Positions 1 to 64,000 of a stretch of DNA of 64,000 nucleotides are shown here, piece after piece. The first letter of the stretch is position 1. Every line of letters starts with the position of its first letter. This stretch comes from an uncultured Gemmatimonadales bacterium (GTDB lineage Bacteria > Gemmatimonadota > Gemmatimonadetes > Longimicrobiales > RSA9). The position numbers and the translations under genes are program-made. The stretch is from contig CAWAMW010000015.1 of assembly GCA_963783305.1 (NCBI GenBank), forward strand, positions 352,001-416,000. Reading direction: 5' to 3'. The notes beneath the pieces are model-generated. The model was given only the letters and a program-made list of their open reading frames with translations, did no database searches and was not told where the DNA came from.

Positions 1-44
1 GTGGGTTCCGTTGAGGTGGGTCTCACGACGCGAGCGCGGGGGTC

Positions 45-224
45 TCACGCCAGCGCATTGATATCCTGATTCTCGAGGATGCGCTCGCCGAGACACCCAG
101 GCAGAAGAAGCACGCGTCCACCTCGGCGAGGTCGGACGTCAAGTCCCGGAACTGCGTCCGCAACGCACTCGTGAAGCACGCCGTCGCCGGCCATCCCGGT
201 TGCACCGAGAATCAGGACCTTCAT
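45..224 (-). pseudogene. Heavily deleted NAD(P)-binding epimerase/Rossmann-fold pseudogene
   Basis: N-terminal MKVLILGATGMAGDGVLHEC, a middle piece DACFFCLGVS in another frame, and C-terminal RILENQDINALA-stop, all within 180 bp. Confidence 0.65.
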
Positions 225-304
225 TGTGGACTCATGAGGCGCTTTCGATACGGAGCGTTCGTACACGGTAGACGACTCGACGACTCCGATGGTTCAGGGC
301 CGGG

Positions 305-895
305 TCACGAGCCACTGTCTTCCTCTGGCACACCGCAGGGCAGCAGGTCGCATGGACTCAGATCGCGGCCCTCCCACCAGGTGTTCGGGTCCGTCACCGT
401 ATGTACGGAGAAGTGCAGGTGGGGGGTGCCCGCGTTGCCTGTCTGGCCAACATAGGCGACCACATCTCCCTGGCGCACCAGGTCTCCTGCCTTCACGCCC
501 GAGTGGTATCGCTGCAGGTGCCCATAGAAGTAGATGGTTCGTTGATCGAGATCGCGCTGGTAGAGTCCCAGTCCTCCCAGGGCGCTGGAATCGAGTGCGA
601 CGATCACGCCCGCGGCGGCGGCGACCACGGGAGTTCCCTCCGGAGCGTGAATATCGAGGCCTTTGTGGGCACGTCCGCCGGAGCGCGACGCGCCATAGGT
701 GTCGCTCAGCTCCGCGGCGCGAACACCCGCGACCGGAACGACAAGGCGACCCGAGGCCTCGGGTGACCGGAGTCCTTCACGCGCCGTGACCTCCACGACC
801 AGCGCCTTGTCCGCCACCGCCATATAGACAATGAGTCCGAGGGCCACCGTCACCTCGGCGAGGACGAAGTACAGGAGGATCCGGTTCACAGGCAA
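305..895 (-). CDS. M23 family metallopeptidase with N-terminal membrane anchor
   Basis: HKGLD (HxxxD), YGHL and PHLHF (HxH) motifs. Confidence 0.9.
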   Translation of the reverse strand: MPVNRILLYFVLAEVTVALGLIVYMAVADKALVVEVTAREGLRSPEASGRLVVPVAGVRAAELSDTYGASRSGGRAHKGLDIHAPEGTPVVAAAAGVIVALDSSALGGLGLYQRDLDQRTIYFYGHLQRYHSGVKAGDLVRQGDVVAYVGQTGNAGTPHLHFSVHTVTDPNTWWEGRDLSPCDLLPCGVPEEDSGS

Positions 896-947
896 ACGCG
901 CCCACCTCCCATCGGGACATCATGACAACCGTGCTTCGGAGGGCAGG

Positions 948-1063
948 CCAATGCAGAAAGCGACTCTGCCCCGGTCCATCATGCCGACCCGGAGCGCGGG
1001 CCGCCAGGCGAGTGCCGCCGGAGCCTCGCGGTCTACCCGGTCAGCAGCAATTCCTTGTCAGGT
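948..1063 (-). other. Decayed attC site
   Basis: On the minus strand: ACCTGAC (R''-like, overlaps the stop of the split gene), 5 bp, ATTGCTGC (L''), then GCAGAGT (L'-like); R' is degenerate. Confidence 0.4.
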
Positions 1064-1253
1064 GGCCCCCGCCGCCGGGTCTCGTCCGGTGGATCCGAAC
1101 ACCTTGTCGATCAGGTAGAGAGGCAGGAGGCCGAGGCCAAAGGCGACGATGTCCATCGCGTCGAACCGTCCCGAGAAGAGTCCCTCCGGCCAGTAGATCT
1201 GAGCCACCTCCGTAGCGCTGCTGGCGATGAAGAGAATGGCAGCAGCCCGTTCC
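1058..1253 (-). pseudogene. 3' half of split membrane-protein cassette gene (5' half at 3006-3294)
   Basis: Translates ERAAAILFIASSATEVAQIYWPEGLFSGRFDAMDIVAFGLGLLPLYLIDKVFGSTGRDPAAGAT-stop, continuing the 2935..3294 ORF. Confidence 0.8.
1183..1253. repeat. 71-bp exact direct repeat, copy 1 (copy 2 at 3006-3076)
   Basis: cctccggccagtagatct...gcagcccgttcc is identical at both positions. Confidence 0.97.
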
Positions 1254-1599
1254 CCTGCTACCAGCGTCCATGAAAGCGCCCGCCCACTAGACGGGCCGGC
1301 GCTGTCGATGAAGGGGCGTCGGTATGCGCCCCCGCCCCTTCTGCGTGCCCTCCTGTTGGGATCGTTCGGGAGCGACCTGCTGCTTCGGGGCCCGCATCAC
1401 CAGCGTGCGGGCCTGAGGGGCTGTAGCGCGGCGGCTCGACCTGTTGCGCGCACGCGACAGATTCCGCCGCCCGGCCGAGTCTTCCGGCACCGGCATAGCG
1501 GCCGTAACCCGTTGGGGCGCAATGGTGATGACGCATTACATGGCTACGCGGCCTCGTTCCTGTATCGAGGCTGTGTGAAGGAGAAAGATCCAATTCCGC

Positions 1600-2313
1600 A
1601 TGAGAGGTCGACACATGAGGGTTCGAAGCGCAGTCGCTGGTCTCGTTCTGCTGCTGGCGGCAGCACCGCTCGCGGCGCAGACGACATCGGTCAGCAACGT
1701 CCTGCATTCGGGTGTGGCGTTCAACGGCGTGTACGTGGGCTGGTACGAGGCGGACGTGCCGTACCTGGGCGGCCCCGGGACGGACGTCATCTGCGTGGAC
1801 TATACGCGGATCTCCAAGAACTACACGGCGTCGGTGACCGGCCTGGTGTCCGTGGCGGACGGGGGCGACTACAGCGAGACGCGGCAGGGTCCGCGGGGCG
1901 ACAAGACGATCCAGGGCACTACGTATAACCCGTTCGAGCGGTACTGGATGTCGGCTTGGCTCGCGACGAAGTTCCAGGGGATGTCAACTGGATCGGGCGG
2001 GGAGAACTGGGGAGTGCTGCACTACGCCATCTGGCGGACCGCGTCGGGTGACCCCCTGGCGACGATCGAGAGCGCGCTTCCCGGCTCGCTCTCCGGCGCG
2101 CAGGAAGGCGCGGTGGAAACGTGGATCACGGACGCGCGCATGGCGCTCGCGGGTGGCGACGACATCGGGCAGTGGGTGGTGCTCGGCGCGAACGGGCAGG
2201 ACGCGCAGGAGTACATGAGCCAGGTGCCGGAGCCGGCGGCCATGCTCCTCCTGCTCACGGGGCTCGGCGGCGTGATCGGCGCGGGCGCGGTGAGGCGGCG
2301 CCGCACTCCCTAA
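1600..2313 (+). CDS. PEP-CTERM sorting domain protein (start may be 1615)
   Basis: Signal peptide; C-terminal VPEP + hydrophobic helix + RRRR. Confidence 0.9.
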   Translation: MRGRHMRVRSAVAGLVLLLAAAPLAAQTTSVSNVLHSGVAFNGVYVGWYEADVPYLGGPGTDVICVDYTRISKNYTASVTGLVSVADGGDYSETRQGPRGDKTIQGTTYNPFERYWMSAWLATKFQGMSTGSGGENWGVLHYAIWRTASGDPLATIESALPGSLSGAQEGAVETWITDARMALAGGDDIGQWVVLGANGQDAQEYMSQVPEPAAMLLLLTGLGGVIGAGAVRRRRTP

Positions 2314-2430
2314 CGCTGTCGGCACCTCTCGACCACCCTCATGTTGGAACGGCGGGACCGCACCTCGGGTCCCGCCGTTCCTTTGGGCTCCATGCCCGCA
2401 CTCGAACCGGAATCCAGTCGAAGACGAACG

Positions 2431-2925
2431 ATGCCGAATCCCCTGAAGCGACTCACCGGCCCCGCCTACTTCATCCTGTGCCTCCTCTTCGTGTACCCGC
2501 TGGTGGACTGGGCGACGAACGTCTGGCCGATGAGCCCGAGCGCGTTCCAGTGGCGCTACGGCAGCATCGCGCTCCTCTCCGGATTCCTCCTGACGCCGAT
2601 GATCGGACTGCTTCTGCTGGAGGGCCTGGCCGTGGCGGCCGGCCACTTCCGGGTCGCGCGGGCCGGCGCGGTCGTGGCCGCGATCCTGGGCGTGGCACTC
2701 CTGCTGGCATGTGCCCTCTTCGGCCTTGACGCGATGCAGGTACGGGCGACGGTGCCGGCCGCGTCCATGGGCGCGTTCCAGATGGGGGCCGGACGCGCGC
2801 TCTTCAAGAACGCGCTCATGGGAGTGGGCTTCCTCTGGTTGGGCTGGGCCGGCTGGCGGGTCGCCGGGGATGCGGCGGCTGCGGCCGCCGCGAGGCGACC
2901 GGCGGGCGTGCTGACCCGGCCCTGA
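2431..2925 (+). CDS. Hypothetical integral membrane protein (about 4 TM)
   Basis: Hydrophobic ORF with high-GC codon usage; ATG at 2431. Confidence 0.75.
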   Translation: MPNPLKRLTGPAYFILCLLFVYPLVDWATNVWPMSPSAFQWRYGSIALLSGFLLTPMIGLLLLEGLAVAAGHFRVARAGAVVAAILGVALLLACALFGLDAMQVRATVPAASMGAFQMGAGRALFKNALMGVGFLWLGWAGWRVAGDAAAAAAARRPAGVLTRP

Positions 2926-3005
2926 CGCACGGCGTCAGCCGCCGGAGTCCCCGCCGGCGAAGTCGAGGGATAACAAATCCGATAGTGCGGCGCCCGGAAA
3001 CGGCG

Positions 3006-3076
3006 CCTCCGGCCAGTAGATCTGAGCCACCTCCGTAGCGCTGCTGGCGATGAAGAGAATGGCAGCAGCCCGTTCC
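3006..3076. repeat. 71-bp exact direct repeat, copy 2
   Basis: Identical to 1183-1253. Confidence 0.97.
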
Positions 3077-3294
3077 GGGGTCGCCCCCAGAAAGGCGTTC
3101 ACGCGATTCCGTTGCCGACGGCCGGGGAGACCTCGGAGCGTGATGTACAGCCAGGCAGGCACGACCAGATCGGCCAGGTGATTCGTTCCAAAGCCAGCGG
3201 CCGTCCCGGTCATGTTGAGAGCCGCAGCAACCACGAAGCCGGCCGCCAGAACCCAGTAGAGCACACGCCACACGGTCGAGACCGACACGGACAC
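3006..3294 (-). pseudogene. 5' part of split membrane-protein cassette gene (now reads into the insert and stops at 2935)
   Basis: Joining 3294-3006 to 1182-1058 gives an uninterrupted 414-nt, 137-aa hydrophobic ORF. Confidence 0.8.
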
Positions 3295-3330
3295 CCCTCC
3301 CGGATTTTGAAAAGAGGCCCGACCCCACGC

Positions 3331-3765
3331 TCACACGATGAACGGGATCAGAGCTTTCGTGGCTCCGACGTAGTCTCCGTAGTCCGCGTACTGTTCACGA
3401 AGAAGGCCCTCCTCCACAACGATGCGAACAATGGCAAACGCCGTCACAACAACCCCAACCACCACCGACCACACGGAGAGATGCGTGACGATCCCCGTCC
3501 AAATGAGAATGAGGGCAGCCGAGTACATCGGGTGCCGGACGTATCGATAGGGCCCCTGTCGGATCAAGCCGTCTCCGCTGGGGATCGCGGCCGTGCGAAA
3601 TGCCCCCCGAGGAAACGAACGACGGGCCCACACGGAGAGACCCACCACCAGGGCCTGGATTGCCAGAGGCAGGGGTGACAGGGAGAACAGGTTGCCCGAA
3701 AGACCCAGCGCCAGCAACGATACGACGACAACGGCGAGCGACATCCTGGAGATGATCTTTAGCAT
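3331..3765 (-). CDS. Isoprenylcysteine carboxyl methyltransferase (ICMT/Ste14) family membrane protein, cassette gene
   Basis: GPYRYVRHPMY, EEGLL..Y..Y and terminal LIPFIV motifs; starts just after the attC core at 3801. Confidence 0.88.
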   Translation of the reverse strand: MLKIISRMSLAVVVVSLLALGLSGNLFSLSPLPLAIQALVVGLSVWARRSFPRGAFRTAAIPSGDGLIRQGPYRYVRHPMYSAALILIWTGIVTHLSVWSVVVGVVVTAFAIVRIVVEEGLLREQYADYGDYVGATKALIPFIV

Positions 3766-3794
3766 GACGTGCTCCGGGCCTGTATGGGAACGCT

Positions 3795-3914
3795 TCCTAA
3801 CGCACTGGAATTAAGCTGCGGCCCTCCCAAGCGAAGGTACTTCCGCCCTTCTTTACCTCTCCAGGCGTGTGTACGCCAGCCTTACCTGCCGACAGCATCA
3901 ACTCCTCGGCATGC
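3795..3914 (-). other. attC site (120 bp), R'' degenerate
   Basis: Minus strand GCATGCC-GAGGA-GTTGATGC...GCTTAAT-TCCAGTGC-GTTAGGA; same length as 5650-5769 and with similar ends. Confidence 0.75.
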
Positions 3915-3952
3915 ACACTGTGGCAGAACCCTCTCAGAATGGAGCAGGCTCC

Positions 3953-4291
3953 ATGAGTAAGCCGACCGGAACCAGTGAGATCGAGTTCAACCGGCAGAAC
4001 GAGCAAGCCGTTCGAGCGGCTCGCGAAGCCGATCAGGTAGAGCCGCGAGCCACGTCTGTGACCTACGGTCCTGACCAGGCCCTTGTTCTCGCTCATCTCC
4101 GGAGCGGTTTCGCTTTCGGCTTTCCACCCGAGCGGATCCCAGGTCTCGGAAAAGCAACCAGGAAGCAGCTCTCGAACGTCCGCATCGCTCCGAGTGGCGA
4201 CGGCCTCCATTGGGACGACAACGGCGTCGATGCGTCCCTTCAATCTCCCGCAACGCAGAGTCCACACGCCCGCTGGTTCATTTCCGCCTGA
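3953..4291 (+). pseudogene. DUF2442-domain protein, 3'-truncated near 4242
   Basis: IPGL...QLSNVRIAPSGDGLHWDD.GVD pattern; sequence after VDASL belongs to the antisense HEPN remnant. Confidence 0.65.
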
Positions 4292-4575
4292 GTCGTCGGA
4301 ACGCCCTCGGGATACAGATGGGGATCCAAGACCTTCGCCGATGACGCTAGGAAGCGCGAGGCCGCGGTCAGCCACCGCGACACGCTGGCGGGCTCAAGTA
4401 ACAGATCGGCGGCGGCTTCATGCGCGATGATGTTCCGCGTTTCGTACAGGGAACGGAGGCCTTCCATATCCCCCGAAGAGTCGAACCGAACCCGACCGTC
4501 CTTGATTAGGCGGTCGGCTCGTCCAAGAAACGGTTCGCCAGAGTCAAGCAACTCGCGAAGGACGATGATGCAGGG
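4240..4575 (-). pseudogene. Internal fragment of a HEPN-domain protein with the start of an LprI/DUF1311-like segment
   Basis: RNIIAH (Rx4H) motif and TTQAEMNQ; the frame starts right after the stop of 4576..4764 with no clear start of its own. Confidence 0.55.
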
Positions 4576-4764
4576 TCAAAGCCCTTTTTGCTTCCAAACC
4601 GCGAGGGCTACCGCGACTCCGATCGCAGGACCTAGCGCAAGGCCAAGAGCCGTGTTCCCGAATGAGGCACCCAGAGCCACACCGACACCCGCACCAAGAG
4701 CCAAGCCAAGCGCAATGCAATAGTTGCGTCCTCTTTTCTCGCGATCCTCATTCGACATATACAT
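4576..4764 (-). CDS. Small glycine-zipper-like membrane protein, cassette gene
   Basis: GLALGAGVGVALG...GLALGPAIG; GGGAGA RBS; follows the attC core at 4799. Confidence 0.7.
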   Translation of the reverse strand: MYMSNEDREKRGRNYCIALGLALGAGVGVALGASFGNTALGLALGPAIGVAVALAVWKQKGL

Positions 4765-4792
4765 TCTCCCAAAGAGATCGACATATCCTGCC

Positions 4793-4858
4793 GCCTAACG
4801 CGCTGGGCGTAAGCTGCGGCGCGCGAAGGGCGCTGACAGGTTCACGCCCTCGTTATGA
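4793..4858 (-). other. attC site (66 bp)
   Basis: Minus strand TCATAAC-GAGGG-CGTGAACC...GCTTACG-CCCAGCGC-GTTAGGC. Confidence 0.9.
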
Positions 4859-4954
4859 CTCTCTGCTGTTCCTTTGAATTGCGGTCAGGTAGAGCGATAC
4901 GACCGACAGCCAGAGTTCCCCACCGACCAGTCGCCTCGACCCGTGCGCTCGTGC

Positions 4955-4993
4955 TTGACCAGAGGCATCGGCGTGATTACGTTTGTTATAACA
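4955..4993 (+). promoter_or_regulatory. Sigma70-like promoter with operator palindrome for the AbrB-Doc TA pair
   Basis: TTGACC-17bp-TACGTT, then the palindrome TGTTATAACA (4984-4993) and a GGAGG RBS. Confidence 0.65.
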
Positions 4994-5003
4994 GGAGGCT
5001 GCC

Positions 5004-5231
5004 ATGTCCAAGGAAACTAAGATCCGCGCCATCGGGAACTCCGCTGGCACTACCATTCCAAAAGCTATGCTCGAACGGTACCGCATGGCCGAGGGAGACC
5101 GCATCCACCTCGTGGAGATGGACGACGGGATCCTCATCACTCCGTTCGATCCCGCCTTCGCGGAAGCCATGGCCCTCTATGACGAGGGTGCGAAGCAGTA
5201 CCGCAATGCCATGCGTGAGCTCGCCGAGTGA
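5004..5231 (+). CDS. AbrB/MazE/SpoVT family antitoxin
   Basis: KIRAIGNSAGTTIPK motif; GTGA overlap with doc. Confidence 0.9.
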   Translation: MSKETKIRAIGNSAGTTIPKAMLERYRMAEGDRIHLVEMDDGILITPFDPAFAEAMALYDEGAKQYRNAMRELAE

Positions 5232-5617
5232 AGGAGCCAAGGTGGCTCAACGCCACCATGGTCCGGGCGCTCCACACAAGTCAGGTCCAGGAGCATGGCG
5301 GAGCTTTGGGTCTGAGAGATGAAGGACTCCTCGAGTCAGCGGTGGACCGACCGCGAAATCAGTTTCAGTACGAACCCGGGACCGATCTAATTGAGCTCGC
5401 GGCGGCCTACGGGTTCGGTCTTGCTCGGAACCATCCCTTCGTCGATGGCAACAAGCGGGTCTCCTTCCAGGCGATGTACGTCTTCCTTGGATTGAACGGC
5501 CTGCGCATCGACGCGGAGGAACCGGAAGTGGTGCGCCTCATCCTCGACTTGGCCGCTGGCGACCTGCAAGAGCCTCAGGTAGCCGAGTGGCTTCGAGAAC
5601 ACACTACCGCCCGTTAG
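5228..5617 (+). CDS. doc: Death-on-curing (Doc/Fic) toxin
   Basis: HPFVDGNKR motif; GLRDEGLLESA. Confidence 0.93.
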   Translation: MKEPRWLNATMVRALHTSQVQEHGGALGLRDEGLLESAVDRPRNQFQYEPGTDLIELAAAYGFGLARNHPFVDGNKRVSFQAMYVFLGLNGLRIDAEEPEVVRLILDLAAGDLQEPQVAEWLREHTTAR

Positions 5618-5649
5618 ACGTGCCTTCCCCACCACCTTCTACTCCAGCG

Positions 5650-5769
5650 TCATGACGCACTGGAGATCAGCTGCGGCCCCTCCAAGTGCGGCGCCACAGC
5701 CCCGTCTGCACCCTTCGAACCGCATCTCCGCCAGACCCGCACGCCGCCAGCTTCATCTCCTCGTTGGAA
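5650..5769 (-). other. attC site (120 bp) with R' core changed to GTC
   Basis: Minus strand TTCCAAC-GAGGA-GATGAAGC...GCTGATC-TCCAGTGC-GTCATGA. Confidence 0.82.
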
Positions 5770-5794
5770 CGCATTCGCTTCCTCTACACAGCTA

Positions 5795-5823
5795 TTGACC
5801 TACCGTAGGGGCATGCGTATCGT
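5795..5823 (+). promoter_or_regulatory. Sigma70-like promoter of the PIN TA cassette
   Basis: TTGACC-17bp-TATCGT about 30 bp upstream of the ATG at 5854. Confidence 0.65.
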
Positions 5824-5853
5824 TCTGTAGCGGCAATGCGCACTGGAGGCCTC

Positions 5854-6096
5854 ATGCCCAAAAAACGACTCAACATCACGCTAGATCACGAGACTGCTGA
5901 ACGCGCCCGACGCTACACCAAGCGTCACAAGACCAGCATTTCCCGGCTCGTTGGCGAGTTCCTATCTAAACTCCCTGACGACAAGGAGAAGGACTCAGAG
6001 CTGACTCCCACTGTTAAGCGCTTGCGCGGTATAGCCGACGGAGGTCCAGCCCGCGAGGAGTACCGCCGCCACCTTCTCGAAAAGTACGGCTCGTGA
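5854..6096 (+). CDS. DUF6364-like (RHH) antitoxin
   Basis: KRLNITLD...SISRLV...LTPTVKRLRG...LLEKY; GGAGG RBS; overlaps the PIN gene. Confidence 0.8.
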   Translation: MPKKRLNITLDHETAERARRYTKRHKTSISRLVGEFLSKLPDDKEKDSELTPTVKRLRGIADGGPAREEYRRHLLEKYGS

Positions 6097-6500
6097 AGCT
6101 ACTCCTGGACATCAACATCATCCTCGACGTGCTGCTCGATCGCGAGCCGTGGAGTGATGCAGCGTCGCGCCTGCTCTCTGCCATCGAGTCCAACAAGGCA
6201 GAAGGCTTCGTAGCTCCTCATACCCTTCCGACCATCTACTACGTCATCGCTCAGAGCCAGGATCGGAAGATCGCCAGGACCGCGGCGACTGATCTCCTTC
6301 GCATCCTCGACGTGGTCCCGATCACCAGGGCCGACTTTCAGCGAGCGCTCGAGTTATCCATGAGCGACTACGAGGACGCAGTACAGGCGGCCGCTGCTCT
6401 CACGATCGGTGCTGACTACCTCGTAACACGCAACGAAAAAGACTTCCGAGCGGCTCCCGTTCCCACAGCCGACGCCCCCACGGTCCTGGCTCTCCTCTAG
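6093..6500 (+). CDS. PIN-domain (VapC-like) toxin
   Basis: LLDINIILD, DYEDA and LVTRNEKDF acidic PIN motifs. Confidence 0.92.
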   Translation: MKLLLDINIILDVLLDREPWSDAASRLLSAIESNKAEGFVAPHTLPTIYYVIAQSQDRKIARTAATDLLRILDVVPITRADFQRALELSMSDYEDAVQAAAALTIGADYLVTRNEKDFRAAPVPTADAPTVLALL

Positions 6501-6589
6501 ACTCATCCTTCAGCGCTACGACGAGAGCTGGCCGCCACTTCCTGAGATATCCCACAGTTCTACAGCACGGCCGTCGCTCATTTCATGCG

Positions 6590-6655
6590 TTCTAACGCAC
6601 TGGGCGTAACCTGCGGCGCGCGAAGCGCGCTGACAGGTTCACGCCCTCGTTAGAA
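6590..6655 (-). other. attC site (66 bp)
   Basis: Minus strand TTCTAAC-GAGGG-CGT(G)AACC...GGTTACG-CCCAGTGC-GTTAGAA; L'' has one extra base. Confidence 0.93.
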
Positions 6656-6669
6656 CGCGGGCCTGCTAC

Positions 6670-7002
6670 CTATGCCGATTCCCGTTCTGCCTTTGACCGC
6701 CGATGCCGATACCGCGGGATCTGCTTGATTTCCTTCTGCTCTTGCTGCTGAGCATGGTACAGATCCCACCGCATCTGACCATTCAGCCAGAACCCACTCG
6801 TCGTTCCAAAGAATTGCGCGAGCCGTAGCGCTGTGCTCGGCGTGACTCCTCGGCGCTCGTTTACGATCTCATTCACGCGCTGATACGGAACTCCGATCGC
6901 ATCCGCCAGTTCGCGCTGAGTGAGCTCCATCGGCTTCAGGAACTCCTCGAGAAGCATCTCTCCAGGGTGGGTAGGGGCTCGGTCCGTGGGTACGCGTACC
7001 AT
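6670..7002 (-). CDS. higA: HigA family antitoxin (HTH)
   Basis: PTHPGEMLLEEFL...ALRLAQFFGTTSGFWLNGQ. Confidence 0.93.
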   Translation of the reverse strand: MVRVPTDRAPTHPGEMLLEEFLKPMELTQRELADAIGVPYQRVNEIVNERRGVTPSTALRLAQFFGTTSGFWLNGQMRWDLYHAQQQEQKEIKQIPRYRHRRSKAERESA

Positions 7003-7010
7003 AGGTATCC

Positions 7011-7304
7011 TCAGTGATAATCCACTACTTCAACGTCGTCAGCCCCACGATCAGACCAGACGAAGCAGATCCGGTACTGATCGTTGATCCGAATACTGTG
7101 CTGTCCCGCCCGATCTCCTTTGAGACCCTCCAATCGGTTCCCCGGGGGGACCCGTAGGTCCTCCAGCGCCTCCGCTTGATCAATGGCGTCCAGCTTCCGA
7201 CGTCCTCTTCTCCAGAGTTCGCTCAGGAGCCGCTGCCGAACGGCCTTCGCGTCCACTCCGTTAAAGAGGTCTTCTGTCGCCTTGTCAGAGAACGATCTGA
7301 TCAC
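7011..7304 (-). CDS. higB: HigB (RelE/ParE superfamily) toxin
   Basis: IRSF.DK.TEDLF, DLRVPPGNRLE.LKGDR.GQHSIRINDQYRICF, VDYH. Confidence 0.93.
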   Translation of the reverse strand: MIRSFSDKATEDLFNGVDAKAVRQRLLSELWRRGRRKLDAIDQAEALEDLRVPPGNRLEGLKGDRAGQHSIRINDQYRICFVWSDRGADDVEVVDYH

Positions 7305-7310
7305 AACAAC

Positions 7311-7339
7311 ATGATAACACGGATACCATGCTACTCCAA
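7311..7339 (-). promoter_or_regulatory. higBA promoter, probably giving a leaderless mRNA
   Basis: Minus strand TTGGAG-17bp-TATCAT; the GTG start lies 7 nt downstream of the -10 with no RBS. Confidence 0.55.
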
Positions 7340-7369
7340 CGCTTCCATTTTCTGCGCTCTACTACCGCG

Positions 7370-7435
7370 CTCTAACGCCCTGGCGTTCACCTGCGGCGCG
7401 CGCAGCGCGCTGTCAGGTGCAACGCCTCGTTAGAC
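7370..7435 (-). other. attC site (66 bp)
   Basis: Minus strand GTCTAAC-GAGGC-GTT(G)CACC...GGTGAAC-GCCAGGGC-GTTAGAG. Confidence 0.93.
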
Positions 7436-7444
7436 AGCGCATCT

Positions 7445-8188
7445 TCAATCCTCCAACACATCAGCCCAAAACTCATCCGTAGCTGCGCTGCACTTCAGGT
7501 GCAATGTGCACACTAAACTCACCTCGAAGGGCTCAATCCGCTTCTGGAGCCCTTCCAAGCTTCTTCTCGCCTCAGCGGCATCTACAGAAAAACGGCCAAG
7601 GGCGGGTCGAAAGCCGCTGATCCATGTTTTCGCGATTGCATCCCCTGCGAACAGAGTACCGCGATACAGGTAGGCCGCACTTCCTGCCGTATGCCCCGGC
7701 ACGAGGAACGCCCGCAACGTATCACGACCAAACGCGAACAGCGTATCCGACGAAAAAGTACGTACCTGAACTTCGTCAGGAGACGGCAGGTCGCTCCCAT
7801 TGATCTTCTCCGCCAAAGATGGCAACCACCCTCCGTGCGCCTCTCTTCCGAATAGCAACTCCGCTTCGGCCGCCGCCACGTAAAAAGGCGCATGTCGAAC
7901 GCTCCTCCACGCCCCCAGATGATCTCGATGGGAGTGCGTCAGAAAGACCGCGATCACGTCATCCGTAGTAGCCCCCAGTTGCTTCAACCCCTCGGCAAGA
8001 GCTTCATCCGCTCCCCACCACCCCAAGTCGATCAGTACGACGCCGCCTTCCACACGATGGAAAAAGATCGCGCTACGGTTTAGGCCACCGGTCGAGACGA
8101 CCAACGAGTGAGGCGGTGCTTGTAGAGTAGGCGGCACGTGCAGTGCACATCCAGAAACAACCAACAACAGAAGCATGAAGCCACGCAT
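7445..8188 (-). CDS. MBL-fold metallo-hydrolase, predicted lipoprotein; first cassette
   Basis: THSHRDH, PGHT and AGD motifs; VSGC lipobox-like signal. Confidence 0.88.
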   Translation of the reverse strand: MRGFMLLLLVVSGCALHVPPTLQAPPHSLVVSTGGLNRSAIFFHRVEGGVVLIDLGWWGADEALAEGLKQLGATTDDVIAVFLTHSHRDHLGAWRSVRHAPFYVAAAEAELLFGREAHGGWLPSLAEKINGSDLPSPDEVQVRTFSSDTLFAFGRDTLRAFLVPGHTAGSAAYLYRGTLFAGDAIAKTWISGFRPALGRFSVDAAEARRSLEGLQKRIEPFEVSLVCTLHLKCSAATDEFWADVLED

Positions 8189-8209
8189 CGATATTTCCTA
8201 CCTAGTTGG

Positions 8210-8232
8210 CTGTAACATATTATGGCGGCCCC
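8210..8232 (-). other. Putative attI or insertion-site core at the head of the array
   Basis: Minus strand GGCCGCCATAATAT-GTTACAG; GTT core before the first cassette with no attC hairpin. Confidence 0.5.
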
Positions 8233-8532
8233 AGCCACTTCTTGCCCACCTCCACGGGCTAATTGTCGCCATGCTTTCAGCCGAACTCCCGTTCACTCGC
8301 GCTGTATAACGCGCTTCTATACTGCGATCGATTCCAGTTAGAGTGTCCGTTTCTGCTGCGAATGCGTCTGCGTGCGCCCGTAGGCTCGGCGACCAGACCT
8401 CCGCGGCCGGTGTCCTCAGCGCGCGGCGTCGTTCTCTGTTACGGCGCGGTTCCAGGGATTGCAGTGTAATCGCTGTTCGCACGGCAGTGGCGGCAGCCTA
8501 AGTGCGGAGGGGGCGTTGGGGGGTCAGGCTGC

Positions 8533-8561
8533 ATAATTCGCTGCGGGGGTCCGTCGGTCAA
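8533..8561 (-). promoter_or_regulatory. Candidate Pc-like promoter facing the cassettes
   Basis: Minus strand TTGACC-17bp-AATTAT. Confidence 0.35.
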
Positions 8562-8912
8562 GCGTCCGGGGTGGGCGAGGGGTTTCGGTGAGGGCGCCCG
8601 CCGACTCTCCGGGGCTGTCCTTCCCAGTCGGTCTTCTCACGGGACGCGCCATTGCATCTGCTGGCGGGGGTCGGGATCAACCGTCGGCGCCGGTCGGTCG
8701 GGTATCGGGGAGCTTGCCGCGGTGGGTGGGATCCCATTGGCGGGTTGCGAGGGTCCAGGTCGGGGATCCGCTGGGCCGTGGCCTACCGATGACGGGAGGG
8801 CGAAGTTGTCGTCATCGGGGCGGTAGAGGGGGCTGCGGATGGGGAGGCCGGACAACTCGACCACGTGGAGGTAGATGGTGGTGGTGCGGAGATCCCTATG
8901 TCGGGTGGAGCG

Positions 8913-9647
8913 TTACAGCCGCCCGAAGTGCTCCGCCACCCGCGCCAGGAACCGCTCCCACCCACCGGGCGTCTGGAGCAGCACGCGCGGGCATTGCTTC
9001 CCCGTCCAGGAATTGTGGGTCCGGACGTGAGCGAGGGGGATCTCGAGCTCGACGAGGAGGAGTGCGGTGAGGAGGGCGGCGCGGTCGTCGGCGGCGTCCT
9101 GGTCGATGCCGGCGTGCTCGGCGATCTCGATCCCGATGGACGCGGCGTTGCCGCGGGGGCCGGCGTGCCAGGCCACCTCGTCGGTGGGGACGTGCTGGAT
9201 GACCTGGGTGTCATCGACGGTGAAGTGCCAGCTGACCTGGCGGTCGCGGGCGTCGCTGCCGAGCAGGTAGCGGCTGTGCATCTCGGCGTCCGCGCCGGGG
9301 CCGCGGTTGGCGGTGTTGTGGATGGTGATCCACTGCGGGTCGAGGTGGGTGCCGGGGCGATTGGGCGCGCTCGGCGGGATGAGGTCGCGGCGCAGGTTCA
9401 GCCGGGCGCGGGCGTCGGCAATGGCATCGCCGGCGGGCGGGTCGATGGGCGCGAGGAACTGCTTGCTGGCCCAGCCGGTCCCGCCGGGGGCGACGACGAA
9501 GTACCAGCGACCGTCGAGGCTTTCGCCCCACGCCTCGGCGAGCTGCCCCTCGAGCAGCCGCTGTCCGGTGTCGGAGTCCGCCGCGACCTCGGGGCGGGAG
9601 CGGAGGCGGAGGGCGGTGGTGGTGGTGCGGAGGTGTATGGGATCCAT
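8913..9647 (-). CDS. N-acetylmuramoyl-L-alanine amidase (Amidase_2) with N-terminal SH3-like domain
   Basis: ITIHNT, SWHFTVDD, AWHAG, SIGIEI and H....GKQCP motifs. Confidence 0.9.
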   Translation of the reverse strand: MDPIHLRTTTTALRLRSRPEVAADSDTGQRLLEGQLAEAWGESLDGRWYFVVAPGGTGWASKQFLAPIDPPAGDAIADARARLNLRRDLIPPSAPNRPGTHLDPQWITIHNTANRGPGADAEMHSRYLLGSDARDRQVSWHFTVDDTQVIQHVPTDEVAWHAGPRGNAASIGIEIAEHAGIDQDAADDRAALLTALLLVELEIPLAHVRTHNSWTGKQCPRVLLQTPGGWERFLARVAEHFGRL

Positions 9648-9832
9648 GGACGATACGGTGCACCCGTGGACCGTCCCGGGTCAAGCTTCGGATGGGCGGG
9701 GCCTCGCCGCGGCCCGGAAATCCCCCACGCGCGAACCGGGACTTTCCCGATTGTAGCGGGGTGGGGCGGGGTCAAGATTCCTTGGACGGACCCGCGCACG
9801 CGAAGTGAAGCCCCGACTGCGAGGGAGGGAAA

Positions 9833-12800
9833 GTGACGGCAGGAGTGAAGCGGCCCGAAGCGACCGAGACGGACGCTGTGGCCGGTATCGAAGTGACCCC
9901 GGCGTCGACGCCGACGCCACTGCTCTCGGGCAACGAGGCCATCGCCCGGGGGGCCTGGGAAGCGGGCGTCCGTGTGGGCGCGGGCTATCCCGGCACGCCC
10001 AGCACGGAGATCCTGGAGGCGCTCTCGGGCTACGAGGGCGTGAGCACGGAGTGGTCGCCGAACGAGAAGGTGGCGCTGGAGGTGGCGGTGGGCGCGTCAC
10101 TGGCGGGCGCGCGGTCGCTGGCGACCATGAAGCACGTGGGCGTGAACGTGGCGGCGGACCCACTGTTCAGCGTCGCGTACATGGGGGTGAGCGGCGGGCT
10201 GGTGGTGGTGACGGCGGACGACCCGGGCATGCACTCGTCGCAGAACGAGCAGGACAACCGTCTGTTCGCGAAGCACGCGCGGATCCCGCTGCTGGAGCCG
10301 GCCACGCCGGAGGAGGCGCGGCGGTACACGGCGGAGGCGTTCCGGGTCTCGGAGGAGTACGACACGCCGGTGCTGCTCCGCACGACGACCCGTCTGTCAC
10401 ACGGCACCGGCCGGGTCCGGGCGGGCGAGCGAACGGACGTGCCGCTCAGGCCGTACCGGAAGGACCGGGAAAAGAACGTGGTGCTGCCGGCGCACGGCCG
10501 GGTGCGTCACCGGTGGATCGAGGAGCACCGGATCCCGGGGCTCAGGGGCGAGGCGGAGCACTGGGCGGAGACCATCGACGGGACGGGCGACGCGGCGTTC
10601 ATCACGGCGGGCGTGCCGTACCTGTACGTGCGGGAGTCGTTCCCGGACGCGCCGGTGCTGCGGATGGGGATGACGTACCCGCTCCCCGAGGTCGCCATCC
10701 GGCAGTTCGCGGCGCTGCACGCGGGGCGCACGATCTACGTGGTGGAGGAGCTGGAGCCGTACCTGGAGGAGCGGATCCGCGCCATGGGCATCGACGTGGC
10801 GAAGCGGCCGTGGCCGCGCTGGGGTGAGCTGAGCGTGGCGATGATCCGGGACGCGGTGTCGCCGGGGCGGTCGCTGCCGGTCGCCCCCGTGAAGCCGGGC
10901 GCCGCAGCGCCGCTGCCGGGTAGGCCGCCCGCGCTGTGTCCCGGTTGCGGGCATAGGGGAGCGTTCCACGCGCTGGCGCGGATGGACGCCATCGTGAGCG
11001 GCGACATCGGCTGCTACACGCTGGGCGCGCTCCCGCCGCTGGACGCCATGGACGCGACCATGAACATGGGCGCCTCCATCGGGATGGCGCACGGGATGGA
11101 GAAGGTGCTGCCCGCGGACCGTCGGAAGAAGCTGGTGAGCGTGATCGGCGACTCGACGTTCTACCACTCGGGCGTGACCGGCCTGATGGACATGGTCTAC
11201 AACGGCGGTCAGGGCACGGTGGTGGTGCTGGATAACCGTACCACGGCGATGACCGGTCACCAGGAGCACCCGGGCACCGGGTGCACGCTGGACCACCACG
11301 AGGCTCCGCGGATCGACATCGGCGGGATGGCGCGGGCGGTGGGGGTGGCCGATGTCAGGGAGCTGGACCCGTACGACCTGCTGGGCGCGTGGCGCACGCT
11401 GGATGGCGCGGCGCGGGCGGAGCACCCGACGGTGGTGATCGCGGAGAAGCCGTGCGTGCTGAAGGAGCGGATCAGCTTCGGTGCGGGCGTGGTGATCGAC
11501 CCGGACCAGTGCGTCGACTGCCACGCCTGCACGCGTCTGGGGTGCCCGGCCATCGAGGAGTCGGACGGACGGCTGGCGGTGAACGCGCTGCTGTGCAACG
11601 GGTGCACGCAGTGCCAGCAGCTGTGCGCCGACTGCAACGCCGGTATCGACATCTCGCTCATGCTGGAGCTGGTGGACCAGGACCGGATGGCGGAAGCGCT
11701 GGAGGTGGTGCTTCGGGCCAACCCGCTGCCGGCGGTGAGCGCGCGCGTCTGCCCGCACCCGTGCGACCACGACATCAACTCGCTGGGGTACCCGCAGGCG
11801 GCGACGTACGCCGAGCGGCACCCGGAGCTGGTGACGCGGTTCCCGGACGGGTCGGAGAAGGTGTCGGTGCGGGCGGTGGAGCGGCACGTGGGCGACTGGG
11901 CGCTGGAGCACCTGGACCCCTCGACGCTGGCGCCGAAGGAGGAGCTGGGCCGGTCGGTGGCGATCATCGGGTCGGGCCCGGCGGGGCTCTCGGCGGCGTG
12001 GTCGCTGCGGCGGGCCGGGAGTCGCGTGACGGTGTACGATTCGGCCGAAGCGCCCGGCGGGCTGCTCCGGATGGGGATCCCGCCCTTCCGGCTGTCGCGT
12101 GACGTGCTGGATGGCGAGCTGGCGCGCTGGACGGCGCTGGACATCGACTTCCGCTGCGGCGTGAAGCTCGGTCGGGACGTGACGCTGGACGAGCTGGCGG
12201 AGGAGCACGACGCGGTGGTGCTGGCGGTGGGTCACCACGCCGCGCGGGCGGTGACGCTCGACGGCGCCGACGAGGCCCCCGCCTCTGTATACGACGGTCT
12301 CGACTTCCTTCAGCGCTTCAACCGGGGCGATGAGGTGGACGTGGGCCGGAAGGTGGCGGTGATCGGCGGCGGGAACACGGCTTTGGACTGCGCCCGCGCG
12401 GCCCGTCGGCTGGGGGCGTCGGTGGAGATCCTGTACCGCCGGACGCGGGAGGAGATGCCGGCCATCCGCGACGAAATCGAGGAAGCGCGGGAGGAGGGTG
12501 TGCTGCTGCGGTTCCAGCGGAACCCGGTGCGGGTGCTGTCGGCCGACGGTCGCATGACGGCGCTCCAGCATATCGCCATGGAGCAGGGCGAGCCGGACGC
12601 GTCGGGGCGGCGGCGGCCGGTGCCCGTGGAAGGTAGCGAGGAGATCGACGCGTTCGACGCGATCATCATGGCCATCGGCGAGGAGAGCGACCTCGGGTTC
12701 CTCGCCGGGAGTGGGATCTCGGCGAGCGGCCACATCGACGTCAACTTCGCTGGCGCCACGTCGCGCCCGGGCGTCTTCGCATGCGGCGATGCGGCGTTCA

Positions 12801-12892
12801 ACCAGGGCACGGTCCCGCAGGCCATCGCAACCGGCCGCCGCGCGGCCGAGCTGGCCGTCGGCTACCTCAGGAAGACTGGTGGCAGGCCATGA
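9833..12892 (+). CDS. iorA: Indolepyruvate:ferredoxin oxidoreductase alpha subunit fused to a GltD-like FAD/NAD(P)H oxidoreductase
   Basis: SGNEAIARG, YPGTPSTEI, MKHVG, CPGCGHR, GDIGCY and GDST; two Cys-rich ferredoxin motifs; then RVCPHPC, GSGPAG, GGGNTA and YRR. Confidence 0.92.
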   Translation: MTAGVKRPEATETDAVAGIEVTPASTPTPLLSGNEAIARGAWEAGVRVGAGYPGTPSTEILEALSGYEGVSTEWSPNEKVALEVAVGASLAGARSLATMKHVGVNVAADPLFSVAYMGVSGGLVVVTADDPGMHSSQNEQDNRLFAKHARIPLLEPATPEEARRYTAEAFRVSEEYDTPVLLRTTTRLSHGTGRVRAGERTDVPLRPYRKDREKNVVLPAHGRVRHRWIEEHRIPGLRGEAEHWAETIDGTGDAAFITAGVPYLYVRESFPDAPVLRMGMTYPLPEVAIRQFAALHAGRTIYVVEELEPYLEERIRAMGIDVAKRPWPRWGELSVAMIRDAVSPGRSLPVAPVKPGAAAPLPGRPPALCPGCGHRGAFHALARMDAIVSGDIGCYTLGALPPLDAMDATMNMGASIGMAHGMEKVLPADRRKKLVSVIGDSTFYHSGVTGLMDMVYNGGQGTVVVLDNRTTAMTGHQEHPGTGCTLDHHEAPRIDIGGMARAVGVADVRELDPYDLLGAWRTLDGAARAEHPTVVIAEKPCVLKERISFGAGVVIDPDQCVDCHACTRLGCPAIEESDGRLAVNALLCNGCTQCQQLCADCNAGIDISLMLELVDQDRMAEALEVVLRANPLPAVSARVCPHPCDHDINSLGYPQAATYAERHPELVTRFPDGSEKVSVRAVERHVGDWALEHLDPSTLAPKEELGRSVAIIGSGPAGLSAAWSLRRAGSRVTVYDSAEAPGGLLRMGIPPFRLSRDVLDGELARWTALDIDFRCGVKLGRDVTLDELAEEHDAVVLAVGHHAARAVTLDGADEAPASVYDGLDFLQRFNRGDEVDVGRKVAVIGGGNTALDCARAARRLGASVEILYRRTREEMPAIRDEIEEAREEGVLLRFQRNPVRVLSADGRMTALQHIAMEQGEPDASGRRRPVPVEGSEEIDAFDAIIMAIGEESDLGFLAGSGISASGHIDVNFAGATSRPGVFACGDAAFNQGTVPQAIATGRRAAELAVGYLRKTGGRP

Positions 12893-13494
12893 AGCGAGGC
12901 ATCACGAACATCGTGCTGGCGGGGGTGGGCGGTCAGGGGTCCGTGCTGGCCACGCGGGTGCTGGCCACGGCCGCGGAGCTGGCGGGCCAGGAGGTGGTCA
13001 CGTCAGAGGTGCACGGCATGTCGCAGCGTGGCGGGACCGTCGTCACCACCGTCCGGTTCGGCGACGAAGTGCTGTCGCCGTCGGTCCCGGCCGGCGAGGC
13101 GGACTTCCTGGTGGCGTTCGAGCGGCTGGAGGCCGCCCGGCACCTGGACCTGGTCCGGGATGGCGGCGTCGCCGTGGTCAACGACCAGCGGATCGCGCCG
13201 TCCATCGAGGCGCTCAAGAGCGCCGCCTACCCGGGCGAGATCGGCGTTCGGGCCGCGGAGCGGAACGTATCAGTCCTGGTCTATCCGGCCCTCCGCCTGG
13301 CGCAGGAGCTCGGTAACGAGAAGCTCGCGAGTACCATCCTCCTGGGTGGCCTCTCCGATTTCCTCTTCCTCGAGCGCGACCACTGGATCCGCGCGATCCG
13401 GGCATCCGTCCCGCCGCACACGGTCGAGGCGAACGAGGTTGCGTTCGATACCGGCGCGGAATGGCTCGTAGGGCCGCCGACGTTTTCGTTCTGA
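12889..13494 (+). CDS. iorB: Indolepyruvate oxidoreductase beta subunit
   Basis: GVGGQG, SEVHGMSQRGG; ATGA overlap with iorA. Confidence 0.92.
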   Translation: MKRGITNIVLAGVGGQGSVLATRVLATAAELAGQEVVTSEVHGMSQRGGTVVTTVRFGDEVLSPSVPAGEADFLVAFERLEAARHLDLVRDGGVAVVNDQRIAPSIEALKSAAYPGEIGVRAAERNVSVLVYPALRLAQELGNEKLASTILLGGLSDFLFLERDHWIRAIRASVPPHTVEANEVAFDTGAEWLVGPPTFSF

Positions 13495-13502
13495 GGTAGG
13501 GG

Positions 13503-13604
13503 GAACGGTCGCTGGCGCGACCGGTCGATCGGTCGCTGGCGCGACCTGTCGAACGCTCGCTTCGCTCGCTATCGAACGCGTTGGGCTTCGCCCTCGCTAT
13601 CGAC
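13503..13604. repeat. REP/BIME-like palindromic mosaic (inverted copy at 19302-19412)
   Basis: GGTCGCTGGCGCGACC twice, plus a GGGCTTCGCCC hairpin. Confidence 0.75.
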
Positions 13605-13630
13605 CGGACACTGCCCTTTCCCCTCGCCGG

Positions 13631-14692
13631 TCAGTACTCTCGCGCGGCCTCTTCCCCGGCCAGGACCCGCTGGGCGCCCTCGGCCAGCGCCCGCAGCTCG
13701 TCCTCGCCGGGGTAGGCCGTCACCGGCGCGATCCACTGGAGCGTCCGCGTCAACTCTCCGGCCACCCGCTCGCTCTTCGCCATCCCGCCGGTGAGGAGCA
13801 CGGCGTCGACCCGGCCATCGAGGACGGCGGCCATGGCGCCGACCTCCTTCCGGAGCTGGTAGAGCATGGCGTCGAGGACGAGGCGGGCGCGGTCATCGCC
13901 GTCGTCTATGCGAGCCTCGACCTCCCGGAGGTCGCGGGTGCCCAGGTAGGAGTGGATGCCGCCCTCGCGGAAGAGGAGCCGCTCCGCGGACGCCAGGTCG
14001 AGTCCCCCGGTCAACACGCGCTCGATCAGTCGAACGGTGGGGACGGTGCCGGCGCGCTCGGTGGAGAACGCGCCCTCCTCCCGGGAATTGGTGACGTCGA
14101 TCATGCGGCCATCACGGTGGGCGGAGACGCTGTGGCCGCTGCCCATGTGGACGACGATGAGCCGCAGCTCGGCGTACAGGGCTCCCGCCTGGCGGGCGTG
14201 CCGCTTCGCCACGGCCTTGGTATTCAGGGCGTGGGAGAGGCAGTCGCGCTCCAGGCCCTCCAGGCCGGACAGCCGGGCCACGGGCGGCCACTCGTCCACG
14301 CTCACCGGGTCCACGATGAAGGATGGGCAGCCGGCGGGCTCGGCGAGTCGCCGGGCCAGGGCGGCGCCGAGGTTCGACGCATGATCGCCCCGCAGCGCCT
14401 GCCGGAGCTCGGTCAGCATGGCGTCGGTGACGCGGTAGGTGCCGCTCTCCAGTGGGCGGAGCAGCCCGCCGCGACCGACGGTGGCGCGGAGGGCCGACAG
14501 ATCGATGTCCTCCTCGTGGAGCAGGGCCAGCACGGCGGCGAGCCGACTCTCCAGCTGCGCCAGCACGGGACGCCCGCGGAACGCCGACAGCTCGGTGTCG
14601 TTGAGCTCGACGGTCGCCTGGAAGCGGGCGGTGTCGCCGTCGTATACAGCGAGCTTCGTGGACGTGGAGCCGGGGTTCAGGGCGAGGATCAC
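13631..14692 (-). CDS. buk: Butyrate kinase
   Basis: ILALNPGSTSTK, GRGGLL.P, HASNLGA, HALN.KA, YPGEDE. Confidence 0.95.
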   Translation of the reverse strand: MILALNPGSTSTKLAVYDGDTARFQATVELNDTELSAFRGRPVLAQLESRLAAVLALLHEEDIDLSALRATVGRGGLLRPLESGTYRVTDAMLTELRQALRGDHASNLGAALARRLAEPAGCPSFIVDPVSVDEWPPVARLSGLEGLERDCLSHALNTKAVAKRHARQAGALYAELRLIVVHMGSGHSVSAHRDGRMIDVTNSREEGAFSTERAGTVPTVRLIERVLTGGLDLASAERLLFREGGIHSYLGTRDLREVEARIDDGDDRARLVLDAMLYQLRKEVGAMAAVLDGRVDAVLLTGGMAKSERVAGELTRTLQWIAPVTAYPGEDELRALAEGAQRVLAGEEAAREY

Positions 14693-15606
14693 GACGCTCG
14701 CCTCGCGATGAGGACGCCGAGAGCGATGGAGTGCAGCTTGTCCTCCGCGCTCTCCACCCGCGACGGGATCAGCAGCGGGACCGCCGCGCCCACCACCACA
14801 TGGGCGGTGATGGAGCCGCCCAGGTACTTCACGCCCTTGCCCAGGATGTTGCCGGCCTCGATCCCCGGCGCGACCATGATGTCCGCCCGGCCCGCCACGG
14901 GACCCGTGATCCCCTTGGCCGCCGCGGCCGACTCCAGCAGCGCGTTGTCCAGCGCCAGCGGGCCCGCGACATCGGCGTTCGGGATCGACGCCGCCGCCCA
15001 TTCGGCGACCGCCCGCGCCGCGCCCGTCGAGGGCACCGCCTCGCTCACCGCCTCACTGGCGCTCAGCAACGCGACCCGGGGACGCTCGTGGCCCAGCGCA
15101 CGAAAGACCTCAACGGCGTTGGCCACGATGGCCTTCAGCATCTCCACATCCGGGGCAGGGTTGATCCCGCCATCCGTGACGCCCACGAGACGGGGCGCGG
15201 GGCCGAGAGTGTCCTCGTAGATCAGCACGTCGGAGAGGAGCCGACCGGTGCGGAGCCCGGCGTCGCGGTCGAGCGCGGCGCGCAGCAGCTGGTCGGTCCG
15301 GAGCGACCCCTTCAGCAGCACCCGCGCGCCCCCCTCCCGGGCCAGCGCCACCGCCCGGCGGGCCGCCTCCTCGGGGTCACCGGCCTCGACGAAGCGGGCG
15401 TCCTCGAGCCCGGCGATGGCCTCCGAGTCGATGATCGACCGGATGACCGTCCCGGCCCCCACCAGCACCGGCTCCGCCAGCCCCGCACGCGCCGCCGCGC
15501 CCAGCGCCCGGAGCCCCGATGGGCTGTCGGCCGCCACCAGCGCCACGGTCACGGCCGGCCCCTCGGCGGCGAGCCGGAGGAGGTCGGTGAAGCGGGCGGG
15601 TGCCAT
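14689..15606 (-). CDS. ptb: Phosphate butyryl/acyltransferase
   Basis: LLKGSL.T, TDGGIN..P, GPLALDNA, GRADI, GNILGK, SRVES. Confidence 0.9.
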   Translation of the reverse strand: MAPARFTDLLRLAAEGPAVTVALVAADSPSGLRALGAAARAGLAEPVLVGAGTVIRSIIDSEAIAGLEDARFVEAGDPEEAARRAVALAREGGARVLLKGSLRTDQLLRAALDRDAGLRTGRLLSDVLIYEDTLGPAPRLVGVTDGGINPAPDVEMLKAIVANAVEVFRALGHERPRVALLSASEAVSEAVPSTGAARAVAEWAAASIPNADVAGPLALDNALLESAAAAKGITGPVAGRADIMVAPGIEAGNILGKGVKYLGGSITAHVVVGAAVPLLIPSRVESAEDKLHSIALGVLIARRAS

Positions 15607-15868
15607 CTTGACGCTCGGTGCGCCTTCCGGGTCGGGTGTCAGCGTCGCGTCCGTGTTCGGGGAATGGGAGCCCCGCCGCTCCGGCGGAGGGTCCCGGGAA
15701 TATGCCGGCCGGGAGAGGGGCCGACCAGTCGGGATAATGCCGCCGACCGCGGCGGCCGGAGGTGGGGAAAACCCCCGCCTCCCTGCGGTGGAACCCCCGA
15801 TTGCCGCCGGTGCCGCGCCCGTGTAGGGTGCACGTACAGGTCGGCCAACCAATCGAGGGGTATCCCAT

Positions 15869-17191
15869 ATGGGTCGGACACGAACACTGATTCTCGGCGC
15901 CGCCGGGCGCGATTTCCATAATTTCAACGTCGTCTACCGCGGCGATCCCAATGTGGAGGTGGTGGGCTTCACCGCCGAGCAGATCCCGGGGATCGAGGGG
16001 CGGCTCTATCCGCCGGAGCTGGCGGGGGAGCACTACCCCGAGGGCATCCAGATCTACCCGGAGAGCCAGCTGGAGTCGCTCATCGACGAGCTCCAGGTGG
16101 AGCGCTGCATCATGGCCTACTCCGACGTGTCGTACGCGTACGTCATGGGTCTGGCGGCGCGGGTGAACGCGGCGGGAGTGGAGTTCGCGATGATGGGCGC
16201 GCGTCAGACGATGGTGAAGTCGTCGAAGCCGGTGGTGGCGGTGTGCGCATCCCGCACGGGCGCGGGGAAGAGCCAGACGAGCCGGGCGGTGGTCCGGACG
16301 CTGACGGAGGCCGGCAAGAAGGTGGCCGTGATCCGTCACCCAATGCCGTACGGCGACCTGGCGGCGCAGCGGGTGCAGCGGTTCGAGACGCCCGACGACC
16401 TGGTGAAGCACAAGGTCACGATCGAGGAGCGCGAGGAGTACGAGCCACACCTGGCGGCGGGAAGCGTCGTGTTCGCCGGCGTGGACTACGAGGCGATCCT
16501 GCGGGAGGCCGAGAAGGAAGCCGACGTCATCCTGTGGGACGGCGGGAACAACGATTTCGCGTTCTACCAGCCGGACGTCTACATCACCGTGGTCGACCCG
16601 CACCGCGCGGGTCACGAGCTGAGCTACTACCCGGGCGAGATCAACGTGCGGCTCGCCGACGCGATCCTGGTCAACAAGGTGGACACCGCAGACATCGCCG
16701 ACATCTTCCAGGTCGAGGAGAACGTGCGGTCGGTGAACCCCGACGCGGTGCTGCTCGAGGGCGCCTCGCCGCTCTTCATCGACGACCCGGACGTGCTGCG
16801 GGGGAAGCGCGTGCTGTGCGTCGAGGACGGTCCGACGCTCACCCACGGGGGCATGAAGTACGGCGCGGCGGTGATCGGCGCGCGGAAGGCCGGCGCGGCG
16901 GAGATCGTGGACGCGCGGGAGTTCGCGGTGGGCGAGATCGCCGGCACGTTCGAGCGCTACCCGAATATCGGGGCGCTGCTCCCGGCCATGGGCTATGGCG
17001 ACCAGCAGGTGAAGGACCTGGAAGCGACGCTGCGGAAGGCCGCGGAGGGCGGTGTGGAGGCCATCGCCATCGGGACGCCCATCGACCTGGCGCGCCTCAT
17101 CGATCTGCCGCTCCCCGCCACCCGGATCCGCTACGAGCTGCAGGTGCTGGGGACGCCCACGCTGAAGGACGTGCTGGCACCCGTGCTGTAG
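15869..17191 (+). CDS. arcE: COG2403/cDPGS-related P-loop protein; probable arginine synthetase (ArcE-like)
   Basis: GAAGRDFHNFN, RTGAGKSQTSR, RHPMPYGDL, TIEEREEYEP, WDGGNND, VEDGPTLTHGGM. Confidence 0.8.
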   Translation: MGRTRTLILGAAGRDFHNFNVVYRGDPNVEVVGFTAEQIPGIEGRLYPPELAGEHYPEGIQIYPESQLESLIDELQVERCIMAYSDVSYAYVMGLAARVNAAGVEFAMMGARQTMVKSSKPVVAVCASRTGAGKSQTSRAVVRTLTEAGKKVAVIRHPMPYGDLAAQRVQRFETPDDLVKHKVTIEEREEYEPHLAAGSVVFAGVDYEAILREAEKEADVILWDGGNNDFAFYQPDVYITVVDPHRAGHELSYYPGEINVRLADAILVNKVDTADIADIFQVEENVRSVNPDAVLLEGASPLFIDDPDVLRGKRVLCVEDGPTLTHGGMKYGAAVIGARKAGAAEIVDAREFAVGEIAGTFERYPNIGALLPAMGYGDQQVKDLEATLRKAAEGGVEAIAIGTPIDLARLIDLPLPATRIRYELQVLGTPTLKDVLAPVL

Positions 17192-17266
17192 CACCCCGTA
17201 TAGTGATGGCATCTACACCCCGGGGCCCGTAGATTTACGGGCCCCGGACACGTACACGAACGGAGA

Positions 17267-17782
17267 ATGCCCATGCGCTGGATCCCGGCTGGACTCGCCA
17301 TGCTGCTGGTCGTCGCCGCCTGCGACGTGCAGGAAGAGAACCCGCCGGCCACCCAGGCCGAGGTGGTCGACCAGGCCGACCGCGCCTACGACCCCGCGGC
17401 CTATGACACGGTCCGCTGGGCGAGCGAGCAGGCCGCCATAGACCGCGGCCGCGACATCTTCAAGTGGGCGTGCGCGGACTGCCACGGCCCCGAGGCCCGG
17501 GGCGATGGCGGGCGCGTGATCGACGGGGACACCATCCGGCCCCCGTCCTTCCACCAGGACGACTGGAAGTACGCCAACGACCCGGACGCGCTCCACCGGA
17601 AGGTCTTCGTGGGCAACAGCCTGGGCATGCCCCACTGGGGGCTCCGCCAGATGCGGCCCCGGGACATCGTGGCCGTCGAGCGCTACATCCGCCACGAGCT
17701 GATCGTGGACGACGGCGCGGCCGGCGCGGACAGCGCGGCCACGGCGGACACCGCGGCAATGGCGGACAGCGCGGCCGGCTGA
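17267..17782 (+). CDS. Monoheme cytochrome c lipoprotein
   Basis: VAAC lipobox, CADCH heme motif, distal MP. Confidence 0.88.
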   Translation: MPMRWIPAGLAMLLVVAACDVQEENPPATQAEVVDQADRAYDPAAYDTVRWASEQAAIDRGRDIFKWACADCHGPEARGDGGRVIDGDTIRPPSFHQDDWKYANDPDALHRKVFVGNSLGMPHWGLRQMRPRDIVAVERYIRHELIVDDGAAGADSAATADTAAMADSAAG

Positions 17783-17845
17783 TCCCTCGTCGGCGGCGGC
17801 GGGTGGGGCAGCGCCCGCCGCTCCTGGAATACCGCCGGGCCGGCG

Positions 17846-19225
17846 CTACTCGTGGTCCGCGTGGACCTGCGCCTTCTTCCGGCGCAGCTCGCCCTCCTTG
17901 GTCCAGTCCTCGATGCGCAGGTAGCTGCGCATGAGGTGGCCGAGGGCGCTCCGGATGGGCTCCGGCGGCCAAGGGATCACGGTCCGGTTGACGAACGGAC
18001 TCTCGGTCAGGTCCGTCTCCTTCTCGAGGATCAGGTCCCGGATGGTCTGGGCGTTCAGGTGCGTCATGGAAACGCCGTGTCCAATGCACCCGAGGCTGTA
18101 GACCGCCTGCTCATTGCCCACGTAGCCGATGGCCGGGTTCAGGTCGAGCGTGACCGAGAAGGGGCCGCCCCACCGGTGGGTGAACTTCACGTCTCGCAGG
18201 TGCGGGAAAGTGACCCGGAGGTGCTCCGCCTGCTCCTGCCACGCGTGCTCGGACCGGTCGTGGTCCAGGTCGTTCGCCCAGCTGAACCCTACCGGCCCGG
18301 CGCCAATAGCGATGCGGTTGTCCGAGGTCAGGCGGTAGAAGTGGATGAGGTTGCGGGCATCCTCCACCCCTTCCCTCCCCTTCCAGCCGATGGGCTCGAG
18401 CTGCTCCTCCGTGAGCGGCTCCGTGGCCTGCATGTAGGTGAACGCCGGCACCTGCTTCCGCTTGAGCGATGGGAACAGATGCGAGTAGGCGTTCGTCGCG
18501 AATACGACCTTCTCCGCCGTCACGGTTCCGCCCGGCGTCTCCAGCCGCAGCGGCTTGCCTTCCTGACGCCGGACCTTCGTGACGGGCGAGTTCTCGTACA
18601 CCCGCGCCCCCACCCGCTCCGCCAGCTCCCGCTCCGCCCGCACCAGCTTGAGCGGATGGATGAGCACCAGCCGCGGCTCCCACATGGCGCCCATATGGAG
18701 CGGTGAGTTCACCCGCTCCCGGACGTCCTCCCCCTCCAGGTAGTGGATGTCGTCGAAGCCGAGCGAGTTCATGAGCTCGACCTCCTTCCGGATCTTCTTC
18801 TGGTACCCGCTCGTCGTGGCGACCCGGAGGAACCCCGGTCGGATGGCGTCCGCGTCCAGCTCCTCGCGCTGGATCAGCTCCCAGAGCGTGTCCACCGCCC
18901 GCTCCATGTACCGGTGCGCCCGCGCCAGGTAGTCCTTGCCCTTGATCAGGGCCGTAGCGGAGAACCCGAGCCCCACCACGGTCATCCCGAAGGACCCGTT
19001 CCGACCGCTGGACCCGTAGCCGATCTCCCGCGCCTCCAGCACCGCCACCTCCAGACCGGGATCGGCGCGCTTCAGCTCGTAGGCCGTGGTCAGCCCCGTA
19101 AAGCCGCCCCCGATGATCGCCACGTCCACCGTGCGGTCCTCGGTGAGGGACGGGCCGGGGGTGTAGGGACCGTACGTCTCCTGCCACATGGAGTCGGGCG
19201 GGTCCGGAAACGACATGGACATCAT
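17846..19225 (-). CDS. FAD-dependent amine/amino-acid oxidoreductase (DAO family, PuuB/OrdL-like)
   Basis: [25 protein letters not shown]. Confidence 0.88.
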
Positions 19226-19301
19226 GGTCTCCTGGCTGGGTTGAGGGCGTCGGGCGAGGCGGGACCATCATGCGATGGGACAGCCCCGCGGACAAGTCGA
19301 A

Positions 19302-19412
19302 GTCGATAGCGAGGGCGAAGCCCGACGCTCGAGAGTCCAATAGCGAGGGCGAAGCCCGACGCGTTCGATAGCGAGCAGAGCGAGCGTTCGACAGGCCGCG
19401 CAGCGGCCGTTC
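19302..19412. repeat. REP/BIME-like palindromic mosaic, inverted relative to 13503-13604
   Basis: TAGCGAGGGCGAAGCCCGACGC twice; reverse complement matches about 13531-13604. Confidence 0.75.
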
Positions 19413-19416
19413 GCCT

Positions 19417-21042
19417 CTACCCCGCCGCGATCGCCTCCAGAAACACCGCCCCATACCGCTCTAGCTTCTTCGGCCCCACGCCAGAGATGTCGAGGAGCTC
19501 CGCGGCGGTCGTGGGGCGCTGGTCGCACATGGCGCGGAGTACGCGGTCGTTGAAGACGATGTAGGCGGGGACGCCGCGCTCGTCCGCGAGCTCCTTGCGC
19601 AGGGCCCGGAGCCGGTCGAAGAGGGGGTCTGCATCCGGATCGAAGGCCGGGGGCGGGGCGTCGTCCCAGGTGGCGGCGCCGGAGTCGAGGCCGTGGTCCT
19701 CGGGGGTGGAGCGGGCGGCGAAGGAGGACCGGCCGGCGGAGGAGGCGCGGCGCGCGGTGCGCCCGGAGCGCCCGGATCGGATCCCGGCGCGCAGCATGGC
19801 GTCGGCGGCCATGTCCGCGACGGTCACGCCGCGGCAGATGTCGCAGGCATCGCCGCACGGGTCGATGGCCTCATCGAAGTAGCCGACGATGGCCTGGTGC
19901 CGACAGCTCGCGGCCTCGACCATCCGGTAGAGGTCTGCGATGGAGCGGCGCTTCAGCTCCCGCATGGTCTCGTCCTCAATGTCGCTCAGGAACCGCTCCT
20001 GCAGCTTCACGTCGGCCCAGGAGTAAAAGAGGAAGCAGTCGGAGTCGAGGCCATCGCGGCCGGCGCGGCCGATCTCCTGGTACCAGCTCTCCACGTCCTT
20101 GGGCATGTCCTGGTGGATCACGAACCGGACATTGGATTTGTCGATTCCCATCCCGAAAGCGATCGTGGCGACGATCACTTCCACCTCGTCTTTCTGGAAC
20201 GCCTCCTGGTTCGACGCCCGCTCGTCGTCACTCATCCCGGCGTGGTACGGCAGCGCGGCGATCCCGTGCTTCGACAGGTGCGCGGCGGTGCGCTCCACGC
20301 TCTTCCGCGACAGGCAGTAGACGATCCCCGCCTGCCCCGCCCGCTCCCGCACGAGCGCCAGGATCTCCTTCTTGGTGTTGCCGCCCTGGCCCTTCTTCCG
20401 CGCGTGGATGTGCAGGTTCCGCCGGAAGAACGACCCCTTGAACCCCTTCGGCTTCCGCATCCCCAGCTGGACCAGGATGTCCCGGGCCACCTGGCGGGTG
20501 GCCGTGGCCGTGAGGGCGAGCGCCGGTACGCCGAGCTCCTGGTTGATGCCCTGGAGCCGCCGGTAGCTCGGCCGGAAGTCGTGGCCCCACTGGCTGATGC
20601 AGTGCGCCTCGTCCACCACGAGGAGCGACAGCGGCCACGTCCGGAGCGCCCCGCGGAGCGACCCGTCCAGCGCCTCCGGGGCCATGTAGACGACCTCGTA
20701 CTCGCCCCTACGGATCCCGTCCATGCACGCCATCCGCTCCTCCCACCCCATGCTGGAGTTGAGCGCGGTGGCGCGGAACCCGAGCTCCGTCAGCGCGTCC
20801 ACCTGGTCCTTCATCAGGCTGATGAGGGGCGAGATGACCAGCACGGTGCCCGGCAGGAGCCGGGCGGGCAGCTGGAACGTCAGCGACTTCCCCGCCCCCG
20901 TGGGCATCACGGCGATGCAGTCGTGCCCCTCCAGCACCGCCTCGATCACGGTCTCCTGGCCGGGGCGGAAGGTGTCGTAGCCGAAGACGTCCCGGAGGAC
21001 CTCGTACGCCTCGGGTCGCGCTGTGATGACGGTCTGGATCAT
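19417..21042 (-). CDS. recQ: RecQ family ATP-dependent DNA helicase with HRDC domain
   Basis: [40 protein letters not shown], Zn-site Cys residues, HRDC. Confidence 0.95.
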
Positions 21043-21206
21043 GGACACAAACGGTAAGACATCGAACGGGGCACGAACATAACGGAACGGGACGGATGGT
21101 GCCGCTCTCCGGCTGTGCGCGCCCCGGCCGTGTGGCCACCGGCGCACCCCCCGGGCTACCTTCCCCGGCGGTTCCACACCCCCATCCCCCACACCCCCAT
21201 CCTGCC

Positions 21207-22334
21207 ATGACAGATCGCACATCCCGCCGTGAGTTCCTGCAGACCGCCGCCGTCACCGTGGGCGCGGCCGCCGTGGGCTCGGCCGCCCTGCCGCGCGCGC
21301 TCGATGGAGCACCGTACATCCGGCGGTCTGCCACACGGCCGGCCGCCATCTCGAGCAGCAACGGCCTCACCGCGGTCCGGCACGCGGTGGAAACGCTGGA
21401 GCAGGGGGGCGACACGCTCGAGGCGGTGATCGAGGGCGTCAACATCGTGGAGCTGGACCCGGAGGACATGAGCGTCGGATACGGCGGCCTCCCGAACGAG
21501 GACGGCGTGGTCCAGCTGGACTCGTCGGTGATGCACGGTCCGTCCCGGGGCGCGGGCGCGGTGGGGGCGCTGGAGGGGGTGAAGACACCGTCCAGGGTGG
21601 CGGTGGCCATCATGCGTCACACCGACCATGTCATGCTCGTGGGCGCGGGGGCGCAGGCGTTCGCGCGCCGGATGGGCTTCGAGATCCACGAATCGCTGCT
21701 GACGCCCGCGTCGCGCGAGCGGTGGCTCCGCTGGAAGGCCGGCCTCTCCGAGCGGGACGACTGGCTGGCCCCCGGCGAGACGGGGCTCGGCGAGTCGGAG
21801 TTCCTCCGCGACCTGACGAGCGACGGCGCGCCGGCCGCTCGCGGCGCCATGCTCGATTCCCACGACGGAGTGCGGCCGTGGGGGACCATCAACTGCAGCG
21901 CAGTGGACCGGAACGGCGACCTGTCGGGCGTCACCACAACCAGCGGGCTGGCGTGGAAGATCCCCGGTCGGGTGGGCGACTCCCCGATCATAGGCGCCGG
22001 GCTCTACGTCGACAACGACGTTGGCGCGGCCGGCTCCACCGGGCGCGGTGAGGCCGTGATCAAGACGGTGGGCAGCCACACCGTCGTCGAGATGATGCGT
22101 CAGGGCATGAGTCCCACCGACGCCGCCCTGGAGGCGCTCCGGCGGATCGTCCGCTGGAGCGAGGCCCAGCCGCGCCTCCTACGCGATGACGGCCGCCCGG
22201 CCTTCAACGCCAACTACTACGCGCTGAACCGGACCGGCGAGTACGGCGCGGCCGCCCTCTGGCCGTCCGACTTCGCCGTGGCCACACCGGCCGGGGCCGA
22301 GGTCCGCGACTCCGCGCACCTCTTCGAGGAGTAG
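21207..22334 (+). CDS. Glycosylasparaginase/isoaspartyl peptidase (Ntn hydrolase), Tat-exported
   Basis: SRREFL Tat motif; [10 protein letters not shown](I) nucleophile site, [17 protein letters not shown]. Confidence 0.9.
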
Positions 22335-22380
22335 GCGGAGGGCTCATTGGCGCGGCGCCCTTGGGAAATTCGGGTCCCCC

Positions 22381-22567
22381 TGCGGGCCGAAAGCGCCGCC
22401 GCCAATCGACCGGACGCCGCCTGGCGGATACGCGTCGGTATGCGGGGCGAAATCGCCACCCGTCGACGAAGCGTACGCCGCCTGGCGGATACGCGTCGGT
22501 ATGCGGGGCGAAATCGCCACCCGTCGACGAAGCGGACGCCCCTGACGGATACGCGTCGGTATGCGGG
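22381..22567. repeat. 61-bp tandem repeat, about 2.6 copies plus a degenerate partial copy
   Basis: Units start at 22411, 22472 and 22533. Confidence 0.9.
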
Positions 22568-22596
22568 TCGATCTCGCGCCGGCGCGGCGGCCGGCG

Positions 22597-24150
22597 CTAC
22601 GCCACGTAGCCCCGCGCCAGCTCACGGAACGCCGTCACCTGCTCGTCGCGCCACGCCTCGTCCCGGCCCAACTCCGCGGCCATGAGCGCGGCCACGCGCG
22701 GCGCCAGCTCCATGGCCGCGCGGGCGTCCAGCAGCAGGATCCGCATCCGGCGCGACAGCACGTCCTCCACCGTCCGCGCCATCTCCATCCGCGTCGCCCA
22801 CACCACCTCGCCCACCCGGTGCGGGAAGGACGGGTGCAGCGGCTCGCCCCAGGACGGGTCCTCCCGGAACAGCTCCCGCATCGCTGGCGCGTCCGAGCCG
22901 TAATGCTCCAGTTCGCCGAACCGCTCCGCCTGCGCATGGTGCCCATGGATGTGCAGCTTCTTCGTCACGCACGGCCTGTCCTCCAGCTCGGCCAACGTCG
23001 CCGCCTGGTCCACCACGTCCTCGGCCATCTTCCGGTACGTCGTCCACTTCCCACCGGCGATGGTGATCAGCCCCGAATCACTGATCAGCAGCGTGTGGTC
23101 CCGCGACAACGATGCCGTATCGGCCTCCCCCTCCGACCCCACCAGCGGACGCAGACCCGCGAAAACGCTCAGCACGTCCTCCCGCTTCGGGTCCCGCTCC
23201 AGGTACCGGCCCGCGTGCTCCAGCAGGAACGCGATCTCCTCCTCCAGCGGCACCGGCTCCAGCAGCGCCTCGTCCATCGGCGTGTCCGTCGTCCCCACCA
23301 CCACCCGGTCCAGCCACGGGATGGCGAACAGCACGCGTCCGTCATCGGTTTTCGGCACCATGATGGCGCTCTCGCCGGGCAAGAACTCCCTGGGGAGCAC
23401 GAGGTGCACACCCTGGCTGGGGCGGATGATCGGCCCGACACCCGGCCGGTCCAACCGACGCAGCTCGTCCGCCCACGGGCCGGTGGCGTTCACCACCGCG
23501 CGCGCCGAAAGCTCGTAGCTCGCGCCGGTCTCCCGGTCGGTGGCGACCACGCCGGTCACCTCACCGTCGTCGTGGAGCAGCCCCGTCACGCGCGCGTAGT
23601 TGAGGAGGATGCCGCCCTGGGCGGCGGCGGTACGGGCGAGGGCGACGGCGAGGCGGGCGTCGTCGAACTGGCCGTCGTAGTAGATGACGCCGCCGGTCAG
23701 TCCCTCGGGCTCCAGGGTCGGGAGGAGCTGGAGCGTGCGGTCGCGGGAGAGGACGCGGGATCGGCCGAACCCCTGCTTGCCGGCCAGAAGGTCGTACATC
23801 TTGAGGCCGATGCCGTAGAACGGACCCTCCCACCACTCGTAGTTGGGCACCACGAAGGAGAGGTTCCGGACCAGGTGCGGGGCGTTGGCCCGGAGGTAGC
23901 CACGCTCCTTGAGCGCGTCGATCACGAGCGCCACGTTCCCCTGCTGGAGGTAGCGGACGCCGCCGTGCACCAGCTTGGTGCTCCGGCTCGACGTCCCCTG
24001 GGCGAAGTCGCCCTGCTCCAGGAGCAGTGTCTGGTACCCCCGCGACGCGGCGTCCACCGCTACACCCAGACCCGTGGCGCCGCCCCCCACTACGATGATG
24101 TCCCAGCGATCCTCGCCCGCGAGGGCGGCCATCATGGATTCACGTTTCAT
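22597..24150 (-). CDS. glpD: FAD-dependent glycerol-3-phosphate dehydrogenase/oxidase
   Basis: GGGATG, GTSSRSTKLVHGGVRYL, DGQFDDARL, GGKWTTYR. Confidence 0.95.
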   Translation of the reverse strand: MKRESMMAALAGEDRWDIIVVGGGATGLGVAVDAASRGYQTLLLEQGDFAQGTSSRSTKLVHGGVRYLQQGNVALVIDALKERGYLRANAPHLVRNLSFVVPNYEWWEGPFYGIGLKMYDLLAGKQGFGRSRVLSRDRTLQLLPTLEPEGLTGGVIYYDGQFDDARLAVALARTAAAQGGILLNYARVTGLLHDDGEVTGVVATDRETGASYELSARAVVNATGPWADELRRLDRPGVGPIIRPSQGVHLVLPREFLPGESAIMVPKTDDGRVLFAIPWLDRVVVGTTDTPMDEALLEPVPLEEEIAFLLEHAGRYLERDPKREDVLSVFAGLRPLVGSEGEADTASLSRDHTLLISDSGLITIAGGKWTTYRKMAEDVVDQAATLAELEDRPCVTKKLHIHGHHAQAERFGELEHYGSDAPAMRELFREDPSWGEPLHPSFPHRVGEVVWATRMEMARTVEDVLSRRMRILLLDARAAMELAPRVAALMAAELGRDEAWRDEQVTAFRELARGYVA

Positions 24151-24663
24151 GACGACATTCTGCGAAGGCCGCGCCCTTCGCGCCACGCGCGGCGGCTGCG
24201 GCGGGTCCCGTTCCGCACAGGGCTGCGGTCACGGTACGGGTGGGCGGCTTCGAGGCCGGGGCCCGCGTGGGCATCGGGATGGGGCGGCCGGAGTCGGAGC
24301 ACGATGGGGTCAGTCACGCCCCGGCGAACGAGTCTGGCGAGGTGGTGGAGATCCCCTCGGCGGGCTGACGGGCTTGCCCCGGCCGCCCTCCCGCCGCACG
24401 TTACGCCAACCGCCGGTGGGGGGACCCGCTGGCACCGATTCCCCGGTCGACTCGATACCGCATCATGCGACCAGGATCACACCGTGGCTCCCCGGCCGCG
24501 GTGGGAGCAGTGGGTGACGTGAGCCGGACCGGCCGTTCTGCGGCGGTCGCAGGTCGACTCGCGCCGGTCACACGCTTCCCCATGCCCGACTCACCATACT
24601 TCCGAATCCACTCCGATCCCCCTGTATCGGCCGACCGCGTTCGGCCGTGAAAGGCACGCTCCG

Positions 24664-26025
24664 ATGACGGATTACCTGTCGGGCCTCATGGCCGATGTGA
24701 AGGCCAAGGACCCCGCGCAGCCGGAATTCCACCAGGCGGTCCACGAGGTCGCCGAGTCCATACAGCTCGTGCTCGACCGGCACCCGGAGTATCGGGCGTC
24801 GAAGATCCTGGAGCGGATCATCGAGCCGGAGCGGGTGATCATGTTCCGGGTCCCCTGGCTGGACGACGAGGGGGAGCCGCAGGTGAACCGTGGGTTCCGG
24901 ATCGAGATGAACAGCGCCATCGGGCCGTACAAGGGCGGCCTGCGGTTCCACGCGTCGGTAAACCTCGGGATCCTGAAGTTCCTGGCGTTCGAGCAGGTGT
25001 TCAAGAACGCCCTCACCACGCTGCCCATGGGCGGCGGGAAGGGCGGGAGCGACTTCGACCCCAAGGGGAAGAGCGACAACGAGGTCATGCGGTTCTGTCA
25101 GAGCTTCATGACGGAGCTCTACCGCCACATCGGGCCGAACACCGATATCCCCGCGGGTGACATCGGCGTAGGGGGCCGCGAAGTCGGCTACCTGTTCGGC
25201 CAGTACAAGCGGATCGCGAACGAGTTCACCGGCGTCCTCACGGGCAAGGGCCTGAACTGGGGCGGGTCGCTGATCCGACCGGAGGCGACCGGCTACGGAG
25301 CGGTCTATTTCGCCATGAACATGCTCGGCACCCGCAACGATACGCTGGAAGGGAAGGTCTGCCTGGTGTCCGGGTCCGGGAACGTGGCGCAGTACACCGT
25401 GGAGAAGCTGCTGGACCTGGGCGCCAGAGTGGTGACCATGTCCGACTCCAACGGCTCCATCTTCGACCCCACCGGCTTCGACCGCGAGAAGCTCGAGTTC
25501 GTCATGGACCTGAAGAACAAGCGCCGCGGCCGGATCGAGGAGTACGCGGAGCGATTCCCGGACGGGGAGTACACGCCGACCGAGCAGGACCGCGACCACG
25601 ACCCGCTCTGGAACCACGCCGCCGACTGTGCGTTCCCGAGCGCAACGCAGAACGAGATCAATGCGCAGGACGCGGAGAACCTGCTGGCGAACGGGGTCTT
25701 CGTGGTGTCGGAGGGCGCCAACATGCCCACGGTGCCGGACGGCGTGCAGGCCTTCGTCGATGCCGGCATCCTGTACGGCCCCGGGAAGGCCGCCAACGCC
25801 GGCGGCGTGGCCGTGTCGGGTCTCGAGATGGCGCAGAACAGCATGCGCTACGCCTGGACACGCGATGAGGTGGACGGCCGGCTCCAGATGATCATGAAGG
25901 ACATCCACGACACCTGCCTGGAAGCCGCCGAGCGGTTCGGTGCGCCGGGCAATTACGTCCATGGGGCGAACATCGCCGGATTCCTCAAGGTGGCGGATGC
26001 CATGATCGATCAGGGGATGGTCTGA
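24664..26025 (+). CDS. gdhA: NADP-specific glutamate dehydrogenase
   Basis: GPYKGGLRFH, GGGKGG, PAGDIGVG, RPEATGYG, GSGNVA. Confidence 0.96.
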   Translation: MTDYLSGLMADVKAKDPAQPEFHQAVHEVAESIQLVLDRHPEYRASKILERIIEPERVIMFRVPWLDDEGEPQVNRGFRIEMNSAIGPYKGGLRFHASVNLGILKFLAFEQVFKNALTTLPMGGGKGGSDFDPKGKSDNEVMRFCQSFMTELYRHIGPNTDIPAGDIGVGGREVGYLFGQYKRIANEFTGVLTGKGLNWGGSLIRPEATGYGAVYFAMNMLGTRNDTLEGKVCLVSGSGNVAQYTVEKLLDLGARVVTMSDSNGSIFDPTGFDREKLEFVMDLKNKRRGRIEEYAERFPDGEYTPTEQDRDHDPLWNHAADCAFPSATQNEINAQDAENLLANGVFVVSEGANMPTVPDGVQAFVDAGILYGPGKAANAGGVAVSGLEMAQNSMRYAWTRDEVDGRLQMIMKDIHDTCLEAAERFGAPGNYVHGANIAGFLKVADAMIDQGMV

Positions 26026-26084
26026 GTACTCGCTTCGAGCACGCGGAGTGGCACGGCAGCGGCGCCGGCGGCTTCCAGGAGCTG

Positions 26085-28988
26085 ATGCGGGAGCAGGTCA
26101 GGAACGTGCTCTTCGTGTCCAGCTTCTACGAGTCGTTCATCATGGCCGAGGACGGACAGCTGAATGAGCTGCTCCTCACGAAGTTTCTCGACGTCAATCT
26201 CAGCCAGGCGCCGCGCCTCACCCACGTCTCCACGGGCGCGGAGGCGCTGGAGCTGGTCAGTGAACCCGACCGCTTCGACCTGATCCTGTCCGCGCTGGAC
26301 GTGGGCGACATGGACGCCGTGGAGCTGACGGACCGGCTCCGCGAGCGGGGCGTGGACCTCCCGGTCGTGCTCCTGGGCTACGACCACCGCGTGCTCAAGG
26401 AGTTCCTCGCTCGCCGCGCCCCGCTGCCCATCGATCGCAGCTTCCTGTGGCAGGGCGATGTGCGGATCCTCCTCGCCATCGTCAAGTACATCGAGGACAA
26501 GCGGAACGTGGAGCACGACGTGCGCGTGGGCGTGCCCGTGCTCCTCGTGGTGGAGGACAACGTCCGCTACTACTCCTCCTTCCTGCCGGTCATCTACACG
26601 GAGGTGATGAAGCACTCCCAGCAGGTCATCTCCGAGGGGCTGAACCTGTCGCAGAAGCTGCTTCGGATGCGGGCCCGGCCGAAGATCCTGCTGGCCAGCT
26701 CCTACGAGGAGGCGTGGGAGTACTTCGACCGCTATCGCGATGATGTGCTGGGCGTCTTCAGCGACATCGAGTTCCCGCGCGAGGGGCGGCTCGACCCGGA
26801 CGCCGGCATGGCGCTGGCCGGCCGGATCCGGCAGGCGCGCCCGGATGTCCCCATCGCGCTCCAGTCCAGCTACCCGGAGAACGAGGGGGAGGCGCGGGAG
26901 ATCGGCGCGAGCTTCCTGCTGAAGGGCTCCACCGACATGCTGACGCGGCTGCGGGAGCTGCTGGTGGATGAGTTCTTCTTCGGCGACTTCGTATTCCGGC
27001 TCCCGAGCGGACAGGAGCTGGCGCGAGCGCGGAACCTGAAGGAGCTGGTGGAACGCCTCCGCACCGTTCCGGCGGAGAGCATCGCCTACCACGGTCAGCG
27101 CAACGATTTCTCGAGCTGGCTGCGGGCCCGGGCGGAGTTCGAGCCGGCGAGCAAGGTGCGCCGTCGCAAGCTGTCGGATTTCGAGTCCCTCGAGCACGTC
27201 CGGCGCGACCTGATCCGCTCCATCGACGAGTTCCGTCGGGAGCGGAACCGCGGCACCGTGGCCGATTTCGATCGGTCGACCTTCGACCCCACCATGGGCA
27301 TCGCGCGGATCGGCGGCGGGTCCCTGGGCGGGAAGGCCCGCGGCCTCGCCTTCGGGATCCGGCTGCTCGATCGGTCCCGGATCAGCGAGCGCTTCGAAGA
27401 CATCCGGATCACCGTCCCACCGGCGGTGGTGCTGGGCACGGAGGTCTTCGAGCAGTTCCTGGAAGAGAACGCGTTGCGGGACGTCTCGCTCCGGTCCACC
27501 AACGACAACGAGCTGCTCCGGCAGTTCCGGAACTCGGCCTTCCCGGCGGGCCCCCAGGATCAGCTGCGGGATTTCCTCGACGTCATGCGGGTACCGCTGG
27601 CGGTCCGCTCTTCCAGCCTGCTGGAGGACTCCCCGCACCAGCCGTTCGCGGGCATATTCGAGACGCGGATGCTGTCCAACGATCACCCCGACGCCGACAT
27701 CCGCCTCGCCCACCTGCTCGATGCCATCAAGCAGGTCTATGCCTCCACCTTCTCGCAGCACACCAAAGCCTTCCTGCGCGCCACGCCCTATCGCCTCGAA
27801 GAAGAGCAGATGGCGGTGGTGATCCAGAAGATGGTGGGCTCACGTCACGACCAGTACTTCTACCCCGACTTCGCCGGCGTGGCCCGCTCGTTCAACTACT
27901 ACCCCACGCCGCCACTGCGCTCGGAAGAGGGGATCGTGGCGGTGGCGCTCGGCCTCGGCCGGACCGTGGTGGACGGGGAGCCGTGCCTCCGCTTCTCCCC
28001 CGCCCATCCCCGGCACATCGTGGAGTTCTCCTCGGTGGAGGACATGCTCAAGAACGCGCAGCGGGGGTTCTGGGCGCTCCAGATGCGGTCCGGGGGCGAG
28101 AGCACCACACTCCGCGACGGCCTCACTCGCCTCACGCTGGATGACGCGGAGACCCACGGGGTGCTGGGGCCGCTGGCCTCCAGCTACTCGCCCCAGAACA
28201 ACGCCGTGTATGACGGGATCGGGAGGGCCGGCATCCGACTGGTCACCTTCGCGCCGATCCTGAAGAACGAGGTGTTCCCGCTGGCCGAGATCGTGGGGGA
28301 GCTGCTGGAGATGGGCGCCGGCGGCACCAGCTCACCGGTGGAGATCGAGTTCGCGGTGAACCTGTCGCCGCCCCCCGGCGAGCCCCGGGAGTTCGGCTTC
28401 CTCCAGCTCCGCCCGCTGGCCCCCAGCCGGGAGCCGGACGACCTGGAGATCGGCGTGGTGACTCGGGACGACCTGATCTGCGAGAGCCCGTGGGTGCTGG
28501 GGAACGGACGGCTGGAGAACGTCCGGGACATGGTGGTGGTGGACCCCGACCAGTTCGAGCGCTCCGCCAGCCGGAAGACGGCCCGGGGAGTGGCCGTCCT
28601 GAACAGCCGGCTCGTGGCCGAGGGCGCGCCCTACATCCTGGTGGGCGTGGGCCGCTGGGGGTCGAGCCACCCGGAGCTCGGGATCCCGGTGAGCTGGGAC
28701 GACATCTCGGGGGCGGTGGCCATCGTCGAGGCGGGGCTGCGCGACATCCGCGTCACGCCCTCCCAGGGCACCCATTTCTTCCAGAACCTGGCCTCGGCCA
28801 ACGTGGGCTACTTCACGGTGAACGAGGACCGCGGCGAGGGGTTCGTGCAGTGGGACTGGCTGAAGGCGCAGCCACACGTGAAGGTCAACGGTTGTGTCCT
28901 GCACGTCCACTTCGACGACCCCCTGGAGGTAGTGATGATGGGGCAGGAGCACCGGGGGATCATCCGGAAGCCCGCACCCACGGACTGA
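26085..28988 (+). CDS. PPDK/PEP-synthase ATP-grasp domain protein with REC-like domains (possible CTG start at 26022)
   Basis: GGKARGL, AVRSSSLLED..PFAG; REC-like LLVVED...FSD; C-terminal SQGTHFFQNL. Confidence 0.85.
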   Translation: MREQVRNVLFVSSFYESFIMAEDGQLNELLLTKFLDVNLSQAPRLTHVSTGAEALELVSEPDRFDLILSALDVGDMDAVELTDRLRERGVDLPVVLLGYDHRVLKEFLARRAPLPIDRSFLWQGDVRILLAIVKYIEDKRNVEHDVRVGVPVLLVVEDNVRYYSSFLPVIYTEVMKHSQQVISEGLNLSQKLLRMRARPKILLASSYEEAWEYFDRYRDDVLGVFSDIEFPREGRLDPDAGMALAGRIRQARPDVPIALQSSYPENEGEAREIGASFLLKGSTDMLTRLRELLVDEFFFGDFVFRLPSGQELARARNLKELVERLRTVPAESIAYHGQRNDFSSWLRARAEFEPASKVRRRKLSDFESLEHVRRDLIRSIDEFRRERNRGTVADFDRSTFDPTMGIARIGGGSLGGKARGLAFGIRLLDRSRISERFEDIRITVPPAVVLGTEVFEQFLEENALRDVSLRSTNDNELLRQFRNSAFPAGPQDQLRDFLDVMRVPLAVRSSSLLEDSPHQPFAGIFETRMLSNDHPDADIRLAHLLDAIKQVYASTFSQHTKAFLRATPYRLEEEQMAVVIQKMVGSRHDQYFYPDFAGVARSFNYYPTPPLRSEEGIVAVALGLGRTVVDGEPCLRFSPAHPRHIVEFSSVEDMLKNAQRGFWALQMRSGGESTTLRDGLTRLTLDDAETHGVLGPLASSYSPQNNAVYDGIGRAGIRLVTFAPILKNEVFPLAEIVGELLEMGAGGTSSPVEIEFAVNLSPPPGEPREFGFLQLRPLAPSREPDDLEIGVVTRDDLICESPWVLGNGRLENVRDMVVVDPDQFERSASRKTARGVAVLNSRLVAEGAPYILVGVGRWGSSHPELGIPVSWDDISGAVAIVEAGLRDIRVTPSQGTHFFQNLASANVGYFTVNEDRGEGFVQWDWLKAQPHVKVNGCVLHVHFDDPLEVVMMGQEHRGIIRKPAPTD

Positions 28989-28992
28989 CGGG

Positions 28993-29526
28993 TCAGTCCT
29001 TCAGACCGCCCAGCCGCAGCCGCTCCTGGTCCGCGCCGAGACGCGCCGCCCAGTCCGGCAACTCGGGCGACTTCGGCAAGCCCGCCAGATCGCCCACCTC
29101 CGCCGGCGTCACGGAGCCGCCCGATGCGCGGAGGAACCGCCCCACCACGAGCGCACTCGCCACCTCCTCCTCGTTCCGGATGAAGCGCTGGTCGATGTAG
29201 AACGATCGCGCGTCCCAGCCCAGGACGCGGGTCTCGACCTCGAACCGCTGGAAGAGCGTGAGCGCCCGGCGGAACCCGATGCTCTCGCCGGTGACCACGG
29301 GAAACCAGCGGCGCCGCTTCATCTCCTGAACCAGGCCCGCCCGCGCCAGCAGGTCCATCCGCGCCACGTCCAGGAAGGACAGGTACACGCCGTTGTTCAC
29401 GTGACGAAGGAGGTCGAGGTCCGTGGGCAGGACCCGGAACGGCGTCCGGATGGGCCCGAGGAGTCCGCCGCGGGGCCGGAACCGGCCGAAGAGGCGGAGC
29501 CAGAGCAGTCGCATATATAGGTTCAT
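28993..29526 (-). CDS. Acyl-CoA thioesterase (4HBT/hotdog family)
   Basis: DLD..RHVNNGVY, D.AR, LGWD. Confidence 0.88.
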   Translation of the reverse strand: MNLYMRLLWLRLFGRFRPRGGLLGPIRTPFRVLPTDLDLLRHVNNGVYLSFLDVARMDLLARAGLVQEMKRRRWFPVVTGESIGFRRALTLFQRFEVETRVLGWDARSFYIDQRFIRNEEEVASALVVGRFLRASGGSVTPAEVGDLAGLPKSPELPDWAARLGADQERLRLGGLKD

Positions 29527-29642
29527 GGTGCTGAAGATAGGAGCGGGGCCGGACGTTCGCGACGGACCTTTTCGGCGGGTCGTGTTTATGGAGGTCCGAC
29601 CGGGAGTACCAGCACGATACCGACTCAAATCACAAGGAGAAT

Positions 29643-29828
29643 ATGGGACTCACTACACTGACCGAGCGGGAGAAGCACTGGAACCGGGTGGCGAAGGGCG
29701 CCATCGACAGGAATGAGACCTGGGAGTCGTGCGGGGACTGCCTGCGCTACCACCCCGAGGGCTACGACGGGTCGTGTGACGACATCGACAAGCGTCTGCC
29801 CGGCATGCCGTCCGAGTTCAACGCGTAG
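29643..29828 (+). CDS. 61-aa small protein with CxxCxxxH-x7-C motif
   Basis: Strong AAGGAGA RBS, high-GC3 codons and a downstream hairpin. Confidence 0.7.
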   Translation: MGLTTLTEREKHWNRVAKGAIDRNETWESCGDCLRYHPEGYDGSCDDIDKRLPGMPSEFNA

Positions 29829-29849
29829 AGCCGGCACGCCACAGGCACG

Positions 29850-29882
29850 ACGGGCCGCTCCCACTCCGGGGGCGGCCCGTTT
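29850..29882 (+). terminator. Probable intrinsic terminator
   Basis: ACGGGCCGC...GCGGCCCGT followed by a short T run. Confidence 0.55.
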
Positions 29883-29957
29883 GTCATCCACGGGGTTGAT
29901 CCCTGACGCGGCCGCGGTTAGGGTGCCACCTCACCGACCTCAGAACCGAAGAACAGA

Positions 29958-31325
29958 ATGAAGCGCATCCTCGTGGTGGGCGCGGGGCAGAGCTCTCCGT
30001 ACCTGATCCGCTGGCTGCTGGACCGGGCGGAATCCCGCCGCTGGCACGTGACCGTCGCGGACGCCGATGAGGCCGCCGCCCGGGCGCGCGTGGAGGACCA
30101 CCACCCCCACGCCACCGCCATCCGGCTGGACGTGACCGACCCGCAGGAGCTGGCGACCCGGTTCGCCGCCGCCGACGTGGTGGTCAACCTGCTCCCGCCG
30201 CAATTCGAGCTTACGGTGGCCTGGAGCTGTGTCCAGCACCGTACACCGATGCTCACGGCCTCCTACCTCGATCCGAAGGTGGCCGCGCTGCACGAGGACG
30301 CGCGGGAGCGAGGGGTGCTGCTGCTGGCGGAGCTCGGCCTCGACCCGGGCATCGACCTCATGTCCACCATGGAGCTCCTGAACACGATCCGGGACGACGG
30401 CGGGCGCGTGGTCTCCTACGAGTCGTACGGCTCCGGCGTGCCCGATCCCGCCAGCGTGGACAACCCGTTCAGCTACGCCATCACCTGGAACCCGCGGAAC
30501 GTGGTGATGGCGGGGCAGGAGGGCGCGCTCTTCCGCCGCGACGGTCGGCTGCGCGCCGCTCCCCCCTCCCGTCTGTTCCGGACCACCTGGTCCGTGGACG
30601 TGCCGGGGATCGGCGTCATGGAGGCATATCCGAATCGCGACTCCCTCCGCTACATCGATCCGTTCGACCTCCAGGACTGCCCCACCGTCATCCGCGGCAC
30701 GCTCCGGTTCAACGGTTGGTGCGAGACGTGGCACCAGGTCGTGCGGCTCGGGCTCCCGCTCGAGACGCTCCGGGTGCCCGGGCTGGACGCGCTGTCGTGG
30801 CGCGAGCTCGTGGCGGCGTTCCTCCCGGAGACCGACCCCGCCAGCGATGATGGCGCGACGGTCCGCGTCGCCACCGCCCGCTTCCTCGGGCTGGATCCCG
30901 ATGATGTCGTGATGGATCGGCTGGAGTGGCTCGGGCTCTTCGGCGACTCCCCTATCGGAGGGGGCGCGGGCACGCCGGCCGAAGCGCTCATCCGGCTCCT
31001 GCGGGACCGGCTCCGGCTCGCGTCCACCGGCCGCGACCTCGTCATCCTCCTCCACAGGCTCGCGTACGAGCGCCCGGACGGCACCCACGGTGTCGTGACC
31101 TCCACACTGAAGGAGTGGGGAGAGCCGGGCGGCACGACCGCCATGGCCCGTACGGTGGGGCTGCCACTGGCGCTGGCCGTGGAACGGATCCTGTCGGCGG
31201 AGCTGTCCCTCGCGGGGGTCCATACGCCGACGCACCCTCTGGTCTACCGGCCTCTCCTCGATGCCCTCGCCGAAAACGGCGTCCGCTTCGACGAGGTGTG
31301 GACCGACCGCGACCGATCGGAATGA
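29958..31325 (+). CDS. Saccharopine dehydrogenase (Lys9/AASS-SDH type)
   Basis: GAGQS, ELGLDPGID, ITWNPRNV, EAYPNRDS, RGTLR, TAMARTVG. Confidence 0.9.
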   Translation: MKRILVVGAGQSSPYLIRWLLDRAESRRWHVTVADADEAAARARVEDHHPHATAIRLDVTDPQELATRFAAADVVVNLLPPQFELTVAWSCVQHRTPMLTASYLDPKVAALHEDARERGVLLLAELGLDPGIDLMSTMELLNTIRDDGGRVVSYESYGSGVPDPASVDNPFSYAITWNPRNVVMAGQEGALFRRDGRLRAAPPSRLFRTTWSVDVPGIGVMEAYPNRDSLRYIDPFDLQDCPTVIRGTLRFNGWCETWHQVVRLGLPLETLRVPGLDALSWRELVAAFLPETDPASDDGATVRVATARFLGLDPDDVVMDRLEWLGLFGDSPIGGGAGTPAEALIRLLRDRLRLASTGRDLVILLHRLAYERPDGTHGVVTSTLKEWGEPGGTTAMARTVGLPLALAVERILSAELSLAGVHTPTHPLVYRPLLDALAENGVRFDEVWTDRDRSE

Positions 31326-31338
31326 ACGTGGAGCCCAC

Positions 31339-32475
31339 ATGCTGAAGACCGGGATCCCGGCGACATCCAGGAAGGAGAATGAGAAACGGGTCCCCATCCA
31401 CCCCGCGCACCTCGAGCGGATCCCCGCCGAGCTGCGCTCCAGGATCACCCTGGAATCGGGCTACGGCCTGCCCTTCGGCATGGACGACCATGGGATCCGT
31501 GCGCTGGGCTTCGGCACCGCTCCCCGGCCGGTGGTCCTTGCCGACAGCGAGCTGGTGATCCTGCCGAAGCCGCTGCGCTCGGACCTGCTCGAGATGTCCG
31601 AGGGCGCCACGCTCTGGGGCTGGCCCCACGCCGTCCAGCAGCAGGACATGGCGCAGGCCGCCATCGACCGCCGGCTCACGCTCATCGCCTTCGAGTCCAT
31701 GTTCCACTGGGGCGGGGACGGCCGGCGCGGTGTCCACATCCTGTACAAGAACAACGAGCTCGCCGGCTACTGCGGCATCCTGGACGCGCTACGGGTCACC
31801 GGCCGCGACGGCGATTACGGCCCGCAGCGGAGCGTCGTGATCCTGAGCTTCGGCTCCGTGAGTCGGGGCGCGGCCCACGCCCTCCTGGGCCGCGGATTCA
31901 GCGACATCACCGCCCTTACGCTCCGGCCGCCCCACCTGGTGGCCGACCAGCGGTTCGGCGTACGGTTCGGCCAGATCCGACGCGGCGATAAGGGCAGCGG
32001 GATGGTCGCCACGACGCCCGAGGGGGCGGAGCGACCGCTGATGGACGTACTCGCGGAGGCGGACGTGGTCGTCAACGGCACGCTCCAGGACCCGGAGCAC
32101 CCGCTCATGTTCGTGCGGGAGAACGAGGTGGAGCGTCTGAAGCCGCGGTCGCTGATCGTGGATGTCAGCTGCGACCGCGGGATGGGATTCCCGTTCGCAC
32201 GCCCCACGTCGTTCGCCGACCCCATGTTCACGGTGGGCGAGGACGTCCAGTACTACGCCGTGGACCACACGCCCAGCTACCTCTGGGAGGCCGCATCGTG
32301 GGAGATCTCGGGCGCGCTGCTCCCGTACCTGCTGGAGGTCGTGCGCGGGCCGGACGCATGGGCGGAGAACGAGACGCTGCGCCGGGCGGTGGAGGTGCGG
32401 CGTGGCGTGGTGGAGAACCCGGTGATCTTGTCGTTCCAGGACCGCGAAGATGAGTACCCGCACCGGCCGCGGTAG
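31339..32475 (+). CDS. N5-(carboxyethyl)ornithine synthase-like protein (AlaDH/PNT family)
   Basis: SRKENEKR.PIHP, WGWPH, NNELAGYC, DVSCD, YAVDHTPS. Confidence 0.85.
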   Translation: MLKTGIPATSRKENEKRVPIHPAHLERIPAELRSRITLESGYGLPFGMDDHGIRALGFGTAPRPVVLADSELVILPKPLRSDLLEMSEGATLWGWPHAVQQQDMAQAAIDRRLTLIAFESMFHWGGDGRRGVHILYKNNELAGYCGILDALRVTGRDGDYGPQRSVVILSFGSVSRGAAHALLGRGFSDITALTLRPPHLVADQRFGVRFGQIRRGDKGSGMVATTPEGAERPLMDVLAEADVVVNGTLQDPEHPLMFVRENEVERLKPRSLIVDVSCDRGMGFPFARPTSFADPMFTVGEDVQYYAVDHTPSYLWEAASWEISGALLPYLLEVVRGPDAWAENETLRRAVEVRRGVVENPVILSFQDREDEYPHRPR

Positions 32476-32500
32476 GGCCTCAACCACAGGAGCGTTCCGG

Positions 32501-33940
32501 ATGGTCTCAGACGACAGCCAGGAGCTCCGCCGCTCCGGCGCACGGTTGCTGGAGCGCATGGGCGAGTACCTGGACACCGTGGAGGAGCGGCCGGTCTCCA
32601 CGCCCCGGAGCGCCGCCGCGGTGGCCGACCTCTTCCAGGACCCGCTCCCGCGCGAAGGCCGGCCCGCCGACGAGGTATGGAACGACGTGTGGGACCGGGT
32701 CGTCCCGGACGCGATTCACCTGGCCCACCCGATGTACATGGGCCACCAGGTCGCTCCGCCCCTGCCCCACGCCGTGCTCGCCGACGCCCTGGCCAGCGTC
32801 CTCAACCAGTCGCTGGCCGTCTGGGAGATGTCGCCCACAGGCACGCCCGTGGAGCAGCAGGTAATGGCGTGGATGAAGGAGCTGGCCGGCTACCCCGTCG
32901 ACGCCGATGGCACCCTCGTTTCCGGCGGGAGCGTCGCCAACCTCACGGGGATGCTGGCCGCGCGGGAGGCGGTGTTCCCCGGCGCGTGGGATGAGGGCGT
33001 GCCCCCGGCCCGGCTGGGTCGCGCAGCCGTCTTCGCCGCCGAATCCGCGCACTACTCGGTGGAGCGGACGCTCGGCGTGCTCGGCCTCGGAGCCCGCGCC
33101 CTCGTCCGCGTCCCCGAGCGAGAGTTCCGGATGGACGTGGCCGCGCTGGCCAGTGCCGTGCGCGACGCCCGCCGCGACGGCCGCATCCCCATGGCCATCG
33201 TGGCCACCGCCGGAAGCACCGCCACCGGCCTCTTCGACGACCTCGCGGGTATCGCCGACGTGGCGGGGACGGAGGACGTATGGCTGCACGTGGATGGCGC
33301 CCACGGCGCGTCGTTCCTGGCGAGCGAACGGCTCCGCCACCGCCTGCGTGGGCTCGACCGCGCCGACTCCATCGCGTGGGACCCGCACAAAATGATGCTC
33401 ATGCCTATATCGGCCAGCGCCATCCTGGTCCGCGACCGGCGCCACCTGGATGCGGCGTTCCAGCAGAGCGCGCCCTACCTCTTCCACCCGCGCCCGGGCG
33501 AGTCGCGCTCCCGGGACATCGGAAAACGCACCCTCCAGTGCTCCAAGCGGTTCGACGCCCTCAAGCTGTGGGTCGCCTTCCAGCACTACGGCCTCGATCA
33601 TTTCGGACGGCTGCAGGAGCGGACCGTCGACAACGCGCTGGCGCTCCACCGCCTGCTCCAGGATGCCGACGACTTCGAGCCCGTCCACCAGCCCGAGTCC
33701 AACATTCTCTGCTTCCGCTGGCTCCCCGCCGACGTCGGCGATCGCGCCCCGCAGAAGGTGGATGCGCTCCAGACCGCGCTCCGCGAGCGTTACAACGCCT
33801 CCGGCCGCGGCTGGATCACCACTGCCCTGCTCGGCGGACGCCGCGTGCTGCGCGTCACGCTCATGAACCCCCGCACCGGCCACGAGCACCTGGAGGCGCT
33901 GCTCGACGGGCTCCGGGAAGAGGGGGCCGGCCGGGCGTAG
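32501..33940 (+). CDS. Group II PLP-dependent decarboxylase (Ddc/GadB-like)
   Basis: YMGHQV, SGGS.ANL, AHYSV, HVDGAHG, DPHK (PLP lysine). Confidence 0.92.
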   Translation: MVSDDSQELRRSGARLLERMGEYLDTVEERPVSTPRSAAAVADLFQDPLPREGRPADEVWNDVWDRVVPDAIHLAHPMYMGHQVAPPLPHAVLADALASVLNQSLAVWEMSPTGTPVEQQVMAWMKELAGYPVDADGTLVSGGSVANLTGMLAAREAVFPGAWDEGVPPARLGRAAVFAAESAHYSVERTLGVLGLGARALVRVPEREFRMDVAALASAVRDARRDGRIPMAIVATAGSTATGLFDDLAGIADVAGTEDVWLHVDGAHGASFLASERLRHRLRGLDRADSIAWDPHKMMLMPISASAILVRDRRHLDAAFQQSAPYLFHPRPGESRSRDIGKRTLQCSKRFDALKLWVAFQHYGLDHFGRLQERTVDNALALHRLLQDADDFEPVHQPESNILCFRWLPADVGDRAPQKVDALQTALRERYNASGRGWITTALLGGRRVLRVTLMNPRTGHEHLEALLDGLREEGAGRA

Positions 33941-33961
33941 CCCCTTACGGCTCCACCGCTG

Positions 33962-34104
33962 CGGACCAGGTTCCATATTCCACTTTCGACCTGATCCGCT
34001 ATCTCCCGGGCCGGTTCCCACATGGTCGGCGTTGCCCCCCCACGCGGGCCGCCACGATCCAGGTCACCTCACGCCCATGGATGTGGAATATGGAACCTGG
34101 TCCG
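33962..34104. repeat. 143-bp element with perfect 22-bp terminal inverted repeats (MITE/REP-like)
   Basis: cggaccaggttccatattccac (33962-33983) and gtggaatatggaacctggtccg (34083-34104). Confidence 0.85.
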
Positions 34105-34115
34105 GTGAGCCTCGC

Positions 34116-34934
34116 TCAGCCGAGCGCCACGTCCAGCAGCATCATGAGGGCGAAGCCGACGATGGTGCTCGACGTGGCGAGGTCGGTGCGCCCCTCCTGC
34201 TGGGCCTCGGGGATGAGCTCCTCGACCACGACGTAGATCATGGCGCCGGCGGCGAAGGCGAGGGCATAGGGGAGGATGGGTCGAATCAGGAAGACAGCCG
34301 CAGCGCCGAGAGCGGCGGCCACGGGCTCGACCACCGCGGAGAGCTGACCGTACCAGAAGCTCTTGCCGCGCCCCAGTCCGCTCTGGCGGAGCGGCATGGA
34401 GACGGCTGCGCCCTCCGGAAAATTCTGCAGCCCGATCCCCATGGCCAGGACGACGGCCCCGGCCATGGTGGCCCCTCCGTCTCCCGCGCCGGCGTGGACC
34501 GCGCCGAACGCCACGCCCACGGCCAGACCTTCCGGGATGTTGTGCAGCGTGATGGCGAGGACGAGCAGGGTCGCGCGCTCCCATTTCGTGGGGATCCCCT
34601 CGGCCTGGCTGATGGGCAGGAAGGGGTGGAGGTGGGGGAGGACGGCGTCGGATGCTCGCAGGAAGATGGCGCCGGCGAGGAACCCCGTGGTGAGGGGAAT
34701 CCAGGCGGGAGTCCCCATGATCTCGGCCATCTCGGCGGCGGGGAGCAGGAGCGAGAAGAAGCTGGCTGCGATCATGACGCCGGCCGCGAAGCCGAGCATG
34801 GAGTCGAGCACCCGTCGCGGGAACTCGCGGTACAGCAATACCACGGCGGCCCCGGCGGCGGTGAGCGACCAGGTGAATATCCCCGCCAGGAGTGCCTGGA
34901 GGATGGGGTCGGCGTGCATGAACCATTCGCGCAT
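34116..34934 (-). CDS. zupT: ZIP family metal transporter
   Basis: LHNIPEGLAVG, QNFPEG, VVEELIPE. Confidence 0.92.
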   Translation of the reverse strand: MREWFMHADPILQALLAGIFTWSLTAAGAAVVLLYREFPRRVLDSMLGFAAGVMIAASFFSLLLPAAEMAEIMGTPAWIPLTTGFLAGAIFLRASDAVLPHLHPFLPISQAEGIPTKWERATLLVLAITLHNIPEGLAVGVAFGAVHAGAGDGGATMAGAVVLAMGIGLQNFPEGAAVSMPLRQSGLGRGKSFWYGQLSAVVEPVAAALGAAAVFLIRPILPYALAFAAGAMIYVVVEELIPEAQQEGRTDLATSSTIVGFALMMLLDVALG

Positions 34935-35050
34935 GCCGGAAGCTACGAGGTGCGGCGTGCGCTGAAAATGCCGGCACCGGGCGCTGAGTCGTTCGGAACG
35001 CTCCTTGCCCCCAGGTCGAAACACGACACCCTTCGACCAAGGCGACTATC

Positions 35051-35248
35051 GTGAACCGCTTCGCTTCGACCCTGCTCGTCCTGCTCCTCACGCTCACCGC
35101 CGGCGGCTGCGATCTGGTGGGCGACGTCCTGGAGTTCGGGTTCTGGCTCATCGTCATCCTCATCGCGATCATCGTGCTCCTCGGCTGGGGCATCGCGCGC
35201 ATGCTCCGAGGACGCGATCGAGGGCCCCGGGACGAACACACGCCCTGA
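35051..35248 (+). CDS. Small lipoprotein with one TM helix
   Basis: AGGC lipobox followed by a hydrophobic helix. Confidence 0.7.
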   Translation: MNRFASTLLVLLLTLTAGGCDLVGDVLEFGFWLIVILIAIIVLLGWGIARMLRGRDRGPRDEHTP

Positions 35249-35586
35249 CCTTCCTCGCACTGCTGCCGGCGGCGCTGAGCACGCTGGTGCTCGCCGCCCA
35301 CTTTCTGCGGGTGGGGGCGCTGGCACCCGTGACTCTGCTCATCGTCCTGCTCCCGCTGCTCGCGCTCCGCCAGTGGTGGGTGCCGCGCCTCTTCCAGCTG
35401 GTTCTCGTGCTCGGCGGGCTGGAGTGGCTGAGGACGCTGGTCGTGCTGCGGGCCCTCCGTGCGGCGCGTGGCGAGCCCTCGCTGCGCATGGTGGCCATCC
35501 TGGCCGGCGTGGCCGCGTTCACCCTCCTGTCCGCAGCCATCTTCGAGACGCCGCGCCTCCGACGACGGTTCCGCCGCGTTTCCTGA
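35245..35586 (+). CDS. Small hypothetical membrane protein (probable CTG start)
   Basis: LAAHFLR...EWLRT...GEP..R..ILAGVA.FT; CTGA overlap with the upstream stop. Confidence 0.7.
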   Translation: MTFLALLPAALSTLVLAAHFLRVGALAPVTLLIVLLPLLALRQWWVPRLFQLVLVLGGLEWLRTLVVLRALRAARGEPSLRMVAILAGVAAFTLLSAAIFETPRLRRRFRRVS

Positions 35587-35885
35587 CTCCCAGACCAACC
35601 GCCCGCCGTACCGCCCTGCGCACCACCCTCCGTACCGCGCTCCGTGCCGCGCCGCGGGCGTTGAGCCGATTCGCCGGCGGACCACTCCCACCGTACCGTA
35701 CGTTCAGAGCGCCACGTACCTGCGATCCCCGACACGTCGGCCGGGGTCAATCGTCGGGGATGTCCCTTTTCCGGGACCACAGGTTTCCCGACTGCGGGAT
35801 AGAGCCCCACATGCCACTATAGGACCCGGACCTGGACGCGGGCCTGGACGCGGGCCGGGCCACGGGCGCCAGCGCTGGAGGAGCA

Positions 35886-36314
35886 ATGATCGAAGCGAGC
35901 GGGGTCAACCACATCGGAATCGCCGTGCGGTCGCTGGACGAGCATCGGGCGTACTACGAGGACGTGCTGGGCGCCGTGTACGAGGGGACCGAGGAGGTCG
36001 CGTCGCAGAAGGTGCGGGTGGCGTTCTACCGGATCGGCGGCGGGCCGGCTCCGGTCCGGCTCGAGCTGCTGGAGCCCACATCGGACGACTCGCCGGTGGC
36101 GAAGTTCCTGGAGAAGCGGGGTGAGGGCGTGCACCACGTGGCGTACACGGTGGCGGACCTGGACGAGCGGCTCCGGGAGCTGGGGGAGGCGGGCGTGCGG
36201 CGGATCGATGAGCGCGGTCGTCCGGGCGCCCACGACATGCGGATCGCCTTTCTGCACCCCAAGAGCACGGGTGGTGTGCTGACGGAGCTCTGCGAGCCCG
36301 CGGGCGAACCCTGA
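35886..36314 (+). CDS. mce: Methylmalonyl-CoA epimerase
   Basis: HIGIAV, QKVRVAF, LELLEP, GVHHVA, FLHPKSTGGVLTEL. Confidence 0.93.
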   Translation: MIEASGVNHIGIAVRSLDEHRAYYEDVLGAVYEGTEEVASQKVRVAFYRIGGGPAPVRLELLEPTSDDSPVAKFLEKRGEGVHHVAYTVADLDERLRELGEAGVRRIDERGRPGAHDMRIAFLHPKSTGGVLTELCEPAGEP

Positions 36315-36329
36315 ACCGGAGATCCGAGC

Positions 36330-36617
36330 ATGGTTATCAAGGTGATCCTCCTGCGGCGCGTGCCCTTGGAGGTGGCCAGCGAGCTGAAGCCGCTCCTCAT
36401 GGAAATGCGGGCGCTGGCGCTGGCGCAGCCCGGCTACGTGTCGGGTGAGACGCTCATGAACGCCGACGACCCGGAGGAGTACCTGGTCATCAGCACGTGG
36501 ACGAGCATGGACCACTGGAACACGTGGCTGAGGAACCCGGAGCGGCGGATGGTCCAGCAGCAGATCGACGGCCTGCTGGGTCGTGAGACGCTCTACCAGG
36601 TCTACTACAACGCCTGA
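36330..36617 (+). CDS. ABM (antibiotic biosynthesis monooxygenase) domain protein
   Basis: [10 protein letters not shown]...YLVISTW.S...W..W. Confidence 0.85.
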
Positions 36618-36630
36618 CGCGGGGGCCGGA

Positions 36631-38184
36631 ATGGACGGCATGGAAGGAAGGATCGAGGACCTGCTGGAGCGCCGTCGCCGGGCCATGGAGGGGGGCGGTC
36701 AGGACCGGATCGATCGGCATCATTCGCAGGGTCGCTACACCGCACGGGAGCGTCTCGACCTCCTGCTGGACCCCGACTCCTTCGAGGAGTTCGACATGCT
36801 CGTGGAGCACCGCTGCCACGACTTCGGGCTGGAGCAGCAGAAGGTCCCGGGCGATGGCGTGGTCACGGGCTACGGCACCATCCAAGGGCGCCTCGTCTAT
36901 GTGTACGCCTTCGACGCCACGGTATTCGGCGGCTCGCTCTCGGAGACCGTGGCCGAGAAGATCTGCAAGGTGATGGACATGGCCGCGAAGAACGGCGCAC
37001 CCATCATCGGGCTAAACGACTCCGGCGGCGCCCGCATCCAGGAGGGGATCGAGAGCCTCGCCGGGTACGCCGACATCTTCCTCCGGAACGTCATGGTGAG
37101 CGGCGTGGTGCCGCAGCTGTCCGGGGTGTTCGGGCCGTGCGCCGGAGGCGCCGTGTACTCCCCCGCCCTCACCGACTTCACCGTGATGGTGGAGGGCAGC
37201 TCGTACATGTTCCTCACGGGCCCGAAGGTCGTGAAGTCGGTGACCCACGAGGACGTGGACACGGAGACGCTGGGCGGCGCGGCCGTGCATACGACCCGGA
37301 GCGGTGTGGCGCACAGGGCGGAGCCCACGGAGGAGGCGGCGATCGAGCGGCTGAAGCAGCTGCTGTCGTACATGCCATCGAACAACCTGGGGACGCCGCC
37401 GCGCCTGGACGTGGTCGACCCGGTCGACCGGGAGGTCGAGAGGCTCGCCGAGCTGGTGCCGGACGACCCCAACCAGCCGTACGACATGCGCGAGGTCATC
37501 GCCGGCACGGTAGACGATGGTGAGATGCTGGAGATCCAGCCAGGATGGGCGCCCAACCTGGTGGTGGGATTCGCGCGCTACGGCGGGATTCCCGTCGGGG
37601 TCGTGGCCAACCAGCCCATGCACCTGGCGGGCGTGCTCGACAACGACGCTTCGATGAAGGGCGCCCGCTTCGTCCGGTTCTGCGACTGCTTCAACATCCC
37701 GGTGGTCACCTTCGTCGATGTGCCCGGGTTCATGCCGGGCACCACGCAGGAGTATGCCGGCATCATCCGCAACGGCGCCAAGCTGCTCTACGCCTACGCC
37801 GAGGCCACGGTCCCGAAGGTGACCGTGACCACGCGCAAGGCCTACGGCGGCGCCTACTGCGTCATGAGCTCGAAGCACCTGCGCGGCGACGTGAACTACG
37901 CGTGGCCGGGCGCCGAGATCGCCGTCATGGGCGCCCGGGGCGCGGTGGGGATCCTCCACGGCCGCGCCCTGAAGGATGCCGAGGATCCCGCCACGCTGGC
38001 GCGGGAGAAAGAGGCGGAGTACGCCGAGCGGTTCGCCAACCCGTACGCGGCGGCGCGCCGCGGCTACCTGGACGCGGTGATCCGGCCCGCCCAGACGCGG
38101 ATCCGCATCTGCAAGTCGCTCCGGGTCCTCGAAAACAAGCAGGACGCCAACCTGCCGAAGAAGCACGGCAACATCCCGCTCTGA
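36631..38184 (+). CDS. mmdA: Carboxyltransferase; methylmalonyl-CoA decarboxylase alpha subunit
   Basis: [42 protein letters not shown]. Confidence 0.9.
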
Positions 38185-38185
38185 C

Positions 38186-38545
38186 ATGGAGAACGTCATG
38201 GCAGGGGACGGTTTCGGGCTCGCGGCGGCGGGGATGCTGGTGGTAGTCACGGGGCTCGTGCTCATCAGCCTCTTCATCGCGCTGCTCCCGAAGCTCTTCG
38301 ATGGGGGCGCCGCGCTGCTCCGCCGCTGGCGAGCGCGGCCCGGACCCGCGCGGGCCGCGGCGGAGGAGCGCGCGCCGCAGCTCGCCATGGACCCCTCGCT
38401 CCTGGCGGCCATCGGGATGGTGCTGGAGGCGGAGCGGGCGCGGGAGCTTTCTCAGGACCGGCAGCGGATCACGCTGCGCGATGACACCGAGCAGAGGGTG
38501 TGGACCGCCATCGGCAAGATGCGGACACTGTCGACGAGGCTATAG
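38186..38545 (+). CDS. mmdD: OadG/MmdD family subunit
   Basis: N-terminal TM helix, LAAI segment, W..IGK; position in the operon. Confidence 0.8.
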   Translation: MENVMAGDGFGLAAAGMLVVVTGLVLISLFIALLPKLFDGGAALLRRWRARPGPARAAAEERAPQLAMDPSLLAAIGMVLEAERARELSQDRQRITLRDDTEQRVWTAIGKMRTLSTRL

Positions 38546-38550
38546 AGGGC

Positions 38551-39003
38551 ATGCGGCGCTACGAGCTGGAGGTCAACGGGAAGGCGTTCACCATTACCGT
38601 CCGGGAGTTCTCGGGCGATCACGCGGAGCTCGAGATCGATGGCGAGCGCTATGCCGTCCGGGTGGATGACGTGGTCTCCGACGGCCCGAAGACATCGCCG
38701 GTCCAACCCACGAAGTCGCTGGCGGCCGCCGGTGAGAAGGCGGCCGCGGCCGGGGCGGCGCACGCGCCAGCGGTGGGGCCTGGCGGACTCACGGGGGCCG
38801 TGCTGGCGCCCATCCCCGGCCAGATCCTGGAGATCCTGGTCTCCGAGGGAGATGAGGTGCAGGCGGGGAAGCCCCTCCTGGTCATGGAGGCGATGAAGAT
38901 GGAGAACGTCATCAACGCCCCTACCGCCGGCACGGTGGGCCCGATCATGGTCCGCACCGGGGATGCCGTGACACAGGGGCAGGAGCTGCTGGTCATCGCC
39001 TGA
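38551..39003 (+). CDS. mmdC: Biotin carboxyl carrier subunit
   Basis: EAMKM biotinylation motif, Ala/Pro-rich linker. Confidence 0.92.
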   Translation: MRRYELEVNGKAFTITVREFSGDHAELEIDGERYAVRVDDVVSDGPKTSPVQPTKSLAAAGEKAAAAGAAHAPAVGPGGLTGAVLAPIPGQILEILVSEGDEVQAGKPLLVMEAMKMENVINAPTAGTVGPIMVRTGDAVTQGQELLVIA

Positions 39004-40130
39004 TGAAGACCCTCCTCGACTTCCTGGGCCAGAGCGGGTTCGCCAACGTATCGGCCGGCAACCTGCTCATGATCGCCATTGGCGCGGTCTTCATCTCCCT
39101 GGCCATCATCAAACGCTACGAGCCGCTCCTGCTGCTCCCCATCGGCTTCGGCGTGATCGTCGGGAACGTGGCGGTCATCCCGGGCATGAACCTGAGCGCG
39201 TACGACCCGGGCAGCGTCCTCTACTACCTGTACCTGGGCGTCTCCCAGGGCGTGTACCCGCCCCTCATCTTCCTCGGGATCGGGGCGATGACCGACTTCT
39301 CCACGCTCCTCTCGAACCCGAAGCTGGTGCTCCTCGGCGCCGCTGCCCAGGTCGGCATCTTCCTCACGCTCATCGGCGCGCTCTACCTCGGCTTCACCCC
39401 CGCGGAGGCCGGCGCCATCGGGATCATCGGCGGCGCCGACGGCCCGACGGCCATCTTCCTCGCCTCCCAGATCGCCCCTCACCTGCTCGGCGCCATCGCC
39501 ATCGCCGCCTACTCCTACATGGCCCTCGTACCGGTGATCCAGCCGCCCATCATGACGCTGCTGACCACGCGGGCGGAACGACGGATCCGGATGGCACCAC
39601 CGCGGAAGGTCTCCAGGCGCGAGAAGATCGTCTTTCCGATCGGCACGTTCGTCATCACGGCGCTGATCGCCCCCGGCTCCATCGTGCTCATCGGCATGCT
39701 CATGTTCGGCAACCTGCTGAAGGAGAGCGGCGTAACCGAGCGGCTGGCGCAGACCGCCCGGACAGGGCTCATCGACATCGTCACCATCCTGCTCGGCTTC
39801 TCCGTGGGAACCAGCACACAGGCCCAGACGTTCCTCACCGCACAGTCGCTCGGCATCTTCGCCCTCGGCGCCCTCTCCTTCGCCATTGCCACCGCGTCGG
39901 GCGTCCTGGCCGCGAAGGGCATGAACCTGTTCCTCCACGACAAGATCAACCCGCTCATCGGTGCCGCGGGCGTTTCCGCGGTCCCCGACTCCGCCCGCGT
40001 CGTACAGCACGTCGGACAGAAGGAGGACCCGGACAACTTCCTCCTCATGCACGCCATGGCCCCGAACGTCGCGGGCGTGATCGGATCCGCCATCGCGGCC
40101 GGTGTGCTCTGGGCCGTACTCGTCGTCTGA
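39003..40130 (+). CDS. mmdB: Na+-translocating decarboxylase beta subunit
   Basis: EPLLLLPIGFG, GIIGGADGPT, GVSAVP, NVAGVIGSA. Confidence 0.95.
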   Translation: MKTLLDFLGQSGFANVSAGNLLMIAIGAVFISLAIIKRYEPLLLLPIGFGVIVGNVAVIPGMNLSAYDPGSVLYYLYLGVSQGVYPPLIFLGIGAMTDFSTLLSNPKLVLLGAAAQVGIFLTLIGALYLGFTPAEAGAIGIIGGADGPTAIFLASQIAPHLLGAIAIAAYSYMALVPVIQPPIMTLLTTRAERRIRMAPPRKVSRREKIVFPIGTFVITALIAPGSIVLIGMLMFGNLLKESGVTERLAQTARTGLIDIVTILLGFSVGTSTQAQTFLTAQSLGIFALGALSFAIATASGVLAAKGMNLFLHDKINPLIGAAGVSAVPDSARVVQHVGQKEDPDNFLLMHAMAPNVAGVIGSAIAAGVLWAVLVV

Positions 40131-40238
40131 CCCGCATCGCTCCCCGATCCCCCGCCATCTGGTCCCCGAACCACTCCAAGCCTACCTTCTGATCGGACCA
40201 CCTGACACGCCCACTGACCCGACGACGGAGCCGGGACC

Positions 40239-43200
40239 ATGATTTCGCGTACCACGCATCTCCTCGCGGCCGCACTCACCACGCTGCTGCTCCTGCCGAC
40301 CATGGCGCCCGCGCAGGACGCCGACACCCGGCTGCTGCGGTTCCCCCACGTCCACGGCGACCAGGTCGTCTTCACCTACGCCGGTGATCTCTACACCGCG
40401 GCACTGACCGGCGGCACGGCCACGCGCCTGACCTCCCACCCGGGCCTGGAGATCTTCGCGCGATTCAGCCCCGACGGCCGCTGGATCGCCTTTTCCGGCG
40501 AGTACGCGGGCACCCGCCAGATCTACCTGATCCCCGCCACGGGCGGTACGCCCAGGCAGCTCACCTTCTATCCCGATGTCGGCCCCATGCCGCCCCGCGG
40601 AGGCTTCGACAACCTGGTCGTGGACTGGACACCCGACGGGTCGAAGATCCTGATCCGCGCCAACCGCACCCCCTTCGGCGAGCGCGTGGGCCGCTACTAC
40701 CTGGTGGACCCGTTCAACGGCGGCCTCGAGCAACCCCTCGAGATCCCGGAGGGGGCCACCGGCGCCACGTTCGACGCCACCGGGACGAAGCTGGCGTACA
40801 ACATCAAGGGGCGTGAGTGGCGCCACTGGAAACGCTACACGGGCGGCCGCCAGCAGGATGTCTGGATCTACGACCTCGCCGAGCACTCGAGCCGGCGCAT
40901 CACCGACTACACCGGCACCGACAACTTCCCGCTCTGGGTCGGCGACGACATCTACTTCACCAGCGATCGCGGAACGGACCGCAAGCTGAACCTGTGGAAG
41001 CACGACACCGCCACGGGCGCGCTCACCCAGGTGACCCGGCACGACGACTTCGACGTGCTGTGGCCGAGCCGCGGACAGAACGGGATCGTCTACCAGAGCG
41101 GCGGCTGGATCTGGCACCTCGACCCCGCCACCGACCGGAGCCGGAAGCTCTCCATCGCCGTGACCGGCGACCGACCGTACGCCCAGCCGCACTGGACCAA
41201 TGTGGCCGACAACGTCGAGTCGTTCGACCTGTCCCCCAGCGGCAAGCGCGCGGTCTTCGGCGCGCGCGGTGAGATTTTTACCGTGCCCGCCGAGCACGGC
41301 AACACCCGCAACCTGAGCGACACCGACGCCCGGGAACGCGCCGTCACGTGGGCGCCCGACGGCCGCTGGATCGCCTACCTCTCCGACGCCACGGGCGCGT
41401 ACGAGCTCTACGTCCGCCCCGCCGACGGCGCCGGCGTGCCGCGCCAGCTCACCATGGGCGGCGAGAGCTGGATGTCCGACCCGCGCTGGTCGCCGGACTC
41501 CCGCTGGATCGCGTGGTCGGACCAGCAGAATCGGCTCCGGGCCGTGGACCTCCAGGGCGGCGGGATCCGCGCCATCGATGAGACCACCACGAGCCGCCTG
41601 AACGACTTTACCTGGTCCCCGGACTCCCGCTGGATCGCCTATTCGAAGAGCGGCGAGAACAGCATGAACAGCGTCTGGCTCTACTCCTTCGACCAGGGTC
41701 GGACCACCCGCGTAACCAGCAACATGACCGATGAGTACGGCCCCGCGTTCGACCCGGGCGGCCGCTACCTCTATTTCGTCTCCGCGCGCGATTTCAATTA
41801 CGGCGATCGCGACTTCGACGCCCGCATCTTCGCCGCCACGCTCCGGCGCGACCTGCCCCACCCGTTCCCGCCCCGGAGCGATGAGGAGCCGGGCGCGCGG
41901 CCGGACGCGGACGCGGAGACGGCCGACAGCTCCACGGGGAGCGGGTCGAAGGCCGCCGCGTCCGATCCGATCCGGATCGACCTGGCCGGCCTCGGCGACC
42001 GCGTCGTCGCGCTCCCGGACCTCGAGCCCGGCCGCTACTACGGCCTGACCGGCACGAAGGACGGCCTCCTCTACATGAGCGGGGCTACCCTGCACCGCTT
42101 CGAGCTGACGTCGCGGAAGTCGGAGAAGGTGCTGGAGGGGATCGGCGGCTACGCCATCACCCCTGACGGCACGAAGCTGCTGTTCCGGAAGGGCGACGAC
42201 TACGGCATCGTCGACGTGAAGCCCGATCAGAAGACAGACAAGACGCTCGACCTGTCCGGCATGCGCATGCGCGTGGACCCCCGCACCGAGTGGGCCCAGA
42301 TCTACCACGACGCCTGGCTCATCATGCGCGACTGGTTCTACGACCCCGGGCTCCACGCCGTGGACTGGGACGCCATATACGAGAAGTACCGTCCGCTCGT
42401 CGACCACGTGGCGCACCGCGCCGATCTCGACTTCATCCTGGCCGAGCTGGTGGGCGAGATGAACGTTGGACACGCGTACGTGAACTCGTCGCCGGAGCAG
42501 CCCGGTCCCGACCGCGTCCCCGTGGGACTGCTGGGCGCCGAGCTCGAGCCGGCGGGCGAGCGGTACCGCATCGCCACCATCTTCCCCGGCGAGAACTGGC
42601 ACGAGGAGTTCCGGTCCCCGCTCACGGAGCCCGGCATCGAGGTGGCCGAGGGTGACTACCTGATCGCCATCGACGGCGAGCCCGTCACCACCGCGGACAA
42701 CCCGTACCGGTTCCTGGTGAACAAGGCCGACCGGACCGTCGAGATCACCGTCAGCGACCGGGCCGACGGCGGGAGCCCCCGGAGCTACCAGGTGCGCCCC
42801 GTCGAGAGCGAGCTGGGGCTCCGCTACCAGCAGTGGGTCGCCGAGAACGCCGCGCTGGTCGACAGCCTGTCCGGCGGCCGCATCGGCTACATCCACCTGC
42901 CCAACACCGCCGTGCCGGGCCACCGCGAGCTCTTCGAGGGGTTCCGGCCCCTCCACCGCAAGGACGCGCTGATCCTCGACGACCGCTACAACGGTGGCGG
43001 GTTCATCCCCGAGGAGATGGCCTTCATGCTCGGTCAACCGCTCCTCAACTACTGGTCGCGCCGCAACCTCGACCTGTACTCGCAGCCGGCGGCGGTGCAC
43101 ACCGGCCCCAAGGCCGTGCTGATCAACGGCCAGGCCTCCTCCGGCGGCGACGCGTTCCCCTACTACTTCAGGCGACTCGGCCTCGGACCCCTCATCGGAG

Positions 43201-43496
43201 AGCGCACCTGGGGCGGCCTCGTCGGGATCAGCGGGAACACCGGCTTTGTCGATGGGGGTAGCATCTTCGTACCCGTCTTCGGCTTCGTGGACGCGGAGGG
43301 CGAGTGGGCCGTCGAGGGAACCGGCGTTTCGCCCGACATCGAGGTGCTCGACCGCCCGGAAGAGATCGCCGCGGGCCGCGAGCCCATCATCGAGCGCGCC
43401 GTACAGTACCTGCTCGAGGAGCTCGAGAAGCCCCAGTACCAGCGCCCGGCCACGCCGGTCGGACCGCAGCGAGGCCATCCCGGCGGAGGGTCCTGA
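40239..43496 (+). CDS. Tricorn protease homolog (S41)
   Basis: Signal peptide, PD40 (WSPD) repeats, PDZ, RYNGGG, SGGD, GERTWGG. Confidence 0.93.
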   Translation: MISRTTHLLAAALTTLLLLPTMAPAQDADTRLLRFPHVHGDQVVFTYAGDLYTAALTGGTATRLTSHPGLEIFARFSPDGRWIAFSGEYAGTRQIYLIPATGGTPRQLTFYPDVGPMPPRGGFDNLVVDWTPDGSKILIRANRTPFGERVGRYYLVDPFNGGLEQPLEIPEGATGATFDATGTKLAYNIKGREWRHWKRYTGGRQQDVWIYDLAEHSSRRITDYTGTDNFPLWVGDDIYFTSDRGTDRKLNLWKHDTATGALTQVTRHDDFDVLWPSRGQNGIVYQSGGWIWHLDPATDRSRKLSIAVTGDRPYAQPHWTNVADNVESFDLSPSGKRAVFGARGEIFTVPAEHGNTRNLSDTDARERAVTWAPDGRWIAYLSDATGAYELYVRPADGAGVPRQLTMGGESWMSDPRWSPDSRWIAWSDQQNRLRAVDLQGGGIRAIDETTTSRLNDFTWSPDSRWIAYSKSGENSMNSVWLYSFDQGRTTRVTSNMTDEYGPAFDPGGRYLYFVSARDFNYGDRDFDARIFAATLRRDLPHPFPPRSDEEPGARPDADAETADSSTGSGSKAAASDPIRIDLAGLGDRVVALPDLEPGRYYGLTGTKDGLLYMSGATLHRFELTSRKSEKVLEGIGGYAITPDGTKLLFRKGDDYGIVDVKPDQKTDKTLDLSGMRMRVDPRTEWAQIYHDAWLIMRDWFYDPGLHAVDWDAIYEKYRPLVDHVAHRADLDFILAELVGEMNVGHAYVNSSPEQPGPDRVPVGLLGAELEPAGERYRIATIFPGENWHEEFRSPLTEPGIEVAEGDYLIAIDGEPVTTADNPYRFLVNKADRTVEITVSDRADGGSPRSYQVRPVESELGLRYQQWVAENAALVDSLSGGRIGYIHLPNTAVPGHRELFEGFRPLHRKDALILDDRYNGGGFIPEEMAFMLGQPLLNYWSRRNLDLYSQPAAVHTGPKAVLINGQASSGGDAFPYYFRRLGLGPLIGERTWGGLVGISGNTGFVDGGSIFVPVFGFVDAEGEWAVEGTGVSPDIEVLDRPEEIAAGREPIIERAVQYLLEELEKPQYQRPATPVGPQRGHPGGGS

Positions 43497-43597
43497 ACCG
43501 GAATCCGGAGGCGCGGAACAACCGAGCGAAGGGACGGCCGGGGCCAGAGGAGCGGCCGGTGTCAAAGGAGCGGCTGGAGGGAAAGAAACAGCTGAAG

Positions 43598-43752
43598 CGA
43601 AGGAACGAAGAAACGAAGGAGCGAAGGAGCGAAGATCGGGCTCCAGGGCGGATCCATCCGCCTCAGCCACTCGGATCCCTGGTTTTAATTTGTTTGTTCC
43701 TGTTTTCTGATACTTCGTTTTTCTTCGTGTTCTTCGTTCCTTCGTTCCGTCG
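43598..43752. repeat. Inverted arrays of a short (about 8-bp) repeat, CGAAGGAA then CTTCGTTC
   Basis: About 4.5 units at 43598-43634 and complementary units at 43713-43752. Confidence 0.7.
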
Positions 43753-43822
43753 ATCCTGCTGTTTGCTGAAGGACACTGGGATCGTTGCCAGATGTGAGTC
43801 CAACTGAGCCGACAAAGATGAC

Positions 43823-45523
43823 ATGAGCCGATTCCCGTTGCTGCCCGCCCTGGCGGTGGTCCTCCTGCTGGCCGGCGGCGCGACCGCCCAGTCCACGCCG
43901 CCCTTCGATCGTGCGGACACGCTCCGCGGCTCCATCACGGCCGAACGCGCCTGGTGGGACGTCTCCTTCTACGACCTCCACGTTTCGGTGATGCCTGCGG
44001 ACAGCACGATCCGGGGCCGGACCGGAATCGTCTACCGCGTGCTGGAGCCCGGCACCACCTTGCAGATCGACCTCCAGCAGCCGCTGGTGGTGGACAGCGT
44101 CGCACGGCGCGGTCGCGCGCTCGAGTACCGCCGGGACGGCAACATCGTGTGGGTCGATGTGCCCCGCGCCGCGGCCGGTGACCTCGACACCGTCACCGTC
44201 CACTATCATGGAGCGCCGCGCGTAGCCGTGAACCCACCCTGGGACGGCGGCTTCGCGTGGGCCGCCGACAGTCGCGGCCAGCCGTGGATCGCCACCGCCA
44301 ACCAGGGCCTCGGCGCCAGCGTATGGTGGCCGAACAAGGACACGCAGGCCGACGAGCCCGATAGCCAGCGCATCGCCATCACCGTGCCGGACCCGCTGGT
44401 GAACGTCTCCAACGGCCGGCTCCGCTCCGTCACACCCCACCATGACGGCACCACCACATGGGAGTGGTTCGTCACCGCGCCCATAAACAACTACGACGTG
44501 GCGGTGAACGCGGGAGACTACACCCACTTCGGCGAGATCTTCGAGGGGGAGAACGGACCGCTGACGCTGGACTTCTGGCCACTGACCCACAACCTCGAGG
44601 CCGCGCGCCGGCAGTTCACGCAGGTGGCCGTCAACCTCGCCTGCTTCGAGCACTGGTTCGGCCCGTTCCCGTGGTACGAGGACGGCTATACGCTCGTGGA
44701 GACCCCGCACCTGGGGATGGAGCACCAGAGCGCCGTCGCCTACGGAAACCGGTACATGAACGGCTACCTGGGTCGCGACCTCTCCGGCACCGGTCTCGGG
44801 CTCGAGTGGGACTTCATCATCGTGCACGAGAACGCCCACGAGTGGTGGGGCAACAGCATCACCACCGCCGACATTGCCGACATGTGGGTGCACGAGTCCT
44901 TCGGCAACTACGCCGAGTCGCTCCACACCGAGTGCCTGCGCGATACCGAAGCCGGCGCTCGCTACGTCCGCGGCACCCGGGCCGCCATCCAGAACGACCG
45001 CTCCATCATCGCCGCGTTCGGCGTGAACGCCGAGGGCTCCGGCGACATGTACTACAAGGGCGGGAACATGCTCCACACCATCCGCCAGATCGTCCAGGAC
45101 GACGACCGCTGGCGCGGGATTCTGCGCGGGATCCAGGCCACGTTCCGGCACAGCATCGTCACGGGGGACCAGGTGCGGGCGTACATGAGCGAGCACGCCG
45201 GGATCGACCTGGACCCGGTCTTCCGCCAGTACCTCACCACCACCGACATTCCGGCACTCGAGCTGCGCGTGGAGGACGCGGGGCTCGCCTACCGGTGGGC
45301 GGACGCGGTGGAGGGGTTCGACATGCCCGTGGACGTGCGGGTGAGGGACGGCGTCTGCACCCGGCTCCGCCCCACCACCTCCTGGCAGACGGCCGCTGTA
45401 GGGGCCGTGGACGCCGAGGCGCTGGACGCGGACCGCGACTATTACGTCCGCGTCAGAAAGCTGACCGGTGACCCGGCCGCCGACCGCGCGACCGCCACCG
45501 TGGCCGGCGGGGTCTGCCGCTAG
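43823..45523 (+). CDS. M1 family aminopeptidase, secreted
   Basis: GMEHQ, HENAHEW and downstream WVHE; signal peptide. Confidence 0.92.
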   Translation: MSRFPLLPALAVVLLLAGGATAQSTPPFDRADTLRGSITAERAWWDVSFYDLHVSVMPADSTIRGRTGIVYRVLEPGTTLQIDLQQPLVVDSVARRGRALEYRRDGNIVWVDVPRAAAGDLDTVTVHYHGAPRVAVNPPWDGGFAWAADSRGQPWIATANQGLGASVWWPNKDTQADEPDSQRIAITVPDPLVNVSNGRLRSVTPHHDGTTTWEWFVTAPINNYDVAVNAGDYTHFGEIFEGENGPLTLDFWPLTHNLEAARRQFTQVAVNLACFEHWFGPFPWYEDGYTLVETPHLGMEHQSAVAYGNRYMNGYLGRDLSGTGLGLEWDFIIVHENAHEWWGNSITTADIADMWVHESFGNYAESLHTECLRDTEAGARYVRGTRAAIQNDRSIIAAFGVNAEGSGDMYYKGGNMLHTIRQIVQDDDRWRGILRGIQATFRHSIVTGDQVRAYMSEHAGIDLDPVFRQYLTTTDIPALELRVEDAGLAYRWADAVEGFDMPVDVRVRDGVCTRLRPTTSWQTAAVGAVDAEALDADRDYYVRVRKLTGDPAADRATATVAGGVCR

Positions 45524-46680
45524 CCGGCTTCGGCGCGCTCCTCGTCGTCCTGCCGCCTCGAGGGCAGGGACAGGGCGAAGATGGCGCCACCGGGGTCGGA
45601 CGCCGGCTCCGCCCACGTCCGGCCGCCCACCGCGGCAATGATGTCGCGCGCGAAGCGCAGCCCCACGCCGCGCTCGCCTTCCTGCCCGCCCACATCGGCC
45701 GCCAGGCGCGTGATGTCGTCGGCGGGCTCCACTCGGGGGCCCGTATTCCGAACCTGCACCACCACCCGCTCCTCTTCCGGCTCCACCCGTCCCGTCACTT
45801 CCACCGAGCACTCCCCGTCCACTTCGGTGCAGTGTCGCAGAGCGTTGGTCAGGTACACCACCAGACACTGCTCGACCTGCGCACCCGGTACTTCCACCGA
45901 TGGGAACGAATCCGCCACGCGGACGGCCACGCCGGAGTTCGCGGCAATGGGTCGGACCCGCCGCACCGACTCGCGCACGACCCCCCGGAGCGGCACACCG
46001 CGTCGCCGTGAAGAGAGCCCCGCGTCCGCCAGCTCCCGCAGGTCGTGCAGTCGACCCGTAAGGGCCCGCATCGCCTCCTGCTCCGACCCGCCATCCAGCG
46101 CCGCTGCCATTCGCTCGTCCACCGTCCCGATCATGTCGCGAATCAACCGGAGCCGCTGGTCCATGTCGTGCTTGCCCTGCTCCAGCAGGGCGATGTGCCG
46201 GGCGGCGGTCGCCTGCTGGACCTTCGACAGCGCACGGTGGATCCGGTGGCTCACGGTCATGATGTCGTCGGGCTCCGGCGTGAACCCGAGGCGGGTCACC
46301 TTCTGGCTGAGATGCGACAGGATCACTCCGCCCAGGATCTCGAACTCCTTCAGCACCTGGTACGTCGAAAAGCCCTGCTCGTACCGCATCTCACCCAGCT
46401 CGGCCGCCTTCGCCAGCACCGCGTCCGCCGCCGTGCCCTCCTCCGACGGGTCCTCCATGAACTCCGCGATGGCGTCGATCAGCAGCGGGACGTGGTCCAG
46501 GAGCGCCTCGGACGGGAACACCTGCTCGTGCTCGAGCTCCACCCGCTCCTGGATCCGCTCCAGCCAGCGGTAGGTGACGCTCGCCCGGGAGTCACGGAGG
46601 CTACGCGCCAGCGGGCCCGCCACCTCCATGGCGACCTCTCGCTCGCTGAACTCCGTGTCCTCTTCCGCCTTGTTTTCCAT
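45520..46680 (-). CDS. RsbRD-N/HATPase histidine-kinase-like protein, degenerate
   Basis: RWLERI..LLDH.P, LG.MRY.QGF; N-box LTNALRH and G2 GVGL; no H-box His. Confidence 0.75.
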   Translation of the reverse strand: MENKAEEDTEFSEREVAMEVAGPLARSLRDSRASVTYRWLERIQERVELEHEQVFPSEALLDHVPLLIDAIAEFMEDPSEEGTAADAVLAKAAELGEMRYEQGFSTYQVLKEFEILGGVILSHLSQKVTRLGFTPEPDDIMTVSHRIHRALSKVQQATAARHIALLEQGKHDMDQRLRLIRDMIGTVDERMAAALDGGSEQEAMRALTGRLHDLRELADAGLSSRRRGVPLRGVVRESVRRVRPIAANSGVAVRVADSFPSVEVPGAQVEQCLVVYLTNALRHCTEVDGECSVEVTGRVEPEEERVVVQVRNTGPRVEPADDITRLAADVGGQEGERGVGLRFARDIIAAVGGRTWAEPASDPGGAIFALSLPSRRQDDEERAEAG

Positions 46681-46706
46681 ATTCAAGTCCGCTGTCGGTT
46701 CGTCCT

Positions 46707-48296
46707 CTACTCGCGCTTGCGCAGCTCCAGCTCGTCGAACCAGAGATCCTCGTTCGGCACATTCAGCCTCAGCTCCTCCACCGCCCCCGCCGGTGTGAGG
46801 AGGAACTGTGCCACGCCCTTCCCGAACCACGGGAACGGCCGCCGCCATTCAATCACCCACGTATCCAGCTGGAGGTGCACCAGGTCCGCCACCAGGTCCG
46901 GATTCGGCAGCAGCCGGAGCACCAGCCCGCCGTCCTCCAGCGTCACCGTGGCGTCGCCGTACATGTCGCCACCGTAACGCCCCACGTACGACTCCAGGGG
47001 CAGCGACGGGCTCGTCCCTTCCAGCGTCCGCTCCACGACGCGCGCACGCCTCTCCGCCTCCCGAGCCGCCGATTCCTGCGCCCGCACGGCCAGCTCCGTA
47101 CTCCAGTCCCGCGGCTCGCCGCCCAGGTAGAGATCCACTACCCGGTTCGCGATGGCGGTGCTGATACCGGTCATGCTGTTCGTCAGCACCACCACCGCCA
47201 GCTCCTCCTCCGGCACCATCACCACGCGGCTGAACATCCCGTCATAGCCACCACCGTGGCTCACCAGCTTGCGACCCTTGTAGTCGTTCAGGCTCCAGCC
47301 CAGGCCATAGCCCCGGAAGTGCGTAGTAGGGTACAGCTCTTTCGATCCGGGGCTCACCGCCAGCGGCGTATGCACGGTCCACATTTCCCACGAGCGATCC
47401 GGTTGGAAGATCGTGTCCCCCGGCGCCGCCACCCCCCGATCCAGCTGCAGCTCCAGCCACTCCGCCATCTCCGACACGCTCGAGATGATTCCGCCCGCCG
47501 CGCCCATGGCGTCCCAGTTGTACCACGGGAACGCCACCAGCTCGCCCTCCCAGAGCCCGTGCGGCGTAGCCACGTTGTCACGCCGGGGCAGGCTGTCGGT
47601 GGAGGTCACGGTGCGGTCCATCCCGAGGGGGGCGAGGATCCGACGATGCACGAACTCGTCCCACGGCTCCCCGCTCACCGACCGGATCACCTCACCCGCG
47701 GCGATGAACATGAGGTTGGAGTACCCGTAGCTCGACCGGAACGGCCCCGCCTGCGGCACGAGCCGCGCTCGCCGCACCACGTCCTCCGCGCTGTACGGCG
47801 TGCCGTACCAGAGGAGGTCGCCGCTGAACGTGCCCAGGCCGCTCCGGTGCGACAGCAGGTCCCGGATCCGCATGTGCTCGGTCACGTACGGGTCGTAGAG
47901 CTCGAACCAGGGCAGATGCTCCCGCACTCGGTCATCCCAGTCCAGCTTGCCCTCGTCCACCAGGATCGCCAGCGCTGCCACCGTGAACGCCTTCGTGTTG
48001 CTCGCGATCGCAAACAGCGTGTTCTCGTCCACCGCACCGCCCGTCCGGATGTCCCGCACCCCGTACCCTCGGGCGAATACCGTCTCGTCCCCCTTCACGA
48101 TCGCCACCGCCAGCCCCGGTACCTCCCACTCGGCGCGGGCTTCGGCAATATACCGGTCCAGAGCCTCCAGGTCCGGGCGCTGACCCTGGAGGCCGCGCGG
48201 CGCCACCACGGCCGCCGCCGCGACAAGCAGCGAGAAGAGAAAGATCGGGGATTGGAGTCGGCTCCATCCCGCGGCGCGTATGGGTCGCTTCGACAT
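46707..48296 (-). CDS. Serine hydrolase (beta-lactamase/AmpC-like) with DUF3471-like C-terminus
   Basis: ASNTK (SxxK), LLSHRSG, YSN, HGGG. Confidence 0.9.
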   Translation of the reverse strand: MSKRPIRAAGWSRLQSPIFLFSLLVAAAAVVAPRGLQGQRPDLEALDRYIAEARAEWEVPGLAVAIVKGDETVFARGYGVRDIRTGGAVDENTLFAIASNTKAFTVAALAILVDEGKLDWDDRVREHLPWFELYDPYVTEHMRIRDLLSHRSGLGTFSGDLLWYGTPYSAEDVVRRARLVPQAGPFRSSYGYSNLMFIAAGEVIRSVSGEPWDEFVHRRILAPLGMDRTVTSTDSLPRRDNVATPHGLWEGELVAFPWYNWDAMGAAGGIISSVSEMAEWLELQLDRGVAAPGDTIFQPDRSWEMWTVHTPLAVSPGSKELYPTTHFRGYGLGWSLNDYKGRKLVSHGGGYDGMFSRVVMVPEEELAVVVLTNSMTGISTAIANRVVDLYLGGEPRDWSTELAVRAQESAAREAERRARVVERTLEGTSPSLPLESYVGRYGGDMYGDATVTLEDGGLVLRLLPNPDLVADLVHLQLDTWVIEWRRPFPWFGKGVAQFLLTPAGAVEELRLNVPNEDLWFDELELRKRE

Positions 48297-48491
48297 GGCG
48301 GGTCGTCGTGGTTCGGTATGGTCTTCGGAGCCGCTTCGTAGCGGCGGGAGAGGCGCCCCCAACATAGGCCCCGCGCCACGCGGAAGCCACGCGGGAACAC
48401 AAATGGCCGATATGAAAACCGGCCGCGCGCCCGACCGCTCGATCACCCGATCCAGCAGGCTCACGGGGGCTCCGCGGTTCGATGGTGGAAA

Positions 48492-48512
48492 ATGTATCCA
48501 TCCAGGATACAT
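48492..48512. promoter_or_regulatory. Operator-like palindrome between divergent genes
   Basis: ATGTATCC-N5-GGATACAT next to TTGACT. Confidence 0.5.
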
Positions 48513-48596
48513 AAAGGTTGACTCCAGCCCCCCGCCCGTATCACCTTGGAACCGCTTCGAAGCCCCGCCCGTCGAAGTGCCTACCTAAAGCCGATC

Positions 48597-49022
48597 ATGA
48601 CAGAACCGACGCCCCGGCGGGCGGTCCTCATCGTTGAGCATGATGCGGGGGTCCGCACGCTCCTGGCTCGGCTCGTTTCCAGGTGGGGGTGCGAACCGCT
48701 GCTGGCGGAAAGCGAGCCCGAGGGTCTCCACCTCCTGGAGGAGCACGGCGGAGTGGGCCTGGTGCTGAGCGATTTCCAGCCCGGACCCGACGGCGATACG
48801 ATCTATGCCCACCTCCGCCGCCTCACGTCCTCGCCGGTCCCGCCCGTGCTGTGCACCCGGCCCGCGCCACGATCCGTTCCGGAAGATGTCGAGCTGGTCC
48901 CCCGCCCCTTCGACGTGACCCTGCTTCGGAGCATCATCGACCAGTACGTGCATGGCGTCAGCGGCGACTCCGGTGACTCCGGTGACTCCGATGACTCCGG
49001 CGGCGCCCGGCCTACCGGCTGA
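48597..49022 (+). CDS. Stand-alone atypical receiver-domain protein
   Basis: VLIVEHD, LVLSD, VLCT, RPF in place of KPF. Confidence 0.75.
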   Translation: MTEPTPRRAVLIVEHDAGVRTLLARLVSRWGCEPLLAESEPEGLHLLEEHGGVGLVLSDFQPGPDGDTIYAHLRRLTSSPVPPVLCTRPAPRSVPEDVELVPRPFDVTLLRSIIDQYVHGVSGDSGDSGDSDDSGGARPTG

Positions 49023-50547
49023 CCTCCTCGCGCCCGACCGCCACCGCCTCGATGATGGCGGGCGCGATGTCCGCCATGGCAAGGGTGGCATCGCTGTTCT
49101 CCGCGGCACCGTGCTCCATGGCCCGCTCGAGTGACCGGGCGAGGTCCGGGCGGGGTGACCCGGTGACGCGCTCGAGGAAGTCCGCGGGGTTGGGTTCGAA
49201 CCGCCGCAGGTCCCGGAGCGCCTGGGTGAAGAGGACGTTGTGAGGGCCTTCCCAGGTCTCCATGATGACGCTGTCGCGATAGAGCCGTGGAAGGGGCGAG
49301 AACCGCTCCTCGATGCCGTTCCCGGCCAGGACCATCATGGCCTCGTGGATCTGCGTGGTGGCCGTTCGGGTGAGGACGGGCTTGGCGAGGCTGAGGAGGA
49401 TGCGGAAGTCGATGGCCTCACGCTCGCGGTATCCGGACGCCTCCGCGGCCTCCCAGAGACGGAGCAGCTCAAACGACACGACGAGGGCGTGGCGTCGGTT
49501 TTCGCGGAGGGTCTCCAGGGCCCGGCGAACCAGCGGGTATCGCGCGATCGGGCGGCCGAACGCCTCCCGGAACTCTGCGTACTCCGTCGCGAGCCGCTCG
49601 GCCCGACGCATGGCGCCAGCGGCGAAGACAGCGCACGCGAAGCGGGAGGGAGTGAGCACATACCGGAGCAGGTGAGGCAGCCCCCGATCCGGCGCGCCCA
49701 CCGGCCACGCGCGGGCGCCGTCGAACGTGACCTCTGCCGTGGCCAGCTCCCTCGTCCCGAGCTTGTCCTTGAGCCGGTCGACCGTGTAGCCGTTCCGGTG
49801 GCCGCCCGTGAAGGCCGGGACCAGGAAGAGCCCCACGGGCCCCACCTCCTTTTCCGGCACACCGGGGCGGGCGGTGACCAGGAACCAGTCGGCGTTGATA
49901 TTGGAGCAGAACCACTTCTGTCCGTGGATCCGGTAGGCGCCGTCGCTTTCCTCGTCGGGGATGGCCATCACCCTGTTGGCGGGGACATCGGAGCCGCCCT
50001 GGATCTCCGTCACGAACTGGGCGGCGTGGGCGTAGGCGTCGTGGGTGGAATCCCGGACCGCCCGTAGCGCGTACTCGCGGATACCGGCGGCGCCAGGACT
50101 GTCGGCCGCGGCGTCGAGTGCCCGCACCAGGCCATCGGTGCACGCCAGAGAGCACGCCACGCCCGCCTCCCCGTTCTGCGCCAGCAGGTAGATCATGGCG
50201 TAGTGCGTGAAAGGGTCGCCGCGAACGGCGCCCAGGCCCTCGTCCCCGTGAACGATGCGGAGCGCCTCGTGGGTGGACGCCGGGAGCACGATGTCGTCCC
50301 TCCTCCGGTCGTATGGGTCCTGCTGCCGGATCCAGGGTGCATGCTCGGGGAGGGCCGAATCTTCGGCCAGCTCTCGCAGAGGCCCGGCTACGCGGCCGCC
50401 GAATCGGCTCACCCGACCGGGGTCGGTCTCCGGCGCAAAGCGATCGAGGAGCTCGTGGAGGAACGGGTCGTCGTCGTACCAGTCGGAAGATCGGGCATCG
50501 AGCCATGGCCCGAAGCCATAGTCGTTGCGGTGGGTGGCGTCAGTCAT
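49012..50547 (-). CDS. Acyl-CoA dehydrogenase family protein (AidB-like)
   Basis: TEIQGGSDV, GQKWFCSN, RLKDKLGT, R.AFGRPI, TWEG. Confidence 0.9.
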   Translation of the reverse strand: MTDATHRNDYGFGPWLDARSSDWYDDDPFLHELLDRFAPETDPGRVSRFGGRVAGPLRELAEDSALPEHAPWIRQQDPYDRRRDDIVLPASTHEALRIVHGDEGLGAVRGDPFTHYAMIYLLAQNGEAGVACSLACTDGLVRALDAAADSPGAAGIREYALRAVRDSTHDAYAHAAQFVTEIQGGSDVPANRVMAIPDEESDGAYRIHGQKWFCSNINADWFLVTARPGVPEKEVGPVGLFLVPAFTGGHRNGYTVDRLKDKLGTRELATAEVTFDGARAWPVGAPDRGLPHLLRYVLTPSRFACAVFAAGAMRRAERLATEYAEFREAFGRPIARYPLVRRALETLRENRRHALVVSFELLRLWEAAEASGYREREAIDFRILLSLAKPVLTRTATTQIHEAMMVLAGNGIEERFSPLPRLYRDSVIMETWEGPHNVLFTQALRDLRRFEPNPADFLERVTGSPRPDLARSLERAMEHGAAENSDATLAMADIAPAIIEAVAVGREEVSR

Positions 50548-50694
50548 GAGTGGCCTGGGTTGGCAGGGTGACAGTGAGGAAAGATGTCCCGACAGCAGGA
50601 GTGGGGGCAAGCGACCCTGCCCCGTGTGGAACAAACGGGGGAGGCGCCGCGATACCATGAGAGAAACGCAGTCCCCTCAACCAGGAATGAAGCG

Positions 50695-51312
50695 ATGCCG
50701 CGCCCTCTACCGATCCTCCTTCTGACCGTCTTCGCCCTCGCTGCCGCCGACTCCGCCGCCGCGCAGGCCTGCATCGGTCTCCCCTCCAGGGATGGCCAGA
50801 TCGCCGCGACCGCCGCCTTAACGCTCGCCGAAGACTACAACGCCCTCGGCGGCGAATTCACCGTGGACGCCACGGGACCCATGTCCTTCGGGTTCGGCTA
50901 TTCCCGCGACACCGGGATGGACGAGCTCGTGGGCGGTGGTGAGCGACACGTCACCACCTTCGATGCTCGCGCCGCCTACGAGCTGTTCCTCGTCGACCCA
51001 TCGATCTGCGCCGTGGCCGGCCTGTGGTACCAGGATGCCGCCGTGGAACAGTTCGGCGTTCCGGTCGGCTTCGGCTTCGGCAAGACGCTCCCGGGCCGCG
51101 CCCTCAGCACCACCCTGTACGCGATACCCCAGTACGTCTGGCTGCGGGAGACCCCCGGCGGTGACCTCGACGACCGCACCTCCAACGAATTCATGGCCCG
51201 GGCCGGCGTGACCTTCGGCCTCCAACAGCTGCTCTTCGGCGGCGACGTCACCGTCACCACGTTCGGCGCCGACAATCCCCGCTTCGCTCTGAGGGCCGGC
51301 TTCATCTTCTGA
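50695..51312 (+). CDS. Putative outer-membrane beta-barrel protein
   Basis: Signal peptide, alternating beta-strand pattern, terminal Phe. Confidence 0.7.
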   Translation: MPRPLPILLLTVFALAAADSAAAQACIGLPSRDGQIAATAALTLAEDYNALGGEFTVDATGPMSFGFGYSRDTGMDELVGGGERHVTTFDARAAYELFLVDPSICAVAGLWYQDAAVEQFGVPVGFGFGKTLPGRALSTTLYAIPQYVWLRETPGGDLDDRTSNEFMARAGVTFGLQQLLFGGDVTVTTFGADNPRFALRAGFIF

Positions 51313-51331
51313 TGCCAACAGCTCGATGAGA

Positions 51332-51361
51332 ACGGGGGGCGGGACCTCCCCCGCCCCCCGT
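51332..51361. terminator. Hairpin between convergent genes
   Basis: ACGGGGGGCGGG...CCCGCCCCCCGT. Confidence 0.6.
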
Positions 51362-51401
51362 CCGATGCCGCAGCTCGCTGCCGAAGCTCGATGCTCGCCG
51401 A

Positions 51402-52754
51402 CTACTCCGTCGCCCCCGCCGCCGTACCGGCCATGGGCGCGCCAAGCTCCACCTCCAGCACCTCCCGGAGCGTGACCATGGTGGCGCGCACGTCCGACTC
51501 GGAGAACGTGAGCGGCGGGCGGAACCGGATGGAGCGCTCGCCCGAAGGCAGGATCGCCAGCCCGCGATTCCAGCAGCCCAGTCGCACCTGATTGCGGGCG
51601 TCGGTGTCCGGCAGGTCCACCGCCAGGAAGAGCCCCTTCCCCCGGACGTTCGTCACCCCCGGGAATTCCTTCGCCAGCCCCCTCAGCTCGGCCAGAAAGA
51701 CCTCGCCGACGCGCGCGGCCTGGCCAACAACGTCATCCTCCTCCAGGATCTGGAGGTACCGGGCCGCGCGGACCATGTCCACCAGATTGCCGCCCCACGT
51801 CGAGTTGATCCGCGACGACACCCGGAACACGTTCTTCTCCACCTCGTCGATCCGGCGCGTGCTCATGATCCCGCACACCTGCGTCTTCTTGCCGAACGCA
51901 ATGATGTCCGGCGTCACTCCCGTGTGCTCGTACGCCCACAGCTTACCCGTCGTGCCGAGACCGGTCTGGACCTCGTCGAAGATGAGCAGCGCCTCCCTGC
52001 GGTCCGCGATCTCCCGCAGCGCCCGGAAGAACTCCGGACGGAAGTGGCGGTCGCCCCCCTCACCCTGGATCGGCTCGATGAGGATCGCGGCGATCCCGTT
52101 CGGGTCCGACTCGAACGCGGCCTCGATCTGATCCAGCGTCTTCCGCTCCTTCGACGCCATGCCGCCCTCGTCCAGGTCCTCCTCGATGAACGGCGCGGCC
52201 ACCCGCGGCCAGCTGAACTGCGGGAAATGCAGCGTCTTCATCGGGTCCGTGTTGGTCACGCTCAGCGTGTACCCGCTCCGGCCATGGAACGCGCCCTCGA
52301 AGTGCAGGATCTTGTCACCGCCACCCTCGACGCCCGCCGCCTGGTTCTTCCTCACCTTCCAGTCGAACGCCGCCTTCATGGCGTTCTCCACCGCCAGTGA
52401 GCCGCCCGCCACGAAGAAGAGGTATCGGAACGGCTCGGGCACCGCCACCCGGCGGAAGACCTCCACGAACGCCGCGTACTGCCGACTGTAGATGTCGCTG
52501 TTGGCCGGGTTCGACAGCGCCGCCGTCATGAGCGACTTACGGAAGCCCTCGTCCTCCATCTTCGGGTGGTTGTGGCCCAGCGGGAGGGTGGCAAAATAGC
52601 CGTAGCAGTCCAGATATTCCTTCCCCTCCAGCGCTCCCACGATGGTGGACCCATGGGACTTCTCCAGGTCGATCACCAGGTGGAACCCGTCCACCAGCAC
52701 GTTCTCCTTCAGGATATCGAATACCCTGTCCGCGGCTACCTTGATCTCCGGCAT
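51402..52754 (-). CDS. lat: L-lysine 6-aminotransferase (class III)
   Basis: NPANSD.Y, AFHGRSGY, EPIQGEGGD, DEVQTG, FGKKTQVCG, SSRINSTWGG. Confidence 0.93.
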   Translation of the reverse strand: MPEIKVAADRVFDILKENVLVDGFHLVIDLEKSHGSTIVGALEGKEYLDCYGYFATLPLGHNHPKMEDEGFRKSLMTAALSNPANSDIYSRQYAAFVEVFRRVAVPEPFRYLFFVAGGSLAVENAMKAAFDWKVRKNQAAGVEGGGDKILHFEGAFHGRSGYTLSVTNTDPMKTLHFPQFSWPRVAAPFIEEDLDEGGMASKERKTLDQIEAAFESDPNGIAAILIEPIQGEGGDRHFRPEFFRALREIADRREALLIFDEVQTGLGTTGKLWAYEHTGVTPDIIAFGKKTQVCGIMSTRRIDEVEKNVFRVSSRINSTWGGNLVDMVRAARYLQILEEDDVVGQAARVGEVFLAELRGLAKEFPGVTNVRGKGLFLAVDLPDTDARNQVRLGCWNRGLAILPSGERSIRFRPPLTFSESDVRATMVTLREVLEVELGAPMAGTAAGATE

Positions 52755-53280
52755 TTTTGCCTCTCTGTCCGACGTCTGTGAGTGGGACCCCCGCGCGGTC
52801 TGCGGAGTTCTCCGTGATTGTTCGATGCCGGCCCCGCCGGCGCGCCCAGGCGACCGTCGGATCCTGCTCCGGCGATATGGAGATGTCAGACGTTCGGAGG
52901 CGCGTAGATCCCCGGCCGCGAGTCCCGGGGAGGGATTCGCGTCGCGCGCTGGCAGACAGTGGCGTACAGGCCGTCCATCACGGCGTGCTCCAGTCGAGGT
53001 TCCGCGGGCCCTCGGCAACCCCCGGATTCCCTGAATCTAGCGCCGCTCCAAAGCCGGACGCAAAGGAGTCAGGACCGATCAGCGATCGCCAGGCGCTGCG
53101 CCACTGTGGAATTGCCCACGCTATTCGGGAAACAATCGCCAACCCTCCGCAGAGCCGGCCGCCATCGGGGTATTCACCCCGCCATGCGGGGACAATCGGG
53201 AATCGGAGATCTCATAGACCACCCCTGGGGGCTTGCCACCGGCGCCTTCATTCACCACCCGCAACCGCAGCCCGCAACGC

Positions 53281-53455
53281 GCCCCCTGCCCCCTGACCCC
53301 TGCCCCCTGCCTCCTGCCTCCCGCCTCCTGCCTCCTGCCTCCTGCCTCTTGCCTCCTGCCTCCTGCCTCCTGCCTCCTGCCTCCTGCCTCCTGCCTCCTG
53401 CCTCCTGCCTCCTGCCTCCTGCCTCCTGCCTCCTGCCTCCTGCCTCCTGCCCCCT
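53281..53455. repeat. Heptamer tandem repeat (GCCTCCT)n, about 25 units
   Basis: Directly visible; ends drift to GCCCCCT. Confidence 0.97.
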
Positions 53456-53478
53456 CGCTCCTCGGCAACTCCCGCATC

Positions 53479-54375
53479 TCACGGCTCCCGGGTTACCGCC
53501 AGCCGCCCCGTCCACCAGCCGTCTTCCTGCACCTCTTCGACGACGACGAGCCCCGCCCGCCGCGCCGCTTCCACCAGCCCGGTCCTCTCCGACGGCAGAA
53601 TCCCCGAGAGCACGAGCCACCCGTCCGGCGCCAGCGCCGCCGCGAGATCGCCCATCAGCGGGCGCAGCACGTCGGCACCGATGTTCGCCACGATCCCGTC
53701 ATAGCCAGGCTCACGCTCGCGACCCTCGCCACCGGCGGCCCCGCCGGCCGCGACACGGATCCGGCCGGGCACCGCCTCCATCCGCACCGTCCGGATCCGA
53801 TCGTCGACGCCGTTCAATCGCGCGTTTCGGCGCGCGGCCGCAACCGCCAGCGGGTCCGACTCGAGCGCCACCGCCGCACCCGCCCCGAGCGCCAGCGCGG
53901 CGATCGCCAGGATCCCCGATCCGGCCCCGACGTCCAGGACATGGTCCCCCTCCTCCACCATCGCCTCGAGCAACCGCAGGCACGCGCGCGTGGTGGCGTG
54001 CTCCGCCGTACCGAAGGCGGTGGAGGGCTCCAGCCGGATCTCGGACTTCCCCACCCGGACCACCGCACTCTCGACACCCCGGCGCGCCAGCCACTCCTCC
54101 GGCTGCAGCCAGCGCCAGCGCACGATCGGCGCACGCAGGCTGGTGCTGGCCCGGATCGCCAGCTCCGCCTCCGCGGCCAAGAGCACAGGGTCGTCGTGCG
54201 GCGCGAACAGCGCCCCCACCCCGTCCGACTCTCGCTCCACCGCGTGGGCACCCAGGCGCCGGAGCGCGTCCACCATCAGGATGGCCTCACCGGAAGGTGG
54301 CTCCGGCGCCGTGAGCAGCAGCATGCGCGCGGCGGAGTCCAGGGGCGCGTTCGGCGAGGATCCCTGCGGGTCCAT
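53479..54375 (-). CDS. prmA: Ribosomal protein L11 methyltransferase-like protein
   Basis: AFGT..H.TT..CL, VLDVGAGSGILAI, ANI, LSGIL. Confidence 0.85.
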   Translation of the reverse strand: MDPQGSSPNAPLDSAARMLLLTAPEPPSGEAILMVDALRRLGAHAVERESDGVGALFAPHDDPVLLAAEAELAIRASTSLRAPIVRWRWLQPEEWLARRGVESAVVRVGKSEIRLEPSTAFGTAEHATTRACLRLLEAMVEEGDHVLDVGAGSGILAIAALALGAGAAVALESDPLAVAAARRNARLNGVDDRIRTVRMEAVPGRIRVAAGGAAGGEGREREPGYDGIVANIGADVLRPLMGDLAAALAPDGWLVLSGILPSERTGLVEAARRAGLVVVEEVQEDGWWTGRLAVTREP

Positions 54376-54467
54376 CAAGCTGCCGGGGAACGACGGACGT
54401 GGCGGGACACCCGGGTCGTGCTATCTTCGGAGCGCCCCCGTGACCCCCACTCCGTTGCGAGCCCCCG

Positions 54468-55955
54468 ATGACCGACGGTCCGGCGACCGAACCGCTGCAG
54501 GAGACCGCATCCCCTACCGCCGCGGGAGCTGAGCCGCTCCTGCCACCGGACTCCGCTCCCGCAGCCGGGCGTGCCCGGCGTTTCGACCGGTCCATCGTGG
54601 ACGGCCCCATGAAATCCACGGTGTGGAAGCTCGCCTGGCCGACCATGCTTCAGAACGTCATCGGTGGGCTGCAGGGGATCGTCGACCACGCCATGGTGGG
54701 TCATTACGTGGGCTACACCGCCAATGCGGCGATCGGTGTGAGCTGGCAGATCTTCCTCGTCGTGGTAGTGTTCATCTCGTCCATCTTCACCGGGATGGGC
54801 GTGCTGGTGGCCCGCTTCGCTGGCGCCGATGAGGGCGACAAGGTGGACCGCACCGTCTACCAGGCGTTCCTCACCGCCATCGGGCTGTCCCTCCTCGTCC
54901 TGGCCCCTCTCGGGTACTTCCTGGCACCGACGCTCCTGGACCTCGTCAACGCCGAGCCCGCCGTGCAGGCGGAGGCGCTGCCGTACCTCCGGATCATGTT
55001 CGTGTTCAGCTCCGGCCTCCTCATGTTCTTCATGCTCGGCGGCGCGCTCCGCTCGGCCGGGGACGCCCACACGCCGCTCCGCCTGGGCGTCCTGGTGACC
55101 GTCCTCAACCTGGTCCTGAACGTCGTGCTGATCGGCGGCATGGGTCCGATCCCCGCCTTCGGCACGGCGGGCGCGGCCATGGGCACGGTCATCGCCACGG
55201 GCGGCGTGGCTGCCTACGCGCTCTGGCGGCTCTGGCACGGTGGCTGGGTCGTATCGTTTCCACGGGGCGCGCACCTCAAGCCCAACCTGACCATCATCCG
55301 CTCGCTGTTCCGATTCGGACTCCCCACCGGCGTGCAGGGGGTCGCCATGAACGTGGGGGGTGTGCTGCTCCTGGCGTTCATCGGCTCGCTCCCGCGGAGC
55401 GCGGAAGCCCAGGCCGCCTATACCGTCTCCTACACCCAGCTCTTTTCTCTCATCACCTGGACCACCGTCGGCCTCATGGGCGCCGCCGCCGCCGTGGCCG
55501 GGCAGAACCTCGGGGCGGGGAACGCGGACCGCGCGTCCGACGCCGTCCATACCGCCGCCGGGTTCGGGCTCCTGTGCGCCGCCGCAATCGGGCTCCTCTT
55601 CCTGCTCATCCCCCGCCCCCTGCTCGGAGTGTTCGGCATGGACGAGCCCGCCGTTGTCGACCTGGGCGTCCAGCTCCTCCGCTTCCTCGCCCTGTCCGGC
55701 ATCTTCATCGCCATCGCCCTCACCTACACCGGTGGACTCCAGGGCACCGGCGATACCAAGAGCCCCCTCTACATCTCCATCATCTCCCAGATCATCGTGC
55801 CGCTGGGACTGTGTTTCGCCATCCAGCAGGTGGGCACGCTGCGGGCCACCCACATCTGGTTCGCCATCGTGCTCGGCCATTTCACCCGCGCCCTGCTCAG
55901 CGTGATCCGCTTCCGGCAGGGCCGCTGGCGCGGGATCGTGGTGGACATCTCGTAG
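54468..55955 (+). CDS. MATE family efflux transporter
   Basis: About 12 TM; LAWP, VD.AMVG, LRSAGD..TPL, GQNLGAG. Confidence 0.93.
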   Translation: MTDGPATEPLQETASPTAAGAEPLLPPDSAPAAGRARRFDRSIVDGPMKSTVWKLAWPTMLQNVIGGLQGIVDHAMVGHYVGYTANAAIGVSWQIFLVVVVFISSIFTGMGVLVARFAGADEGDKVDRTVYQAFLTAIGLSLLVLAPLGYFLAPTLLDLVNAEPAVQAEALPYLRIMFVFSSGLLMFFMLGGALRSAGDAHTPLRLGVLVTVLNLVLNVVLIGGMGPIPAFGTAGAAMGTVIATGGVAAYALWRLWHGGWVVSFPRGAHLKPNLTIIRSLFRFGLPTGVQGVAMNVGGVLLLAFIGSLPRSAEAQAAYTVSYTQLFSLITWTTVGLMGAAAAVAGQNLGAGNADRASDAVHTAAGFGLLCAAAIGLLFLLIPRPLLGVFGMDEPAVVDLGVQLLRFLALSGIFIAIALTYTGGLQGTGDTKSPLYISIISQIIVPLGLCFAIQQVGTLRATHIWFAIVLGHFTRALLSVIRFRQGRWRGIVVDIS

Positions 55956-55963
55956 CCAGCCGA

Positions 55964-56422
55964 CTACGCCATCGCCACCACGTGCTCGAACTCCTCCTCC
56001 TCCACCGGCTGCACCGACAGCCGGCTCCGACCCGTCACCACCATATCGTCCAGCGCCGGGTCCGCCTTCAGCTCCGCCAGCGGCACGACGCGTGGCAGCT
56101 TCCGCACGAACCGGATGTCCACCATGAACCAGCGGGGATCGTCGGCGGACGCCTTTTCATCGTAATAATCCGAATCCGGGTCCTGCGCCGTCGGGTCCGC
56201 ATAGCCCTCGCGTGACACCTCCGCGATCCCGGCCACGCCCGGCGGGCTCGCGTTGCTGTGGTAGAAGAGGACGCGGTCGCCCTCACGCATTTCATCACGC
56301 ATGAAGTTCCGCGCCTGGTAGTTCCTGATCCCGTCCCATGAAGTCTCCCCGTCCGACTCCAGGTCGTCGATCGAGTAGGTGCCCGGCTCCGACTTCATCA
56401 ACCAGTACTTCCGCTTCGCCAT
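55964..56422 (-). CDS. EVE domain protein
   Basis: YWLMKSEP, WDGIRNYQARN, FYHS, RLSVQPV. Confidence 0.93.
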   Translation of the reverse strand: MAKRKYWLMKSEPGTYSIDDLESDGETSWDGIRNYQARNFMRDEMREGDRVLFYHSNASPPGVAGIAEVSREGYADPTAQDPDSDYYDEKASADDPRWFMVDIRFVRKLPRVVPLAELKADPALDDMVVTGRSRLSVQPVEEEEFEHVVAMA

Positions 56423-56509
56423 GGATCGCCTCCGTCTTGCGGTGAAACGCGGAACGTGCGTAGGTCAACGTGTACGGACAACCCGACTCCCTGACTCCGG
56501 CGCGATGCG

Positions 56510-57502
56510 ATGAGGACGGTACAGGTCGATCGTGAAGCCCGATCCGCCGTCCGGCGGCGAGCCACCCGAACCCGCCGCGGGCGGGCGGTCGTGGCCCGCA
56601 CTGTCCGGACCATCTTCGCCAGCGTCGCGATCCTCGCCTGCCCAGCCGCCGCCGCGCCGGCCACCGCTCAGACCGGCATTGAGCCGGCACGGTCGCCCTA
56701 CCCGGGGTCGCTCCCGTTCTTCCACGACGTATACACCTTCCGCGGCGATGCGGGGCTCACCCTGGTGGTGGCGGCGTTCGCGGTGTCCGCCGGAGATCTC
56801 ACGCCCAGGCGCGACGGTCGGGAGTCCGTCTATCGGTTCGATGTGTCGCTCGTGCTGGCCGACACGACGCTCCGCTCCGTCTCCCGCACCGATGACTCCG
56901 CCTTCGTGGCCGCGCGGCATTCGCTGCCCGACGGACACCTCCTCTACACCCACGCCGCCGTGCAGGCCCCGCCCTCCCGCAACACGGTCCGGCGAGTCAT
57001 CATGACCGACGCAAACAATCCCGGGGTGGGACAGCTCTACGACGCCGGCTTCCCGATCCCGGACTACAGCGGCAGCCGCCTGATGCTGAGCGACATCGCT
57101 CTCGGCCAGCCTGACCCCGCAGGCGGCTGGAGCCGGGGCGACGCCACGGTCGCCATCCTTCCCGTCACCCGCTTCCCCGAGAGCTCGCTCGAGGTCTACT
57201 ACGAGATCTACAACCTCCCCACGGGCCACCGCTATGAGACCCGGATCGCCGTCGAGCCGGTGCCCGCCGGTGACCCGGGTGGTGCCCTGGCGCTACGGTT
57301 CACGGGGAAATCCGACGTGGCCCCGGACCGCGCCCTCCCGGAGCTGCGCCGGGTCACCGGATCGCTCGATCCGGGGGGGTATCGGCTGACGGTCACCGTC
57401 ACGAACACGGAGACGGGCGAGACCGCCACTCGCTCCCGCCTCTTCGAGGTGCGGCGCTGGGAGGACGGCGCTACGCTCGTGGTGGCGCGACCCAGCTCCT
57501 GA
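56510..57502 (+). CDS. Secreted hypothetical protein resembling GWxTD-protein C-terminal domains (start uncertain)
   Basis: L.LSDI.LG, VYYEIYNL, L.PG.YRLTVTVT. Confidence 0.6.
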   Translation: MRTVQVDREARSAVRRRATRTRRGRAVVARTVRTIFASVAILACPAAAAPATAQTGIEPARSPYPGSLPFFHDVYTFRGDAGLTLVVAAFAVSAGDLTPRRDGRESVYRFDVSLVLADTTLRSVSRTDDSAFVAARHSLPDGHLLYTHAAVQAPPSRNTVRRVIMTDANNPGVGQLYDAGFPIPDYSGSRLMLSDIALGQPDPAGGWSRGDATVAILPVTRFPESSLEVYYEIYNLPTGHRYETRIAVEPVPAGDPGGALALRFTGKSDVAPDRALPELRRVTGSLDPGGYRLTVTVTNTETGETATRSRLFEVRRWEDGATLVVARPSS

Positions 57503-57582
57503 ACATCGCGAACGCCCGCACCTCCCGCGATCCCCGTTGGGGCGATAACTTCCCGGCCCGACAACCGTTTCCGAGAGCTCCG

Positions 57583-58734
57583 ATGGACAATTCCACGACG
57601 CCACCCCCGGCGGGTGCCGCGGCCTCCGACTGGCGACTCCGGATCCCCGAGTCCCGCCGCCGCTACCTCCGGGCCTGGTTCTGGTCAGTGGCGGGCATGA
57701 CCCTCGGCGTCCTCATCGTCGGCGGCATTACCCGGCTTACCCAGTCGGGGCTGTCCATCGTGGACTGGGATCCCCTCTTCGGCGTCATCCCACCACTCAC
57801 GGAGGCGCAGTGGCTCGAGACGTTCGACCGCTACCGCCAGTTCCCGGAGTATCAGCAGCTCCGCCAGGGGATGACGCTCTCGGAGTTCGAGCTCATCTTC
57901 TTCTGGGAGTATCTCCACCGGCTGCTGGCGCGGGGCATCGGACTCGTCTTCCTGGTGCCGCTGCTCTTCTTCTGGGTGCGCGGGTATCTGACCCGTCCAC
58001 TCGTCCGCCGCTCGCTCGCCCTGTTCGGGCTCGGCGCCGCGCAGGGGGTCATGGGGTGGCTCATGGTCGCCAGCGGCCTCGTGGACCGGCCCAGCGTGAG
58101 TCATTTCCGCCTGGCCGCCCACCTCAGCCTCGCGTTCCTCATCTTCGGCTTCGCCGTGTGGCTGGCCCGTGAGCTCGCGGTCTCCGCCACCCGCCCTGCC
58201 ATCGCCCCGCGCGCCTACCGATTCGTGTCCCGCGGCCTCGTCGCGGTCGGCGCCCTGCTCCTGCTCCAGGTGGTATGGGGGGCCTTCACCGCCGGCCTGG
58301 ACGCCGGACTCTACAACAACACGTTCCCGCTCATGGACGGCAAGCTCGTTCCGGCCACGCTCCTCTGGCTCGATCCGCCCGTACGCAATTTCGTCCACAA
58401 CCCGGTGGCGGTGCAGTGGATGCACCGCGTACTCGGCACCCTGCTCGGACTGGCCACGATCGGGCTGTTCATCGGCACACGGAGGCTCCACACGGACCGG
58501 CTCACAGCGCGCCTCAACGCGATGTTCCTCGCGCTGATCGTCGTCCAGTACCTCCTGGGCGTGCTCACGCTCCTCTTCTTCGTCCCGGTCGCCCTCGGCG
58601 TCACCCACCAGGCCACGGCCATGATCACCTTCGGCGTCTGGGTCACCTGGCTCCACCACGTCAGGAACCTCGAGGTCGGCACCGCTCCCGCCGTGCGGAA
58701 GCGCGACCGCACCACCGCCGCCGCGCCCCCTTGA
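57583..58734 (+). CDS. ctaA: Heme A synthase (COX15/CtaA type 2)
   Basis: GGITRLTQSGLSI, WEYLHRL, HFRLAAHL, QWMHR, HQ. Confidence 0.93.
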   Translation: MDNSTTPPPAGAAASDWRLRIPESRRRYLRAWFWSVAGMTLGVLIVGGITRLTQSGLSIVDWDPLFGVIPPLTEAQWLETFDRYRQFPEYQQLRQGMTLSEFELIFFWEYLHRLLARGIGLVFLVPLLFFWVRGYLTRPLVRRSLALFGLGAAQGVMGWLMVASGLVDRPSVSHFRLAAHLSLAFLIFGFAVWLARELAVSATRPAIAPRAYRFVSRGLVAVGALLLLQVVWGAFTAGLDAGLYNNTFPLMDGKLVPATLLWLDPPVRNFVHNPVAVQWMHRVLGTLLGLATIGLFIGTRRLHTDRLTARLNAMFLALIVVQYLLGVLTLLFFVPVALGVTHQATAMITFGVWVTWLHHVRNLEVGTAPAVRKRDRTTAAAPP

Positions 58735-58774
58735 CCGCCGTGGGCGCGATCAGCCAGGCGGAGCCGCGGGGCCG

Positions 58775-60799
58775 TCAGCGCACCCGGTCGAACCGGATGT
58801 CGCGCGCCCTCACGTTGGAAACGAGGAACGCGATGACCCGGCCGTCGTCGTCGCGCACGAACTCCACTTCCGCGATCGGGAACGAGCCGGTGAACGCGTC
58901 CTTTTCACCCGGCTCCAGCGTCACGTCGTCGAATCGCCGGTGCCGCACTACGAGCTCCTCGTCCTCCAGCGCGACCGTGTAGAACGTCTCCAGCTCCTCG
59001 CTGTAGAACCGACCCGTGAACGCCTCGAGCGCCGCCACCGACGGCTTCCACCGATCGCCCTCCAGACGCGTGGCGCGGTGCTCGCCGTTCTGGTGCAGCA
59101 TGGCGTGGGTGATCTCCCCCTCCTCACCGCGGTGGAACGTCACGCTCGCCACCACGCCCACCAGCGTGAAGCTCGAGTCGGAGGTGGGCTCCATCCGGAC
59201 TCTCTGCTGCCCCGTCGCCTGCGTGTACAGCGTGTCGGCCTCCCGGAAGAAGGTGAGGATGAACGCCGGCGCCTCGTCCAGCGCGTACCGTCCGGCGATC
59301 TCGTCGAAGGCGGCGGGGTCATAGGTCTCCGGATCGAACGGCGCCGCCCCAACCCCCGCAGCCGCGTCCGCGCTCGCCTCGGATTCCGGCTCCAGCGCGT
59401 CGCCCAGGTACGCCTCCGCCACGGCCGTCGCCACCGCGCCGGAGAACGCGGCGTTGTTGCTCAGCGTGATCACACCGGTCCGGCTGCCCGGGTAGTAGGC
59501 CAGCATCGCCCGATGCGCCACATCCGCCCCGCCGTGCTGGATCCGGCGAGCGCCGCGCAGCTCGTCGATGAACAGGCCGAAGCCGTACTCGGTGGTGTCG
59601 CCGGTCGTGAGGATATACGGGGTCGTCATGGTATCGATTATGGCGCGCCCGCCCAGCTCGCCCGTCTCCAGGTTCGCTACCCACCGCGCCAGGTCAGCCA
59701 CCGTGGTGTAGATCCCGCCGGCCCCCATGGCGCCCCCCAGGTCGGCGGCCTCACGGTAGCCGCCCTCCGCCTCCGGGATATAGCCCTGGGCGCTGTTCTC
59801 CACGATCTGCGACGGGGAGGCGCGGACCACGGTCTGCCTCATTCCCAGCGGCTCGAACACGTTCTCCCGCATCCACTCCGGGAAAGGAGTGTCCGCCACT
59901 CGCTCCACCACCACCGACAGGAGACCGTAAGCCGTGTTGTTGTAGTTCCACTCCGCACCCGGCTCGTTCTGCAGCTCCGGCTGCCGCTGTACGATCTCGA
60001 TGAGCTCGTCCCGATCGACGTAGTCGCCCTCGTCGATCCGCCGCCCGGCCAGCGCCAGCGTGTTCAGGAACTCCCGGTAGCCGCTGGTGTGCGTCAACAG
60101 GTGGCGCAGCGTGACCGGGTGCTCGAACTCCGGCAGCTCGGGGATGTACTCGCGCACGTCGTCGTCCAGCGACAGCTCGCCGCGGGCACGGAGGAGCGTG
60201 ATGGCGAACGCCGTGAACTGCTTCGACATGGATCCAATGTTCGTGCGCGTAGCGGTGCTGAACGGGACGTGGTGCGTCAGGTTCGCCATACCGTACCCGC
60301 GCGCGAACACCAGCTCGCCCTCCCGGACCACACCCACCACTCCGCCGGGAACATCACCCGTGTACGGGGCCATGAGCTGATCCACGCGCTCGTCAGCATC
60401 CACCGCCACCGGCTCCACACGGTCGAGCCGTACGGCGTAGCGTCCCGTCCCATCCTCCTCCGGCGCCACCTCGATACGATACGCTCCCGCCGCCCGGGTC
60501 TCGAAGTGGATTCGCTCCACACCCCTCCGCCGGTCGTCGAACCGCCGTACGACCTCCCCGTCCGGGTCCCGCACGGTAATCGCCACATCCACCGACTGCT
60601 GATCCACCTCCCCGAATACGAACTCATCCGCCCCCAGCTCGATCGTGTACGCGTGCGTCGCGGACGGCGCGATGGAGTCCGCCGCCACCTCACCCTGGGC
60701 GATGGGCCGCGGCGTCGCGTCGCCCGTCTGGGCGCGGACAGGGAGGGGCGCCAGCACGAACGGCAACAGCGCAGCGATCAGATGGGCGGAAAGTCTCAT
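58775..60799 (-). CDS. Serine hydrolase (beta-lactamase family) with N-terminal PPC-like domain
   Basis: GSMSKQF (SxxK), LLTHTSG, YNN, HGG; signal peptide. Confidence 0.9.
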   Translation of the reverse strand: MRLSAHLIAALLPFVLAPLPVRAQTGDATPRPIAQGEVAADSIAPSATHAYTIELGADEFVFGEVDQQSVDVAITVRDPDGEVVRRFDDRRRGVERIHFETRAAGAYRIEVAPEEDGTGRYAVRLDRVEPVAVDADERVDQLMAPYTGDVPGGVVGVVREGELVFARGYGMANLTHHVPFSTATRTNIGSMSKQFTAFAITLLRARGELSLDDDVREYIPELPEFEHPVTLRHLLTHTSGYREFLNTLALAGRRIDEGDYVDRDELIEIVQRQPELQNEPGAEWNYNNTAYGLLSVVVERVADTPFPEWMRENVFEPLGMRQTVVRASPSQIVENSAQGYIPEAEGGYREAADLGGAMGAGGIYTTVADLARWVANLETGELGGRAIIDTMTTPYILTTGDTTEYGFGLFIDELRGARRIQHGGADVAHRAMLAYYPGSRTGVITLSNNAAFSGAVATAVAEAYLGDALEPESEASADAAAGVGAAPFDPETYDPAAFDEIAGRYALDEAPAFILTFFREADTLYTQATGQQRVRMEPTSDSSFTLVGVVASVTFHRGEEGEITHAMLHQNGEHRATRLEGDRWKPSVAALEAFTGRFYSEELETFYTVALEDEELVVRHRRFDDVTLEPGEKDAFTGSFPIAEVEFVRDDDGRVIAFLVSNVRARDIRFDRVR

Positions 60800-61056
60800 G
60801 CAAATCCTCTTCGGTTCTCTCGGGTTGCTTTAGACGACCGTGTACGCCGCGCACCGATGGAGTCTTCACCGGCTCCGCTGGGAACTCTTGCGGGATCGGG
60901 TGAGCGGGAACGGTAGACGTATCGTTGGAACGGGCGGCTCACGGTGCAATAGCCGGGATCATCATCCACCGCAGGAACTCCTCGCCAGACGCCACGCCCC
61001 GGGCGGGCGTCGGGTCCACGTCGGACCGCAGAGGAGGGGATCGGTCCGGGCGGGAC

Positions 61057-61422
61057 TCAGCTGCGGGCGTCGGTCGCGGGCTCGTCATGGCCGATGATGA
61101 TCCGCTCGATCTTCCCCAGCAGGGATGGGCTGCCGGCGCGACTGGCACCGAAGAGGCCGTCCTCCAGTGCATTGGCCTTGTCGGCGGCGGCGAAGAGGGA
61201 AAGCCACCGGTCGTACTTCTCACCGAATCGCATGACGGCGTAGAAGCGGTGTCCCGGCCGGTTGCCCGGGAAGACGATGTCGAGGGCCGCGGCCGCAAGA
61301 CAGAGGGGGGAGAGTACAATGTCCTTGGCCCCATCGAGGACGAGCTTCACCTGGAAGATCAGGAGGTCTCGAAGAATGATCCACCGCGTCCGTGTCGTCC
61401 TGGTCATTGCGTCCCGTCCCAT
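61057..61422 (-). CDS. Conserved hypothetical protein
   Basis: RDLLIFQVKL..DG.KD..LSP...FY.V...G...DRWL.LF; coding-like composition. Confidence 0.65.
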   Translation of the reverse strand: MGRDAMTRTTRTRWIILRDLLIFQVKLVLDGAKDIVLSPLCLAAAALDIVFPGNRPGHRFYAVMRFGEKYDRWLSLFAAADKANALEDGLFGASRAGSPSLLGKIERIIIGHDEPATDARS

Positions 61423-61548
61423 GTCGCGTGCGATCCAGCGTCCGTCTCACAAGCCCGTACGGAAGCAGACCGGCCGATGTTTCGCACGGGGTTGCAAGCA
61501 GAGGACCTGGTCGGGGGCGCTTCTGGCCTCGAGCTGGACCCGCGCTGG

Positions 61549-62091
61549 TCACACGCCGGGGTCCGGCGCGACCTCTGTGCCGGCGATGGTGCTCTCCTCC
61601 TGCCGGCTCTCCGGAGCGCCATCGGCGCCGACCGCCTCGATCGCGTAGGCGAAGCGCCAGTCGCCCAGCTGCTCGGGATCGGCCTGCTCCGGGGTTCCTT
61701 CGTCCCAGGGCCCGTGCTCGCCGAATACGTTGTCGATCGGAGCCTCGAATACGCGCCGGTAGGGTGTGAGGGCATCGTTGGCGCTGAGACGGTCGATCTC
61801 TTCCCCCTCGGCTTCGACCACCAGGGAATCGCCCGCGGTGACCTCGCCCTCATAGAGCACATTGGTGAAGCTGAGGCGATTCATCGCCGGATGCTCGGAA
61901 ATCGAGAGGTGGCTCTTGGGATCCTCCGGGATCCGCGTTTCCGTGATCTCGTCACGCTCCGGCACGCCCGCACGGAATCGGAAACGGAACTCTCCAGTAA
62001 TGTCAAAATCCTTGCTGTCGAGGATCTCGATGTAGCGCAGGGTTACGCGAATCCGGCGCGGGAGGCGCTGCTGCTCTGTGCTCTTGTCCAT
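61549..62091 (-). CDS. Hypothetical acidic beta-rich protein
   Basis: GAAGGAAGG RBS before the ATG at 62091; coding-like composition. Confidence 0.65.
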   Translation of the reverse strand: MDKSTEQQRLPRRIRVTLRYIEILDSKDFDITGEFRFRFRAGVPERDEITETRIPEDPKSHLSISEHPAMNRLSFTNVLYEGEVTAGDSLVVEAEGEEIDRLSANDALTPYRRVFEAPIDNVFGEHGPWDEGTPEQADPEQLGDWRFAYAIEAVGADGAPESRQEESTIAGTEVAPDPGV

Positions 62092-62176
62092 GGTATTCGA
62101 CCTTCCTTCAGGATGAATGGCTCGGGGGGGGGTGCACCGCCCTCGGTCGACGCTGGTGCGGGGCCGTTCCTGCCCC

Positions 62177-64000
62177 TCAATGAGATGCAGACGACTGCAG
62201 AGCGAGCAGTCGGCGGAACTCGGGTACCGGCTCCAGGGTGCGCCACCACCACGACAGTCCATCGCCCTGGTCGAAGCGGTGTCCGGGGTTCGTAGCCAGG
62301 TAGCGACGCACCAGGCCTACGGCCTCATCGGTCTCACCGAGGCGACTGCGGACGAACGCCTCCCGGAGCCAGAGCGAGCGCCCGGGGTCCAGATGGGGCG
62401 CATCGCCATCCCGTGACGCGGCGGCGAGAACGGCACGAGCGCTATCCGGCGCGCCGGCCCGCTCCAGGACGGCCGCGACAAAGATCCGATTCTCGACATC
62501 ATACCAGGCGCGATCGTACTCCGGGGCCAGCGAATCGGCCTCGGCCAGCAGGCGCCATGCTTCCGCCGGATCGGCGGCGAGCGCGGGTGTAGCCATGAGC
62601 CGGATGCGACAGATCCGGAACCGGTAGTTGGCGGGAAATCGGCGCCGGCCCTCCTCGCACGCTTCCACGGCCGGGCGGAACTGGCCCATGTCCAGCGCGG
62701 CGGTGTGGATCCGCCAGAGCACGTTGTCGGCCGACTCGAGGTAGGCATCCTCCTCGTACGCCCGCTTGGCGGCCAGCAGGACGGCGGCGATACCCGGAGC
62801 GTCGGGATCGTTGTAGTAGAGGTGGCTCAGGGTGCTGAAGGCGGACGCGAGCCCCGGGTTCCGCTGCACCGCAGCCTCCAGATCGGTGCGCGCGGCCCGG
62901 ATCAGGTCTCCCCGGGCCGCTCCTTCCAGCTCCGGGTCGGTGAGCCAGCGCCAGTACCGCGCGGTGCCCCGGGCCTCCAGCGCCTCGGCATCGGCCGGAT
63001 CGCGCTCGACCGCTTCCATGCCGTAACGAATCGCGGCGATGGCGTGCGGCAGCCCGGCCTCCAGGTCCGACGGTAGCCGCGCCCGGCGATACGCCACCTC
63101 CGAACGGAGCGTCATGGGCCGCGCCCATTCCTTCTCGATCTCCGCGGCCAGGGCCAGAAGGGAGTCCGCCCGCGCGTACTGGAGATCGGCCTCCACGGCG
63201 TCATGCTCCTGCGCCGCCGCCTCCGCGTCCTTCATGGCACGACGGCCCTGCTGGAGCACCCCCCACGCCACCGTATTGTCCGTCTCGGCTCGGGTCTCCC
63301 GCAGCCGCACCTCCTCGCCCAGCCGCTCACGAAGCAGCACGGCCGCCTCCCTCGCCATCCGGGTGCCGCCCTCCACCAGCACGATCTCCGGCACCTCGAA
63401 GCTCGTTCGCCGGAACACGGCGCCGCTCGCGCCATCCAGCAGCGCCAGGTCCACCGCGAACCCATCCGCAGTCTCGCCGATCGAGCCGGTCACCACGGTG
63501 CCCGCCTGAAGCTCGCCGGCCGCCGCGACCACGTCCACGTCACTTCCCCGGTACGGCAGCACGCCGTTGGCGCTGATCACGTCCAGCTCCGGCACCCGCG
63601 ACAGCTCCAGGATCAACCCTTCCGTCAGCGCGTCCGCCACGGACACCAGGCGCCCGTCCCGGGTTCGGTCCTCGAGGTACAGGACCGCGATACGCTGCGC
63701 CGCGAGACCTCCCTCCTCCAGCCCCGCCATCGCCCGCTTCGCCTCGACGTGCGCCCCGACGGAGCGCACCGTAAAGCCTCCCATGACCAGAATGAGGACG
63801 AGGAAGAACGCGATCTCCGAGCGCGGCGCCTTCTGACGACCCTGCTCCCCGTGGAACCACGCGAACACCCCCGCCGCCGGCAGCCCGCCCAGGAACCACA
63901 GGAGCGCCACCCGGTACGCCAGGCCCGGAAGTATGTCCTGCTCCACCAGCTGCGACACCGCCTCGATGACCACCCAGCCCCCGGCCAGGTAGCCAATGAG
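62177..64000 (-). CDS. Membrane-anchored TolB-N/TPR protein; 5' end lies outside the window
   Basis: N-terminal TM helices with AWFHGE, IAVL..ED...ADALTE.LI..LS TolB-N motif, TPR-like helices. Confidence 0.8.
   Translation of the reverse strand, partial: LIGYLAGGWVVIEAVSQLVEQDILPGLAYRVALLWFLGGLPAAGVFAWFHGEQGRQKAPRSEIAFFLVLILVMGGFTVRSVGAHVEAKRAMAGLEEGGLAAQRIAVLYLEDRTRDGRLVSVADALTEGLILELSRVPELDVISANGVLPYRGSDVDVVAAAGELQAGTVVTGSIGETADGFAVDLALLDGASGAVFRRTSFEVPEIVLVEGGTRMAREAAVLLRERLGEEVRLRETRAETDNTVAWGVLQQGRRAMKDAEAAAQEHDAVEADLQYARADSLLALAAEIEKEWARPMTLRSEVAYRRARLPSDLEAGLPHAIAAIRYGMEAVERDPADAEALEARGTARYWRWLTDPELEGAARGDLIRAARTDLEAAVQRNPGLASAFSTLSHLYYNDPDAPGIAAVLLAAKRAYEEDAYLESADNVLWRIHTAALDMGQFRPAVEACEEGRRRFPANYRFRICRIRLMATPALAADPAEAWRLLAEADSLAPEYDRAWYDVENRIFVAAVLERAGAPDSARAVLAAASRDGDAPHLDPGRSLWLREAFVRSRLGETDEAVGLVRRYLATNPGHRFDQGDGLSWWWRTLEPVPEFRRLLALQSSASH

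Follow-up and report, generated by a model that had tools for sequence, protein, structure and literature searches.

The window analyzed here, a stretch of 64,000 nucleotides from an uncultured Gemmatimonadales bacterium, contains an iorA gene that runs on into a gltD-like sequence within one open reading frame (ORF), followed by iorB and by two genes on the opposite strand. The features, in window coordinates, are as follows.

9833..12892, plus strand: iorA::gltD-like fusion ORF, 1019 amino acids (aa), GTG start, no internal stop (profiles, homologues, AlphaFold2 model)
9920..11467, plus strand: IorA PYR, domain II, and PP domains, aa 30-545 (PF01855, PF02775, TIGR03336)
11486..11632, plus strand: IorA 2x[4Fe-4S] ferredoxin domain, aa 552-600 (Cys560/563/566/571/588/591/594/598)
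11633..11932, plus strand: truncated GltD Fe-S domain, aa 601-700 (PF14691; alignment to NfnB 4ylf_B)
11777..11857, plus strand: family-specific insertion of ~20 aa, aa 649-675, directly after the missing distal Cys (conservation, predicted helices)
11945..12877, plus strand: FAD and NADP(H) Rossmann domains, aa 705-1015 (GSGPAG, R753, GGGNTA, YRR, GD)
12889..13494, plus strand: iorB, OFOR gamma-type subunit, 201 aa (PF01558, E value 5e-38)
13631..14710, minus strand: butyrate-kinase-family acyl kinase, convergent with iorAB (TIGR02707 above cut-off)
14689..15600, minus strand: phosphate acyltransferase of the ptb family, upstream of buk (PF01515; Ptb models below cut-off)

Residues 30 to 599 of the fusion match positions 4 to 591 of the 595-position IorA profile TIGR03336 with 634 bits (E value 2e-190), slightly below the cut-off of 650.9; fused homologues score between 606 and 654, with one exceeding the cut-off. 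The profile search assigned residues ~582 to 1014 to GltD-type models (PRK12771, E value 9e-103; TIGR01316, E value 2e-87). Both matches bear out the first-pass annotation, which had described a single 1019-aa ORF in which a full IorA runs into a GltD/SudA-type module. The motifs that it had named, GSGPAG, GGGNTA, and YRR, lie at residues 713 to 718, 845 to 850, and 868 to 870, and the coupling to iorB is likewise present, the iorB start overlapping the fusion stop (ATGA). The full query length is covered by 101 of the 120 homologues listed, at 47 to 93% identity, and 15 ligand cysteines are invariant across all 102 aligned rows, with Glu683 found in 100 of them. Where a stop or frameshift at the junction had been envisaged as a possible outcome, contigs of three runs from three studies (X1, X2, and X4, with X1 possibly being the source sample of the window) cross position 11632/11633 with zero gaps. 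Given the 101 full-length homologue clusters and the gap-free junction contigs, the fusion of IorA to a GltD/NfnB-type FAD/NADP(H) module is neither chance nor misassembly but real and conserved. The two halves have a near-equal GC3 (0.94 and 0.92), and the AlphaFold2 model of the whole chain reached a mean pLDDT of 90.7 and a pTM of 0.86.

In a few homologues (P0113, P0128, and P0111), the tail looks frameshifted or the NADP domain is missing. The fusion junction was present in 2 of 401 genomes of a phylum-wide sample, and among the matches listed in a contig scan for iorA loci, 1 of 79 was fused, the others being used as unfused controls. One IorA, the fused one, was found in the source genome (G000), with no unfused copy beside it. 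A full-text literature search, with most subscription papers outside its reach, returned no description of an IorA-GltD fusion, and a search of a review on NADPH (PMC4518329) turned up no passage on such enzymes; the fusion is apparently unstudied so far.

The TPP motifs, the PP-domain cluster cysteines, and the ferredoxin cysteines of the IorA half are kept in 101 to 102 of 102 rows, all eight ferredoxin-domain cysteines being present in 102. In the PYR/II/PP part, E78, D440 (of the GDS motif), and Cys369/372/394/541 are invariant, residues whose roles are those of their counterparts in the OFOR family. Unfused IorA proteins (n = 67) end a median of 11 residues after the ferredoxin domain, whereas the fusion continues for ~420 aa. 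For the downstream gene, IorB models rank first but stay below cut-off (NF005322, 195.9 versus 237), and iorB adjoins the fusion on its 3' side in loci L002 to L011 and L016.

To locate the Fe-S ligands of the GltD-like half, we aligned it to NfnB (4ylf_B), using the ligand numbering given in PMC7596348, which names C51, C90, C96, and E117 for the proximal and C39, C42, C47, and C100 for the distal cluster. The proximal set is retained as Cys601, Cys640, and Cys644 (each in 102/102 rows) and Glu683, while the distal position 648 (I648, equivalent to NfnB Cys100) is a cysteine in none of the 102 rows. The remaining distal positions, C39, C42, and C47, align with Cys591, Cys594, and Cys598 of the ferredoxin motif; sequence and structure alignment (model residues 593 to 1017 on NfnB 42 to 464) agree in placing Cys598 at C47 and Cys601 at approximately C51. 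Since the proximal Cys3-Glu set and the eight ferredoxin cysteines are kept and the distal cysteine is gone, the alignments suggest that the distal GltD cluster has been lost and that IorA's own ferredoxin domain probably takes its place. Cys598 is both the last IorA ferredoxin ligand and the equivalent of NfnB Cys47, so a cluster of the ferredoxin domain would occupy the distal-cluster site. The linker motif of the fusion is SARVCPHPCDHDI (residues 636 to 648), and by comparing it with CGRVCPxPCExxC the first-pass annotation had proposed that one cluster may be lost. This stands for the distal cluster, but not for the argument from the first cysteine, because S636 occupies the position of NfnB Cys86, which is outside the listed cluster ligands.

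Directly behind the missing cysteine, the insertion is itself conserved (N649 and G652 in 101 and F670 in 99 of 102 rows) and holds two short helices (655 to 662 and 664 to 669) in the AlphaFold2 prediction. In the alignment it is absent from the por-linked subunit, from DsrL, and from a second type of IorA fusion described below. The YRR motif is nearly invariant (Y868 and R869 in 101 rows, R870 in 100). VIA-align superimposed the model on NfnB 4ylf_B with a Z score of 40.2 and an rmsd of 2.6 Å over 402 residues, and among solved structures, subunits of bifurcating Nfn/Stn enzymes come nearest; a full-length solved relative was not present among the 60 PDB sequence matches listed.

Compared with the indolepyruvate:ferredoxin oxidoreductase IorAB of the Pyrococcus furiosus type (TIGR03336/TIGR03334), the fusion has the same PYR-II-PP-ferredoxin order, a separate adjacent IorB, the TPP and Fe-S motifs, and frequent ptb/buk neighbors, but its IorA runs on into the FAD/NADP(H) module and its predicted acceptor is NADP+. 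With NfnB/SudA, NfnA(BC)/StnC, GltD, and DPD it shares the fold (Z score 36 to 42, rmsd 2 to 3 Å), the adrenodoxin-reductase-like FAD/NAD(P)H domain, the proximal Cys3-Glu set, and YRR; unlike them, it lacks the distal ligand and an NfnA, GltB, or DHODH partner, the partner being a TPP enzyme instead. With DsrL and other PRK12771 proteins it has in common the FAD/NADP(H) module, including the YRR motif that belongs to the NADP(H)-specific type 2 of DsrL, and PRK12771 is the nearest NCBIfam model for the C-terminal half. In contrast to DsrL, the fusion ends at the FAD domain, with no C-terminal 2x[4Fe-4S] domain and no distal cluster, is joined to IorA, and lies outside a dsr cluster.

Pyruvate:NADP+ oxidoreductase (PNO) of Euglena consists of PFOR and a cytochrome-P450-reductase-type FMN/FAD module. 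It is, like the fusion, a single-chain OFOR joined to an NADP+-reducing flavin module, but the OFOR part of the fusion is IorA and its flavin part GltD-like; no P450-reductase-type FMN/FAD domain was among the 23 Pfam matches obtained here. Phenylglyoxylate:NAD+ oxidoreductase PadEFGHI (NF045762/64/66) is a multisubunit, NAD-linked enzyme of another OFOR family, and it shares with the fusion, as predicted, the reduction of a pyridine nucleotide by an aryl-2-oxoacid OFOR. The first-pass annotation had offered no precedent other than Euglena PNO; PMC10134865 lists a bacterial 2-oxoacid:NADP+ oxidoreductase with a GltD-family subunit, the 2-oxoglutarate:NADP+ oxidoreductase (KGOR) of Azoarcus evansii (Ebenau-Jehle 2003). 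The architecture of the fusion agrees with that listing. Judging from the listing, KGOR differs in OFOR family and substrate, and its GltD-like part is a separate subunit. A 2-oxoacid:NADP+ enzyme with a GltD-like part is thus already known, and the IorA-GltD fusion is a variation on that design.

A second architecture (type II), found in 36 of the best 150 representatives, joins IorA to a DsrL-like module and retains the whole DsrL-like layout. An AU test rejected a single origin of both architectures (p = 2e-55), and for type I, the tree of the IorA half and that of the GltD half resolve the same three subgroups; on these phylogenies, type II is taken to have arisen separately from type I. 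According to PMC7596348, PRK12771-type proteins are also linked to por genes, and the source genome carries a porC-[PRK12771]-porA-porB operon in addition to DsrL. Eight of the nine dsrA-bearing genomes of the family carry the fusion, and 12 of its 20 fusion-bearing genomes have no dsrA match. A search of the source genome for DsrD (PF08679) matched nowhere, controls included, and an 82-aa ORF lying between its dsrB and dsrL gave no significant match to Pfam. A wider scenario, tentative and on balance doubtful, is that 2-oxoacid oxidation was rewired from ferredoxin to NADPH, with OFORs recruiting GltD/DsrL-type modules several times (as por-operon subunit, in type II, and as the type I ferredoxin-domain splice), and that such ferredoxin-free enzymes would be a main source of the NADPH that facultative bacteria of the Longimicrobiales type use to reduce sulfite via DsrL.

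We favor, with a probability of roughly 0.6, the reading that the fusion and IorB form a catabolic, CoA-acylating 2-oxoacid:NADP+ oxidoreductase, with aryl-pyruvates from aromatic amino acids as the most likely substrates. The analysis establishes the architecture, its conservation, the pattern of motifs and ligands, the gene context, and the repeated origin; how the clusters are filled and arranged, the specificity for NADP+, the reaction direction and substrate, the independence from ferredoxin, and the NADPH sinks are inferences. The 2-oxoacid would be decarboxylated at the TPP site with formation of acyl-CoA, and a wire from TPP through four [4Fe-4S] clusters and FAD to NADP+ would take up the electrons: these would pass singly from the PP-domain cluster to the two clusters of the ferredoxin domain, then to the proximal cluster with its Cys3-Glu ligands in the GltD module, and on to FAD, from which a hydride would be transferred to NADP+. 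That electrons are wired internally to a pyridine nucleotide, as the first-pass annotation had suggested, is supported by the fact that all ligands and cofactor motifs are conserved, and the YRR motif narrows its NAD(P)+ to NADP+. Taking the donor potential for 2-oxoacid oxidation to be -0.50 V, we computed that NADP+ reduction would be downhill by ~25 to 35 kJ/mol. In DsrL and NfnB, the presence of YRR goes along with specificity for NADP(H) (PMC7596348). The proximal cluster of NfnI has been assigned -718 mV (PMC8097209), which would make the proximal-cluster step uphill in the fusion if this value holds there. Against the favored reading, IorA and IorB both score just under their curated cut-offs, and for OFOR substrates sequence is described as a poor predictor (PMC12873857).

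The neighboring Ptb/Buk pair could convert the acyl-CoA to the acid with formation of ATP, and the NADPH might feed DsrL-DsrAB, PntAB, or biosynthesis. A ptb-buk pair is present in all five long fusion loci (L127 to L131), but such a pair is also found next to 23 of 77 unfused iorAB loci, and it lies on the strand opposite to the fusion; it therefore backs the catabolic direction rather than a special role of the fusion. A kinase linked to the IOR of Clostridioides difficile favors arylacetates (PMC13285125).

The source genome encodes free ferredoxin and Rnf, so the ferredoxin domain of the fusion could still pass electrons to ferredoxin. The enzyme would then unite IOR and ferredoxin:NADP+ reductase in one protein and would either divide its electrons among NADP+ and ferredoxin or move them from NADPH to ferredoxin, e.g., for benzoyl-CoA reductase or Rnf. 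Azoarcus KGOR reportedly has such a dual role, and benzoyl-CoA-reductase-like genes lie directly upstream of the fusion in one relative (L127). Nevertheless, we consider this unlikely, given that the PP domain and the proximal cluster close in the ferredoxin domain from both sides within one covalent chain, with the conserved insertion alongside, that bcr genes adjoin the fusion in only one of four broadly annotated loci (L127 and L129 to L131), and that bcrB had no match in the source genome. A dedicated role in benzoyl-CoA reduction was rejected on the same distribution of bcr genes.

Electron bifurcation, the other option of the first-pass annotation, fared worse. Here the FAD would bifurcate, and a high-potential partner in trans would tie the oxidation of NADPH and the reduction of NAD+ to the supply of low-potential electrons to the TPP site, or the process would run backwards. 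The nearest solved structures are consistent with this, as is R753, which aligns with NfnB Arg187. An NfnA-type gene (PF10418) was found neither at the locus nor in the source genome, which is 96% complete, no partner gene is conserved across fusion loci, and the same module occurs in the nonbifurcating GltS and DPD (PMC8097209), which together make bifurcation quite improbable. An association of the fusion with PF10418 in relatives was rejected, since all four matches checked were gamma subunits of group 3b hydrogenases in hydrogenase operons.

Very unlikely is the anabolic direction, in which NADPH would drive reductive carboxylation of aryl-acetyl-CoA for aromatic amino acid synthesis. This direction has been proposed for IORs of methanogens and Bacteroides (PMC13285125), and GltD modules usually supply electrons from NADPH (PMC8097209), but it would be uphill by ~25 to 35 kJ/mol without bifurcation, and what is conserved beside the fusion is a kinase gene and a transferase gene, not the AMP-forming ligase tied to anabolic IORs. 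Still less probable is the same wire with NAD+ as acceptor: in vivo, NAD+ is the superior acceptor, and YRR is missing from roughly one in three type II fusions, but type I keeps the motif in 100 to 101 of 102 rows and the YRR enzyme DaDsrL-2 showed no NAD(H) activity. An assembly artifact or a decaying, functionless appendage, for which the few aberrant homologues could speak, is already refuted by the conservation data, i.e., the full-length clusters with invariant ligands, together with the gap-free contigs and the near-equal GC3.

IORs are taken to be ferredoxin reducing, and many fused homologues are annotated merely as IorA or as "FAD-dependent oxidoreductase," so metabolic models would misroute their electrons. 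Joined for good to an NADP-binding flavoprotein, the keto-acid oxidoreductase probably makes NADPH directly. The splice at a shared cysteine is a clean example of Fe-S wires joining in evolution, and the favored enzyme would be a catalyst of two subunits that needs no ferredoxin and can be assayed simply at 340 nm. For the organisms, it would constitute a direct route from amino acid catabolism to NADPH and a candidate NADPH source for DsrL-2-type organisms, which need NADPH for sulfite reduction according to PMC7596348.

Type I is the fusion of IorA with a GltD/NfnB-type FAD/NADP(H) module in one chain, which the window encodes in a single open frame:

9833-12892, + strand: iorA::gltD-like fusion ORF, 1019 aa

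Residues 30 to 599 match nearly the whole IorA model TIGR03336 (634 bits; cutoff, 650.9) and residues ∼582 to 1014 match GltD-type models, PRK12771 best; all of the fusion motifs quoted in the first-pass annotation are present. Both halves have the same codon bias (GC3 of 0.94 and 0.92). Directly 3′, with an ATGA overlap, lies iorB, whose best matches are IorB models at scores under their cutoffs, and downstream of iorAB a convergent ptb-buk pair follows. The whole query is covered by 101 of 120 listed homologues (47 to 93% identity), 12 others are partial yet junction spanning, and 7 do not span the junction by the criterion used; source names among the listed homologues include Longimicrobiales, Gemmatimonadota, and Bipolaricaulota/Acetothermia. 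As to a stop or frameshift at the junction, contigs of three studies (runs X1, X2, and X4) span it with no gap; the X1 contig is identical to the window, X1 possibly being the source sample, and the X2 contig has 85 differences over 1,123 nt. The full-length homologues and gap-free contigs rule out an artefact, and the fusion is real and conserved. We found no description of it in the searchable full texts, mostly of open-access papers.

IorA is present in 22 of the 73 genomes of the family of G000, the window's genome. The fused junction is found in 19 of these; in G462 a contig edge falls within the junction motif (counted as one more fusion), the match in G468 is a fragment, and the IorA of G014 is unfused and belongs to a different lineage. 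Beyond the family the fusion is rare (2 of 401 genomes of the phylum sample, both from the window's own genus). Four unpublished genomes (G020, G021, and G024 of the family and G026 of the order) enter these tallies solely as no-match rows.

Several other features were seen in the window. A short GC-rich repeated motif separates iorB and buk (13500-13610); similar sequence in other runs' contigs, with loose ends near 13557-13603, suggests a dispersed REP-like repeat. Divergent from ptb is a 440-aa P-loop protein (15869-17191, + strand) with weak Pfam matches only (cobW, E = 3e-6), whose counterpart is the same neighbor in two other fusion loci, L127 and L128. An operon at 36583-40127 (+ strand) resembles Na+-translocating methylmalonyl-CoA decarboxylase (alpha, biotin carrier, beta), and at 3800-7300, where GC is lower (about 0.59 to 0.60), lie several small genes that, on inspection, resemble Doc/Fic-, PIN-, and HigBA-like toxin-antitoxin pairs.

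Fifteen positions, namely, 369/372/394/541, 560/563/566/571/588/591/594/598, and 601/640/644, are Cys in every one of the 102 rows (the query and its 101 full-length homologues), and Glu683 is kept in 100. In PMC7596348, the NfnB distal ligands are C39, C42, C47, and C100 and the proximal ligands C51, C90, C96, and E117. Because C601, C640, C644, and E683 map on the proximal set in the alignment to NfnB (4ylf_B), the cluster next to FAD is predicted to be intact. The earlier suspicion of a lost cluster proved half right: the counterpart of C100 is I648, a position with Cys in 0/102 rows, so that an NfnB-style distal cluster is impossible, but S636, the residue that had raised the suspicion, maps on C86, which is outside the listed ligands (Cys in only 16 of 36 type II fusions, described below). 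Immediately after I648 comes an insertion, some 20 residues long and conserved. C591/594/598 align with NfnB C39/42/47 yet belong to the second ferredoxin motif of IorA, past which unfused IorAs (n = 67) end at a median of 11 residues. In the AlphaFold2 model (pLDDT, 90.7; pTM, 0.86), alignment to NfnB starts at residue 593, equivalent to NfnB residue 42 (Z, 40.2; root mean square deviation, 2.6 Å; 402 residues). We infer C598 as the splice point. The usual 2x[4Fe-4S] pairing would give C598 to the C560/563/566 cluster, which would then take the place of the former distal cluster, making a chain of four clusters from TPP to FAD.

A profile search over 50%-identity representatives gave IorA and GltD matches together in 38 of the best 150; once a fragment of type I and a partial match had been removed, 36 remained, all of a second architecture, type II (P0154-P0255, mostly 1,100 to 1,190 aa). 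Here, an IorA whose internal ferredoxin motif is not intact precedes a full DsrL-like module and a C-terminal ferredoxin motif (34/36); the distal Cys is retained in 35/36 and the YRR residues in about 25/36. P0163 (1,384 aa) additionally carries IorB, and the source name of P0159 is a Deltaproteobacteria bacterium. In the IorA tree (115 rows), unfused IorAs separate the types, and when 36 rows, picked after seeing this tree but with groups defined by architecture, were put to an AU test, one common clade was rejected (delta lnL, 187; p = 2e-55). The type I GltD part forms one group (support, 95; 18 of 102 rows used), whose three subgroups match those of the IorA tree. Type I thus appears to be a single old fusion, and IorA and GltD-like modules were paired at least twice in evolution. 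Some of the representatives (P0184, P0297, P0248, and P0277) are IorB-IorA or IorA-IorB fusions that lack a GltD module.

The fusion fails one tested feature each of IorA, GltD/NfnB, and DsrL and is thus not a standard member of any. Judged from sequence, its activity would be that of a 2-oxoacid:NADP+ oxidoreductase, an enzyme kind already known, and the proposed mechanism appears well constrained. Euglena PNO and PadEFGHI are further comparison systems. Taking the donor potential as near −0.50 V, NADP+ reduction is calculated to release about 25 to 35 kJ/mol; the reverse, NADPH-driven reaction needs extra driving force. GGGNTA and YRR are kept in 100 to 102 of 102 rows, and a YRR-bearing DsrL enzyme is strictly NADP(H) specific; DsrL-like genes are also linked to por genes (both in PMC7596348). 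The Azoarcus evansii KGOR alpha subunit is counted among GltD-like proteins (PMC10134865), and the fusion likewise has a GltD-like part.

Leakage of electrons from the fusion to free ferredoxin is the main rival, because G000 encodes free ferredoxin and Rnf. Directly upstream of rnfC, one run (G000:C2:277000-289114) comprises genes for a two-subunit OFOR, a 328-aa ORF with no annotation, an RnfB-like gene, and a PFOR-like ORF that is very long, at up to 1,775 aa. Nfn-type bifurcation, the other option of the first-pass annotation, is of low probability: NfnA is required for the high-potential branch of NfnAB (PMC8097209), G000 (96% complete) has no match to the NfnA-type PF10418, and among the six fusion-bearing relatives with matches the four that were checked all proved to be gamma subunits of group 3b hydrogenases, not NfnA. 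The operons of these four (L122-L125) encode group 3b NAD(P)-linked [NiFe] hydrogenases, possibly a further NADPH sink.

The substrate of this putative NADP+-reducing enzyme is tentatively assigned from family alone, and sequence is a poor predictor of OFOR substrate (PMC12873857). A ptb-buk pair occurs in 5/5 long fusion loci of other genomes and also accompanies unfused iorAB, at 23 of the 77 such loci, just one of which has a GltD-like gene; according to PMC13285125, kinase/transferase neighbors go with catabolism and ATP formation and AMP-forming ligases with biosynthesis. Just upstream of one relative's fusion (L127:80-8975) are benzoyl-CoA-reductase-like, oah-, had-, and PaaX-like genes, for which no counterpart was found in G000.

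G000 also encodes PntB and has several matches to heme-copper oxidase subunit I and five strong ones to E1 dehydrogenase. Two further gene sets were located:

G000:C16:79397-87979: dsr cluster: dsrA, dsrB, a dsrL of the YRR type, and membrane complex genes of NrfD and Fe-S type
G000:C16:202008-206380: operon of porC, a PRK12771 GltD-like gene (C-terminal ferredoxin, YRR), porA, and porB

An 82-aa ORF flanked by dsrB and dsrL (C16:81211-81456, − strand) has no significant Pfam match. Among family genomes (G468 left out), dsrA occurs in 8 of 20 fusion-bearing genomes, with no match in the other 12, versus 1 of 52 others, kin not being independent. The por operon is apparently a second 2-oxoacid oxidoreductase wired to NADP(H); a close homologue of its GltD-like subunit occurs in 19/20 fusion-bearing versus 4/52 other family genomes, adjacency to por being seen in G000, the sole genome checked. 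We regard the co-occurrence of the fusion with dsr and with por as a lead.
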